Assembly: GCA_028534125.1 (NCBI GenBank)
Contig: CM052816.1
Span: 3,164,001-3,228,000, forward strand
Source: Lama glama
Taxonomy: Eukaryota
Length of the DNA stretch: 64,000 bases
Reading direction: 5' to 3'
The translations under genes were made by a program, and so were the position numbers. Every line of letters begins with the position of its first letter. Position 1 is the first letter of the stretch. Below, piece after piece: positions 1 through 64,000 of this stretch. The notes under the pieces are model-generated. The model did no database searches. It saw only the letters and a list, made by a program, of their open reading frames with translations, and was not told where the DNA came from.

Positions 1-310
1 TTTATTTACATAGCTGAGATCGTATTTACATTTGTAATTTTGGACACTGCTCTTTCCACTTAACATCAGAGCATAAACTCTGTGCAAACATTGTTTTAAG
101 TGGCCGCATAATAATCCATCATATGAATATTCTATAATTTATTAACTGTTCTTTCACAATTGGATATTTAGGTCATCTCCAATATTTTCACAATTATAAG
201 TAACAGCAATATGAACATTCTAGTCCATAGATCTTTGTATGCATTACAGATTATTTTTTTAGGCTGGTTTCCCAGAAATGTAATTACTAGGTTAAGTATC
301 ATGAATATTT
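1..310 (-). mobile_element. Old L1 (L1M-type) 3' fragment
   Basis: AT-rich sequence with L1M 3'UTR-like motifs (ttggatatttaggt...ccaatatttt...atgaacatt); boundaries approximate. Confidence 0.55.
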
Positions 311-868
311 TAAAGACTGCGTAGAGATGTAGTATTCTTTATAAATAACAGATATGTTTTCTACAAATAAAAGGAAAGTCTTCCAGGGGGTCAGAAATTG
401 TGTATACATTTGTTCCTGTGTATAAATGTGGAGGAGGGTAGTTGCAAGACAGAACTGAGAACTTTCTCACTCCTCGGTCAGTGCAGTAACCACGGGACGT
501 TTTCTTCTTGTGAACTACTTCCCAATTTTCAGGGACGCATGCTGATTAAATATTGATCAGCTGAGTGCCAGCAAATGGAAGTAAATTTCAGATAGGGAGT
601 TTGGATGCCTTTTGCAAGTAGATTGTCCATAGAATAAGTTAGACTTAATACTTCAGCATTTTTTACCTGGCGCAGTACTTTCACTACCATTATCTCAACA
701 GCTTCTCACAGCTCCTGAGTTAAATGGGTTGGGGTAGCCATTAATATTCCCAGGGCATTGGTTAGAAACTAAGGCCCAGAAAGCAGAATGACTTACCCAA
801 AGTCACAGAGCTGGTTGGAGAGAGCAGGGACTAGAATCCTAGCCTCATGGCTCTAGGGCTAGAGCCCC

Positions 869-2947
869 TGTTATGGACTAAATTGTGCCTCCCCCACCCC
901 ACCCCAATTCATATATCGAAACCCTAACCCCCAATGTGACTGTATTTGGAGGTAGAGCCTATAAAGAGGTAATAAATGTTAAACAAGGTTATCAGGGTGG
1001 GGCCGTGAGCTGATAGGATTAGGGTCCTTACAAGAAGAGGGAGACCAGAGCTCGCTCTCTCTGCATGCTCACACAGAGAACAGGCCAAGTGAGGACACAG
1101 CAAAACAGCAGCTGTCTAAAAGCCAGGAAAAGGGGCCGCATCAGAAACCATCCCTGTCAATACCTTGATCTTGGACTTCTGGTCTCCAGACTGTGAGAAA
1201 ATAAATTTCAGTCATTTAAGCCACCCAGTCTATGGTGTCAGTTATGCAAAGCTCTGGAAGACTAATACAGATGTCAGTACCAAGAAGTGGGGTCCTACTG
1301 TAACAAATGCCTAAAAATGGAGAGGTGGCTTGGAACTGGGTAGTAGATAGAGGCTGGGTAAGCTTAGAGGTCCATGCTGCAAACAAACTAGATTGCCTTG
1401 AAGGGACTGATGTTAGAAATATGATGTTAAAGGCAGTCTGGTGAAGGTTCAGGAAGAAAAGAGAGGAGCTGTAAAGAAAGTGTCATTTTAGAGAAGACAC
1501 ATATCATCATGAATAGAATGTTGGTAGGGCTGTGAACGTTAAAGGTGATTCTGGTGACGTCTCAGATGAGAAGGCAGAATATGCTTTTGGAAACTAGAAG
1601 AAAGGCGATCCTTGTTTTAAAGTGACTAAGAACTTGGTTGAATTGCGTTCTAGTGTTTTGTGGAAGGTAGAATTCCAAGTGTATTTAGATATTTGGCCGA
1701 GGAGATTTCTGAGCAAAGTGTTAAAGGTGTGACCTGGTTTCTTCCTGTTGCTTATAGTAAAATGCAAGAGGAGAGCGATAAGTTGAAGGAATTGCTAAGG
1801 AAAAAGGAACCAGAGCTTGAAGATTTGGAAAATTCTCAGTCCATCTACACTGCAAAAAATGAGAATGTATGCTCTAGAGAGGATACCAAGGCTGTGGCCG
1901 GACAATCACCCTATGAGGAGATGACTCATGCAGTTAATCTGCCAGCTCAGCAGGTATCAGGAATAGAGATGGGATTATGCTAGCAGAGACACTGCCAGTG
2001 TGGACCAACAGGAACAGAGATAAAATGAAATAAAGGGAGGTCTTTGAACTGCTGGGATTCTACAGGGCAGGACAAAAGAGCTACTTGGCTGTGAATATGC
2101 TTTATCCTTTAAGAAAAGGGAAGAATGACCCTGAAGGTGATTCAGAGACCATCAGGGCTGCCATTCGCACTATATACCTAGAGCGTACAGACCCAGAAGG
2201 CAAGGCTGTTTCTTTCTTGGTTTCAGAGGTTGGGACCCACTCTTGGTTTCAGGGAGCCCGGCTTCCCCTGCCCAGTGCCTCAGGGGCAGGAGGACTGCCG
2301 CAAGAAGCTGCAGGGTTGGGGGTGCTGCTCAGGGAAGACGGGACAGGGCCGCTGCTGAGGGCTGTGGGGATGACACTGCTGCCCCTGTGGGCCAAAGGCA
2401 GAACATCCCGCCAGAGGATTATTATAGAGCTTTCACACCTAATGGAATTTGCCTTGCTAGGTTTTGGACTTGTGTGGGGCCCATCACCCCTTTCTTCTTT
2501 CTGATTTCTCTCTTTTGCAATGAGAATGTCCTTCTGAACCTGTATTTTGGAAGCATGTAACTTGTCTGGTTTCACAGGTTCACAGATGGAGAGGAATTTT
2601 GTCCAGGATGAATCACACCTCAAGTCTCACCCATATCTCACCTATAACAGTCTTTTTGAGGCTGTTGGGATGGGGTAAATGTATTTTGCTTGTGAAAAGG
2701 ATATGAATTTTGGGGACTAGAGAATGGAATGCTATGGACTGAGCTGTGTCCCACCCCAAATCCGTATGTTGAAGCCCTAACCCCTAGCGTGACTATATTT
2801 GGAGACAGAGCCTATAAAGAGGCAATAAAGATTAAATGAGATCATGAGCAGGGCTCTGTCCGATGGGATTAATGTCCTTAAGAAGACCTGTTGTTTAAGC
2901 TGTCCAGTCTGTGGTTTTTTGTTATGGCACCTTGAACGGACAAACCA
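869..2947 (+). mobile_element. Full-structure ERVL-MaLR element (MLT1A-like): 5' LTR 869-1269, internal region ~1270-2729, internally deleted 3' LTR 2730-2947
   Basis: Two similar LTRs starting tg(t/c)tatggact and sharing ccctaacccc...gtgact(g/a)tatttggag..agagcctataaagagg; TG...CA ends; flanked by gcccc (864-868) and gcctc (2948-2952), a near-perfect 5-bp TSD; internal region begins with the MaLR-type gtacc..gaagtgggg. Confidence 0.85.
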
Positions 2948-3879
2948 GCCTCTAAATACATCAGTAGCAGAGCAATACATTTATTTGTCCCTCTAGCGCC
3001 CAGTGGTTTCAACAGACCTACCCACTAATCCTTAGGAGTGCCTAATCCTCCCCTAAACACAGCATCTTGTTTGGTTGTGTAAACTTGGATTTGAAGAAAG
3101 GGGCTCAGTGAAAGGAATAGATGACAAGAGGTCTGAGGTTCGGTTTCTAGAACAAGGCTTTGCCAAAATTTGCTAAGGGCTCTTAGGCAAGCCACTTCTT
3201 TCTGATTATCAGCTTATCCATCTGGTAAGCACTGTAACAGGTTCTGGAGTTATTCAGACGTGGACTTGAATCCGGACTCTAACAGCTGTGTGACCTTGGG
3301 CAAATTACTTAGCCTCTCAGGTTTGGTTTTCTCATCTCTAAAACAGGATATTACTACCTGCCCCAGGGAATGACTGGGCTAATGAAAAGAGATGATGTAT
3401 ACAGAGTCCCTGGCACATATTAAAGGACAATAAAAGGTAGTTCTTTTCCTAGATTAATTAACTTAAAAAGTTAATGCATTTTGTAAAGTGCATAGACAGT
3501 GTCTGGCACTTAGGAAGTGCTCTGTCAGTCTTAGTTATCATTTTCTCCTTCTAACAGACGGTCAACTCTCAGTAAGTGATAGTCATTATTATTTTCAAGA
3601 CTCATCTCCCTCCATTCCCTCCAAAGCCCTAATCCTCACCGTCCCAAACTCCAGGTTTCCCCCGTACAGCCCATGGGCTTTCCAGCCCTACTACGTTTGT
3701 CTAGGCGTTCTCTGCTTCACGCTGCATTTCTCTTCCTCCCGAGCTCAGATGTCTCCTCTGGGAATCCTCTCTTCACCACGCGGCTCCTCCCAGTCAGAAG
3801 GAAAGGATCCTTGATTTGTGTCCTGCTAAAAAACAACTCCTTGTAGCACTTAGTTCTCCGTGCCTGGTTAACTCTTTCC

Positions 3880-4640
3880 TGCCTCCAACAGTGGCGGCCT
3901 CTACTGGACGGCGCTGGGTGAGTAGCCTCTTGAGTGTCACCCAAGGCGTCTAGCACAGTGCGGGACAGAGGAAATGGGCCGTTATGCAGAGAGGGGTCCA
4001 GTTTAACTCCTACAAACCCGAGCCGCCGGCCCTCCCGAGGCCGCGCCCACCGTGAATCCCGATCCTGCCTCCGGCTCGGAGTCCCCCTCCCCTGCTCCCT
4101 GGTCGCCAGCACCTGAGCCACCCCTTTCCCGGCTCCCCAGGGGACCCTCCGGCTCCTCCTCCTGGCCGTTCCTCCCAGCCCCACCCCCCTTGGAGGGCGG
4201 GTCCCCACGGTAGAGCCCCGCGGAGCTGAGGGCGGAGCATCCCGGCCGATGGCTGGGAGCCGGCCTGGGAGCTGCTTGGCTTCCAGAAGCGCCGCGGCCT
4301 GGTCGGGGGGCTGGCATGGCCGCGTGCTGGTGAGCGCAGAGTGCGCGAGGGGCCAGCTGCCACCATGCCCTGGGGAGTGGGCACCGCCCAGCTCTGCCTG
4401 CTGGCTCTCGCCCTGCCGGGATGGACCAGAAGTAAGTAGCAGGGGACGGGGTGGGGGGTGTGGGGGGCTTTGGAGGTGGACACGCTGAGGGACCTGGGGA
4501 CCTGGGAGCGGCCCCCCGAAACGCCTCGGGGCTGCGCGCCTGCCGTTTCCCGGACCGGGAGCCCCGGCTTTGTTCCCACGTTGTGCGCCCCGGGAGGTGG
4601 TTGGAGATGCGGGAGACCGGAGCAGGCAGAAAACAGTCGG
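3880..4640. promoter_or_regulatory. CpG island / GC-box promoter of ADAM19, covering exon 1 and the start of intron 1
   Basis: Sharp local rise in GC and CpG; GC-box-like motifs gagggcggg (~4193) and gagggcggag (~4228); no obvious TATA box; contains the Kozak ATG. Boundaries approximate. Confidence 0.85.
4365..4431 (+). CDS. ADAM19: ADAM19 exon 1 coding part: signal peptide MPWGVGTAQLCLLALALPGWTR
   Basis: gccaccATG Kozak at 4365; resembles the N-terminus of mammalian ADAM19 (CLLAxAL...PGWT); donor A|gtaagt, phase 1; 67 nt. Confidence 0.93.
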
Positions 4641-6289
4641 TCCCTCCCTGGCTTGCCTCCCTCTCTCTTTTTTCTGCTTTTGGCTTATCTTTCCACTGCT
4701 CTCCTAGTCTTTCCTCGTTTTTCCAGTCTTTGTGTGTGTGCCTATAAATGTATTTTGATAAAATTGGAACCATACCATATGTACAGTTTTGTGTCTTGCA
4801 TATTCCACTTGACATTATGAGCATTTCCCACATCGTTACATTCTCCAGAAACATGGTTTTAATGACTATAAATTCCATCAAGAAATCGCAGAAGCATAAT
4901 TTTCAAAAAGTTAACAGGACTCTCATACACATACAGGATGAATGGGTTGCAAAGATTGATTTATTAATGAGGCAGTGAATAGAATGGTAAAGCTGGTTCA
5001 AAGCATTAGAACAGAAGTGATACAGCCATCCACGAAAGAATGTTGAAATCCTGTGCTGGGACAGATACAAAAGTGGTCAATGCCCCATGGGGCTAAACAA
5101 CCATAATTCTTAGTTATCTGTACTATACTGAAGTCGTTCGCATCTCTACCAGACCGAAGTCTACAGTTAACATATAACTTCACGAGCATAGCCTTTAATT
5201 AATAGTAAATTTAAAGTTAAACAAAGATACATTTCCCTAGATAATTCCATAATCTGTGGGAAGGCCTGTTAAACAATGCTCCAATCTGATATTGAAAGGA
5301 CATCCTGCTTGTTTTTTGCCTTATTTCCAAGTTTTGAAGAATTCTTCTCAAGATGTACTGTGTTCCTCTATTCCTGAGCCTTGCTTTCAAATTTTTTACA
5401 ACCCTAAGGATCATTTCATTCCTTGAAATATTCCATTAAATATCGTAATTCCTTTTTGTTGCAAAGAATCTAGATTTATCAGAGCCATTAGAGCAGGGAC
5501 TATGCCTCACTGATTCCCCATTGAATATCAAGCACCTAGCATAGCATTTGGCATATAGTTAAGCACTCAATAAACATGTAATGAATAAATTAATGCATTG
5601 CTTCTGACTTTTACTAATATGACGAAACTAATGCTAGCCTAATGAGATTGTTTCTGGGATATATTTTGATTGAGAATACATTGTATCAGTAATCTGAAAG
5701 GACAGTGAATCACTCTAATTGCGCCACTGTAACAGAACAATTATGGCCATCTTTCATATCACTCATTATATTCTATGTGATTGATGTGGTTGGTTTAGAA
5801 AGAATAGATTTTGGAGTCCTCACTTCTTTACCCAGCAGTCCTGTGGATTTGGCTTATTCTTACAGAGATTAATTTGCCTAGGTCTTTAGAAATGACTGCT
5901 TTATTAAGATTGTCTGCAACCAGTGTTTGAGGTCTGCCCTGCCTAGAACAAGTCTCTCCTCAAACAGATTTCAGTTCACCTTTCTCACAAAATAGGAATC
6001 CTGCTACCTACTTCCCAGGATTGTTTTGAGTATGGAGAGCTGGGTGGTGAGAATAATTTGGAAAGTAGGAAGTGATATGTAAATGCAAATTTACCCTTAG
6101 GAACCTCGGGTTCATGTGATGATGCTTTGTGGATTGGGAAGCACTCCCACAGTAACTCTCCCCAGTACTGCTGTGAAAAGGGCAAGTAGAGATCATTGTC
6201 TTCATTTTGCAGATAAGAAAACTGAAGCTCAATGAGAATAATACCCAGGGGCTTGCCCTCCAGTTATACCCAGAATCCAAACACTTCAT

Positions 6290-6910
6290 TCCTCTTCACT
6301 GATGTCATTCTAGTCTGAGCCACCAAGCAAACCTCTACCCTTGCCTTTCTGCTTCTACTCTCACTCCCGCCCCCCTCCCCCACCCCACCCTCTCTATCTC
6401 CATGTCCACCCAGCAGGCAGAAAGTTCTTTTTAAAAACTGTCTACAGATCATGTTGCTCTGTCTAAACCCTCCAGTGCCTTCCAAGTCTATTTATAATAA
6501 AATCCAGACACTTTCCATGCCCTCTGTGATACCAGACCCATGGCTGTCTTCTGATCAAATCTACCAATTTCCTCTCTCATTTGCTAGACTCTAACTTCTA
6601 CTTGTTCCTTAACAGGCCAAGTCCGCTTCTGCTCTTGCTGGTCCTTCTACCTGGGGCACTCTTCCCCTAGATCTTTGCATGTCTGCTTTCTTCCAGTCCC
6701 TCAGGTCTCAAGTAAATGCCATTTTTGCTGATCATCCTGTCTAAAATCGGTACCCCCTCTTCAGTGTCTCTTTATTCCATGACCCCGTTGTACCATTTGA
6801 GAATATTTGTGTTGTCCATCTCCCATCTCTAAAAGGTGAGCTTTGCGAGGTATACGGAGACCTTGTTAGCTCTGTTTACCCCTGTATTATCAACACCTAG
6901 CAGAGTGCCT
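6290..6910 (+). mobile_element. L2 LINE 3' fragment
   Basis: L2-like motifs (gtcattctagtctgagccacc, cagatcatgttgctct, cacctagcagagtgcctg); boundaries approximate. Confidence 0.55.
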
Positions 6911-7054
6911 GACCCAAAGTGGGAGCCCAGAGCCAGGAATCCAGCAGGTCTTCTAATGACCCACTACGGGGCTCTTCCCAGCTGGCAGTGCATGCCCGGC
7001 TTAGCTAGGATGCGGAGGTCCTGGGTATCAATGACGTGCACCCTGTATTGGCAG

Positions 7055-7140
7055 GAGGAAGTGGGGAAGGCAGCCCGCAGCTACAGCATGACCTAATAAT
7101 ACCTCAGTGGAAGCCTGCAGAAAGCCCCGTGAAAGAAAAG
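7055..7140 (+). CDS. ADAM19: ADAM19 exon 2 (RGSGEGSPQLQHDLIIPQWKPAESPVKEK), prodomain
   Basis: ggcag| acceptor, AAG|gtaag donor, 86 nt, phase matches exon 1. Confidence 0.96.
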
Positions 7141-7382
7141 GTAAGACTCAAAAAGTCTCATTTTCAGAGGCAAGAGCTGACAACTCCATTCTGTTATCAG
7201 CTTGGGGTCACCTGCTCAACTTTCCTGGTGGCCTAGTTAGCACCATTAGTTCTGTCTCTGGCCCACTGTATCCTCTCTGTGTTCCAGTTTTGGAAATCCC
7301 CAGATGGGGCTTTCTTTCATTGTCTGATAACCTTCTAGGACATTTCCAAATGCCAGCAGTTGAGGAAATGAAAACCCATGTT

Positions 7383-7566
7383 TTTCAAAAATAATTAATT
7401 AATTAATTTTAAAAATCGAAGTGTAGTTGATTGACAATATTGTGTTAAGTTTCTGGTATACAGCAAAGTGATTCAGTTATACATATATAAATTCTTTTTC
7501 ATATTCTCTTCCATTATGGTTTATTACAAGATATTGAGTCTAGTTCCTTGTGATATACAGTAGGAG
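7383..7566 (-). mobile_element. 5'-truncated L1 3' end (cetartiodactyl type) with target-site duplication
   Basis: gaagtgtagttgattgacaatattgtg...tacagcaaagtgattcagttatac...tatacagtagg; flanked by gaaaacccatgtt (7370-7382) and gaaaatccatgtt (7567-7579). Confidence 0.8.
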
Positions 7567-9137
7567 GAAAATCCATGTTAATGCTGACACAAGCTAAGTG
7601 CAAATATATGTCACAAAAGTCACCCCCTCTCAACTGAAACTGGTTAAATATTGTCATTCTTATTTTTTCTTCCTGCATACTACATGCTTCACTTAATTGA
7701 TGCGATGATATACTTGGAGGGAAAAATGATAGTCCAAACTATTTTTTAATAAGAGGCTGCGTAGGGATCTTGCCAAGAGAAATCTATCTTGAAATCCAAT
7801 AATCTTAAAATGCATTAGGCTCCTTGGGCCACAACACCAGCAGAATGCACAGGCTTTATCAGGGATTGGGGGTAAGACAGAAAACATTATCCTGTTCTTG
7901 AAGGAAGGACCTGTGCGTCTAGGATATTCTTTGTAGTTCTGGTTCTTATAGCTCAAGTGAGACAAAAAAGAACCAGAAAGAAGATGTGAGTGCTATGTAC
8001 TGGTGACCAGCTATCAGACCCTTCATTTTCTGAACTCCTGTTTCCTCATTTGTAGACTAGAGCTTAGAGGGGGTAACAAGGAAGAGGGCTGGAGCGGAGG
8101 GGTAGTTAGTAAGATCCCTTTGGGTCCAAATGCTCAATGATTTATTAGGCAACATAGAAGAGCAAGATTAGTAGGAGACAGAGGAGAGAGCTATGTCAGG
8201 AAAGATCTCAGACTTGGTGGTTCTTGAGTCCAGAAAGGTAAATAGAGAGCAGAAATGCCCAGAATCCCTGAAGTTATGGCCAGAGTGAAACAGACGTGTC
8301 CAAAAAGTTCCAATTTGGATTTAACAAGGGAACACACAGTGAAAATATTACGACAAATGAAAGCAAGTAACATTTTATTCTAAGGACAAGGAATACACAG
8401 AATTCATTTCTTCAGAAAGTTGGAGAGGCTGAAAATAGCTTCAGGAAAAGTCGAGACAAATTAATGGATGGCCATCCTAGAGCAGGTTATTTTTAAAAGT
8501 TCAGATCTTGCCCATTCCAACCTATCCATTATTGTCTGAATCTGATACTTTTGTAGAGGCCTCTCTGTTCCCTTCACATGAGGGATGCTGGGCATCCTCA
8601 GGAAGGACCTGAGAAACAAAGTGGAGCTCAGATCCTGTCTTTGTTCCCAGCCATTGTCTGCCCAGAATCTGGGTCACTGTATTTTGTAGAAACAATTAGC
8701 ACAGTGCCTGGCACCATAAATATTTGTTGAATGAACAAATGAATGAATGTCAGAGAGGGAAAGGAGAGGTAGGTCTCACTCAGGCCTTTTATTCTCGTTT
8801 ATGTAATTACTGCATTCATCAAACATTAATTGAACACTAACTGTATGCTAAATATTGTGCTATGTCTGAAGAGAGATGCAAATGCACAGGATAGATTTCC
8901 AGTCCTAAAGATCTATTTAGTCTAGCCCTAAAGAGAAAGGAATTTTAACCCTGCCCTGAGGAAGTATAAACAGTGCTCAGCTCCCTGCACTTCCTAGGAG
9001 AGGTGAAGTTGCCTCTTCCCAGCACAGAGTGGAGTTGTAAGAGAAAAGCTACGTGAATCTGGACAGGGACTCAACATAGACCCTTGCAGTGCTGCTTCAC
9101 TGTTTTGCTCGAAATGAACCCTGCAAACAAGGAACAT

Positions 9138-9637
9138 NNNNNNNNNNNNNNNNNNNNNNNNNNNNNNNNNNNNNNNNNNNNNNNNNNNNNNNNNNNNNNN
9201 NNNNNNNNNNNNNNNNNNNNNNNNNNNNNNNNNNNNNNNNNNNNNNNNNNNNNNNNNNNNNNNNNNNNNNNNNNNNNNNNNNNNNNNNNNNNNNNNNNNN
9301 NNNNNNNNNNNNNNNNNNNNNNNNNNNNNNNNNNNNNNNNNNNNNNNNNNNNNNNNNNNNNNNNNNNNNNNNNNNNNNNNNNNNNNNNNNNNNNNNNNNN
9401 NNNNNNNNNNNNNNNNNNNNNNNNNNNNNNNNNNNNNNNNNNNNNNNNNNNNNNNNNNNNNNNNNNNNNNNNNNNNNNNNNNNNNNNNNNNNNNNNNNNN
9501 NNNNNNNNNNNNNNNNNNNNNNNNNNNNNNNNNNNNNNNNNNNNNNNNNNNNNNNNNNNNNNNNNNNNNNNNNNNNNNNNNNNNNNNNNNNNNNNNNNNN
9601 NNNNNNNNNNNNNNNNNNNNNNNNNNNNNNNNNNNNN
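9138..9637. other. Assembly gap (500 N), intron 2
   Basis: Run of exactly 500 N. Confidence 0.99.
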
Positions 9638-11046
9638 CTTGGATTTCCAATTTCTTTGAAATTTTTCACAATAATTAGGTAAAAGGAGATTAAAAGGTCC
9701 ATTTCTTAAAGTATAAAAAGCAATTAGAGAAACATGGAAAAATGCACAAAAGAAAATAAAATTAACTCATCATCTCACTGCTAAGAGGTAACCATGGTAA
9801 CCTTCTGATTTATTTCTGTCTACTTTTTTCCCTTTACAAAAGTAGGTATGAATAAAACATGCAGTGTTATGCTTTGAGCTTTCTGCTTAATCATTATCAT
9901 GCGTACTTTCTTAATAATTTAAAAGTCATTGAAAGTCATCACTAGTCTTTTGTCTTATGAATGGGCCATCGGTTATTTAACCATTTTCCTATTTTTGGAC
10001 ATTCAGCTTCTGTTTCATTAGTCATTATTGTAAGTAACAAGCATCTTTGTGTATAAACCATTTGTACCCTTCAGATAGAATCTTACATGACTCGGCTGTG
10101 GGGGGAGGGGTCTAAACATTTAAAACTCTTGTCCGTACTGTCAAATTCTCACTGGTAGGGTATGAGAGTGCCCATTTCATAGTATACGCTCCATTGTGAT
10201 TTACTGTTTTAAAAAATCTTTGTCACTTTGATTTTTTTTGAAAATATCTTTAAAAAATCTTTTTGGGTGGGGGGCAGCTACCACTGATGTTGAACATGTT
10301 TTTTAATCCATTTTGATCCTTTGTATGATACCTTACATGGTCTCTTCTGGGTGCGTATCTCCTTTGGCCTTCAGCAGATTTTCTCCTGTGTGTGAAATAC
10401 GTCTTTTGGACCTGTAAAACCTTAGTTGGAGGTTCTCCTAGTTGTCTCCTCTGAGATGGTTTGGGAGTATTCAAACGGAGAGCCAAAATAAAATAAAATA
10501 AGAGCCCAGGATGAAGAGGCTTTCCCTGGTATTTTAAGTAACAGCCAACATGTATCTAGGGCTTCCTGTGTGCCAAGCACTGTGATAAATTCTTTACATT
10601 TACTAAGTCACTTAATTTTTACAAGATCCCTACAGGGTTGACCATTAGTATGTCAGTTTTATAAGTAAGGAGGCTGAGCTGCAGGGAGCTTCAGTAACAT
10701 GCCCAGTTGCACAACTACAGTGTCAGAGCCAGCACTTGAATCCATATCCAGCTCCACTCACAGTTTCCTGTTGAAGGTCGTGTTTTCTATCGTTTGCCTT
10801 TACCAGGTCTGCATGCAGGAGGTTACACCACATTTCAGCTCTGAGTTTCTTTCCTTTGTCTTTTAGGAGAAGGCAAATGAGGGAGGGGAATGGGTCCTTC
10901 TGGGATTGACATGATTTCATGTTAGGGATGGAAATCGTTCACTTCCTGTGGATCAATGTCAGAGCCCCGTGCTAGACCCTGTGCCCCTTCCTGGGAGCCT
11001 GGTTCCCTGCTTTTAGAAACTGACATTCTTTTGTTGTTGCTTTTAG

Positions 11047-11117
11047 CATCCACTCAGAGCTGAGCTCAGGGTGACGGCTGAGGGGCGAGAACTGATCCTG
11101 GACCTGGAGAAGAATGA
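11047..11117 (+). CDS. ADAM19: ADAM19 exon 3 (HPLRAELRVTAEGRELILDLEKNE), prodomain
   Basis: ttttag| acceptor, GA|gtaagt donor, 71 nt; contains the ADAM prodomain LxLEKN motif. Confidence 0.97.
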
Positions 11118-11378
11118 GTAAGTGGACTCATCCTTTGTCTGAAATGAAACAATCCACTTTCATGTCCATTCCGGACGCAGGTGCCGCTGTTCTGGAAGGA
11201 AGCAGTTAATGAAGTGACCAAGCTCTCAATCTGTGGTTCCTTTGCGGGGAGCATCTTGCAAAGCCAGCGTTTCCACAGTCTCTTGATTTGCTGTGAAGTT
11301 GCTGGACTGTTTAACGTCTTCTTTGAATTTCCTCAGGCTTGTGTCCGGGACCTCTTAGAGTTCACTACAAGCACATGG

Positions 11379-11383
11379 GTGTG

Positions 11384-11421
<38 letters not shown>

Positions 11422-11448
11422 TGTGTGTGTGAGAGAGAGAGAGAGAGA
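11379..11448. repeat. Compound (GT)n(GA)n microsatellite
   Basis: Interrupted GT run 11379-11430 directly followed by (GA)9. Confidence 0.95.
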
Positions 11449-12568
11449 CAAAGGGAGGGATAGGCTGGAGTACTCTGGCAGCTCCAGCACAGCACACAGC
11501 AGGAAGTGAAGGAGAAGGAGATTAGAGGAAAACAGCAGAGAGGAGAGAGGCCAGGTGGAGTGTTCCGGGATTTGACGCTTAAACCCTGGCTGTCCCATCT
11601 ATTCTGGGTCAGCTCCATCTGAGCTTCTGCCAATAAAGGCATGGTCTGCAGTCTCCCGCCTTCATCCGGCTGGTTCTTCCATCTTCCTAACCTCACTCCT
11701 CTTGGGTGGCTGCCTATTTCCACATTGATTTGCTGTCAAGTGCAGTTGTATCTTGATTCATTATATTGAGCAGGTAAATAGACATAAGGCATGGCCGTGT
11801 CTGTTGCCCATTCCTTGGCCATTCCCAACCTTGCTGTCCTTACTTGGCCATAGCCCTCTGAAGGCTTCTGGTATTTCCCCATCAACAGTCCCACTTACAT
11901 TCTGCCGGGCAGACCTTGTAGATAGGGCTGCACAGCTCAGAGAACTGCCTGCCTCCTTTTGGCAGCCTGGAGTACTCTGGAAGCAGATGAGTAATCAGAT
12001 GCATCACTGCCAAGAAAGGGATGGTTAGGGACCTTCCCATATCCAGAAGGATGGGAATGGCTGATAAGCTTCGGTGGAAAGCAAGAATATAAATTATTCC
12101 AAATTTGGGGTTTTAGGACACTCACAGAGAAGGGTGAGTGGTGTTGGAAGTGCAGTAAAAGTGCAACTGAAGCAGATTGTGCAGTGCTTCATCCACATCT
12201 TTCCTCTGCCTCCAGTGTACAGTGGACTTCAGGAAACCAGAAAGATGGGCATCTCGATCATTTTTGCTACTTTCCTCCTGAGAGTAAAACCAGCCCAAGA
12301 TTGCATCCCATTTCCCTGGAACAGACCTGGCTGGCTGCATCTGCAGAGGGCACAGGCCACGTCTGCTCTGGATTTCTCCTTTCATTGTCTTTCTTTGGTC
12401 CTGCAGGAAAGGCTCTTAGAGGGTCTGTTCTTAACAGCTCTCTCAGGGGCTGTTTCAGTTTCCCATGGCCCCAGCCCTCTAGCTCTAGTCTAAATGTTCC
12501 CTATTGCCACCTCAGTCTAGTCTGTTCTATTCTGCCTCCAGTTGGAGCATTTGCCCCAGTTAGTGTCA

Positions 12569-12619
12569 TGGGCAAATCCTTTGGAGTTGGACTGGGCAAA
12601 TCCTTTGGAGTTGGACTGG
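12569..12619. repeat. Perfect 24-bp tandem duplication
   Basis: tgggcaaatcctttggagttggac twice (12569-12592, 12593-12616), then tgg. Confidence 0.95.
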
Positions 12620-15600
12620 CCAACCAGGGGTCCCAGGACTCATCCTTCCCTCGTATTTTGGAATCTTTGCAAGAGGTCATAGGAAGGTAGAGCTGGGACA
12701 CACCTTAGAAGACACTGAGTACAGCAGGCTTATGCACAGATGCAGAAACTTCAACTCAGAGAAAGATGGGCACTTGTCTGAGGCCACACAGCAAGTAAAT
12801 GAGAGAGATGAGACAAGAATCATTTGTGTTCGTGGGTCTGGAGCCAGAGAAACCCGGATCTGACTCGCTAGCTGTGTAACCTGGGGCAGATTGCTGCATC
12901 TTTTGGAACCTCAGCATCCTCACTTACAAAATGACAGTAGTAACGGCAGCGTGGGTGGTATGACGGCCGAGTGAGGGGACAAGCACAAAGTGCTCATAGA
13001 GCACACGGTGAAGAGTCAGCACGGCTGTGATCCCACGCTGAGGTTCCAGGGGCAAACCCGAGGATGTGGTCCTATTGTCTGCTGCCCTGAGCAGCTGTCT
13101 TGTTTCCCAGAGCTCAGCAACAGGCTGGATGTGGTTCCCGGCCTCGGTGAGTTGGCAGAAGTGGAAGCAGCAGAGCTGAGCAGAGTGACCTCACCAGGTA
13201 TCCCTGGGGGACAGTTTCCTGCTATTTTCGTCTAAATTGGGCTTTTTGTTTTTGAACACATGTTAGCAAGCAGAACTCCAACTGCACACGACTTCCTAGT
13301 GTGTTTATTTCCCAAAGCCTTCTCATTCATGGTGCGTGCGAGTCTGGACTCCAAACAGCTTTGGTGGGAGGGTGCTGCTTTTCTGATTTTTCAAATTTCA
13401 TGAAGCACTAACAAAGTTTTTGTAATCCCATGATATTTGAGCGGAAATGAGGCCCTGTGCAAATGATCCTCAGGCTCTGGTTCTTAACTGTCTTGATTGA
13501 TTCATTCATCCTTTCCCTCTCGTATGGATGTGTCACATTCCAGGCACCAGCGCAGGTACTGCAGACATAGCTGTGAATAACCCTTTCTGCCTTCCTGGGG
13601 CTTGGGTTCCAGTGCAGGGAACAGTGAATAAACAAGCAAACATATAGTGTGTCTGCTGACAGTCACTATGGAGCCAACAAAGGGATATAAGTGCTCTGGA
13701 GAGCAGGGGTCAGGGGGGAGATGCTGTTTTGGAATGGTGGTCAGAGAATGCCTTGGGGTGAAACTATATTTCAGTCCAAACTTGAAGGAGGTGAGGAAGT
13801 GAGCCATGTGGGCAGCAGAGAGATGACAGTTCCAAGGAGCAGGAACAGCCAAGTTCAAAAGCCCTAAGAGATTAAGAAGTCTCCATTCCCGCTCTCCACC
13901 CCCACATACACTTCCCCATATATTGGAGTCTCTGGCCTCCCAGGAGCTGTGGATGAGGGCTTCTGGGACTCTGAAGGGAGGGAGAGGACATTTCTAGTTT
14001 CTTTCTCATCCTCATGAGGTGTCTGGCCTTCTCCCATCTAATCAAAGCCCATGTGCTAATGCACGGCCCGAAATAGCAGTGAGCAGGCCTTTAATGGAAT
14101 TCACATGGGGGAGATTGCCAAGAATGGTGAGGACAGAGGTGCATGGGGGTTGGGCCAGGAGAGAGGGGACCGAGCAAATGGGCCTTCAGCTCAGCTAGCA
14201 GACACCCCGAGGTGCCTTAGTTCAATAGCATGGCAGCTGGTAGCCTTTTTCTGTTGTGACATCCCCGGGGGGACACACCCCCTTTTCTCTGTTGAGTGCA
14301 GGTGGGAAGGAGTGACATCGTAGGGATAATCTGAATGTGGCTTCCATGTCGGAACGTCCTAGTTCAGATCCTGACTCTGCCGCTTACTAGCTGTATGTCC
14401 TTTTTAAGCTTCAGTTTCCCTGTCTGGGTATAATAATAGTCTCATGCTGTAGAGCCCTGGGGAGGGTGAAAAGAGATGGTGCAAGTCAAGGGCCCAGCAC
14501 AGTGCCTGGCTTGTACTCCAGACCCAGTAAATGGCAGTTATTATTTTTGTCCCTTGTGGTTTTTTAATTGCAAAATGTGCTCATTGTAAAACATGTAGCA
14601 AGACCAAAATATAACAAGTAAAAGAATGAAAGTCTCCTACCCATGAGGAGAATACACTGTTAGCAGTTTGGTGGGCCTACCCTGGACCTTTCCTGTGCAC
14701 GTGAGAACACGCACATGGATACTCGTAGACACAGACACACACAAGCACACCCAGGCTGCTATTTTTGCTGGGTAGGGAGGAGCAGAAATGAGATTATACT
14801 ATACATATTGTTCCACACTTGTTTTTTCAGACTTAACTGTATGTGATGAAGGTAGTAATCTGCTCTGATAAAATACATGTTGCATAGTTTTACATGTACT
14901 CACACACATATACACCATTTGCAAGTGTTGGTGCATTGCTGTCGTTAGGAGAACCTTACCTGTGATTGGAGAAGTGTAGGACAGTAGAAACAGTGCTCAG
15001 CTCAAGAGACAGACAGTGTGGATTTGGTCCACAAGCCAGTTGGCCCTCCTGCGCCTCAACTTTTTCATCTGTCAAATGGGGGTTTTTGTCCCAATTGGGC
15101 TCAAAGAGCCTTTCCTGTGCTACCTGTTTAGAGGATACTGCATAAGCGGAGGATGGAAAAGAAGTCCCTGCCTCTGGTGTTTGCTCTCTGGTTGCGGAGA
15201 CATCCCTGGAAATAGGGGGCAGTGGGATAAAGGCGAATACCCTCAAAACCACAGACCCTGGAGTTGAGGATGAGCTGCTTGCTCAGGGCTCACCGTTTAG
15301 GCAACATCAACCCAAAAAGGGAAATGACAGGGAAGCAATTATAGGCTGCTATTTCCACAATCCACAATTTTGAGGCATAAATCCACAATATTTTTTCTCC
15401 ATGTAATTTTCCCCAGGCTCTGAGGACTGCCTCATCAATCTGCATACCATATTGGACAACAACTTGTTTGCTGAAATCAAATGGAATCTTCCTTAGCTAT
15501 AGGCATCTAGGGAGATGAACACCTCCAGGGGGATGGAGGCTCTGGCTGTCTCCCTTCTCCGCGTTTTCCAACAGGAGGGCACCCTGAACTGTTGAACCTA

Positions 15601-17638
15601 CTTGCAGGATGCTCCTTGGCTGCAACACTACATTACAAAGTCACCTTCGAAAGCAAATGAGCAGCAGCTCACGCAGTGGGCACTGTGCCCAGGGGACCTT
15701 TGGCCATATACTTCTCTCTGCTAGTCTCTTGAGCACATGCTGGAGGTCTCATCTCTAAAGTAGACTTCCTACCTTCCATTCCAATGATGCTAAGATTTAG
15801 GTTTTGGCTTGGGGAAGGAAGCCACGTCCTTGGGTCTCACCCCGTTAATTATGCCCTAGCCCAGTTAGCAAAAGAGAAACCCTATGTGTACACGTCTAGC
15901 TGATAAGAATGGATGTTTGTTTTCTTTTGTGTGTATATCTACCTCCAGATCTCATGAGCAACAGTCATTGTCAAGGCAGAATTTAGACATTTGGAGGTTT
16001 ACTGATGATTATACCTGCCGCTGCTTCTGACTTTCACCTCTCTTCCTATCTCTAACTTCGTATCAGTCTCTCAGAGATATCTTAGGGAAGGAGACTGCTT
16101 TTGCTATCCTGGAAATCAAGCTACAACCTGGAAAATTAACAGTCATTGAGGATGGAGTGATCTAGCTCCTTGGTTTTTCCCCTCAACCCTCGAGTTGTAT
16201 AACACTGGAGGGCCCAAGAAGAGGAGACAGAGCAGGCAAAAGAGGAATTTTTCCTGCAGTAGACGGGGTGGATTAGTTACCCCTGCTTACTGCTGCACTC
16301 CTCCTCCAAGGAGGCCTGGCAGAAACACATAGCTGATCTGGAGCAAAACTGCATACAGCCCAGGCCATGGAGCTCCCCCTGGCTCCCAGCTCCCCAGCTT
16401 CCTCTGGAGTGAAGAGTAGACTTTAGCATCTTATCTGGGATAAAGGACAGCTCTCTCTGACCCTCCCTTGTCAGGAGCTTCATTTGCTGTTGGCAAAATT
16501 CAATTTCCTGGATCAAAGAGAAGCTTAAGAAAGGCTTAGATACATCCCAGTGCTCTTGGTGAACCGTGCTTCACTGAGTTGCATTCAAATGAGTCACAGA
16601 CATATGGGTTACATTTCACTTAAAATACACATGGCTTAAGAAATTAGAGGATATCGTTTTTTAACCAAGTATTTGGCAGATCTCAAGTATTCGAAATGTT
16701 TTTCCAAACTCGGCACACAGCTGGGCTCCCCCGTTCCCCACAGCTGACATTGTATAACCCAAGGAGACTGGTGCCGAGGAAACGGTTGGATTGGCTGGGT
16801 GGGGACCTCAGAATTTGAAGAGAGCTGCCTGTGTCTGAAATGTTCTTCCAGTTTTTTTTTTTTTGAAGTATTAGGACCTGGAATTAACCCTGCTGTGTTG
16901 ACTCTGAGACAGCGACTGCATCAGCAGATTTGAATTCTAAGCGCTGGGCTGGGCACCTTGCCCCAGAGAGACCTCACTGTCCTGTTTGAAGTGCAGTTTC
17001 CAAAATTGTAGCTTTGTAGACAGAGATTGATTTCAACTCCAGAGCCCCTGGAGTTGCAGACCAATCTGATGTGATCTTTATACAAGCCAAGTTTTCAACC
17101 CCACCCATGCATAAGCAGGGTCTTCATTATTTCTAAATCACTGGAAACATGACATTGCTTTCTTCAGATCCGCTGCGTAAACTCCGTCTCAGTAACTAGA
17201 AGTGGTGATCTGAAGGGAGGCAGCTATACAGTTGCCGAAAGACAGTATCGATGACCTAGATGTGCTGGGTCTTAAGGCTGTGAGCACAGAAGCCCGAAAT
17301 GCCATAATCCATAGGGTAGAACAGGCTTGGCCTTTGGTGCCAGAGAGCCCTAGATGCGGTTCCAGGCACTGACACTTTCTGGTTAGGTGGCCTTTGTCAA
17401 GTCACTTGCCTTCTGAGTGTTGTTTCTTCATCTGTATCCATGATAACATTCCCTCCTTAGGGAGCATTTACTGAGAGCCCGTCCCTGTGCAGAGGCACTT
17501 CACGTACTATCTCATTTAATCCTCGTGGCACCCCTTTTAATGAGATATTATTATCATTCACATTTTATACGTGGGGGAACTCAAGGGTGAGGAATTTGAG
17601 TAATTTACCCAGTGTCAGGCACAGCCAGGAGTCAAACT

Positions 17639-17677
17639 CAGATCTACCTGCCTCTTAACAGATCTACCTGCCTCTTA
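17639..17677. repeat. Tandem duplication with 20-bp period
   Basis: cagatctacctgcctctta repeated at 17639 and 17659. Confidence 0.9.
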
Positions 17678-17730
17678 CTATATTTTACTTCCTGCTTAGA
17701 AAATAGACATTAACACCTTCATTGCAGGGT

Positions 17731-18149
17731 TGGGTAGGCTGAAAAATGTGCCCCACCCTCCAAGAGACCACACTCTCCCTGGGACGTGAGGCAGTGCTGC
17801 CTTATGTGACAAAAAAGGATGTTTGTAAGTGTGACTAAATGAAGATCTTGAGAAGGGGAGATTATTTTGGATTTTGTGGGTGGCCTGCAAATACAATCAC
17901 AAGTATTTTTGTAAGAGGGAGTTTTGCTCACAGACAGAAGAGGGGAAGGCAGAGTGACCACAGAGGTGGGAGTGATACAGCCACAAGCCAAGGAATGTAG
18001 GCAGAGGCCTGGAATGGAACCTCCCAGAGAGAGTACAGCCCTGACTTTGGTCTTCTGGCCTCCAGAACTGTGGGAGAATAACTTTTCGTTGTTTTAAGCC
18101 ACCCAGTTTGTGGTAATGTGTTATGTGTCAGCCACAGGAAACATATGCA
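17731..18149 (+). mobile_element. Solo MaLR LTR (MLT1C/D-like)
   Basis: ggtaggctgaaaaatg...gggagattattttggatt...tggcctccagaactgtg...ttttaagccacccagtttgtggtaa; gggtt on both flanks. Confidence 0.8.
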
Positions 18150-20859
18150 GGGTTCACGAGCCTTTGCAGTAATGTACTGTGATGTGCTTAGGATCACTCC
18201 TGGCACAAACATGAGCAGGTTTTCAATACATGCTAACTTTCATTAGTGCAAAGTCAACATCAGATGTTTTCCAAGGTGTCTTGATGATACAAGGCATTGC
18301 ATATGGCCCCTGTGACTGTCTTCAAGTAAGAAACTGACAAGAGAAAAACATTGAGAAATAGCATGTGTGGTTACCACTTACCGGCATTTCTTAAGTTCCG
18401 GGACGTGTTGTCTGATGCTCGGTCTACCTTTGGGTAACTTCTGGCTGAAGAATGATGGTCAGATATGAGTAATGATACCATCAGTTGTGGTAATGACCAC
18501 AGTGTAGGGGATGCCTATAGAGCAGTCTCTGTGTGAGTCATCTAATTGATCATCACAACAACCTAGAGGTGTGGGTACGTGTATTAACCCTATTTGGCAA
18601 ATGGGGACCCTGTGGCATGTAGCTGTGTGGCTTGCTCAAGTCACCTGGTGGGAAGGGCAGAGCCAGGATGTGGAGGAAGATATGTTTGACTCTAGCCTCA
18701 GGCTCTTGGCTGTGGCCTCATATTGCTTCTTGGATGCACTGCCCTTGCTCGGTATGCGCTCCTTCAGTTAGCACTGGTGTAACTTCTTTGCTATTCTGCC
18801 CTCCCTCTTCTCTTTCCTGCTGCTTTCCTGGGGCCCTGGTTAGAATTTGGATTTCAGTGGACTGTGATGGTGTAATCCTGGCAGGTTGGATTCAGAACCT
18901 AGCTCCTTGTACCCACTGGTGATGTAAGCTTTGGCAAGTTGCTTCACCTTTGCGAGTCTCAGTTTCCTCATCCACATGATGGGGCTAATAATAGTAGCCA
19001 CCTTGTCGGATGTCACGTGACATTCAGTAACATAATGCTCTTAAATGGCTTACACGGTAACTGGTGCACTGTGAGAGTCCAACAGACAGTCGCTATTATT
19101 TGTGTTCTGCAGGATCGGAAAAACATTTAAGAATGAAGTAAGAGGGAATTCCCCTGAGTTGCTTTCCAAATGTAATTAGGAAGACGACCTTAAAACTCAT
19201 TGCCCCTGGGAGGAAACTCACTTCTGCTCTCCAGCCGTGCCCAGTTTGACCTAACTGTATCTCGAGAGTCCAGCTTTGCAGGTTCTCCGGTCGGCCAAAC
19301 TGTACCTCCTGTCTGCGCCTGCAGAATCAGCGCCCAGGCCCTCCCTTGGCAAGGCCCTGAGCTGTCCGATAAAGAGGCTGGGATCTGTATACCGGTTCCG
19401 GCTCTATCTCCTTCCAGGGACCCACAGCCAGGGCTGCCTGTGTAGCCAGGAAGGATGTCCATGGTTTTCTTTTGTCTCAAGCTTATTTCTCCTGGCGGCC
19501 CTTCAGCAGGAGCACAGGGTGAAATGAATGGGAGGAAGCTGTCAGCTGCCCTGTTGGCCTTAGTGGACTCTAGTCGGAGTGAAGGGAAGTGTGTGCTTGG
19601 AGGAAATCGGGAGTTGATTCTTGAGTTTGAGGAACCCTTGACCATCAGACTGTTTACCTTAAGATACCAACGATAGCGCGCATCCAGGGAGTGAGCATTT
19701 ACCCTGAACGTACGGTTTCACATGGATTTTTTTTTAACCCTGTATAAATGTCCATGTAAATTTACCCAAATGGGGTCATACTATATCCTAAGTTTCATAG
19801 TTAATTTTTTTTCACTTGGAAATATACCATGGGCAAGCATCAAATTAGTTTTAAAAATTTACGTGAGAACTTTTTGGAATGTCTGAAAACTTCAATAATA
19901 ATATTCTAGAAAAAATTGTCAGTAATAGAGTTTTAAAATAAATGAGATCATACTTTATGTACTGTTCTGTAATTGGCTTTTTTATTATTGGTCTTCAGTA
20001 TCTTTCCACATGAGCACATGTATAGATGTATTTCATTCTTCTTAATGGTGACATAGAATTCCTGAATAGATGGACCAAAATTTAAAAATTTCCCTATTAA
20101 TGGACAGTTTTCCAAGTTCTTGCTAGGACAGATAATGCTGCAGTAATAGGCTTATACATAGTCTTTAAGCATATTTGCAAGTGTTTCTGTAGGACTGGGC
20201 AGAGGAGGAGATACCTAGAAGCAGAGTTGCAAGGACATACAGCCTATGTGTTTAAAATGTTTTAAATTTTGACAAACTGTCCCTCCCATTCCACAGATTC
20301 CTCCCCAAAGACAGTACCATTTTACATTCGTACAGCACTTTATGGGAAAGTATTATGGATACGTTTCCATGTAAATTTCTTGGTCACTTTTAATGGCTAT
20401 ATGATATTATATTGTATGTGTATGCCATCATTTACTTTAAAAAGTTCTTAAAATGAAAAACGATGAAATGCACACAGGAGGAGAGAGGATAATGTAATGA
20501 ATCCCCATATACCCTTCTCAGATTCAATAATGATTCAGATGCCATGATTAATTTAATCACCCCATATTGATGGGCATTCAAGATGGGGTTTTCTCCCCCA
20601 TTTTTACAAACAGTGCTAGAGTGAATATGTTCATGTTCTTTGGAAGGTGCTTTCAGAGGATTACCTCCTAAATGTGATTCACTGGGTCACAGGGAATTTA
20701 CACAGAACATGCAGGTAGATAAAGGCATAATGCCTTTGGCTTCTCTGTCAGTGGCATCCCACCACCCATGTTGAGAGAATTTGTTCCACACGTTCTCACC
20801 AATGGGTTGATTGTTGAGCTTGGGCAGCCTCTTTAAACCCAAACTCTCCTGCCTTTGAA

Positions 20860-21590
20860 AAAAAAACAAACAGCTTTATTGAGATATAACTTACATACGG
20901 TATTGTTGATCTGTTTAAATAAGTATGCCATTCAATATTTTTTAGTATATTTAGAGTTGCACAACCATCATCAGAGTCACCTTATTTGGAGATAGAGTCA
21001 TTATGGGTGTAATTAGTTGAGATGGAATCATTCAGGGGTAGGGTGGCATCTAATCCAATATGATTGGTGTCCTTATAAATAGGAGACATTTGGACACAGA
21101 CAAGCACACAGGGAGAATGCCATATAAAGATTAGAGTTATGAAGCCACAAGCCATGAAAATGCCAGAAGCTAGGAGGGAGACCTGAAACAGACCCTTTCC
21201 TAGCACCTTCAAAGGGAGCACTGCCAACACCTTGATCTTAGACTTAACTTTCAGAACCGTGAGGCAATAAATTTTTGTTTTGAAACCTCTCAGTTTGTGG
21301 TACTTTGTTAAGGCACCCCAACTTCCCCCTGAAACCCATTAGCTCTTGGCAATCTCTAACTTGCTATCTGTCACTATAGATTTGCCTACTCTGGATAGTT
21401 CATATAAATGAGATTATACAATATTGGTCTTTTGTGAGGGGTTTCTTTCACTGTGTAATGTTTTTGAGTTTTATCCATGTTGTATAGCGGGTATCTGTCC
21501 CTTGTTCCTTTCTATTGCTGCATAGTATTCCACTGCATGAATATACCAGATTGTGTTTATCCATTCATCAGTTGATGTATTTTTCCTACG
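20860..21590 (-). mobile_element. L1M-type 3' end interrupted by a + strand MLT1-type LTR fragment (~20975-21318)
   Basis: cagctttattgagatataac...gttgcacaaccatca, then ccttatttggagatag...gtttgtggtactttgtta, then L1 resumes (tatagatttgcct..tctgga...catataaatg). Confidence 0.7.
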
Positions 21591-23009
21591 TTTTAAACCA
21601 GAGCTAACTCAACTCCACTCTACAAGTTTGATTTCAGTGAACATTAATTGAGCACCTGTGTGGAAAGTCCTGTGCTGGGTGCTGTAGGGAGTTGATGCAA
21701 ACCCAATATTCTGGCCCTCTCACAGTTTACTCTCTGTAGGAGAGAAAACACACAAACAGCACAATCCCAGGCTGGTTACAAATTTGCTTAATAGAGTTAA
21801 AAGTAAAGTGCTAAGGAGACAAGAAGGAAGAGAGAATTTCTGACTCGAGTATAGAGAAAGTTTCCCTAAGGAGGGTTCCTTGGAACTCTGTCTTGCAGGA
21901 GCAAGGAGGGGAGACTTTGGATGAGGAAAGGAGGAGAGATGAGTGAAAGAATGAGAAAGGAATTCAGACTGAGAAATTAATATATAAATATTTGGTCTGG
22001 ATCAAGAGGAACCAAATTTGTAGTGCTAATAAGCTCTTAGGAATTCAGTATTCCAACTAGGCCAAATCATCGTAGTTCAGAAGAGTAGTATGTAGGTTTG
22101 GGGAAGGAGTTTCTGTCCTTTCTGCAGCTGAGCTACCTGAGATTTGAGTGGCTTAGAGCTCCATTTCCTTTGTTCTCTTATGTTTGACTTTGAGTTGGGC
22201 TCTCTCTTGCCTCCGGTAAAACTTTGTGATCAGAAAGATAAGTGGAGTATTTCTAGGAAAGAAGCTTGAGGTGCAATTTAAAACTGAGCTATATTTTCTG
22301 CACCTTGGATAAGAAGAAGCTCTTCCCTCACCCTCCCTGTCAAAGGGAAATTTGGGCTGAGCTGAGTGGATGGAGGTGTACCTGGTGGATGGAGCCACGG
22401 ACTACAAGGGGCTGAGCCCAAAGCAAAGATGGCTTCTTCACAACTCGGGGAGAGGATGGAGTCTCCTGAAAACAAGACATGGTGGGTGGGATATGGATGG
22501 ATATGTGGATGTACATTTGGACTGGAGGTCCCACCTTCCAAACCTCTGTCTTCATCTTCAAGGATGTGCCTTGGCTCTTCATCCAGACTCCCTAGAAGCT
22601 GGTGTTGTTTCTACTCCCCAGTCTTTGTGCTTAGGAAGCAGAGCATCACCATCTCCTGGAAAAGTCCACAGGAGGAAGAGGCCAATTCTGGGGTCTCTGG
22701 ACTAGTTTTATCCTGAGCATGAAACCTCATTTACATTTTACCCAGGAAATATTCTGATTTTAAGAAAGGAAGCTTTACCCTTTCTCTTTTTAGAACTCGG
22801 TGATATACACAACTTTTGGCTGATATCTTGAATGCTAAATAAACAGACTTTTGGGCACCCTGGAACAAACTGTGGGTCTTGCTCTTACTCATTCAGGGGC
22901 AGGCATTGAGTCAGAGAATCCTTGGTTTTTCTGACAGGCGTCTCCGCGTTTCGGGCTTGAGCTCTGGATTACTCACTGGGGATTCTCACCTTTTTTCTCT
23001 CTTTCCTTC

Positions 23010-23870
23010 TCTTCCTTCATTCAACAAATACTGTGAGCGCCAAATATGTGGCTGGCATTGGGCTAGGTCCTGAGTGTTCCTGGAAGAGCAACGATGAGCA
23101 AAACACAGTGTCTACTACCATCACGGGGCTTAGAGCTTAGTAGAGGCGAGAGGTAATCCAGCCATTACTGAACAGTGTGGGGCAGCTATGATGGAGGAAA
23201 CAGAGGGTACCGTGGGAGCATGGGGAAGGAGAACCTACCCTGGATGCGGGTCAGGGAAGGCTTTCAGGAGGAAGTGAAGTAAAAAGAAGTAGGGTGGTGG
23301 TGGAGGGGGTGGTAGAGTTAGCTTATACAAAGGGAGTGGGCTCCAAACAGCACAAGTAGCAGGAACAAAGGTTCAAAGGCTAGAGCAACATTCGAAGATG
23401 CAAAGAAGTTCTTTATGGTTAGAGCGGAGAGTGAGAAGGGGGAAGGAAGCGATGAGAGAAGAGGTTGACCAGGTTGGCAGGAGTGTCTTTGAATGGCTTT
23501 GTAGTCTCCTTTAAGGGACTGGGTGTTTATCTTGAGGGCAATGGGAAGCTGATGGAGGCTATTTTAAAAGCCAGACAGTGACACATCCAAAATACATGTG
23601 AGAAGGATGGCTTAGACTGAAGCATGGAGGATGGATTGGAAGGGGGCAAGATTAGCGATGGTAGTAAGACCCATTCACAAGCTCCATTATCATCTGAGTG
23701 AGAAATTACGGTGATCTGACTTAGGGCACAGGTAGCTGATATGGAGAGAAGAGGACAGATTCCAGAGATACTTATTTATAAGGTGGAATCATGGAGACTG
23801 GGAGATGCGTTGAATATAGGCTGAGGGAGGGGATGGACTCCAGCGTCAATCTGAGGCTCCTGGCTGGAGT
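23010..23870 (-). mobile_element. L2 LINE fragment
   Basis: ttcattcaacaaatactgtgagc end motif followed by purine-rich L2-like body (cagggaaggctt..ggaggaagtga, tgagggcaatgggaagc). Confidence 0.6.
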
Positions 23871-24873
23871 AAGTATTGGGACAGTGGTGCAAGTCCCTGG
23901 GCATGTCCCCAGCTTGTGGTGGGACCTCGGACAAGCCACTTCTTTTCTCGGATCTTTAGTGTCCTCATCAGATGAAGCGTAACCCTTTCTAGTCACCAAC
24001 TTTGCGGGATCTTGGTGGTGGGGATCCACTGATAAAGTCTATGTGAGAAGTAGTGTCCGGCACTCTTTCTATGACCCTAAAAGGCCCGGCAGGAGCGAAG
24101 TCTGTCCTTACCCTGGTTATCTCTGTAATGTGGACCCTTACGTAGTCTTCGCTCCTTATCTACAATTCTAAACACTCGATCTCCCAGGAACTGGCGAGAC
24201 CTCTGCCTATTCCGGCAGCTGAGGCCTCCCTGGGGGCCTCCCTGGGGGTTCTCAAACCAGCTTTTGTAGAAAACAATGATATCATTTAGTGGGTGGAGCT
24301 GGCCAGGCTTTCCTCAGCCAGTTTAAGGAGAAATGGGGGCTTTATGACTTCTGTACTGATGGCTCTTTTCCAGTCCCTTCCATAGCTCCCATGTGCCCTA
24401 ATGCCCCCCCCCTTCCTTTTACCCCTGAGGTTACGGGTTTGCAGAGAACTGGCAGCCTCCACATTTTCTCCTCTTGCATCAGTCTCCCTGGAGAGAGGTC
24501 TCGATGGGCCAAGGGGCTATAATGGCTGCATTATATTGGGTGTGGTTTCTTTTTCCAAGCCCCCCTCCTCCCTCGCCGGGAAAGGAAGGACAAGTCATGG
24601 AAAGGGATTCCTTTGGAGGGAGACTGGAGTGCTAGAGAGAGAGGAGACCACTGTGTTGGGAAAGATGTCAGGCTCCTTGTGTTCTGGAAGCTCTTTATCT
24701 CTTACTGATGCTGGATTTGGGGCTTGAGTAAGAATGCAAAGGGTAAACTGTTCTTTCACTTACGTGATGATAGAATTATGGCTGCGGAGAAGATGAGCAG
24801 TGTTGAGGATGCTGAGTTTCGGACCCCTAGGTGGCCTTTTCCTCTCTGCCCTCAATACACTCGCGCACACACA

Positions 24874-25373
24874 NNNNNNNNNNNNNNNNNNNNNNNNNNN
24901 NNNNNNNNNNNNNNNNNNNNNNNNNNNNNNNNNNNNNNNNNNNNNNNNNNNNNNNNNNNNNNNNNNNNNNNNNNNNNNNNNNNNNNNNNNNNNNNNNNNN
25001 NNNNNNNNNNNNNNNNNNNNNNNNNNNNNNNNNNNNNNNNNNNNNNNNNNNNNNNNNNNNNNNNNNNNNNNNNNNNNNNNNNNNNNNNNNNNNNNNNNNN
25101 NNNNNNNNNNNNNNNNNNNNNNNNNNNNNNNNNNNNNNNNNNNNNNNNNNNNNNNNNNNNNNNNNNNNNNNNNNNNNNNNNNNNNNNNNNNNNNNNNNNN
25201 NNNNNNNNNNNNNNNNNNNNNNNNNNNNNNNNNNNNNNNNNNNNNNNNNNNNNNNNNNNNNNNNNNNNNNNNNNNNNNNNNNNNNNNNNNNNNNNNNNNN
25301 NNNNNNNNNNNNNNNNNNNNNNNNNNNNNNNNNNNNNNNNNNNNNNNNNNNNNNNNNNNNNNNNNNNNNNNNN
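24874..25373. other. Assembly gap (500 N), intron 3, starting in a CA repeat
   Basis: Run of exactly 500 N preceded by gcacacaca. Confidence 0.99.
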
Positions 25374-28306
25374 GCATCTCCATTTCCATTTGATAGAAAG
25401 GGAAATTCTGAGCTGACTAGCTTGTGATGTGCGTAGTATCTCCTTGCTAGTTAAAAAAATACGAACACAAGAATTTCTGAACATACCCAGAAGGAGAGAG
25501 ACTAGTATCATGAACCCTCAGAAACCCCTTTGTTTTGGTTTAACAATAACTGAGTTTTACCACACGTACACATAGCTAGCAAATGATAGCAGTGGCATTT
25601 GTAGAACACAGATACTTTGTACTTTGCAAAGAGTTCTTTGTCATTTGTTTGTTTTATTTAGCAAACATTTATAGTCAGGCACGCTCCTAACATTTTACAG
25701 CAACCCTACGAAGTAGATTCTATCATCTCCCCCATTTTATAGGTGAGAAAACCGAGGCACAGAGAGGGTAACCGACGTGCCCAAGTTCCCAGAACTTACT
25801 AGCATCACAGCTAGTTTCGAATGTATTTTCTCGTTTGATCCTCTCAGTGAGGCTGAGAGATGGAAATTATTACTCTGTTCATTTGTGATCTAGGGAATGG
25901 AGAGAATTTAGGTGGCTCAGGTGCAAACAGTTCTCATACAAACACAAATGGTGAGCACTTGTCAAAGTTTTATTTATCTAATGGGGAAACCAACAAAGTG
26001 GTAAAACTGGTTTCAAGATTGAACAGATAAGGAAAACATATGCATATATATTTTTTTCTTCAATAGTGAAAAAGGAATGCTGAGATAACATTGCTAAATT
26101 AGCTATAAAGCTGGTTAATATCCTGGGGCAATGCAATCATAACCTTGAGAGTGATCTTTTCTACTCAGTGGAAATCATTTTCATCTCTAGTGTGTCTTAC
26201 TAGGTTTTTACAAGTTAACATCTAACTTTACAGAGTTTTACAAGAGCTGCCTTCATTAACTGTAACTAGTCTTTCAAAGCTACATTCCCCCTCCGCCCCA
26301 GAGTCCAAAGGTCCTTAGGCCTCTTAGAGTCTGCGATTTGACAGGGCTCTTGTACCACGTTGAAGGGTGCTGTGGTGACCTTCTGCCTCATCTCCAGAGT
26401 GTGAAATGCCGGTCATCTGGAGAGTACTGTGACTAGGACTGAAGCGAAAGCTTTCTGAGCCCTGGTCACTCCCTTTAGGCTGTGCTGGTATCACCTTTAG
26501 ATTTTGAGAGGGTGCTTAGGAGGCTGGAAATGAGAAAAAGAATTAAAAATATTAAAATCGACCGAATGGAGTAAGTCAGAGCATCCCCAGAGCCTGAAAA
26601 AGTATCACCTGGAAAAACTATTAAAAATATAGACTTCTGAGTCCTTCTCTAGAGAATATAATTCTCAGTGGGGCTGGGATGGGGCCTGGGATTTTATATT
26701 TTTTCACAGCGTTTCCGGGTGTTGTGTTACTGGGTTAAGTCCCATGATGACAGCACTAAAAGCATGGCTGAGAAATGAGAGAGCCTTGTGTTATCACCAG
26801 CATGGGTGGGCAGGGTGAGGGTGAGGGTGAGGCTCCTTAGGGGAAAAGAAGAGGGACCAGCAGGCTGTCCCTCCCAAGCATCCCCAGGGTAGAAGTGCCC
26901 GGATCCTCTTGAAAGAGCTAGATGTGCAGCAAGACCTGGGAAAAGGAGGTGTTAGTAAAAATAGCCACTGGGTTGAGCATGGGCTCGGTAGGCTGTTTTT
27001 CAAGGTGGCTTGGAAATTGTTATCACTTCATCTTCACTGGTTTGCTCACCTGTAGCAGCAGGATGGGAGTGTGAGCTCTGAGAAGATTTCTGCAAATTCT
27101 AGTCTGGCTTCTTCTCCCCAGAGTGAGTTTTAGAGATGCTTAGAGAGGCATTTGAAATTCGACTGATAGCACGTAGTCCTTGAAGGGACAGCTCTGGGTC
27201 TGAAGGCTGTGAGCCTTAGGAAAGGTGGGTCAGGACTGTGGCAGACTGCAGTGTGTTTGTGGGGAGGGGCCTGGCTGTGTGCACAAATGCTTTCCAGGCC
27301 ACCGTGGGCAATTCCGTGGTCCTTCCCCGGAGAGTGACTTTCCATTTTATGCCCAGCATCTGGGAGACAGCTTGTCTTCCCAGCTGAGATTCAGAAGATG
27401 CAAGTTTTGCTGGAGGACTTAGGGGTCTGAGCGACTTGGGTTTCCCCCAGAGCGAGCACACCGGTGCTGGTGGCTGTTAGCCTTGGGATGATGTGTGATT
27501 TCTGCCTGCCTGTGGGCCTGTGAGCCTGGAGGGCACAGGCGCAAGGCCCCTTCTTCAGAAATTGCTTTTCCATCAAAGCCAGAAAAGGGAGGGGGCGGGG
27601 TGGGAAGTCTTGGACAGTCCTTCTCTCTTCCTGGACGCACATCACTCACAACTCGTTTCCTGAAAATCCTAATACACTCCAGTGGTGAGAGACGGCTTCC
27701 TGCAGATCTGCTGAGCCAGCCCCATGTCAGAGAGGAGATGAGAACAAGATGTGGTCAGAGAAAGGGCAGCTGGGCTGAGCTGGGCTGCTCAGTGGCTCCG
27801 TGGCCCCGTCTTCGGTGCCGAGAGCAGCGCCAGGGCACTGCCTGGGCACCGCCTGGGCACGTGGGCATAGATGGGCCTAGCTTGGGGCAGTAGGAAGCGT
27901 TTGAAAGTAGTTTTTTGTGTCCTGTAAAATTACACAGATGATGGTGGTGAAACACGACCCTTCCTTTTGCTTCTCAAAGGATGACCTTCCTGGCCAACAA
28001 CCACAATCCCATTTAGGGAAAGGGTTGTTATTTTAAAAGAAACAAAAACAAAAAGAAACTAGCTCTGAAGTTTTTCTACATTCGTCCTCTTTCTCTTGCT
28101 CTGTGCTTTGCTTACCCCTGTTGCTCTTCTCTGCAGATGTTTACATCTGAGAGCTAGGAGCCTCCTTTTTGTGGCATCACAGGTTCTCAAAGCTACTATC
28201 ATCACCATCAAACTGTGCTTTGGACCACTGGTTGCTGGCAGTGCTTTGGTTTTAGGCTTCTACCTTCTAAGAAAGACAGAGCAGGAAACTGCTTAAAAAC
28301 CATGGT

Positions 28307-28405
28307 GGGGCTGGGGGCAGGGAGGGAGAAGCTCAGTGGCAGAGTGCAGACTTAGCATGCACAAGATCCTGGCTTCAATCCCCAGTACCTCCACTGAAAA
28401 AAAAA
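28307..28405 (+). mobile_element. tRNA-derived SINE (camelid type)
   Basis: A-box-like agctcagtggcagag, B-box-like ggcttcaatccc, A tail; imperfect TSD aaaaaccatggt / aaaaagtatggt. Confidence 0.8.
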
Positions 28406-31400
28406 GTATGGTCAGTTCCAACAGACTTGGGTTTTAAACCCGGCTCTGACACTGTGCTGTGATAACTTAGACAAGTTACAGTTCTGAGGTCCCAGTGTCC
28501 TCATAAGTGTGTTGTGAAGGTGAAATGATTTCACACTTAAATACATGTGAGCTGTTTGATTATAACTTTTCCGAGTTTCTTAAACTCAGAATGATTCAGG
28601 GTGTGGTGCAGGCAGAAAGGTGATGGGGGCACGGGTAGTCAAACACTTGTGTATTTCTGAAGTTTACTAAAACATATGTTGAGAACTTATGGTCCAGTGT
28701 GTAATAACTCTCCAAGAGTTATTACAACAGACTATGTGCTTCAGAACGTCTGGGGTGGGGCCCAACACTCTGTGTTTTTAACTATTTCCTAGGTGATGCT
28801 GATGCTGCTGGTCCTGAAAAGGACAGTTAGGTAGAGGAGGGTGCAGATTGTTTCACCCAGATTCAGAAGTCAGAAGGAGGCCAGTGGGTGCTGGTTATAG
28901 ACGTCATTTTGTTTCAATGTAAGAACTTTCTCTCTCTATATATGTGGTCAGAAATGGAGGCCCTCACTGTCACTGGAGATGTCCAGTATTGAATGAACAT
29001 GTGGCACATTCCTACACAAAGTAGAATGTCCATTCATTAATTCGTTTACTCATTGATCCACTTTTGCACAGAATAAACCTGACTGGTAGGTGCTGGGAGC
29101 TGGGAGAAGGCTTGAACAAGGCAGCCGTGCCCCCTGCTCTTAGGGAGCCCACAGTCTAATGAGTTTGGCTTAATGATTCCCTTTCAACACTGAGGCTATG
29201 AGAGTCCTATGATGACGGTGGCAGAGCCTCAGAATAAGAAGGTGCAGAAAGATTCTTGCCCTCCTGAGGACGTGTGGCCGAGAACCGACAAGAACGTGGT
29301 CTCTGAGGTTCAGTCTGGATTGCCCTCTTTGGAGCATCTTGGTGTCATTGGGTGACTATTTCCCCCTCAAGACTCAGAAGAGGCTGAGGATGTACTTTCC
29401 AGGAGTGCACTTCCTGCGGAAAGATTCACATCTCCCCAGCGGCACCCGGGAAGGACCATTAAATTCTGAACCCCCGGCCAGCCGTCATTATGCGGTCTGT
29501 GCAAGCAGACCCAGGAAATGGGCTGCAGGGATGAGCTCATTGCTTTTTCTCCTCTCTCAAGTGATACACTGGGGAGTTAATGGCTGGGGAAAGTTAGAAG
29601 GAAATAGGTAAATTCCGCTGCTTTCTCTGGGTTCTTCTATCATATCCCTGTTGAAAGCAATAATGATAATCACTAACCTTTTGTGGGCTCCACTATGAGC
29701 CAGGCCTGGTTTTAAGCTCTTTTTGTGCAGTATGTCATCTTACTCTGATGACAGCCCTGTCTAGTAGGGATGTTATCCTTGTTTTTGCAGAAGAGGAAAC
29801 AAAGGTTCAGAGAGGTTAAAGTAACTCACTCCTGGCCAAAGAGACAGCAGATGTCAGAGCTGGAACTGAAAGCTAGTCTCTCGGACTCCAGCCCATGCTC
29901 TGCTGAAGAATGCGCTTGTTCATTCACTCACTCATTCATTCAATAATTAGTTAAGTCATTCTTTTATTGAGTAAACATTAAGCACTGATACATACTGGTG
30001 AACAAAACAGCTTGGCTTCTGTCCTCACGGGGCTTACAGTTTATCTCCCTCAGATAAACGGGTGACGCCTCCCTTGGATCCTTGGCTGGTTAGAAGCTGA
30101 GGAGAAAGAGAAAGGGAGGAAGAATCTGGCAAGTTAGCTACTGACCCAGAGTTCCATGTGATTAGAGTTTCTCTGCACAAGCTGGGTTTTCTGCTTTGCT
30201 TTATTTTTGCATCTCCCTGTTGGGCTTCTTCTTGTCTAAGGCTGGACGTTGAAGGGTTTCACATAGCACAAGAGGCTTTTGCCTTCTGCACTCTGGGTCG
30301 AAGAGAATCTGAGAGTCAGGAGTCCTGGAATGTAGAGCTGGAAGTGACTCTGGAGACCCTCTCTTGTGGGAAATGTCACCTCTTCCAAAACCAGGGTGGT
30401 CCCTGCAGATTCCTTTGGTTTTCCGTGCTGGCCTCAGCTTGTATTTTATTTCTTTTTTTAAAAGCAGTTTCAAATTAGGTTTTCAGTTTTCAAAATAAAT
30501 ATATGATCATTATTTTTTTTAATCGACTAATTTTTTAGAAATGTGCGACTTACACCGTGAACGTCTCTGTAACCCCCTGAGATGAGCTCCGTTAACGACG
30601 GGCGCTTCCTTTTCCCGCTGCTGTCAATGCAGGCACTAGGGTGCATGCTGCTGTTACTTCTTCATTAAAAGGGATTTAAAAAATGCGTACTTTCCTGAAA
30701 TGTATTGTCTTTATCTAATTCCATTTTAGACATCTTTCCATATTAATAGATATAGATCCACTTAATTCTTTGTTTTTTTGTTAGACTCCAATTTTTAATG
30801 GTGCCTTCCATTAGACACTTTTTTGCCTTCTGACCTCGACTTTCTTCAGATTCATTCTGCTTTTAATGTGGCTGAGCTAGCTGAAGCATCCATTTGGCTC
30901 TTTTATTTCTGTTTTAACTTTATTTATTTATCCCTTATTTGGGATCACCTTGCCTTTGGTGAGGAATTTTTAACCTCAACTTCAAGAGGTCTGTGGCAAG
31001 AGAGAAACAAATGTCCAGTTTTAGAAAAGAAAAAAAATATATTGATAGGGTAACACACAGAACTACCAGGTCTCAGGTAATCTGGACCGCTAGGTCTCAG
31101 AAAAGATGGACAGAGGTGGCTCCCGGAATCCACACAGCAGGAACAAAGGCACAGATGAATAGCTCCTATCTGTTAAGTCCTTGCAACGTTACTCCATTGG
31201 CTTGCATCATGGCCAGGGCCGGGTGGGACACCTTGATTGACAATCTCACCAAAACATGCAACAGAGAAGAAGGATTCCCTTAAAGAGAAATTAGTGTGCT
31301 GATACCAACAGTTGGTGGAGGCACTGGGAAAAATAATCAATCAAGGTACACCATAGGATCCATAGACCCTGGGAAATTCTGTGAATGTGTTTACACATGT

Positions 31401-31683
31401 ATTTTCCCAGGACCCAGAAAAAGTTCAGATCACTGCTTTGGTGGTCACCTCCATCTGGTTGTGTCTGAGTTAACGGATGGTCCCAATGAATGCAAAATTG
31501 ATAACAAACTTCATCCTGTTTTCCTTTTTGTTCCTTAAGCCCTTCCATAAGACTTCCCAATTCCTTCTGTGTGGAGGTGCTTAGGGTAATTCTACCAGGT
31601 TCAGTTCGAATCACTGACTGCTGTTCCCAGGAGGGTGAAGTCCAACATCTAAAGAGACAAATGTCTGTTTTTATACTTTTCAG

Positions 31684-31762
31684 GCACCTTTTTGCTCCAG
31701 CCTACACAGAAACCCACTATACTCCAAGTGGCAACCCTCAAACCACCACCCTGAAATCCGAG
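31684..31762 (+). CDS. ADAM19: ADAM19 exon 4 (HLFAPAYTETHYTPSGNPQTTTLKSE), prodomain
   Basis: ttttcag| acceptor, GAG|gtaagt donor, 79 nt, frame continuous. Confidence 0.97.
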
Positions 31763-32420
31763 GTAAGTTCAGGTCAGCAAATATTAGCAAGTAGCTGCCC
31801 TGTCCCAGACTCGCCCCTATACGGTGAGGAGATGCCTGATGGAGACCATCCCTCCCTTGAAGGAACTGTTTCCCCTGACTGAAGGCCAAGGGAGTGAGCA
31901 GGAAAAGCAAAGTATGAGTTTATTGTTTCATAAGTGCACCCTCTCCTTTCTGGCTACAATGGTGAAACAAACAGAATATTTTCATTAATTGCATCTGATT
32001 AAAATTGATATAAATCATTGTGAAACATACATTTTCTCTGCATTATGTTAATTACCTACGTATTAATGAGAGTTTAAGGAAAAGAAATAGTTTACCAGGT
32101 CAAGCGTTTGTTTCTTTTTCGTATGGATGTGTCAGGCTTTGCAGTCTGCCTTTTTACTGTGATTCCAGGCTCTGAGGGTTTTCTTATTTTGCTGCTCTTT
32201 TCACATTGGATATTTTTTCCCTCAAAGTTGAGTTGGGATATTTGCACAAAGATGTGTCATTTAAAAGACAGCCTTTCAGTTTTAGTCTTTTAGTTTGCTT
32301 CCTCACACCAGCGGTGAACATTTGGTCACTGGTGGACATTTACTTAAGGTCACGAAGCACACACATGTCATGGTTTGCTAGCTTTTCCTGCAGGGGACCT
32401 GTTAGAATTTGTAGGATCAA

Positions 32421-33240
32421 CAAGGTGGTTCTCAACCAGGGGTGACTTTGGTTTAAATCATTTCTTTTCCTTAAAGTTTTGTTGGTAACTGACATAGAGC
32501 AAAGAAAATTTGCTTCACGATGATTTATACTGATTTATCTATTCATCTATCTATCTAAGTATAAGAATAGAAAGGACTTTATTAGGTCTTGCTGCCATAG
32601 ACAGCAGCGGGCCACACAGAGGAGAGGTGTCTGTGTGGGCACCGAGGGCCAGTCGTTGGGTGTTTTATAAGGTTGGGTCACAAGGTGCCTGATCGGCTTG
32701 TGCACGAGTCTCTGCTTGGTTGTAGGTCAGGTAAGAGGTTTAGGGTCTGCAAAGGGCAGTGGAGTTTGATTCTGATAAGATGGGCATTACCTGGGGCTAT
32801 TAGTTCGTTAGGGGAAACACGCCCAATAAATAGTGTACTCTATCTGAGAGCCCAGAAACGGGGGTCGTTGGACTTTGAAGGACGTCAGTGGGCCCAGCTT
32901 TCCATCCTGACAGATTGGCAGTGACAGATCTTTGGAATGGGGGCAAAGGTCTCTTCTTCCGTATCTACTTTCTGCGAAACTGATTTATATCGACTTAAAT
33001 CAGACGCAGTTACCCTAAAATATTCTATTTCTTTCTTTGACTATTTTAACCAACAAAGAAGGGGACCAATGTGTGGAGGCAGTTTGGATTGTCATGACGG
33101 GGAGGTGGATGCTGCTGGTGGGTGGGGGCATCTGGTGGGTAGGGGACAGGGGAACTGCTAACTGTTCTACAATGCGCAGTTCAGCGCTCCACAACAGATT
33201 GTTACTCGGCCTCAAATGTCGGTAGTGCCCAAGGCGCGAA
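32421..33240 (+). mobile_element. MER20-like hAT DNA transposon split by a ~620-bp insert (32451-33070)
   Basis: ggttctcaaccaggggtgactttg start; resumes at ~33074 with ggaggcagtttggattgtcatgac...catctggtgggtag...caaatgtcggtagtgcc. Confidence 0.65.
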
Positions 33241-35596
33241 ATTCTGGATTAGAGTGATCCTTCTCAGACTCTGTGCCGAAGAGCTGGGGTGAAGGAGAAG
33301 GGAAGAGGGAGTCCGGCCAGAGGAGGAGCAGTGTCTTTTGCCTCTGGGGCAGGACACGATGAACTTTTGTGGCGTGCACGTCTGGGAGGTGTGGTGTGTG
33401 GGACGCAGGACAGGCTCCTCTGCCTCAGTGCTCCTCCCGCAGCTTCCCCTAGAAACTGAGATGCCCACATGAGATCCCCCGCTCTTTAAAATATCCCCAC
33501 CAGAGTGTGAATGTCTGGAAGATAGTGACAGCCACTGTCAGCCCTTAAGAGCACAGGGGAGTTTACCAGATCGCCCTCGGTGAGGAGAGGGACACAGGGC
33601 AGATAAATTTCAATAGATGTAAGAAGTCTTTAGTAATTGGGTAGCTGAGGGGCTGCACTGGATTGTTGGATGTGAAGATCAGTGCTGCCTTCTTCACCAG
33701 GACCTTCCTGGATGAGGAGGGAGTCAGGCAGTGTGGCCAGTGGCTGTGACGAGCAAGGAGGCTGTGTCTTCTCATCTCTGGGGAGGCTGCCCAGCAGAGG
33801 CACCACACCTTCTTCAAGGCTCCTTGGTCAGAACATCTTCCTTCCTGGAGACTTCTCTGCCTCCAGGGAGGTAGGATGGGGACAGACATGCCTCGAAAGC
33901 CCCTTGCCACTATGTCCTCATAAAGCACCCTCCTCAGGGTTTGGCTCTTGCACGTCTGTACCCAGAGCTGCAGAGTGGGTCTCAGTGCACAAGTTTGCCA
34001 TGAGCTCATGCTTCCTGCTACGAAAGCCCCCTTAGGCTGGCCCCCTCCGGCCGAGAAGCTGAAATGGAATGTGATGACTTCATGGCTGCTCTGTTCGTTT
34101 ACTTGTTCTTTGTGCTCTCAGGATTAGGCCCAGACATTGTACGGGCCTTTGAGAAACAGAGCAGAGGAAGAGAACTTCCCCTCCCTCCCAAAGGTCTTGT
34201 TGACCCTAGCATGGCACGACTCACTGTCATCTTCCATCCCACGCTGCTGGGCCCTTGCAAAGCCTCCACCCAGCCTGTGAGGCTTCCAGTCAGCTTTCTG
34301 ATTTGGGAGCTGAAGAACCAAAGAGAAATGGGATGGAATAAACCATTTAGCTGTGCTTGGCCGAAACGTTGAGGACCACAATCTGCTACCAAACTTGGCC
34401 TGGGGTGGCGGGAGTTCTGGGAACCATATCAAATTCATCGAGCCCTGATCTAGGTCAGGTCACTGGGGGTATGGTCTGTGAGTGTGTTCCAGTAGAAAGA
34501 GTTGCAGTTTGGGGTCCAAAGCCAGGGTTTTCGTCTTGGCTTTAATTAGCTGTGTGACCCGAAAAACCCTTTCAGCCACACTAGTGTTGAGTTTCCTCAT
34601 CTGAAAATTGAATTTGCTAAGATCTGACTCTCGGGGCTATGGAAGGGTAAAATGAGTCACTGCTTTTATGGGAATTTATAAACATCTCTTCCAACATCAC
34701 ATTTTACAGATGAGAAAATTGAGAGGAGAAGAGAAAAAGGAACGTGCTCAAGTTGAGATAACCAGTGAGTGGCAAGGCTTAGACTAGCTCTTCAGCCTCC
34801 GCTGGTCTCTTCTGACCTATTTGGGAAGCAGTTCGTAGGAATGTGTCCCTTGTTATCACCCGTATTAGAGCTTTGACAAACTAAGTTCCGTGCCCTTTGC
34901 TGGGTCTGCTTTTGCTAAGAGAGGCAGAGCTTGGAGCCTGAAATCAGGCTGCTGGGGTTTGAATCTCCGCTTTGCTGTGTGGCCCTGTGAATGACTTAAA
35001 ACTTCTCCAGCTTTTAGTGTCCTCTTTTAAAAGATGGGGATAATAGTATCTACCTCAGAAGGCTGTGATCAGAATTAAAGAGAAAGAAAATCCATGTAAG
35101 TTGTTTTATCCAGTGGCGAGAGCTGGATAGAGGTCAACCCTTCTTGTTAGTAGCAGTAAGTGGCAGGCATCATTATCACATGCAGGGAAGTGTGTGAAAG
35201 CCCTCTGTAAATTTAAAGCGTGCTACACTATATTCATGCCTAGAGCTGGGCGGGAGGTGGAACCGGGGAATACAGATGATGGGTTAGCTGTCTCCTGGGT
35301 CACATGCCTGCCTGCTGGGGACCAAGGAACAACCGCATGCGAGCGTGGTCCTGGTGATGGACCTCTCAGACTGCTGTTACGTAGGCAAATGCCAGGGATT
35401 CCTGATTGGCCCTGCTCAGGCCCACAGTGTTGGTGGGGAAAGAGAACGCTTCTGAAACTACACGGTTTATATCCTCCTTAAGACCGTCTTAAGAATCTGG
35501 TTCTGCCCTGGGGAGTTCACCTTCTCTCCTGACCAGTTTTTCTCTTTTGACCTATTTGGGAAGAAGCTTGTAGGAATGTGTCCCTTGTTGTCACCC

Positions 35597-35701
35597 ATCG
35601 TGTGCTGGGGACAGTCCTGGTTTGTGCCCGTCTGTCCGGTTTAGCTCTTGATCACTCTCAGCAGGGTCCCGGTTTGCCTCATAAATTCTCTGGCTACCCT
35701 A
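35597..35701 (-). mobile_element. MER94-like hAT MITE
   Basis: gggacagtcctggttt...tcactctca...gtcccggtttg...ataaatt...ggctaccct resembles my recollection of the MER94 consensus. Confidence 0.55.
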
Positions 35702-36077
35702 CTTATAAGACACTCCACTGGCTTCTTGAGCATTTATTTCAAGCCACTCTTCATACTTTGTAATTATCTTTGTATCTTTGAATGGCTTTTTGATTAAGGT
35801 TGGCACTCACGAGACCGTAAGTCCCACAGAGGCCGGAGCTGTGTGACTGCTCACAGCTGTGTCTCGGGGCCCAGCCCCGGGCCTGACACTTAGTCGTGCA
35901 CAACAGCTGTTTGTACCACGGAGGAATCCAGCCAGGTAGGGGGGACCAGATGGCCATGAGACTCACTGACTGGGGAGTAGCATCAGGCCTGTAAGCGTCC
36001 ATGGGCCCAGGTGCCAAATCAGGTCTGCTGCAGGCGCCCAGGATTCAGGGAAGGCAAGGAAGAGAGAGGGGTGGACC

Positions 36078-36487
36078 TGTTTCCTGGGGCTGCTGCAACA
36101 TAGTAGCACAAACTTGGAGGTTGAAAACAACAGAGACCTGTTCTCTCACAGTTCTGGAGGCTGGAAGTCTGAAGTCAAGGTGTCGGCAGGGCCATGCTCC
36201 CTCGGTAGTCTCTAGGGGAGGATCCTTCCTTGCCTCTTCTAGTTTCTAGTGGCTCCGAGCCAGCCTGGTGCTTCTTGGCGTCCAGGTTCATCACTCTGAT
36301 CTCTGCCTCCATCTTCAAATGGCCTTCTTCTTTGTGTATGTGTCTGTGCCCTCTCTTCATAAGGATGCTAGTCCAGTGTCACCTCATCTTAGTTTAATTA
36401 CATCTGCAAAAACCCCAATTCAAATAAGATCACATTCTGAGGTTCTGGCTAGACATGAATTTTGGGGGGACGCCATTCAACCTTACA
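36078..36487 (-). mobile_element. Solo MaLR LTR (MLT1A/B/C-like)
   Basis: tttcctggggctgctgcaaca...ctcacagttctggaggctggaagtc...cagggccatgctccc...taattacatctgcaaa...gccattcaacc. Confidence 0.85.
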
Positions 36488-36846
36488 GGGGGTCAGAGAG
36501 GTGACGCAAGTGGAGAGACAGGCTTTTCAGAAGGCATTGTCTCCTGTGGCCAACAGCATGTCATGCAAAGGGATCTGAAATCCTGGGCTCTCCAACTAGC
36601 AGGGAGACCTTTAGCAAGTCTCTGCTCTCCTGAGCCTCAGCTCAGAAGTTCAGTGGGGAGGACGGCATCCGCCCTGTCCCACCTCCCAGGACTATTATGA
36701 GGCTCAAAGAAAATGGTGGCTTGGAAAGCCCTTTGCCGACTGTAAGGTTAGGGTAGGTGAATAATCATCCCTGATTTTTATGAGACGGTGACACTGACAT
36801 GCTTGTCAGTATCCTGTGGTCTGACTACCCGCTTTCTCCTTGCTAG

Positions 36847-36923
36847 GATGACTGCTTTTACCACGGGACGGTGAGGAAGGCAGAACAGTCCAGCGTCACG
36901 CTCAGCACCTGCCGGGGAGTGAG
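36847..36923 (+). CDS. ADAM19: ADAM19 exon 5 (DDCFYHGTVRKAEQSSVTLSTCRGVR), prodomain
   Basis: tgctag| acceptor, AG|gtaag donor, 77 nt; CFYHG...STCxG prodomain motif. Confidence 0.97.
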
Positions 36924-37157
36924 GTAAGAGTCCCTCACAGGCTGGGGGGCACCTGGAGCTCTCCCCGGGAATGGCACTTTCAGGGTGAGCAGGGCTGGCC
37001 TTGGGCACGGAACTTGAGCAGCTGTCCATTGAGAACGTATGCAAGCCAGCTCTGAGAAGGGCTGAGCTTGGGAGTGACAAGGAAATAAGAATATAATCAT
37101 CATCATCGTCGTCGTCATCCACAGGTTCACTGGGACTGAAGAAACTTGAGGTTTTAC

Positions 37158-37636
37158 TGTTATTTAGGTATGGTGAAGCCAACAGAGTGGGAGACAGCTG
37201 CCACTGAAAAGAGAGTTTATTTTACTTAAGAGCCCAAGAGGAAGGGCCATGCCATGCTGGATGCAGGGCTAATGGGGCGCAGGGAAGCACGGGGTCATTC
37301 AGGAGGCAGAGAGGAAGGCGGAATGTGGCCGAGAGTCTTTATTGTGGTTTCTGTGGGAAGGAACTGGCAAGGCAGGGCACACAGACTTAGTTAGTATTAG
37401 CTAGTTCGAATAATTTCAGTGGGAACTAGGGCATGGGGCTGTCCCTAGCTGTGTGGTATTTGGCCCTGGGATGAACAGGCAGGGGATGGTGGCCCAAGAG
37501 TGAGAGCCTCGCTGGAAAGGCATGTTACACTCACTGGTGAGTTACTCTCTCTAGGAACTGGCTAACCCTGGGGGCAGGGGCAAGGCCCCAGATATCAAGG
37601 CATCAGGATTTAGGTTAAAAGACATGGTTCGCACAC
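37158..37636. mobile_element. Probable old ERV solo LTR (subfamily uncertain)
   Basis: tg...ca bounded segment with ctttattgtggtttc and gaataatttcag motifs that I associate with ERVL-class LTRs. Confidence 0.4.
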
Positions 37637-40206
37637 TTGAAATTGATGAGTTTGCACATTTATTCCCACTTCTTCTTTGCTCTTCTCTGGCAGAAGTGCT
37701 TATAGGTGGCAAAAAGGGAAGTGGGCAGCTAGTGAAAAGAGAGCAGGAAGAGAAAGGAGAAGCAAGGATAATCTTCAGGACAAAAAATGAACCAAAAAGT
37801 TCCAACCAGATGGCTTGTTGGGAAAAGAGTGGTTTTGTTCTCTGAGCCAGACGAGCTGGAGTTGAGCTAGTAGCAGCTGACCAGCTTGGTAACCTAGGGC
37901 CTCGACGGTCTCATTCGTAAAATGTGGATAAGGGAAATATTTATCTGTAGTGTCGTGAGGATGGCACGTCCTGATAGAAGTCTGATGTTTAGAACTGGCT
38001 AGTACATACAAGCACTCGGTCGCCTCCCAGAGCCTTGCCTCCTGGGTGGGGCTCGCAGAAGGGTGCTGTCAACGTCCCCTGGGAGCTTGTTCAGAATGCA
38101 GTATCTTAGGTCTACCCAGACCTACTGGATCATAACCTGCATTTTTACCAAGATCCCCAGGAGATTTGTGTGTACGTTAGTTTATACCCGAGAGTATGTG
38201 TTCCCTAAGAATAAGTGTTACATCTCAAATATATGTTTGTCTCCTCCAGCCTACTCCAGTGCTTTGCATATAGAGGGATCAATACATGTATGTTGAAATA
38301 ATAAATATCATTTATTTAGACTCTTTCCACTCTCCTCTCCTTTTGGAAAAGAGATGGTGATCTGAAAAACCTGTATTCTAATTGCCTGGGTCTTAATTGC
38401 GTATACCATGTTGTACCTAAACCCAGCGTATTGATAAACTAGCTCTATGAAAACAGAAAGAAAGACAAAACCGTGATTTGTAGTATCTGCCAATATGCTG
38501 GTAAGAATATTCCCACCATGACCAATTCAGAGCTATCAACATGATGCCACTGAAGGCAGCACTGGGACGATGCGCACGCGATTGGCCCTCCTGAGCCAGT
38601 AGGAGGTGGTTCCCCTGTGTACCCTTCCTCTCTGTTGACTGATTTATTCAATGATCGTTTCTTTCATTCGGTAAATTGATACTGAGTGTCTACTCTATGC
38701 GGTGCCCTACACAGGTGGAAGGAAGACAGGCATATGAAAATCATTTCCTGAACCCTTAGTTTCTCATCTGTAAAATGGGTATGAATGATGGACAGGGCAG
38801 AGAAGGTCAAGTGCTGTGTTAACTCTACAGCACTCAGATGGGATTATTACCGTCTAATAACAGTGACACTACGCTAAGGCTCACCCAGGCTCGCATGCCA
38901 ATGCAAGGCCCGTTATGCTGCCAGTCGGCATTTTGCATTATGCTCCTGAGCAGCATTCTGTTTATAAATTAGGCCGTGTCTCCTCTGTAAGACTTCATGG
39001 GAGTCAGCTGGAGGGAGTCAGGCAGGAAACAAGCTTTGGCTGGGAGGCCGTAACAGTGGCCCTAAATCCCCACTCAAGTGACCTGATTAAGCCCAGCCAA
39101 ATGGCCTCCCAGCGGTGTTTACAGGCCCAGCCACCGCCACCTGCAGTCTGCGAGTAAACAACGTCTGTCCCAAGGAGGAAAGGGAACATGCAGGTGTGCC
39201 TTGCTTCTCCCCGCCTCTTCCTCTGTCCCCTTGTGTGGAGCGGTGGGAGCTTGGCTTGGCCTCTTGTAAATCATTCCCGCAGCCATGCTGACAGGGGGAA
39301 ACCGTGTGAGCCATCCATGTGTTTCTGTTTTGCACGCTTCCTCCGGTGAGGTCCACCCGCGTTATTTCCCAGGCTTCTCGCTACATACCTTAAGAAACCA
39401 AGGGTGTCTGTGGGCCCGACTGATTTAAGAGCTGGAGATGCATGCCAGATGGCTGGACTCGGGCTCTGGAGAGGGCGCAGCTGCAGCAGCCTTCAAACCC
39501 ATGTAACACTCCACCCGCCCCACACCGAGGCTCTTTACGTGGTGCTGCAATGGAAAATCTCCATAGCGATTATGCTTCTCTCCTGGAAACACGCGTTTCG
39601 TGGCTGGAGAGAGTAGATAGGATTTATACCAAGTCGGGTCTTCAGGCTGATGATACAAGTGCAGAGGAATTCAGTGTCCAGATCGTTGCTGGCCCCCTCT
39701 TTTCTCCAAAGCAGTTCTTCAGGGCTAATTTAATTGAAGAAGTAGTACATGATCATAGTAAAAATAAATTCAAATAACACAAGAGTGTACAATGAAAGAG
39801 ATCTCTTCCTTGCCCTGGATTTCCAGAATCCCCTCTCCCCAGAGGCAGCCATTGTTACCAGTTTCCTGTGTATCCTTTTAGAAATATTCCTTCCAGAAAG
39901 GATCATGGATATGTAATATAATACCTTATAATCATGTTTGGGCCATTGAGTAGCAGCTATGAATACTTGTGAACTACATCAATAAAAAGATGCGGTGCAC
40001 CAGTTCTCAGGCGTGTTCAGTGTCCACAGTCCCCAAGCCTGTCTCTGACAGGCTCATCTTCTAAATGTCTTGCACAACATCTTGCACACACAAATGCTTT
40101 GCAGATTAATGCAAAGTGTAAATGTAAAGAGCAATGATTATTTGTGAAGACACCTAGACACTGGGTTGACGTGTCCTTGACTGGACCTGTGGAATTTGGC
40201 AGACAT

Positions 40207-40231
40207 TGTGTGTGTGTGTGTGTGTGTGTGT
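40207..40231. repeat. (TG)n microsatellite
   Basis: About 12 perfect TG units. Confidence 0.95.
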
Positions 40232-43200
40232 CTCCCTAGCTCACTGGCTATTAACTGGAGAGGTATTGATTGTAGTAAAAACATTTTGCAACCTGATTGG
40301 CCAGTTTATTTGTACAGAAAATGCTTATTAAAAATTACTGTCACATAACGTAGTATGCTAAACATTCAAATGATACAAGAGCATCAGGCTAAAGGAAGTG
40401 AAAATTCTTTATCCCATCCCACCCTTTCAATCTCGTTCCCCATCTGTAATCACTCTGCATAACTGAACTACGTAACTGTGTGTGTGTTATGATTTTTTAA
40501 TCCAAATGAGATTACTCTATACATGGTATCATTCTGTAAGTTATTCCCAATTTAACATTATGCCTTCCTTGGCACACATAGATCTATCTCGTTCTTTTAA
40601 TGGCTGCATAGTATCTTATGTACTAATGTCTGGCAAGTTTAATTACATAGAAAGTCTTTCAAAGACAGACAATAGATCATTGGTAGTGATCTATGTGATG
40701 CGTCACTCTTACATTATAGCAGATCTGTCCTCAAAACTCTGGGGCTCCCACTCACTGTGGTTATATCTGACCCTGGTCTCTGGACTCAGACTCTGCAGGA
40801 GAGAGAGAATATGAGATTGAGGGGGACCACAGGAGGACGTGTACAAACGTATACATGATGGCCTGGAAGGAGCTCACAATTTAGAGTCCAGGGACCTGAG
40901 TTTTGGACGGAGCCCCACACCTCCTGGCTGTGGGGTCTCTGAGCTCTCCTCTCCCTGTTTCATTTTGTTTCCTCCTTGTCTTTGCCGTGGCTAGTTTGCT
41001 ACCTCCCATGGGCCTCACTTAGGTCTGCAGATGATGGCCACCGTGCAGGAGGCTGCTGAGTCCTGGGTAGGGGGCTGAGGGTGGTGTAGGGCCCCATGCG
41101 TGAATAATAAGCAGAGGGGGCAGAGCTTCCTGGAGGTGGGTGCCTGGGACAGAAGGAGGTGGCTCATATACATGCGGCCAGTCCATACCTGTCTGCTCCT
41201 TTGCCAGGGGTGGTGTGGTCCTTTCCCCTTTGAATACTTGACCTTCCTCTGCAGAACAGATAAGAAATGCTACCTCTGTGTCAAGCACAGAGTAAACCCT
41301 CACAGGGTAGCACCGTTAAGTTGTGCCAGGTGTAGATTCCGGAGTCAGACAATTCCTGACTTAAAACCTGACAGGTTGCTTCAATTCTCTAGCATCAGTT
41401 TTCTCACCTGTAAAATGGGAATAACAATTGTAACACCACTGCATCATTAGTGGATTTACATTAGGTGTTGAGTGCAACCTCCTTGAGATTGGGGACTTTT
41501 TTTTTTTTTTTGGATCATGCTGCATCCTCAGTGCCTAGGACAATTCTGGATACCCAGGGGGTCTCAATACATATGTGTTGAATGGCTACTGAATAAGATG
41601 ACTTGTACTCTGCCTGGTGTATAATACACGCTCAGGGACTATGAGTTATCCTTTTAGAATTATACCTGATTGTTAGTAAATGGTGCGTATTACTTCAGTC
41701 AGTTATCATGGCAGCCCTGTGAGAGGTGCAGCTGTGCTGAGCAACTTAACCACAGAGCTAGCAGATAGCAGAGCCAGAATTTGAGTCCAGGTGTGTCCCA
41801 CTCCCAGCCCATGCTCACACTTGTGCCTTACCACCCCATCCCAGAGGGACCACATCACCCGCTCTTCACGCCTCCCTGTGCTGCCTTTGAAGCTCCCTGT
41901 AACTCCTTCTCACCTGGATGCGGACTGAGGGGAAAGGGAAGAAGGGTGACAGAGTGATTACCTCTTAGGGCAGCTCTGGATGTAGGGATGTAAGCTGTGT
42001 CCCCTGGGGTTTAGCTGTTGCCTGCGGTTTAGCTGTTCCCAGGAAGCAGTTCTTGCCTAGTTCTTTGAAGGATGCATTTGAGTCCTGCAGTCATTCAGGG
42101 GTTAAACCTGTTGCCTGCCCGGCCTGCCCTGCCAGGGTTCCTCTGTACAATTTCATTTGTGTCAAGTGCTCAACAATGAGGAATAGGACGGAGAGCGGAA
42201 CAGAGAATAGCGTGTGAGGTCCTGGCCACCCAGCCTCCTGGGCTCCCCCTCCCCGGCACCTGGCTAAGCTCTGCCAGTCCTTACATTTAACAAATTAGAT
42301 CAACTGAGATGCTCAGAAGGAGAAATGACTGGTGGATGCTCAGTGGAGGGCAGCTAGCAGAACTAGGCGGGGCTGACAGGGGTGGGCCCTGGGAGCTAGA
42401 TGCTCACAAATGCCCCCAGTCTCAAAGCTGGGGCCCCCTGCAGAGTGCTGGGGCTTGTGCCAGCCTCTCCCCCATCCCCAGGCAGGCGGGAGGGCTGCAG
42501 CTGAGACACAGGCGGGTGACCAGGGGCCATGGACAGGGAGGGGAGCGGAGCGGTGCAGAGTCCTGTTGCTGGAAGGACCTCAATGTCCTGAGCCTGTGCT
42601 TCTCAAATTATAATCTGCTCACTCCTGAAAGCAGAACTGTTCGGGGCTCTGTGAAAAGAGAGGCCCCCGCCACAGCCTGGACTCCAAGTCAAAGCTCCTG
42701 CCGGCAGCTGTACAGGGGTTTCTCTGGGACGTGTTCACAATGCAGATGCTCAGGCCGACAGAGCCTCAGTCTCCTCTGCTGGGCCTGGACACCTGCACTT
42801 TCAATACACCCCGTGGACTCTTCTAATGGGAACTCTGATCCTAAGATCTCTGACCCACAAGTTTGGAACTCACTGATAGAGGCAGATAACACAGAGGTTA
42901 AGGGCATGGGGTTCAGAGCCTGCCAGACCTCAAATCTTTGGCCCCAGAACACCCATGAGAGCTTGTTATTTAATCTCTCGGGGGCTCAGTTTCCTCCTCT
43001 GTAAAATGGGACCCATGATGGTGCTTGGTAGCACTGATGTGAGAATGAAATAGGGATGATGATTGTAAGCACAGTGCCTGGCATGTGGTTAACTCTCAAA
43101 ACATAGTGTCTGAAAATGAGAAGTAAACCGCCTGCCTCCTCTGTCTTCTCTCTCCCAGCTGGTGTCCCAACGTCCAGGCCAGCTGGGTATCGCCCAGGCA

Positions 43201-45272
43201 CACCTCAGAGGAGAGTTGCTGGCGCTTGTCACTTACAGCCACCACGATTACTGTTCACTGTGCACCAAAATTCTGTGTGGTCTCTGTCCTATTCGGCTTC
43301 CAGGCTTATTCAAGTGATGCTCAGTCAACGACGCTGGAACTTTCACCCATCCCTGTGCGGAACTTTCCACTGGGTGTTACCTCCATAGCCACAGCACACA
43401 CACGCAAAACCATCAGCTGGTTAGTGGTCACGCCCTCTGTTTCCAATGTTTGTGGCCATTAGGGGAAACTGAGGTGATGGGAGGGGCCTTGGGCAGCCGA
43501 GATGAGAAGATAGCTTGGGAACAGGATGCCCGCAGCAGCTCTGCCCACTGCCCTTTCCTGTCTGGATTCAGGAGAGGATGTGACCCTTGCTCTTTGCTCC
43601 ACTCCCACCCCCAGCTGTTCAGGGAGCACCTTGGGTGTCCCCGCAGGGGCTGGTCTGGGACTGCTGCGTCAGCCTGGGCGAGGCAGCCGGGAAGTCGTCA
43701 GGCTCCTGGGCACCAGAATGAGGTCAACCAGGGATGGATTCCAGGAAGGGCTGCTGCTTATCAGAGCCTGGCGCTGTCTCTCCTGAGAGCATCACAGACT
43801 CTTCCCAAAGGGCAAAACCTGGGCGGGGATCCCAAGAGGCTGCCGGTGGGGATGGAAGCCAAGACAGCCAAAGATGAGGTCCGGCCAGTTTGGAGTGGCA
43901 GAGACCGACCCTTAGACACTTCCCCTTTTGAACTCTCTGGATGGATGGGGCTGGAGGTTTTGGAGCACGTGAGATGCTGTGGGGCCCCTGGGACTCACTG
44001 CAGGGATCTTCCTTCCCTAGGGCCCTGAGGACATTCCCTCGCTTTAGTTTTCATCTCACTGTATCAAGGATGGCAAATCCCCACTACATGGGCCTCTGCT
44101 CACCCTTCCATTCAGTATTTGTGATAGTGATTGATGGTACGTCCTGGCCGTCTCTCTCACCAAGTCCAGATGAAACACCCAGAAGCCTCACTGTGGCAGC
44201 ACCCCAGACAGCTGCGTCCAATCCATCAGTGTTAAGGGTGATGAAAACTTTTCGCTTTCTCTGTTACATACTGTAGTGATTTATGCCCATGTTCTGACTC
44301 TCTAAGTTCCATGAGGGCAGGCATCTTGTCTGTCTTACTCACTACTCCACCCTCAGCAACTAGCGTAGTGCCTTACACGTGGCAGGTGCTCAGGAAATAT
44401 TTGTGGAATGAATGACTCTCTGTCCTCCAATGGGCTGTGAATGACTCAAGGACAGGGATGATGTCTAGATTACATCTAATACAGAGTAAGGGCTCAGTGA
44501 GTGAAAGAACATAATGGGTGCTGCCCATCTCTATTCTGAGTTCAAGGCAAGTATCTGTAACCAGAGAACAGAGTCACCCGTCCTTGGCTGTGGGTGTCAT
44601 TTCACCGGAAACCTGCTGGTTGACACGGGGAAGCTGGGGCTGGTGGGAATGCCGTCGGTGACATCTCCAGCTTTGGTTTCTGAGAACTAAGACACTTGTC
44701 TTTCCATTTAATCATCCCAAGAATCCTGCAGAATTAGTAAATTATCATTTGCTTTTGCATGTGGGGAGACTGAGGCTTGGAGTGATTTAAGAGATTTTTG
44801 GAGAGTGTTTGACAGTTTACTTTTGGAGCTAAGACTAGAACTTGGGTCTCCTTACTCCCAGGCCAGCGTTCTTTCTTCAGTCTCCATACTGTCTTTTTCT
44901 CAATCTGTAAAGTTTAGACCTCTGATTTGTCGTATGCCATGTTGGGGTTTGGGAAGCTTTTTGGAATCCTGGTCCTACTGTCCTTTGTAAGTATTAACTG
45001 TCCCGGTCCAGCCCTTTGAGAACCTTGAGCTTCTCTGTGGTAAGTTTAAGTTTTTATGCCCTGAGACTGTGCACTGCATCTATCATACACCTGTGTTTCT
45101 CTGGAGAGGAAGTGTGAATTTGCGTCAGATTCTCACCAAGGAGTGCATGACCTCATAATAAGATAAAGCAGCAATGATCAAAGCCATTTTGCATATGGGG
45201 AAACTGAGGCCCGAGCAAAGGACTCTTCCAGGACCATAATCTTTGACCAGAGATTCTATTTCTTATCGACAG

Positions 45273-45465
45273 AGGACTGATTATGGTGAGCAGTAACCTC
45301 AGCTATGTCATCGAGCCCCTCCCTGACGGCGGGGGCCACCACCTTATTTACAGATCTGAACATCTCAAGCTGCCCCCTGGGAACTGTGGGTTCAAGCACT
45401 CCACGCCCACTGCCAGGGACTGGGCCCTTCAGTTTACGAACCAGACCAAGAAACAACCTCGCAGG
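45273..45465 (+). CDS. ADAM19: ADAM19 exon 6 (GLIMVSSNLSYVIEPLPDGGGHHLIYRSEHLKLPPGNCG...NQTKKQPRR), end of prodomain
   Basis: acag| acceptor, AGG|gtgagt donor, 193 nt; YVIEP and HLIY motifs. Confidence 0.97.
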
Positions 45466-46140
45466 GTGAGTTTCTCAGTGCAGGAGCCAGCCCGAGGATA
45501 GGCTTGTCCCCTCTGAGGACCCTTAGCTTGGATCCAGGAGTATTTCTAAATGAAAGGGAGAGGGCTAAGAAAGAGGAAATCACTTTTTTCTTTTAATCTA
45601 AGTCGCTGTTGAGTGTGAGATACCCTTGTATTCAACAGAATAACTGCTTTGGGGGGGGGGGAACATCACTGCATTTAAAATAATCTGAGAGGCTGATTCC
45701 AGAAACTTTGAAATGTGAGGAAAAATGTGCCTCCGTTTTTGGCATAACCACTTAGCCACATGCACAAAATGCTTGTATCTCTTTATACCCAAAATAGAGG
45801 TACATGGTTTAAATGCCTTTTGGGAACTTGATTGTCAGCATGTTCCCTCACAGTGTGTTGGCCTCTGTTCTGACTGTACCAGGCAGCTAGTTCATTATTT
45901 TTTGAGAATAAAGGACTGGAGCCAGTGTCCCAGAGCAGCCTCCAGCGATAACCAGGATGGCGGGCACCAGCTATAGTGAGGGTGACGGCGGCCGCAGGCA
46001 GAAGTACCCCTAGTGCCCATGCCCCGGTCCAGCAAGGAGGCCCACGGCTTATTCACCAGCAACATCTCTTAGCAGTTTTTCTGAAACGAGACCAAGTTCA
46101 CCATTTTTGTGGCTCTGATCTGTTTCTATCTCTTTCTTAG

Positions 46141-46206
46141 ATGAAAAGGGAAGATTTACACTCCATGAAGTATGTGGAGCTTTATCTCGTGGCTGATTAT
46201 GCAGAG
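46141..46206 (+). CDS. ADAM19: ADAM19 exon 7 (MKREDLHSMKYVELYLVADYAE): furin site and start of metalloprotease domain
   Basis: tcttag| acceptor, GAG|gtaag donor, 66 nt; KYVELxLVAD reprolysin motif. Confidence 0.97.
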
Positions 46207-46658
46207 GTAAGGGGTAGGCAGTGGGGGTTTTAGCAGAAAAACTACGCTTTTGATAGCTCCCATTCCAGCCTTCAAACAGCTTTGCAGAAATGCTGAAGCC
46301 TTCATCTTTCTTCTGGTTTGTCATGTGATTTTTGACCTTACTTCTGACCAAAGGCTCTTTTTGCTATTTTAAACTTAGTTGGGGGAAAAAAAACAAAGGA
46401 AAAAGTCTCTTCTAGCTCAATACATTAATCAGATAGAAAGTCAGGACAAATAATGTTATTTGGATGAACATTTCTTAGGCTGGATCTGAAGACCCTTGGC
46501 TTTTGGTACTTATTCTCAGGGAGTCCGTGAGTTCGCTATAGAAATTTAAAAAAAGGTTTTTTGGCAAAGATAGAAGTGTATTCATCTGATTGATAATTTT
46601 CTTGCCAATGTATGGGTCTATTTGTATAATCATGTTAATCCCAGATGAGAACCTAAGC

Positions 46659-46832
46659 CATGGTTCCCAAAATGTGGTCCCCAGACCAGCAGCATGAGCA
46701 GCACCCAGGAACTGGGGGCTCTGGCTGCACGCCAGATGTACTGAATCCCAAACCGTGGGTCTGGGGTCCAGTAATTCATTTTAACAAGCCCTCTGTGAGA
46801 TTCTGATGCACAGGCGGGCTTGAGAACAACTG
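46659..46832. mobile_element. MER5A-like hAT MITE
   Basis: tggttcccaaaatgtggtccccagaccagcagcat...ttttaacaagccctc...gattctgatgcac...ttgagaacaactg with inverted termini. Confidence 0.75.
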
Positions 46833-47724
46833 ACCTAAAGGAATAGCTGTTTGGCCTTTAATTCCATATTCTTCAAATTAGGTTCTTGTCAGCCTTGGCT
46901 TCTGAGATTTGATGAATACTCACCTCTCTCAACTCTTTCATTTCGTTTTTCATTGATTTCTTGATTATCATGTGCTCAGCACAGTGCTTGGCCCCAGGAG
47001 ACAGAGACAGACCTGCCCCTGCATCACAGAGTTTACAACAGCAGCACAAACACTCTAGTTCCAAGTGTGATGACAGCTAAGATGGTTCGTTGTAGAGGAT
47101 TAGGGTGCAGGTAATGAGGGATTCAGCGTGGTTTTGGGAATTGGAGAAAGCTTCTCTGAGATCGTGGTGATGAAGCTGACTCGTGAAGAATGGGTTCAGG
47201 CCCTGGGGCCCTATCTGCCTAAACTAGCCATAGTTTACCTCCAATTCTCACTTACCTAGTGACTCAGCCATCTATCTAAGTGCACCTTCCTGGCATGGAA
47301 GGTCATGATGAGCTGAGTGCTCCCCACATTCTAACACTGCACCTTGCTGGGGCTCCCTAATTAGGGCAGAACTCATCAGCTCCTGTCAGCCTCACACCAG
47401 CTCCTCCAGAGGCCTCATTCTCAGGCAGCTCTACCTAGTCCACGATCCCAAAGCACAGATCCCGGAGGCAGTGCAGGGTAGCAAGAGACACTAGACTTCA
47501 TGTCTGCAAGGGCAAGGAGTCATTAATTGGGCAGAGAAGTGGAGGTGCAGGCACTCCAGGCCCAGGGAACATCGTGTTCTGCTTTGAGAGGAGTTTTGCT
47601 TTTTAATGGACATCAGTATTGGTTTTTCCAGCAGTCTTTTTTTTCTCTTTTGTTTTCTTTTCCAAAGACTGATGTGTGAGTAGGAAGGGGGGGAAGTATG
47701 AGGAGCAAAATACAAAGCTGATTT

Positions 47725-47884
47725 TTAAAATAATTTATTTATTTTATCTTTAATTTTTAAAAATTTTGTTGGTGGAGAGGTAATTAGGTTTGTTTATTTA
47801 TGTCTAGTGGAGGTGCTGGGGATTGAACCCAGGACCCCACGCATGCTAGGCATGCAATCTACCACTGAGCTATACCTTCCCCAA
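47725..47884 (-). mobile_element. tRNA-derived SINE (camelid type) with target-site duplication
   Basis: Reverse complement reads gggaaggtatagctcagtggtag...gggtcctgggttcaatccccagcacctcca...aataaacaaacctaattacctc plus an A-rich tail; TSD aaagctgattt at 47714-47724 and 47885-47895. Confidence 0.9.
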
Positions 47885-49062
47885 AAAGCTGATTTATAAG
47901 CCCAGGCTCTGTGGTCATGAGAGGGGCTGATGGCGCTGGCCCCTGCCCGACAGAACTGCCGTAATAGGAGGGTTGCTGGGAGAAAGCTGAGCTCCTCTGA
48001 CTACATCCTTAAGCTTTGCATCTAAGATCATTTAATACACTGGTCTTGAACCATTTTTTTTAAAGCCACAGAATTCTTTGTTCAGATGAAAGCTCCTGGA
48101 CCTCGGGAGTTAAGCATATAGAAACAGGGCTGCTCTAACGTAAATGTGGAGGGATCCTCCCCCTCGGCCCTGCACGCTTCCCAGAGGAATCCTGGTGCGG
48201 GGTTTTAAAACCCACTGGGTGTGAGTCTGGAAGCTGGAGAAGCAGGGGCAGGGCAGGGTTTGGTCATCTTCAGTCTCCTGACCTCCAGAGTCACAGCAAA
48301 CCCCAAAGAGGAAAAGTGTCTGCCCAGGGTGCCTCCAGGACTGTGGTGCCGCCTAGAGCCATCTTCCGGAGGAGAGAGCCTGCAGCAGGGCGTGATTTAC
48401 GCAGCTCAGTGGATGGTGCACAGGGAGCCTGCTCACTTCTCTGGGTCCTGGGCTTTGAATGATTCACGACAGGGGTTGGGTAGGGGATGTAATAGCCAGG
48501 CTGAGCTCACAGGCGCAGAAATCCCCACCTTCTCACCACCTCTTCCCCCACTCCCTCTTCACATGGCCTCTCATCCTCCACAGGCAGAAATGTATTCCTG
48601 ACAATTAATTAATCTGGGAGGATGGGAAGACAGGGAAGGGGAGGGCTGCCTTATCTGTGATTTACAGCCTAGTGCTGAGAGCAGCCAGGCTCTGCCTCTG
48701 GGCTCTGAAATCCCAGCAGGGAGCGGAGATATGTATAGTGCTTGCTGCCTGGAGAGAAGGGGTTTCAGCAGGAAAAATGACCAAGCAGCTCCCTGGGCCT
48801 GGGTGGGAGCCCCTGGGGTGGTTCTTAGCTTATTCATTCCTCAGGTGAAACGGGCAGTTCAATCACGGGAATGGCAGGGTGGAATGTTGTAGGAGGAGAC
48901 AGGATGGCTGTGAAAGCAGGTATGCAAAGGGCTTTTATGGTACAGATAGAAGGTGGGGTAGTTGGGAAAGACCAGGTAATGCACTGTGTCACCCTGGAAG
49001 GTGTAAGGGTGAGATACTCTTTTCTTTACACCAGGAGAGGAGAGGAGAAGAAAGGAGTAAAT

Positions 49063-49250
49063 GAGTGGTATCGACTAGCCCATGGCCAAATCCAGCCCAC
49101 CCGTGCTTTTGTGAATAAAGTTTTATCCATGCCTACTGCCACTTGCATTGTCCGTGGCTGCTCTTGAGTGGTTGTGGAAGAGACAGTATTGCTGCAAAGC
49201 CTAAAATATTTACAATCTGGCCATTTACAGAAAAAGGTGGCTGACTCCTG
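49063..49250. mobile_element. MER58A-like hAT MITE
   Basis: ggccaaatccagccc...ttttgtgaataaagtttta...gcctaaaatatttac..tctggcc.tttacagaaaaag. Confidence 0.75.
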
Positions 49251-50766
49251 CCTGAGGCGCTCCCGGACAGTACTTGATGCATTCCTTAAACTGTGGTGGT
49301 ATTATCAGGCAGTAGTTTGAAGATAAGATTTGAAAGACAATGAAACCTGACTCTGATTGTTCTAATAAATACTCACTAAATGCTATGACACTTCCTGTGC
49401 AGTGAGGGGAATTTAGAAATGGGTTGACTCTGTAAGGAGAAACTCAAGGATGGAGACCTTGGAAAGCTCTCAGTCACAGGGCCTTACATTGAACTAAACA
49501 CTGTAGAAAGCAAAGGTGAACGTGAGATGATTACAGTTCTGACGAGTCGCAGCTCCTGGGAAGCCCAGGAAGGTCCACAAGCAGCGGGAGAAAAGGAAAC
49601 AGTGGGTTTCTCCCCTGGGTCATGGCTGAGACCCATCCCCATCCGGACACATATTCCCACGGTGTTTCATTTGGCTGTTCTTTTTGTCTCTTTCCTGGAT
49701 ATTCTTGTGGGATGCGATGGAGGAAGGGCATGAAGGTTTAGACTGAAGTAACACATAGCGCGTACCCAAGGTAAATCTGATAGGTACCCAAGATTCTATG
49801 TAACTACGGCAGTGTTTGGGCCACACCCATCATTTTCAAATTTTGATTACATTTTATCTTTCTGCTGTGGAGCATTCCTTCATCACTGCAGCTGAAAGAG
49901 ATCTATCCTTTTGAAGCAGGCACGATCAACGTGAGGCTGCCTACCTAAATGTGCTCCTCCTGGCACTCACTGCAGACCTTTCTAATCCAGCTCAGCACTC
50001 TTTCCTGCCGAGCCCCTTGCAGTCTCAGAATCCTTCTCCCCGTAGAAGGCACTGCTGGTTGATGAGAGCGGCGGGCCAGGTGAAGCCTGCTGGCTGAGGC
50101 CTTGCATAGTCCTCACCGCCAGCCCCCATTCTGTGACATTCACGTGGCCTCGCGTTGCCATTCCTTCTGTGCAGGTTTTCTCAGCCGATTTCAGTCGCAG
50201 ACTCCTTAAATGTAGAATCTGCCATTGTCATCGTTTCTGGTTAGCTCTCTGGTTTGACTGAAGTTCCTGCAGGCTAGGACCAGGACCTCACACTTTGGGT
50301 CCCGCCTAGTGCCAAGTGCAGTGCCTTGCACCTTGCAGGCATTCAGTTGACTGATCCCAGGGAGGGAGGCCTTGGGAGATCCCTGTGATGGGGGCTCCGT
50401 GCTGAGTGATAGCCAAGGTAAGGATTGGACCAGTCCGTCTTCTAAGCCCCAGTGGGGAGTCTGGGGGAGGCCTTGTAATTAGGAGGACCGGAGAACAAGG
50501 TTGATGTCAAGGGCTGGAAGAAGACAGTTCAGTTCACTACACAACGATTGCATGGCTGCTCTGTGCCTGCCACTGAGCTAGCAGTCGGGGATACCGGGTT
50601 CTGCCTTCCCCGAGCTGACACTGTGTTTGTTGGGGAGAAAGTTATATAAAAATAACTACTCATGGAAGAAAGTGAAAACGAGTTCAAAGACAAGTGGTGG
50701 GGCACACAAGGGAGGGGTCCTGGGAAGGGTTCTGGGGTCTCACCCAGTTCTGCTTGCCCTGTTTAG

Positions 50767-50838
50767 TTCCAGAAGAATCGACGAGACCCGGACGCCACCA
50801 GACACAAGCTCATGGAGGTCGCCAATTACGTTGATAAG
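50767..50838 (+). CDS. ADAM19: ADAM19 exon 8 (FQKNRRDPDATRHKLMEVANYVDK)
   Basis: gtttag| acceptor, AAG|gtgag donor, 72 nt. Confidence 0.97.
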
Positions 50839-53076
50839 GTGAGACCAGGTGTGTACTTGTGGGAAAGGTGCCGGCGCCGTAGAGGAGCTCACACCTGACT
50901 TGCCTCTGGCTGGACTGGCCGCCTCACTGCTTCTGGGAGGCAGGCAGTGCTGAAGAGGCTCGGTGGTCACGACAAGGCTGTCAGCGACGTGGGCTTAACC
51001 AAGTAACCCGGCTTGTTTGGGTTGCTGTTTTGTTTTAAATGTACAAAACAGAGGCGTTGGCCTAAGTCATGGCTTCTGATTATTTTTGTTCTTCTGGTGG
51101 ACTCTCTTCTCCGATGTCTAATTTGAAAGCCTGGTGAAGAACAGACTCCTCTGAGCTGAAGCAGCGGTGGGGACCCAGAGTGCTGTTCTCTGACCCCTGC
51201 CCCTCACCCCTGCCTTAAAAGTTGAGGAATGGGTTGTTTGGGGCCAGTCTGTGCAGTCTCCGTCTGTTCAGACCATTCTGAAATTACTTGGCTCTGTCTC
51301 TTAGAAAAGCCGTGCAGGTGGTTCACTTTGCCAGGGCAGTCTCTTAAACATGCTCTTAGGAAGTCCCCAAATGCTTGAATTTTACTGGAATAGGCTGGTC
51401 TGGGACTTGGAAATACTTTGTCTTTAGGATAGAGTACAAAATGCAGTAGCACAGGTAACTGAGATTAACAGTAGCTTCTTGATGGACTAGTAGTAAATAG
51501 TTTTTAAAAAGTAGATTATAATGAATGGGGGATCTCAAATCTCTTTGAGAAGCTGATCACATTTATTGTACAATTTCAGGGCACTCAAAAAATTTCTGAA
51601 GCCTGTTAGGGATCCCCAGTCTAAAGGGGAAATCATTTTTTCCCTAAACACTAGAGGATCAGGAAGAGATCTCAAATATTTTTTAGGGATTTACAAGCAA
51701 ATCTGGTAGTGTTCTGAAGTCACTGGATGGACCGGTCTATGCCCTTTGTTTTCGTTCTGCCCTAGATGACTCTGGAAACGCCGGCCAGTGACAGGCGAAA
51801 GTCAAACCCTGGCATTTCCTGGAAGGAAGGACCCCAGGGACACAGTCCAGTCCTCTCTCTGGCCCTTGACTCACTGAGCAATAACACCTAAATGATCGCA
51901 CAACCCAAACACGCAACATCTGGGAAAACAAGAAAAGCTCGTTTCCCTGGGGGTACACGGGAGGCAGCCTGTTATCACCCATGTGACGTCTATTGTTCTG
52001 GAGCCCCTGCAGGTGGGAGACTTGGCTGGGTCTCCCCTCTGTGCACTCTGCAGCTGGTCTGGATGATAGAACCAGGGGTGCTGGTGAGAAGTGGAAAGAG
52101 AGAAACATTAGCAAACCCCAGCCCTCACTGGCAGCCCCCAGCCTTGCTGGCTGGTCTCTTTTGTGAAGCAGTCTTGGTTCTCTCATCTCCAGCTGAGCTT
52201 AGTCACTCCCGGCTGGGGTGAGAGAAGGCGACCCCTCTTCTCTGAGGCATGCTGACCCAGCTCCTTGAACTGAACTATTACTGAACTAAAACTGGAATGA
52301 ACTGCACTGATTTGCTGAATCAGGAACCCAATCCAAAATGTTTTTTTCTTAACTGTGAAAAAGTCAAGTTTTAGTCCTCCAAAAGCTCCCTAGTGAATGA
52401 AGCAAGTTCAAATTGGGATCCAAACCTTTTATTTTCTGGAATGACTGACCTGGCACAAAAAAGGAAAATCAAAATTTCCATTGAAATCAACCGATAACTC
52501 TGCTGAATCCAGAGCCCGCTTACACCCCAGATTTTTGGGGGCAAGTTGATTCTCTGAATGTGTAAATGCGGCAGCCCTCGAGCAGTGTCGGGTCATGAGC
52601 AGGCTCTGAGGTCTGATGATCCGGGCCCTAATCCTGACTCCACCATCTTCCTGCTGAGACTCGGGCAAGTTACTGAATTTCTCTAAGCCTCATGCTTAAT
52701 GCATAGGAAGTGCTCGAGAAACATTGGTGCTACGATTGTTATTCTTACCTAGAGCAGTACCTGCCCCTTGTGGATTAAGACAGCATCTCTTGTTTACACG
52801 ACCGAGGTTTACCTGCAACTTCCTTTTTTAAGTTACTGCCCCTGTGTTCTCCAAGGTAGGCAAAGAATTCCTTGTCCCTAGGCCTTCCGGTACCTCCCTC
52901 AGGATGCCCCTCTTCTGAGAAATGTGACTAGCAACACCTGTTCCCTCCCCGCCTTGGAGGCACGCAGAGAAGAGAAATCTGGTGCCTGTGCTCCGAGCAC
53001 TTAGGTTCGGAAGGGGCTCATGAATCTCAGGTAGTGCTGACAGATGATGCTGTGGCTTTTCTGTGTGTGTTTTCAG

Positions 53077-53243
53077 TTTTACCGATCCTTGAATATCCGG
53101 ATTGCTCTCGTGGGCTTGGAAGTGTGGACTCATGGGAATCTGTGTGAAGTTTCGGAAAACCCGTACTCCACCCTCTGGTCATTTCTTAGCTGGAGGCGCA
53201 AGCTGCTCACCCACAAGAACCATGACAATGCACAGCTAATCAC
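53077..53243 (+). CDS. ADAM19: ADAM19 exon 9 (FYRSLNIRIALVGLEVWT...HDNAQLIT)
   Basis: tttcag| acceptor, AC|gtgagt donor, 167 nt; HDNAQL reprolysin motif. Confidence 0.98.
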
Positions 53244-55145
53244 GTGAGTAGTCTTCTACTTATGCATCACCTTGGCCTTGGCTGCAGAGCCCCTGCCCGC
53301 AGCGTGTGTGTTGTATTGTCCGCCCCTTTCTCCCCAGTGCTGAGCATTGGCTGAACTAAGCCATCCGGACTCTCCAGTCCAGGTAACCAAGTATTTCTCA
53401 GGCATGTGCTCTGTACCCAGTATATCCAGGAAAATATTTGAAAAGCCTGATTCATAACGACCCCAAGAAGTATTTACAACCTAGATGAGAAAATCAGTTG
53501 AGCATCTGGAACTAGGGGGTGTGTATTGCGGCAGTGACTGACTGTTGGTCGTGGCCACTTTGCAACAGGCTTTCTGAAGGGCTCACCTGGATCTTCGTGG
53601 CTCTGTGCCCTTCCCAGTACAGGAGTTAATCTCCCAAAACAGGCACAGCAGAGGGGCCTCCCCACCTTGTCCTTCATTTCATCCCCACGGGCTCAGGGCT
53701 GAGTGTGAAACAGAGTGGCAGGTGGTCCAGGAACCGTGTGTTAGAGGGGAGGGAGGCGTGGGGGGAGAGAGAGGCTGTGCTGGAGCTTCTTCAACCCCAG
53801 AGGAAAAAGAACAGAAACTGATGGGGGTCCTGGTGGCTTGTGACAGTTCCCCCAAGGTGGTTATCTATCTGGTGTTTATTAGTGTTGTAATACCTTCCAA
53901 AGATATTCTGAGGAAGTTACAACAAGAGGCACATACATAATAAAACCAGTTTTTTTCCTGTTCCCTAAATACTCTCTGCAACAACAATCGGTTAAACCTT
54001 TGTTTACTATTTAAAAGGTCCTGGGAAAACAGCTATACCAAAAACCTGGGCTGTGAGTGTTTACCTGATGATAAAGCAGTCACCTAGGAAGAGTCTTTGG
54101 TTGCCAAAACTTTTGGCCTGAACTTTGAAAGCCTGGTGTCCTGCTTTGGGCAAGACCTTGAATCCAGTTTCCAGTAGGACTTCCTCAGAGCCATGTCTAA
54201 GATGGTAAAATAACCAGTAGGGCTTCACAGAGACTTGCATATATTTTGTATATTTTCTTGCACATTGTTTCTCTGAAGATAAGTCTGCTTTGACTACAGC
54301 AAAGCACCCACTATGTGTCTGATTCTATGCTGAATTCTCATGACGCCAAGTTAAGTTAGTCTCAGCTCTCTAAGATATCATAGGACCAATACGGAAATAT
54401 AAAAGCACGATGTAATGAATTTCCTTGTAGCTCCTTTAAATAAATCTCATGTTTGCGTCATGCAGGGCAACACCGGTATTATATACATTCCTCAGATGTA
54501 TACAGCTGAGAAAGGGGCGTACAAACTGAGGGAAGGTAGCTGGCTGTTGGCAGATTTGGATCACAATTGCAAAACAAAGGCTGAAACCGGTCATTCTTGC
54601 ACCCAGCTGCACTTTGTGAGGGTCCTGATGGGACACATCTGTTTCCTTGGCCCCGAAGTGATGGAAGAATGAAGCATCAGCCCCCACAGCTGCTGCCCCA
54701 GTCTCCCCGGCCCCTGCACATACCACCGAGCCAGGGACGTGGCGTGGGAGCCTGGCAGCTGGCGGAAGTGGGCATGATTCACTTCAGCATCAGAACCTGT
54801 GCCACGCTTCCCCTTCCCCACCCTCTGACCTCTTCCTCTGCAGCAGGACTGGGGCGCAGCTTTGCAAGCCCTGCCCATTTCCTTCCAGGAAATAGGGCTA
54901 TGGGCATATTGTGGGAAGAGGTGACCTTCCGCCCTCTCTTCTGTTTCTCTGGAGTGGTGAGAGAGCAGGTGAGAGGAAGTGAGAGGTGTGGTCACCTGGA
55001 GTGTGTCCCTTTGGCCTAGAATACCAGGACCTCTCCCCTTGGGAGCAATCGGGAGTGTCGGCAGGGTCTTGGCCACCCGCTCCTGGGCACGTAGGGACAG
55101 CCCTCCCAGCCCCCACCCCAGGCACCCTGTCCTTCTCTCCTGCAG

Positions 55146-55230
55146 GGGCATGTCCTTCCACGGCACCACCATCGGCCTGGCACCCCTCATGGCCATGTGC
55201 TCCGTGTACCAGTCTGGAGGAGTCAACATG
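55146..55230 (+). CDS. ADAM19: ADAM19 exon 10 (GMSFHGTTIGLAPLMAMCSVYQSGGVNM)
   Basis: ctgcag| acceptor, ATG|gtgagt donor, 85 nt. Confidence 0.98.
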
Positions 55231-55907
55231 GTGAGTCTCAGCCAATGTATTGATGCTGCAGAAGCTGGAAAATTGCCTCACAAGACAGGAGGTCATCTTC
55301 TAAAAAATAATTTTATAGTAATTATTTCAGGAAAAAAGAAGCTTGGGCAGTTGTTTAAAATGAAGGCATTAAGTTCTAAGACATGAGGTACCCAGAGGTG
55401 GATTTTCATTTATTATAAACTATCCCCAGTTTTCAAACTCAGGAGATCCCCGAAGCAATTACAATTAGTAGTGCATCACTAGATCTCTCACATGTTCCAG
55501 ACCAGGGGCTGGAGAATTGTCAGATACAGAGATAAAATTTCTTTTTTTATTCTACGTCTTGTGTTGTTACACATATCTTTATGGAATGAGAGCCTTTTTC
55601 AAAGTCATCGTTATGACATGACTGCCTTCTTTGGAAATTCTCTCTGACTTTGTGAGAACATTTGGACTATTTGTCCTAACCTGTGAAGCAGATCTCAAGG
55701 AGGCTGCTGTCTGTCTGTCTGTCCACCCCTCTATCCGCCCCATATTCACTGACAGACACAGCAGACTAGTTAAGAGCACGGGCTATTATGACTGAGCCTG
55801 TCTATACAGCGATCGTGTAATCAGTGGAGACCTGTGAGGCTTGGCTGAAGAAAAGGCAGGATTAGAAGAAGGGAGCTGTCCTTGACCCGAGCTCTCTCCC
55901 TGAGCAG

Positions 55908-56047
55908 GACCACTCCGAGAATGCCATTGGCGTGGCTGCCACCATGGCCCACGAGATGGGCCACAACTTCGGCATGAGCCACGATTCTGCGGATTGCTGC
56001 TCAGCCAGTGCAGCTGACGGTGGGTGCATCATGGCAGCCGCCACCGG
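55908..56047 (+). CDS. ADAM19: ADAM19 exon 11: zinc-binding site [12 protein letters not shown] (55950-55985) and Met-turn CIM
   Basis: gagcag| acceptor, GG|gtgagt donor, 140 nt; intact HExxHxxGxxH metzincin motif, so catalytic activity is predicted. Confidence 0.98.
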
Positions 56048-57773
56048 GTGAGTCGAGCAGGAGGGTGAGGGCGGGGAGGAGGGCAGAGCACAGGGGCCAG
56101 TGCCACCCTAGTGTTGTTCCCGGCCGGCCCACGGAGCCTCTGTTATACTTTGGGGTAGGGGTGAGGGGCTCAAAGAGAAAGGGCTTTTGACAACAAAGAC
56201 ACTGGAAGAAGATTGAGAAAGCACATGTGGTTTCTAGCAGGAAAACCTTGGTGTGGTGGAACTTCAAGTAGACTTAATTTCTGCCTTGCAGGCGGTCTAC
56301 AGCTATAAAACTGGCCTGATTACATATGTCTTTTCATGAGTTTTTGCTGAGGACCCATTTTGATAACAGCTGCAACCCTTAATCCCTCTGTCCCAAGGGA
56401 GCATGGTCGGTGCTGTTACGTCCCAGGCTTGGCTGAAAGCGGTGATTCAGTCTCCTGAACAAGGGAAAGGAAGGGAGCATCCACTCACCCCACAGTGACT
56501 CCTCAGGGAATTTCCAGGCTGCGTTGACCACAGGGAACAAGGACAAGACAGCTGCACCTCCCTGGAGTTGTGAGGGGTCTTTAAATAAGAGCCCTTCCAG
56601 GAGAATTCTGGAGTTTCTTCAAAGGACTTAAATATTGAGTGTCTAGACTCAAACGACAGAGAACACTGGGTTCCTCTGGTGGTACCCAAGTCTCTCTTTG
56701 GAAGGCATCGCGCTGGGAGCTTGTGTTCCCCTGACCCCACACCCTGAGGGCCTGCATGCTTCTTAGGGAATGGTGTTTCCGTGTCTCCAAGAGGAGGTGC
56801 AGCTTTCTTGGAGCTCCAGTGTCCAGTGTTTTCTCCTCACTTCTGGGCTGTGACCCACAAAGGATGACGTTGACATGCAGGATATGAGTCATGTTCAAAT
56901 CCTTATGAGCTCACCGTTAAGACCACCCCTTTCTCTCCCAATCTAGAAAGGATATTTCGAGACTAAGGGTTGAGAGAAGTATATTAATTACTACTCCAAT
57001 TTGTGTTTAAGCTATTCACAACTTTTAGTAATTTAACAATGATCAGTTAGCAAATTCCTTGTGAATACCTGACAACTGAAGGAAACCCTCCGGTGTTTAA
57101 CTTTAAGTTGGTTTAGAAAATTGGAATCAGGATAACTCTTCCTCTGTAGACCCAGGTGGTGGTATTGACCAGCCACTAGGGAGTGTATGACTTTTGATTC
57201 CTTTTCCCAGTAGTGGAATCCAGGACCTCTCAGACTCTTGTGATAAGGACCGTGTGTTTGTGAGTTAGCTGGTTGAGTTTGGAGTGCTGCCTGCATCCTT
57301 AGAACAGAGATCAGATCACTGGCCCAACAGAGAAATTAAACCTACGAACTTGGCCTTTTTTGGCCTGGTCTTCTGTTCCAAGAAAATCCTCCATCTAATA
57401 TCAGCTTCAGGAAAAGTTTGGGTTGGCTGGAATTGTATTCAGCTCCAAGGCTCGAGTGACCTATTATAACACACTCATTATCCTTTATTTATTTCAACCC
57501 CTTCATGAAAAGGGCTGAAGTTGTTGCTTTGGATTTGCAAATAAATCCTCCATTCAGAGTGAGGTGGGGGGAAAGCATTATGGGGTGATTAATATTTCTT
57601 AATTCTTAGAAAGTTAAGGTTGCGGGTGGTGTTCTAAGGAGGCAGAATGTACGTGCGTGGGACTATGGGAGCCTGAGTCCCCAGCTGGCTTCAGCCTCAT
57701 GGGCAGCAGGATTGACGCTGTTCTGGCTGCTTGATGTGCAGACTCTCAGCTAATTCCAACCTTGTTCTACCAG

Positions 57774-57951
57774 GCACCCCTTTCCCAGAGTGTTCAACGG
57801 GTGCAACAGGAAGGAGCTGGACAGGTATCTGCAGTCAGGCGGTGGGATGTGTCTCTCCAACATGCCGGACACCAGGACGCTGTATGGAGGCCGGAGATGT
57901 GGGAATGGGTACCTGGAAGATGGGGAAGAGTGTGACTGTGGGGAGGAAGAG
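57774..57951 (+). CDS. ADAM19: ADAM19 exon 12 (HPFPRVFNGCNRKELDRYLQSGGGMCLSNMPD...CGNGYLEDGEECDCGEEE): end of protease domain, start of disintegrin domain
   Basis: accag| acceptor, GAG|gtaag donor, 178 nt; CGNG...GEECDCG motif. Confidence 0.98.
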
Positions 57952-59355
57952 GTAAGGTGTCATGGTGGTGCTAGTGGGAAGGGAAGAATTTGCATTTGGT
58001 TTCAAATCTCAAGGTCAAAGAGAAGGCAGTTGAAAATTTCTTAGTCATAGGTGTTTCCTGCACACACGTGGCTACCAAGGACCCCATCACAAATAAGAGG
58101 TGGGGAGGAAGCCTTAAATACCGACCATTTTCTGTAGACTCTTCCAGTTTGAGTTTGACACTGTTTGTGTCCAAATCAGGGTGGAGTTCTTGTGAGTTTC
58201 TGGTCTACCCAGAAACCACAGTCTTCACCAGCGGAGCTACAGATGGCCTCGCCAGCCCTCCAGCTGCACTGGGTTTATTCAGAAAGCCATGCGGCCGGAT
58301 ATATGAACTTGAACCTGGACCTTATGAGGATGCTTAAAATAACAAGCTCATGCTGTTTGGCCTGGAGAAGAGATGATTGGAAGGGGGTGTAGGAAGTCCT
58401 GTCAAGTCTGAAGCGGCTTCTGGGAGGAAGAAGGAGCAGGCCTGCTGGTGTGCATGCTCTTTCCTCCCTCTGATCTTCAGAATGAGCGTGGTCGGCATAC
58501 ACGGCACAGCGCTGTCATTTCTAACAGATGCTTGTGTTCGGCAGAAAGCAGAACTGGTTAGTTTCATATCCATTTTTGAAGGATGAAAATATGATTGTTA
58601 ACATACGCAGAACAATTTGTGGGAAATACATGAGTATTCTCTGTGTGTTTGTAGTAAACTATGAGGGTGAGACTGAGGATCTGTATGTGGGAGAAAAGAC
58701 TTTATCTCCTGTATGGTTTGATTTTCCTTTTTAATACCAGCACGTCACTTTCATAATAAAACAAGAACTAGTTAAATGCTCACCACCCCCACCACCATGA
58801 GTTCAGAGAGATCATCCCAGGCCCTTGAGAAAGCAGAGAGCTGTGTCACCACGGAGGGCCCGGTGGGCCTGAGGAGCAGCCTGTGGGTGGGCTTGGCCAC
58901 TCGACATATATTCAGAACAGCTTCTCATTCAACAAGTATTTATTGAGTATGCAGTTCTATGTCGTGTGCCAGGGATAAGAAAATGGATAGCTAGCAAAAA
59001 TAGATGTGATCCCTGTCCTCAAGGAGTGTAGAGTCCAGTGGGGGAAACATACATTGACCAAATAATTGCAAAAATGTGTAAACAGAATTGTGGTAAGGGC
59101 TAGGAGGGCCAATGACATGATGCTAGGAGTGTGTGTGCTGTGAGGGGAGCTGCCCTCATCAGGTGGGAGTGTGAGCTCAGACCCCACATCCGAAGGCTCA
59201 GCTAGGCGCTAGCCAGGAGCGCAGGAGGGAAGGCATGCCTTGAGGTGGGAGGAGACGTGGTGTGTCAGAGGGGAAGGGACACAGGTCTGCCTGGAGCCCA
59301 GGGTGGTGGAAGATTCATGGAGAGAAAGTGCTCTTGTTCCTGCTCGGAGGGGCAG

Positions 59356-59431
59356 ACAGATGGATGAGTATCTCTGGTCCGGCGGTGGCATGTGTCTCTC
59401 CAACATGCCAGACCTGGACAGCGATGGTTAA
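59356..59431 (+). pseudogene. Decayed partial duplicate of ADAM19 exon 12 (pseudo-exon) in intron 12
   Basis: 59358-59413 aligns without gaps to 57815-57870 at 46/56 nt by hand count; translates QMDEYLWSGGGMCLSNMPD versus ELDRYLQSGGGMCLSNMPD. Confidence 0.85.
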
Positions 59432-60419
59432 GATGTGCATGAGGAGCATGGGGTGGGCCCCAGGCAGACATGGCTTGAGTTCAGCTCCCACCCGTGGCAG
59501 GTGTGTGCCTCCACCAGCCCCTGGGCTTGTCTGAGCCGCGGTTTCCCCTTGTGTGGAATGGGCAGCATCTTGCCTGGGATGCCTGCTGGGCTGGGCCCAG
59601 GCGTGGAGCCAGCACGTTGTCCAGAAGTGCTTAATCGGTGGGCCTGTGACTAGAGCAGGAGTGTGATAAGGGTGCTCTGAGTCACGGGGCATCTCATCAC
59701 CTTTTTGAATCTCATGCTGTGTGTCAGCAAGGCAGGAAGGAAGAGAGGAGAGCATGGAGCCCCTAGAGAAAGGTCCAGGCCGGCGAGGGTTGAGGAGGAG
59801 CCAGAGATGGTGAGAGAAGCCTAGGGAAGCAGGCCCGGGAGCTGACATAATCCGACTGTTCACAGATTGTTGTAGCGTTGCCTTACTCCCAGCGGCCTCT
59901 TTCTATGGGATAATAAGGCTTGGGAGTGTTGGGGGGCAGGGAGGGCAGCAGTACAAGACAGTCTCTGGGTGTTCTGCTGGGAATAAGAAAAGCAGATCCC
60001 AGAATTTCCCTGTAATGTAATACTATGCTGAGAATCATGTTTCAGAGGAATTCATGATTACAAAGAGAAACGAGTATATCGTATTAAGTCAAAAAGCAGT
60101 AGGGACACTATGATACTGTAAAACAAGGATATGTCGATTTAGGTGTACAGGAAAAATGCCTAGAGGGACAGTCACAATCAAAATGCAGTTGTGCCTAAGC
60201 TGTGTGTTACCGATGATGGTGCATGTGTATATTTTCTGCAGTATGTACACATTACCTTACTGATAAAGCTGTAAGGAGTTTTTTGGTAAAGACTTCCCGG
60301 GGAGCTGGGGCTCCAGGGGCATGTGGGGCAGGGTAGGGGGAAAGGCCCTCACCCTGCCTAGTCTCCTGTCTCCTGCCCTGCTGCCCAGAGGCTCACGCCC
60401 CCTCCCACTGCCCCCGCAG

Positions 60420-60509
60420 GAATGTGATAACCCCTGCTGCAATGCCTCTAACTGCACCCTGAGAGAGGGGGCGGAGTGTGCCCACGGCTCCTGCTGTCAC
60501 CGCTGTAAG
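60420..60509 (+). CDS. ADAM19: ADAM19 exon 13 ([30 protein letters not shown]), disintegrin domain
   Basis: ccgcag| acceptor, AAG|gtaagt donor, 90 nt; disintegrin cysteine spacing. Confidence 0.98.
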
Positions 60510-61059
60510 GTAAGTGGCCCTTTCCCCCTGCCCAGGGTTCTGACCTGACAGTCCAAGGCGCTGCTGGGGGGTGATGGCCAGGATTCAGCCTCTATCCTGG
60601 GGGAGTGATGGCATCAAAGTTTCAGAACCATGGGGCTGGAAAGGCCCCTTGAACAAAGTGTACATATTCTATACCAGCCTCACTGAGGTCGAATAATCCG
60701 AGGGCTGTGTGTGCCTCCTGGAAGACGGGAGATTAAAAAAAAAATGTGCCCAAAGAGAGTTGGCTTGATTTTATTTCTAGCTCATACTAATCATCATTAC
60801 AATTTTGATTAACACTAATGGATTGCTTGCTCATTAGTTAGAGAATTTTGTATATGTTATCTTACCCAATCCTTATGAAAGCTCCCGGAAATGTACATTA
60901 ATATCCTCAGTTAAGATGAGGAAACGGGCTCAGAGGGGATAAGTGCCTTCTCCGGGATCTCACAGCCAGTAAGGGACTAACCCAGGTTTCCCTGACTCTG
61001 GAGCCCACACTCTTAACATTTGAGGGGAAAGACATTACTTCTTTCACTACTCATATTAC

Positions 61060-61415
61060 TGTAGGCCTGCACTCTCTTATCTACGATTGTGAAATTTCAG
61101 AAAGTTCAAAAAGCAAAAATTTCTTTTAACTCATTTGGTGGCAAAGTTTGACCTGAATTGATCTGAGACTAATTATAGTCTGTTAAAGGAAATCACACCT
61201 ATAGTGAATGTTATATTTCATTGCAGACATTTTAATGTGCTTGATTATAAAGTATAATCCTAGGCCTTGCTGGGGGGTTATGTAACATACACATGTAATG
61301 TATATGTATGTATATATATATACACATATGTGTGTACATCTGTGCGATGTCTGCTTTCTTTTAAATCTGAAGTCTGAGGCCCATCTGGCCCCAAGCTTTG
61401 GGTGGGACTGGGGAC
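61060..61415. mobile_element. Probable Tigger-type DNA transposon remnant
   Basis: ctcttatc...gaaattt start and ctgaagtctgag...tctggccccaagc end resemble MER46C-like termini; subfamily uncertain. Confidence 0.4.
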
Positions 61416-62870
61416 TATGCTTCCACCTACCACTTGCTGAGTGCTTAATTCATTCTGGATACCGTTCCAGTGCGTTATTAGAACATGCCTTCTAGCAACC
61501 CCATGAGAGGGTTATTATCCTGACTTTATGGGTACATGAACACAGGTCCCACTGCTAGTTAGGGAGCTGGGATTTGAACCCAGGCAGGCCAGCTCCAGGG
61601 TGGATCCTCCTCTTCTGCATCCTGCTCTCGGGTGGAGGGCTGCGTCCTGCAGCTTCCTCCTCCACACGTGGCCCACAGCCACCCTTGCACTGAGGCTCCG
61701 TGCTTTCGGCAAGCTGCTGGGCCGGCCCCTTGTCGCCTTCTCTCCTGGGAGAGATAGTCACAGTCCTGGTGTGGAGTCACCCAGGAGCCGGGACGGGTGC
61801 TATTCTCACACGTAGCTCTCCTTGCCTGGCCCAGGGGAACTCGCATGCAGTCTGGTTTGACTCTGGGATGGACCCAGCGGTCCCCAGGGAGACTGGGCTG
61901 GGTCAGGTCCTCCAAGTCTTGGGCTAAGGCCTGAGAATGAGCGTGGAGAACGCCCATCTCAGTGCCAGGATTTCAACTTGGGTCTTGGAAAGGAGTCCCT
62001 GGAGAGAAGTGTGTGGGGAAAGATAGGCTTGGAGTCTGAGACCTTCAGTTCAAGCCCTGGTGTGTGATTTGGGGCAGCCTGTTACCCATCTGAGCCTGGG
62101 TTCTTTATCTGTAAGAGGGGAAGAGCACTAATAACACTGAGCACCCAGGGAGGCTGGAGGACTCAAGTGAAAACTCAGCCTTTACCAGTTGCCTGAGGTA
62201 TGCTGTTGGTCAGGTAACTTCATCTGCAGACTAAGGCAGGTGGCAGTACCTGTCTCATGGATACTGCGAGGGTCTCATGAGATGAGTAGGTGTAACACTC
62301 TTAGCCTGGTGCTTGGCTCAGTATTGGGGATGTATTATGGCTAGAGTGCTTTGTAAATGTGAAGATGTATGAATACTAGTTTGCATGTGTGTGTATATCT
62401 GTATGTGTATATTAGTGGGCCTGGCTCTTCAGCCACTTTCAAACCATGAGACTTTGGAGACGTTTCTTACCCTCTTCTGCCTCAGGTTCCATCGCCTGTA
62501 AAGTAGGGATAATTCTATTACATAGGACTGTCGTGAAGACTAAAAGAAGTGACACATGTACTGGGCACTTAAGTGGGCAGGCCATATTACTAAAGCATGC
62601 AGGAAACTAAGTTGTTGCATAAATATTATTTCTTACCTACTTCTTAAGACTGTGAAGAGTTCGTATTTGTGAAAACATCTTGAAACTCCAAGTCACTATT
62701 CATACCAGAAGATTGATGGTGGTTTGAGCTAATGAGGTTATGTAAAAAGCACTCTGAAATAATGGTAACGGGAAGTTCAGTTCCACAAGACTGATGCTCC
62801 TGGACTTTTGCTGGGAGGGCTGAGGGCAGATGGGAGACTGACTTTTTTCCCCTCTCATTCCTCGACTCAG

Positions 62871-63066
62871 CTGCTAGCCCCCGGCACGCTGTGCCGTGAG
62901 CAGGCACGGCAGTGCGACCTGCCAGAGTTCTGTACGGGCAAGTCCGCCCATTGCCCCACCAACTTCTACCAGATGGACGGCACCCCTTGCGAGGGCGGCC
63001 AGGCCTACTGCTACAATGGCATGTGCCTCACCTACCAGGAGCAGTGCCAGCAGCTGTGGGGTCCTG
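62871..63066 (+). CDS. ADAM19: ADAM19 exon 14 (LLAPGTLCREQARQCDLPEFCTG...CQQLWGP): disintegrin loop and start of Cys-rich domain; gene continues past the window
   Basis: ctcag| acceptor, G|gtaagt donor, 196 nt; CDLPEFC disintegrin motif. Confidence 0.98.
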
Positions 63067-63479
63067 GTAAGTCTCTCCTGGTGGGCAACGACCCTCCTCC
63101 TGCCCCCTGCCTCCCATCCTGCCTTCCTGTTCAGGCACTCAGGGTAGCTTAGATCCTGGCTTCAAAACAGCATCTCCAGATACTACCTTTCTTCATCTCC
63201 TTGACTCAGGGTAGATTTTCAGGGGGAGGCAGTAGACAGTGTTCTTCCCAGTTCCTTGATGCTTTAAATTCTCAGAGTGGGTGAATGGATAAGAATAATC
63301 CAACAAAAATGGGCAGGGGATGGAGGCAGAAAAGGAAATGCAAATGGCCCTTAAGCTGTGAGCAAACTATAACTACTGTGAGATGGGATTTCTTCGTGTA
63401 TTATATTGGCAGAGACTGAATGAAGAATTAATATAATAAGGTAATGATAATAATACTATAACAACAAGAACAATAATAA

Positions 63480-63970
63480 TGTAGTGTTGTGGGGAATGTG
63501 CAGAAACAGGTAAGTACAACCCCTGTGGAAAGCAGTTTGGAGCTATCAGAACTGCAAGTGCACTTGTCATTGGACCCATCTGCTCTACTACGTAGCGATG
63601 GACCCTACTCGTGTGCTTGGACATTTACGTGAAGATAGATTTACAAGGATATTTATTGCAGCATTGTTAGTGATACCAGTAACAGCCTATAAATCCTTCA
63701 GTAGGGACCGATTAAAGTAATTCTGGTACATCCATACATTGGGACACTATGCAGCTGAATAAAAGGAGGCAGCTCTGTATGTACTGAATGAAAAATAAAA
63801 TCATCTCCTGTGATAAATTGGCAAATGCAAAATGCAGACCAGTGGCTAGAATCTGCCGTCACTCTTTATTGGATAGATTATCTCTAGAAGATCCACAAGA
63901 ATTGTGTCTAGAAGGAAGAAATGAAATTATCTTTAGAACATACACTGTTAATTACGGTTGCTTTTCAGGT
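63480..63970 (+). mobile_element. Old L1 (L1ME-type) 3' fragment
   Basis: tacaacc..tgtggaaagcagtttgg...acaaggatatttattgcagcattgtt...tggtacatccatac...actatgcagc. Confidence 0.7.
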
Positions 63971-64000
63971 TGTAGGGAAGTAGGAACTGGAATGAGCAGT

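Follow-up and report, generated by a model that had tools for sequence, protein, structure and literature searches.

Intron 12 of the ADAM19 gene of Lama glama contains a short segment that resembles the exon directly upstream of it. The question raised by this locus is whether the segment is what remains of a duplicated exon, an element on which selection acts, or the trace of a smaller copying event. The window analysed here is the whole 64,000-nucleotide (64-kb) stretch of DNA, and all coordinates refer to it. Its host gene, encoded on the + strand, is ADAM19, the gene named in an earlier reading made from the sequence alone (hereafter the sequence-only reading): the exon peptide shares 98% identity with dog, rabbit and dugong ADAM19, and 281 of the 289 candidates returned by a protein search with this peptide pass E<=0.001. 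A tblastn map made with a 919-aa ortholog as the query places 13 ADAM19 exon matches in the window, covering residues 35-533. The exon that holds 57815-57870 translates to VFNGCNRKELDRYLQSGGGMCLSNMPDTRTLYGGRRCGNGYLEDGEECDCGEEE and is the 11th of these 13 matches. The label exon 12 is consistent with this position, provided that exon 1 lies upstream of the window. Intron 12 is about 2.47 kb long, with the copy located in its middle. The features concerned are:

57789..57951, + strand: ADAM19 exon 12, 163 nt (1 nt plus 54 codons), supported by AG/GT boundaries, an open frame, orthologs and the tblastn map; it codes for the last part of the metalloprotease domain and the first part of the disintegrin domain
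60420..60509, + strand: ADAM19 exon 13, the next real exon, 90 nt
57815..57870, + strand: source segment within exon 12, duplicated in intron 12
59358..59413, + strand: intronic copy, identical to the source at 46 of 56 positions, and at 40 of 46 over 59368-59413

The copy lies on the same strand as its source, 1543 nt downstream. Realignment gave the same 46 identities in 56 nt that had been counted before. When exon 12 with its flanks was compared with the 64-kb window by blastn, the copy was recovered at 40/46 (87%) with E=1.3e-10, and the remaining matches had E>=0.77. The core alignment score was reached by none of 1000 random window segments and by none of 1000 shuffles. The copy thus shows the significant same-strand similarity to an exon of the same gene that is expected of a tandem exon duplicate. 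Its mismatches are unevenly spread: the left 20 nt hold seven and the right 36 nt three (Fisher P=0.025 in a post hoc comparison); identity is 92% in the right part versus 65% in the left, percentages that rest on 10 mismatches. Six of these 10 mismatches cluster as two runs of three neighbouring bases, each possibly the product of one mutational event.

We searched the 2.35-Gb assembly with 131-nt, 1401-nt and 30-aa queries and recovered only the copy and exon 12, besides one unrelated match of 53 nt. A repeat-family origin of the copy is rejected on this basis. An origin from another ADAM gene is rejected as well, since paralog exons in the same genome match the copy at 76-78% over just 32-33 nt. 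The derivation from ADAM19 exon 12 put forward by the sequence-only reading is upheld by this difference, and the copy is a genuine, single, exon-12-derived segment. Eight paralog loci were checked, and in none of them does a comparable copy lie within 1.5 kb of the exon that corresponds to exon 12.

Searches beyond the genome were also carried out. The degenerate core pattern had no match in metagenome contigs and none in prokaryote genome contigs. A related-locus search with a JGI-derived exon-12 open reading frame, run on metagenome and prokaryote contigs, returned 41 loci, none of them a mammalian ADAM19 ortholog with its downstream intron. One of the 41, by its appearance a non-mammalian ADAM19, shares 81% identity with the latter half of the exon peptide; its 2.3 kb of downstream sequence holds no second match, a weak observation from a single locus. 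The peptide of the copy is present in none of the 120 ADAM19-like proteins examined. The copy is enclosed in an open frame of 72 aa (59213-59428) with no start codon before residue 50, so that gene callers would skip it. A homologous-protein search with this frame returned no candidate, and the same search also overlooked real exon-12 open reading frames that share the core. Among 1.84 billion representative proteins the frame has one match, a protein of 1477 aa in which 28 stretches match residues 1-21, outside the copy. Neither of these two protein results is informative on the copy. We found no paper on ADAM19 together with exon duplication, and among the matches listed for ADAM19 alternative splicing none concerns exon 12 by title or abstract. 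The share of sampled words contained in 24 sequencing runs was 0.94-0.98 for DNA runs (five organism labels) and 0.12-0.44 for RNA runs, shares that are uninformative on splicing, expression or conservation.

How much of exon 12 was copied is central to the origin of the segment. The sequence-only reading had seen echoes of exon 12 on both sides of the copy and had taken the whole exon with its splice flanks to have been duplicated and then internally deleted. It had also named non-significant flank similarity as an outcome that would refute it, and in our test against random window segments the similarity was indeed not significant. The upstream flank has a local score of 10.0 (8.4+-1.6 for random window segments, 15.9% of which score as high). 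The downstream flank, taken to include the last 81 nt of the exon and its donor region, scores 10.4 (9.3+-2.2, with 26.6% scoring as high). The echoes are thus at chance level, being equalled by 16-27% of random window segments. A collinear chain test, in which the core was kept, long gaps were made very cheap and the flanks were swapped for random window DNA, gave 49.2 for the real flanks versus 45.4+-4.0, a value equalled by 16.9% of the random constructs. The homology is sharply bounded and both begins and ends within the exon; of the 163 nt of exon 12, 107 are missing from the intron, 26 on the 5' side and 81 on the 3' side. After a whole-exon duplication followed by neutral decay, these missing parts would be expected to be as recognisable as the core, because their partner in the exon is constrained. 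The homology over the full exon, with compatible length and phase, that is typical of a tandem exon duplicate is not found, as 56 of 163 nt are matched. With the flanks at chance, 107 nt absent and no splice-like sites, the proposed duplication of the whole exon and its splice flanks is not supported. Short ambiguous repeats occur at the edges of the copy (CAGAC at 59354-59358 and at 59409-59413). Directly after the copy stands CTGGACAG, which is likewise found at the start of the source segment; placing the junctions would require an empty site.

The absence of splice-like sites was established by comparing the best candidates at the edges of the copy with real and background sites:

59358..59359, + strand: candidate acceptor AG, pyrimidine fraction 0.35 at positions -20 to -4
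59427..59428, + strand: candidate donor GT (ATG|GTTAAG), matching 5 of 9 consensus positions

The scores are plain counts against the general consensus and do not come from a trained splice model. Pyrimidine fractions are 0.65-0.88 at the 11 real acceptors of ADAM19 in the window and at least 0.35 at 75% of the 226 intron-12 AGs. The 10 real donors in the window match 6-9 consensus positions; at least five are matched by 39% of the 166 intron-12 GTs. The candidate acceptor and donor of the copy are therefore not better than background intronic AG and GT, and the usable splice sites that mark a tandem exon duplicate as well as a poison or decoy exon are not found. When 59360-59426 (67 nt) was spliced in silico, it was read in the parental codon frame (a one-in-three chance), added 24 residues and ran into a stop 7 nt into exon 13. 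Inclusion of these 67 nt would shift the frame downstream, which is unlike the length and phase of the parent exon. A premature stop on inclusion, which is a feature of poison exons, is thus present in silico.

The best-kept part of the copy had drawn attention by its codon pattern. In the 12 codons SGGGMCLSNMPD there are three differences from exon 12 (TCA/TCC, GGG/GGC and CCG/CCA) and all three are silent, just as the sequence-only reading stated. The pattern depends on where the edges of the block are set: the silent-only description fits these 12 codons and fails across all 18 aligned codons, which carry five silent and five replacement nucleotide differences (S=11.2, N=42.8, pN/pS=0.26, pS=0.45). 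The six codons adjoining the core on its left, within the 56-nt match, have five replacement and two silent differences. We compared these counts with a model of a constrained exon and a neutral copy, in which silent changes occur on both lineages and replacement changes in the copy alone. Over 18 codons, the probability of at least five silent differences among 10 is 0.23; applied to the 12-codon core, the model yields P=0.048, uncorrected for the post hoc choice of the block. The 18-codon pattern thus fits constraint on the exon and free decay of the copy, there is no evidence for protein-level selection on the copy, and the earlier hint of such selection is not sustained. The caution given with that hint, that three silent changes are a small sample and could reflect silent drift of the real exon, proved well placed. 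The silent differences of the best-kept part are probably silent drift in the real exon mixed with chance, a judgement that we make jointly with the explanation of the copy given below.

A further pattern in the same bases is found at the level of RNA structure. The best-kept 36 nt of the copy, together with 5 nt of flank, are predicted to form a stem-loop, and the copy is bracketed by an inverted repeat:

59378..59418, + strand: predicted stem-loop with an 8-bp perfect inner stem, a 9-nt loop and a 5-bp outer stem
59282..59300, + strand: left arm of the inverted repeat, 19 nt, 89% complementary to 59454-59472
59454..59472, + strand: right arm of the inverted repeat, partner of 59282-59300

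Folded as RNA, the stem-loop has a minimum free energy (MFE) of -18.4 kcal/mol (z=-3.1, equalled by 1 of 200 shuffles), and as DNA one of -8.8 (z=-2.4). The matching stretch of the exon has an MFE of -9.9 kcal/mol (z=+0.5). Each of the three core differences promotes base pairing in the copy, and reverting them within the context of the copy changes the value from -18.4 to -13.3. A value of -18.4 is reached by 2.4% of 20,000 random triple substitutions and, when all 5,940 triples of third positions are tried, by 2.8%. Among the 4186 windows of 41 nt in the 64-kb window the hairpin belongs to the top 0.7%, and among the 896 that are matched for GC content to the top 1.0%. The 204-nt fold that spans the inverted repeat has z=-2.25, and 5.4% of 93 GC-matched windows fold equally well. 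No Rfam family matches the region, and the two sub-threshold matches are chance ones that lie away from the copy. Because the Met-Cys...Asn-Met-Pro codons dictate much of the stem, third positions are the ones left free to mismatch. This stem constraint may offer a non-protein reason for the apparently silent differences, a modest suggestion made post hoc from predicted folds.

The window also contains a useful control. Intron 4 of ADAM19 holds a duplicate pair of equal size and layout:

34806..34861, + strand: intron-4 duplicate, member 1 (control), 56 nt, 91% identical to member 2
35541..35596, + strand: intron-4 duplicate, member 2 (control), 735 nt from member 1

This pair is purely intronic, lies on one strand, has sharp ends and is present in just two copies in the assembly. 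Short same-strand patch duplication over about 1 kb therefore occurs in this gene without involvement of an exon. A comparison of the window with itself gave only four two-copy pairs at E<=1e-6, and in a second run three of the six non-self matches at E<=1e-6 were direct and at most 3 kb apart. Pairs this close are a small share of the possible pairs in 64 kb, which suggests a local duplication process. Divergence per site per lineage is about 0.15 for the exon-12 copy, counting silent changes on two lineages and replacement changes on one, versus about 0.045 for the intron-4 pair, so that the exon-12 copy looks older. It is perhaps old enough to be shared among several mammalian families, an estimate that is built on tiny numbers. 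Silent-site divergence is high (five differences over 11.2 silent sites), which also suggests an old event, after which the flank homology of a larger duplication could have faded.

We consider that the copy is probably a non-functional, neutral relic of a short local duplication. A single copying event would have placed an internal piece of exon 12, 46-56 nt in length and unchanged in orientation, 1543 nt downstream in intron 12, through a small local duplication or a templated insertion during DNA repair or replication. Having no splice signals of its own, the copy would not have been used as an exon and would have decayed like ordinary intron DNA. It would still be recognisable because protein selection holds the real exon nearly fixed, and the pair would then diverge at about half the usual rate. 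The homology and its sharp limits, the single occurrence in the genome, the flanks without homology, the lack of splice signals and the like event outside exons in the same gene are observed directly; the mutational mechanism, the neutrality and the age of the copy are what we infer. Five observations were counted against this explanation: the three silent differences out of three in the core, the uneven mismatches, the differences that strengthen the hairpin, the parental frame and the high silent divergence.

Some of these observations speak for other origins. One is the model of the sequence-only reading, taken here as an old tandem duplication that spanned all of exon 12 and its splice flanks; decay of the flanks and internal deletions would then have left a 56-nt core. 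Same strand, a downstream position and the adjacent intron are the classic layout of tandem exon duplicates as described in PMC9013439, the would-be exon is in the parental frame, and with a pS of 0.45 on 11.2 sites, or about 0.15 per site per lineage, freely evolving intronic flanks could be hard to detect. However, neither the flank tests nor the chain test rise above chance, the loss of the 26 nt and the 81 nt would call for no fewer than two deletions that each stop precisely at a core edge, the 56-nt intron-4 pair shows that such patches arise directly, and none of the eight paralog loci has a similar copy within 1.5 kb. We regard this origin as unlikely. A short tract of gene conversion from exon 12 could also have made part of an older, decayed duplicate similar to the exon again, leaving a well-kept patch of 36-46 nt in worn surroundings. 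The step from 65% to 92% identity along the copy and the sharp fall to chance outside it fit such a tract. Conversion, however, requires flanking homology to start and none is detectable, and the heterogeneity test is a post hoc one on 10 mismatches, six of which are in the two three-base runs that perhaps record two events. We hold gene conversion to be very improbable, and less probable than either the duplication of a whole exon or the functional element considered next.

The copy might instead act as a functional RNA element of the ADAM19 pre-mRNA with its core under selection, either as a rare poison exon (59360-59426, 67 nt) or as a structured element or decoy that affects the removal of intron 12. 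Decoy exons that regulate intron retention are documented in PMC6097662 and PMC7373989, and in silico inclusion here keeps the parental frame and adds 24 residues before the stop. All three core differences are silent and all three strengthen the 41-nt hairpin (-18.4 vs -9.9 kcal/mol), which is among the most stable of its size in the window, and the 19-nt inverted repeat flanks the copy on both sides. These supporting statistics are all post hoc, at between 0.01 and 0.05; the splice signals do not exceed those of background AG and GT, 5.4% of GC-matched 204-nt windows fold as well, no Rfam family matches, and the left 20 nt of the copy have already diverged by 35%. A function of this general kind is more doubtful than the duplication of a whole exon, and we hold it to be quite improbable. 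One specific form of it would have the exon-derived patch retained or reshaped as a structured intronic RNA element. The core differences would then sit at third codon positions since the bases fixed by the protein are paired already, and each of the three would close a mismatch in a 13-bp interrupted stem-loop (59378-59418) inside the larger stem (59282-59300/59454-59472), which could tune the removal of intron 12 or decoy factors that bind exon 12. Modelled on predicted folds, this is the least probable of the readings that we considered. Should the copy prove conserved together with its hairpin, the locus would exemplify the recruitment of a piece of exon as an RNA structure within an intron.

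Taken as a neutral relic, the copy can be placed among known kinds of intronic sequence. Segments of introns with homology to annotated exons are common: a survey of human genes reported 4,027 unannotated, non-repeat intronic targets of this kind (Ivanov & Pervouchine 2022, PMC9013439), and a 2002 survey (Letunic, Copley & Bork, as cited in PMC9013439) reported more than 2,000 unannotated candidates. The copy fits the class described in PMC9013439 in being on the same strand, in having at least 80% nucleotide homology to an exon of the same gene and in not being an interspersed repeat. It differs from a usable duplicated exon, as it spans about one third of exon 12, is mismatched in length and phase and thus cannot be a mutually exclusive alternative, and has no usable splice sites. 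With the poison and decoy exons described in PMC6097662 and PMC7373989 it shares an exon-like intronic segment whose inclusion leads to a premature stop. Functional splice sites are reported as essential for decoy exons (PMC7373989), whereas the copy is without the good splice sites required for decoy activity. It is a further example of the catalogued class of intronic fragments homologous to a neighbouring exon, and one most likely without function.

Templated insertions, which arise when the template is switched during break repair, offer a likeness in the mode of origin. Those of at least 25 bp are reported as human germline variants, at about 100 per individual (PMC8421209). Like these and like the products of polymerase-theta end joining (PMC4490562, PMC4032859), the copy is tens of nucleotides long, comes from a nearby template and has sharp boundaries. 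The MMBIR-type templated insertion (MMB-TI) is defined in PMC8421209 by an inverted copy with its template within 100 bp, whereas the copy in intron 12 is direct and lies 1543 nt from its template, outside that definition. By analogy, the copy may resemble templated insertions in how it arose, and we do not claim it as a member of that group.

Patches derived from exons remain visible for longer than those derived from introns, with one partner frozen by selection, and this can falsely suggest selection on the copy. The exon-12 copy and the intron-4 pair jointly document a local process that copies patches of about 56 nt to positions 0.7-1.5 kb downstream on the same strand.

Within the exon-12 copy, the short duplicate of ADAM19 exon 12 that lies in intron 12, a stable hairpin is found at 59378-59418, and the corresponding stretch of the parent exon has no such hairpin. 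All three of the silent differences that separate the best-kept part of the copy from exon 12 favour pairing in this hairpin. The repeats and gaps found in the window, including an inverted repeat that flanks the entire copy, are as follows.

59282-59300 with 59454-59472: 19-nt inverted repeat flanking the entire exon-12 copy
57960-57977 with 58783-58800: 18-nt inverted repeat in intron 12, 83% complementary
34806-34861 and 35541-35596: 56-nt duplicate pair in ADAM19 intron 4, same strand, 91% identity
898-1038 with 2750-2886: direct pair, 142 nt, 76%
31964-32094 with 32454-33035: two inverted pairs, intron 4
28330-28395 with 47806-47871: inverted pair, 66 nt, arms 19 kb apart
9138-9637 and 24874-25373: N runs within ADAM19 introns, each exactly 500 nt long

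The first arm of the 18-nt inverted repeat starts 9 nt past the exon-12 donor, and its putative pairing with the second arm may loop out approximately 800 nt of intron 12. Also in this intron, a 53-nt stretch (58997-59049) has a single match, at 85%, on a different contig of the assembly.

The same-strand duplicate in intron 4 resembles the exon-12 copy in size and layout. Its two members are wholly intronic, 735 nt apart and sharp at their ends, and the assembly contains no further copy. The direct pair and the longer inverted pairs are probably old transposon fragments. The two N runs are assembly gaps or withheld stretches. Overall, the internal repetition of the window is very low for a 64-kb stretch of mammalian intron; non-self matches at E<=1e-6 cover only 896 bases (BLAST self-comparison with the low-complexity filter on).
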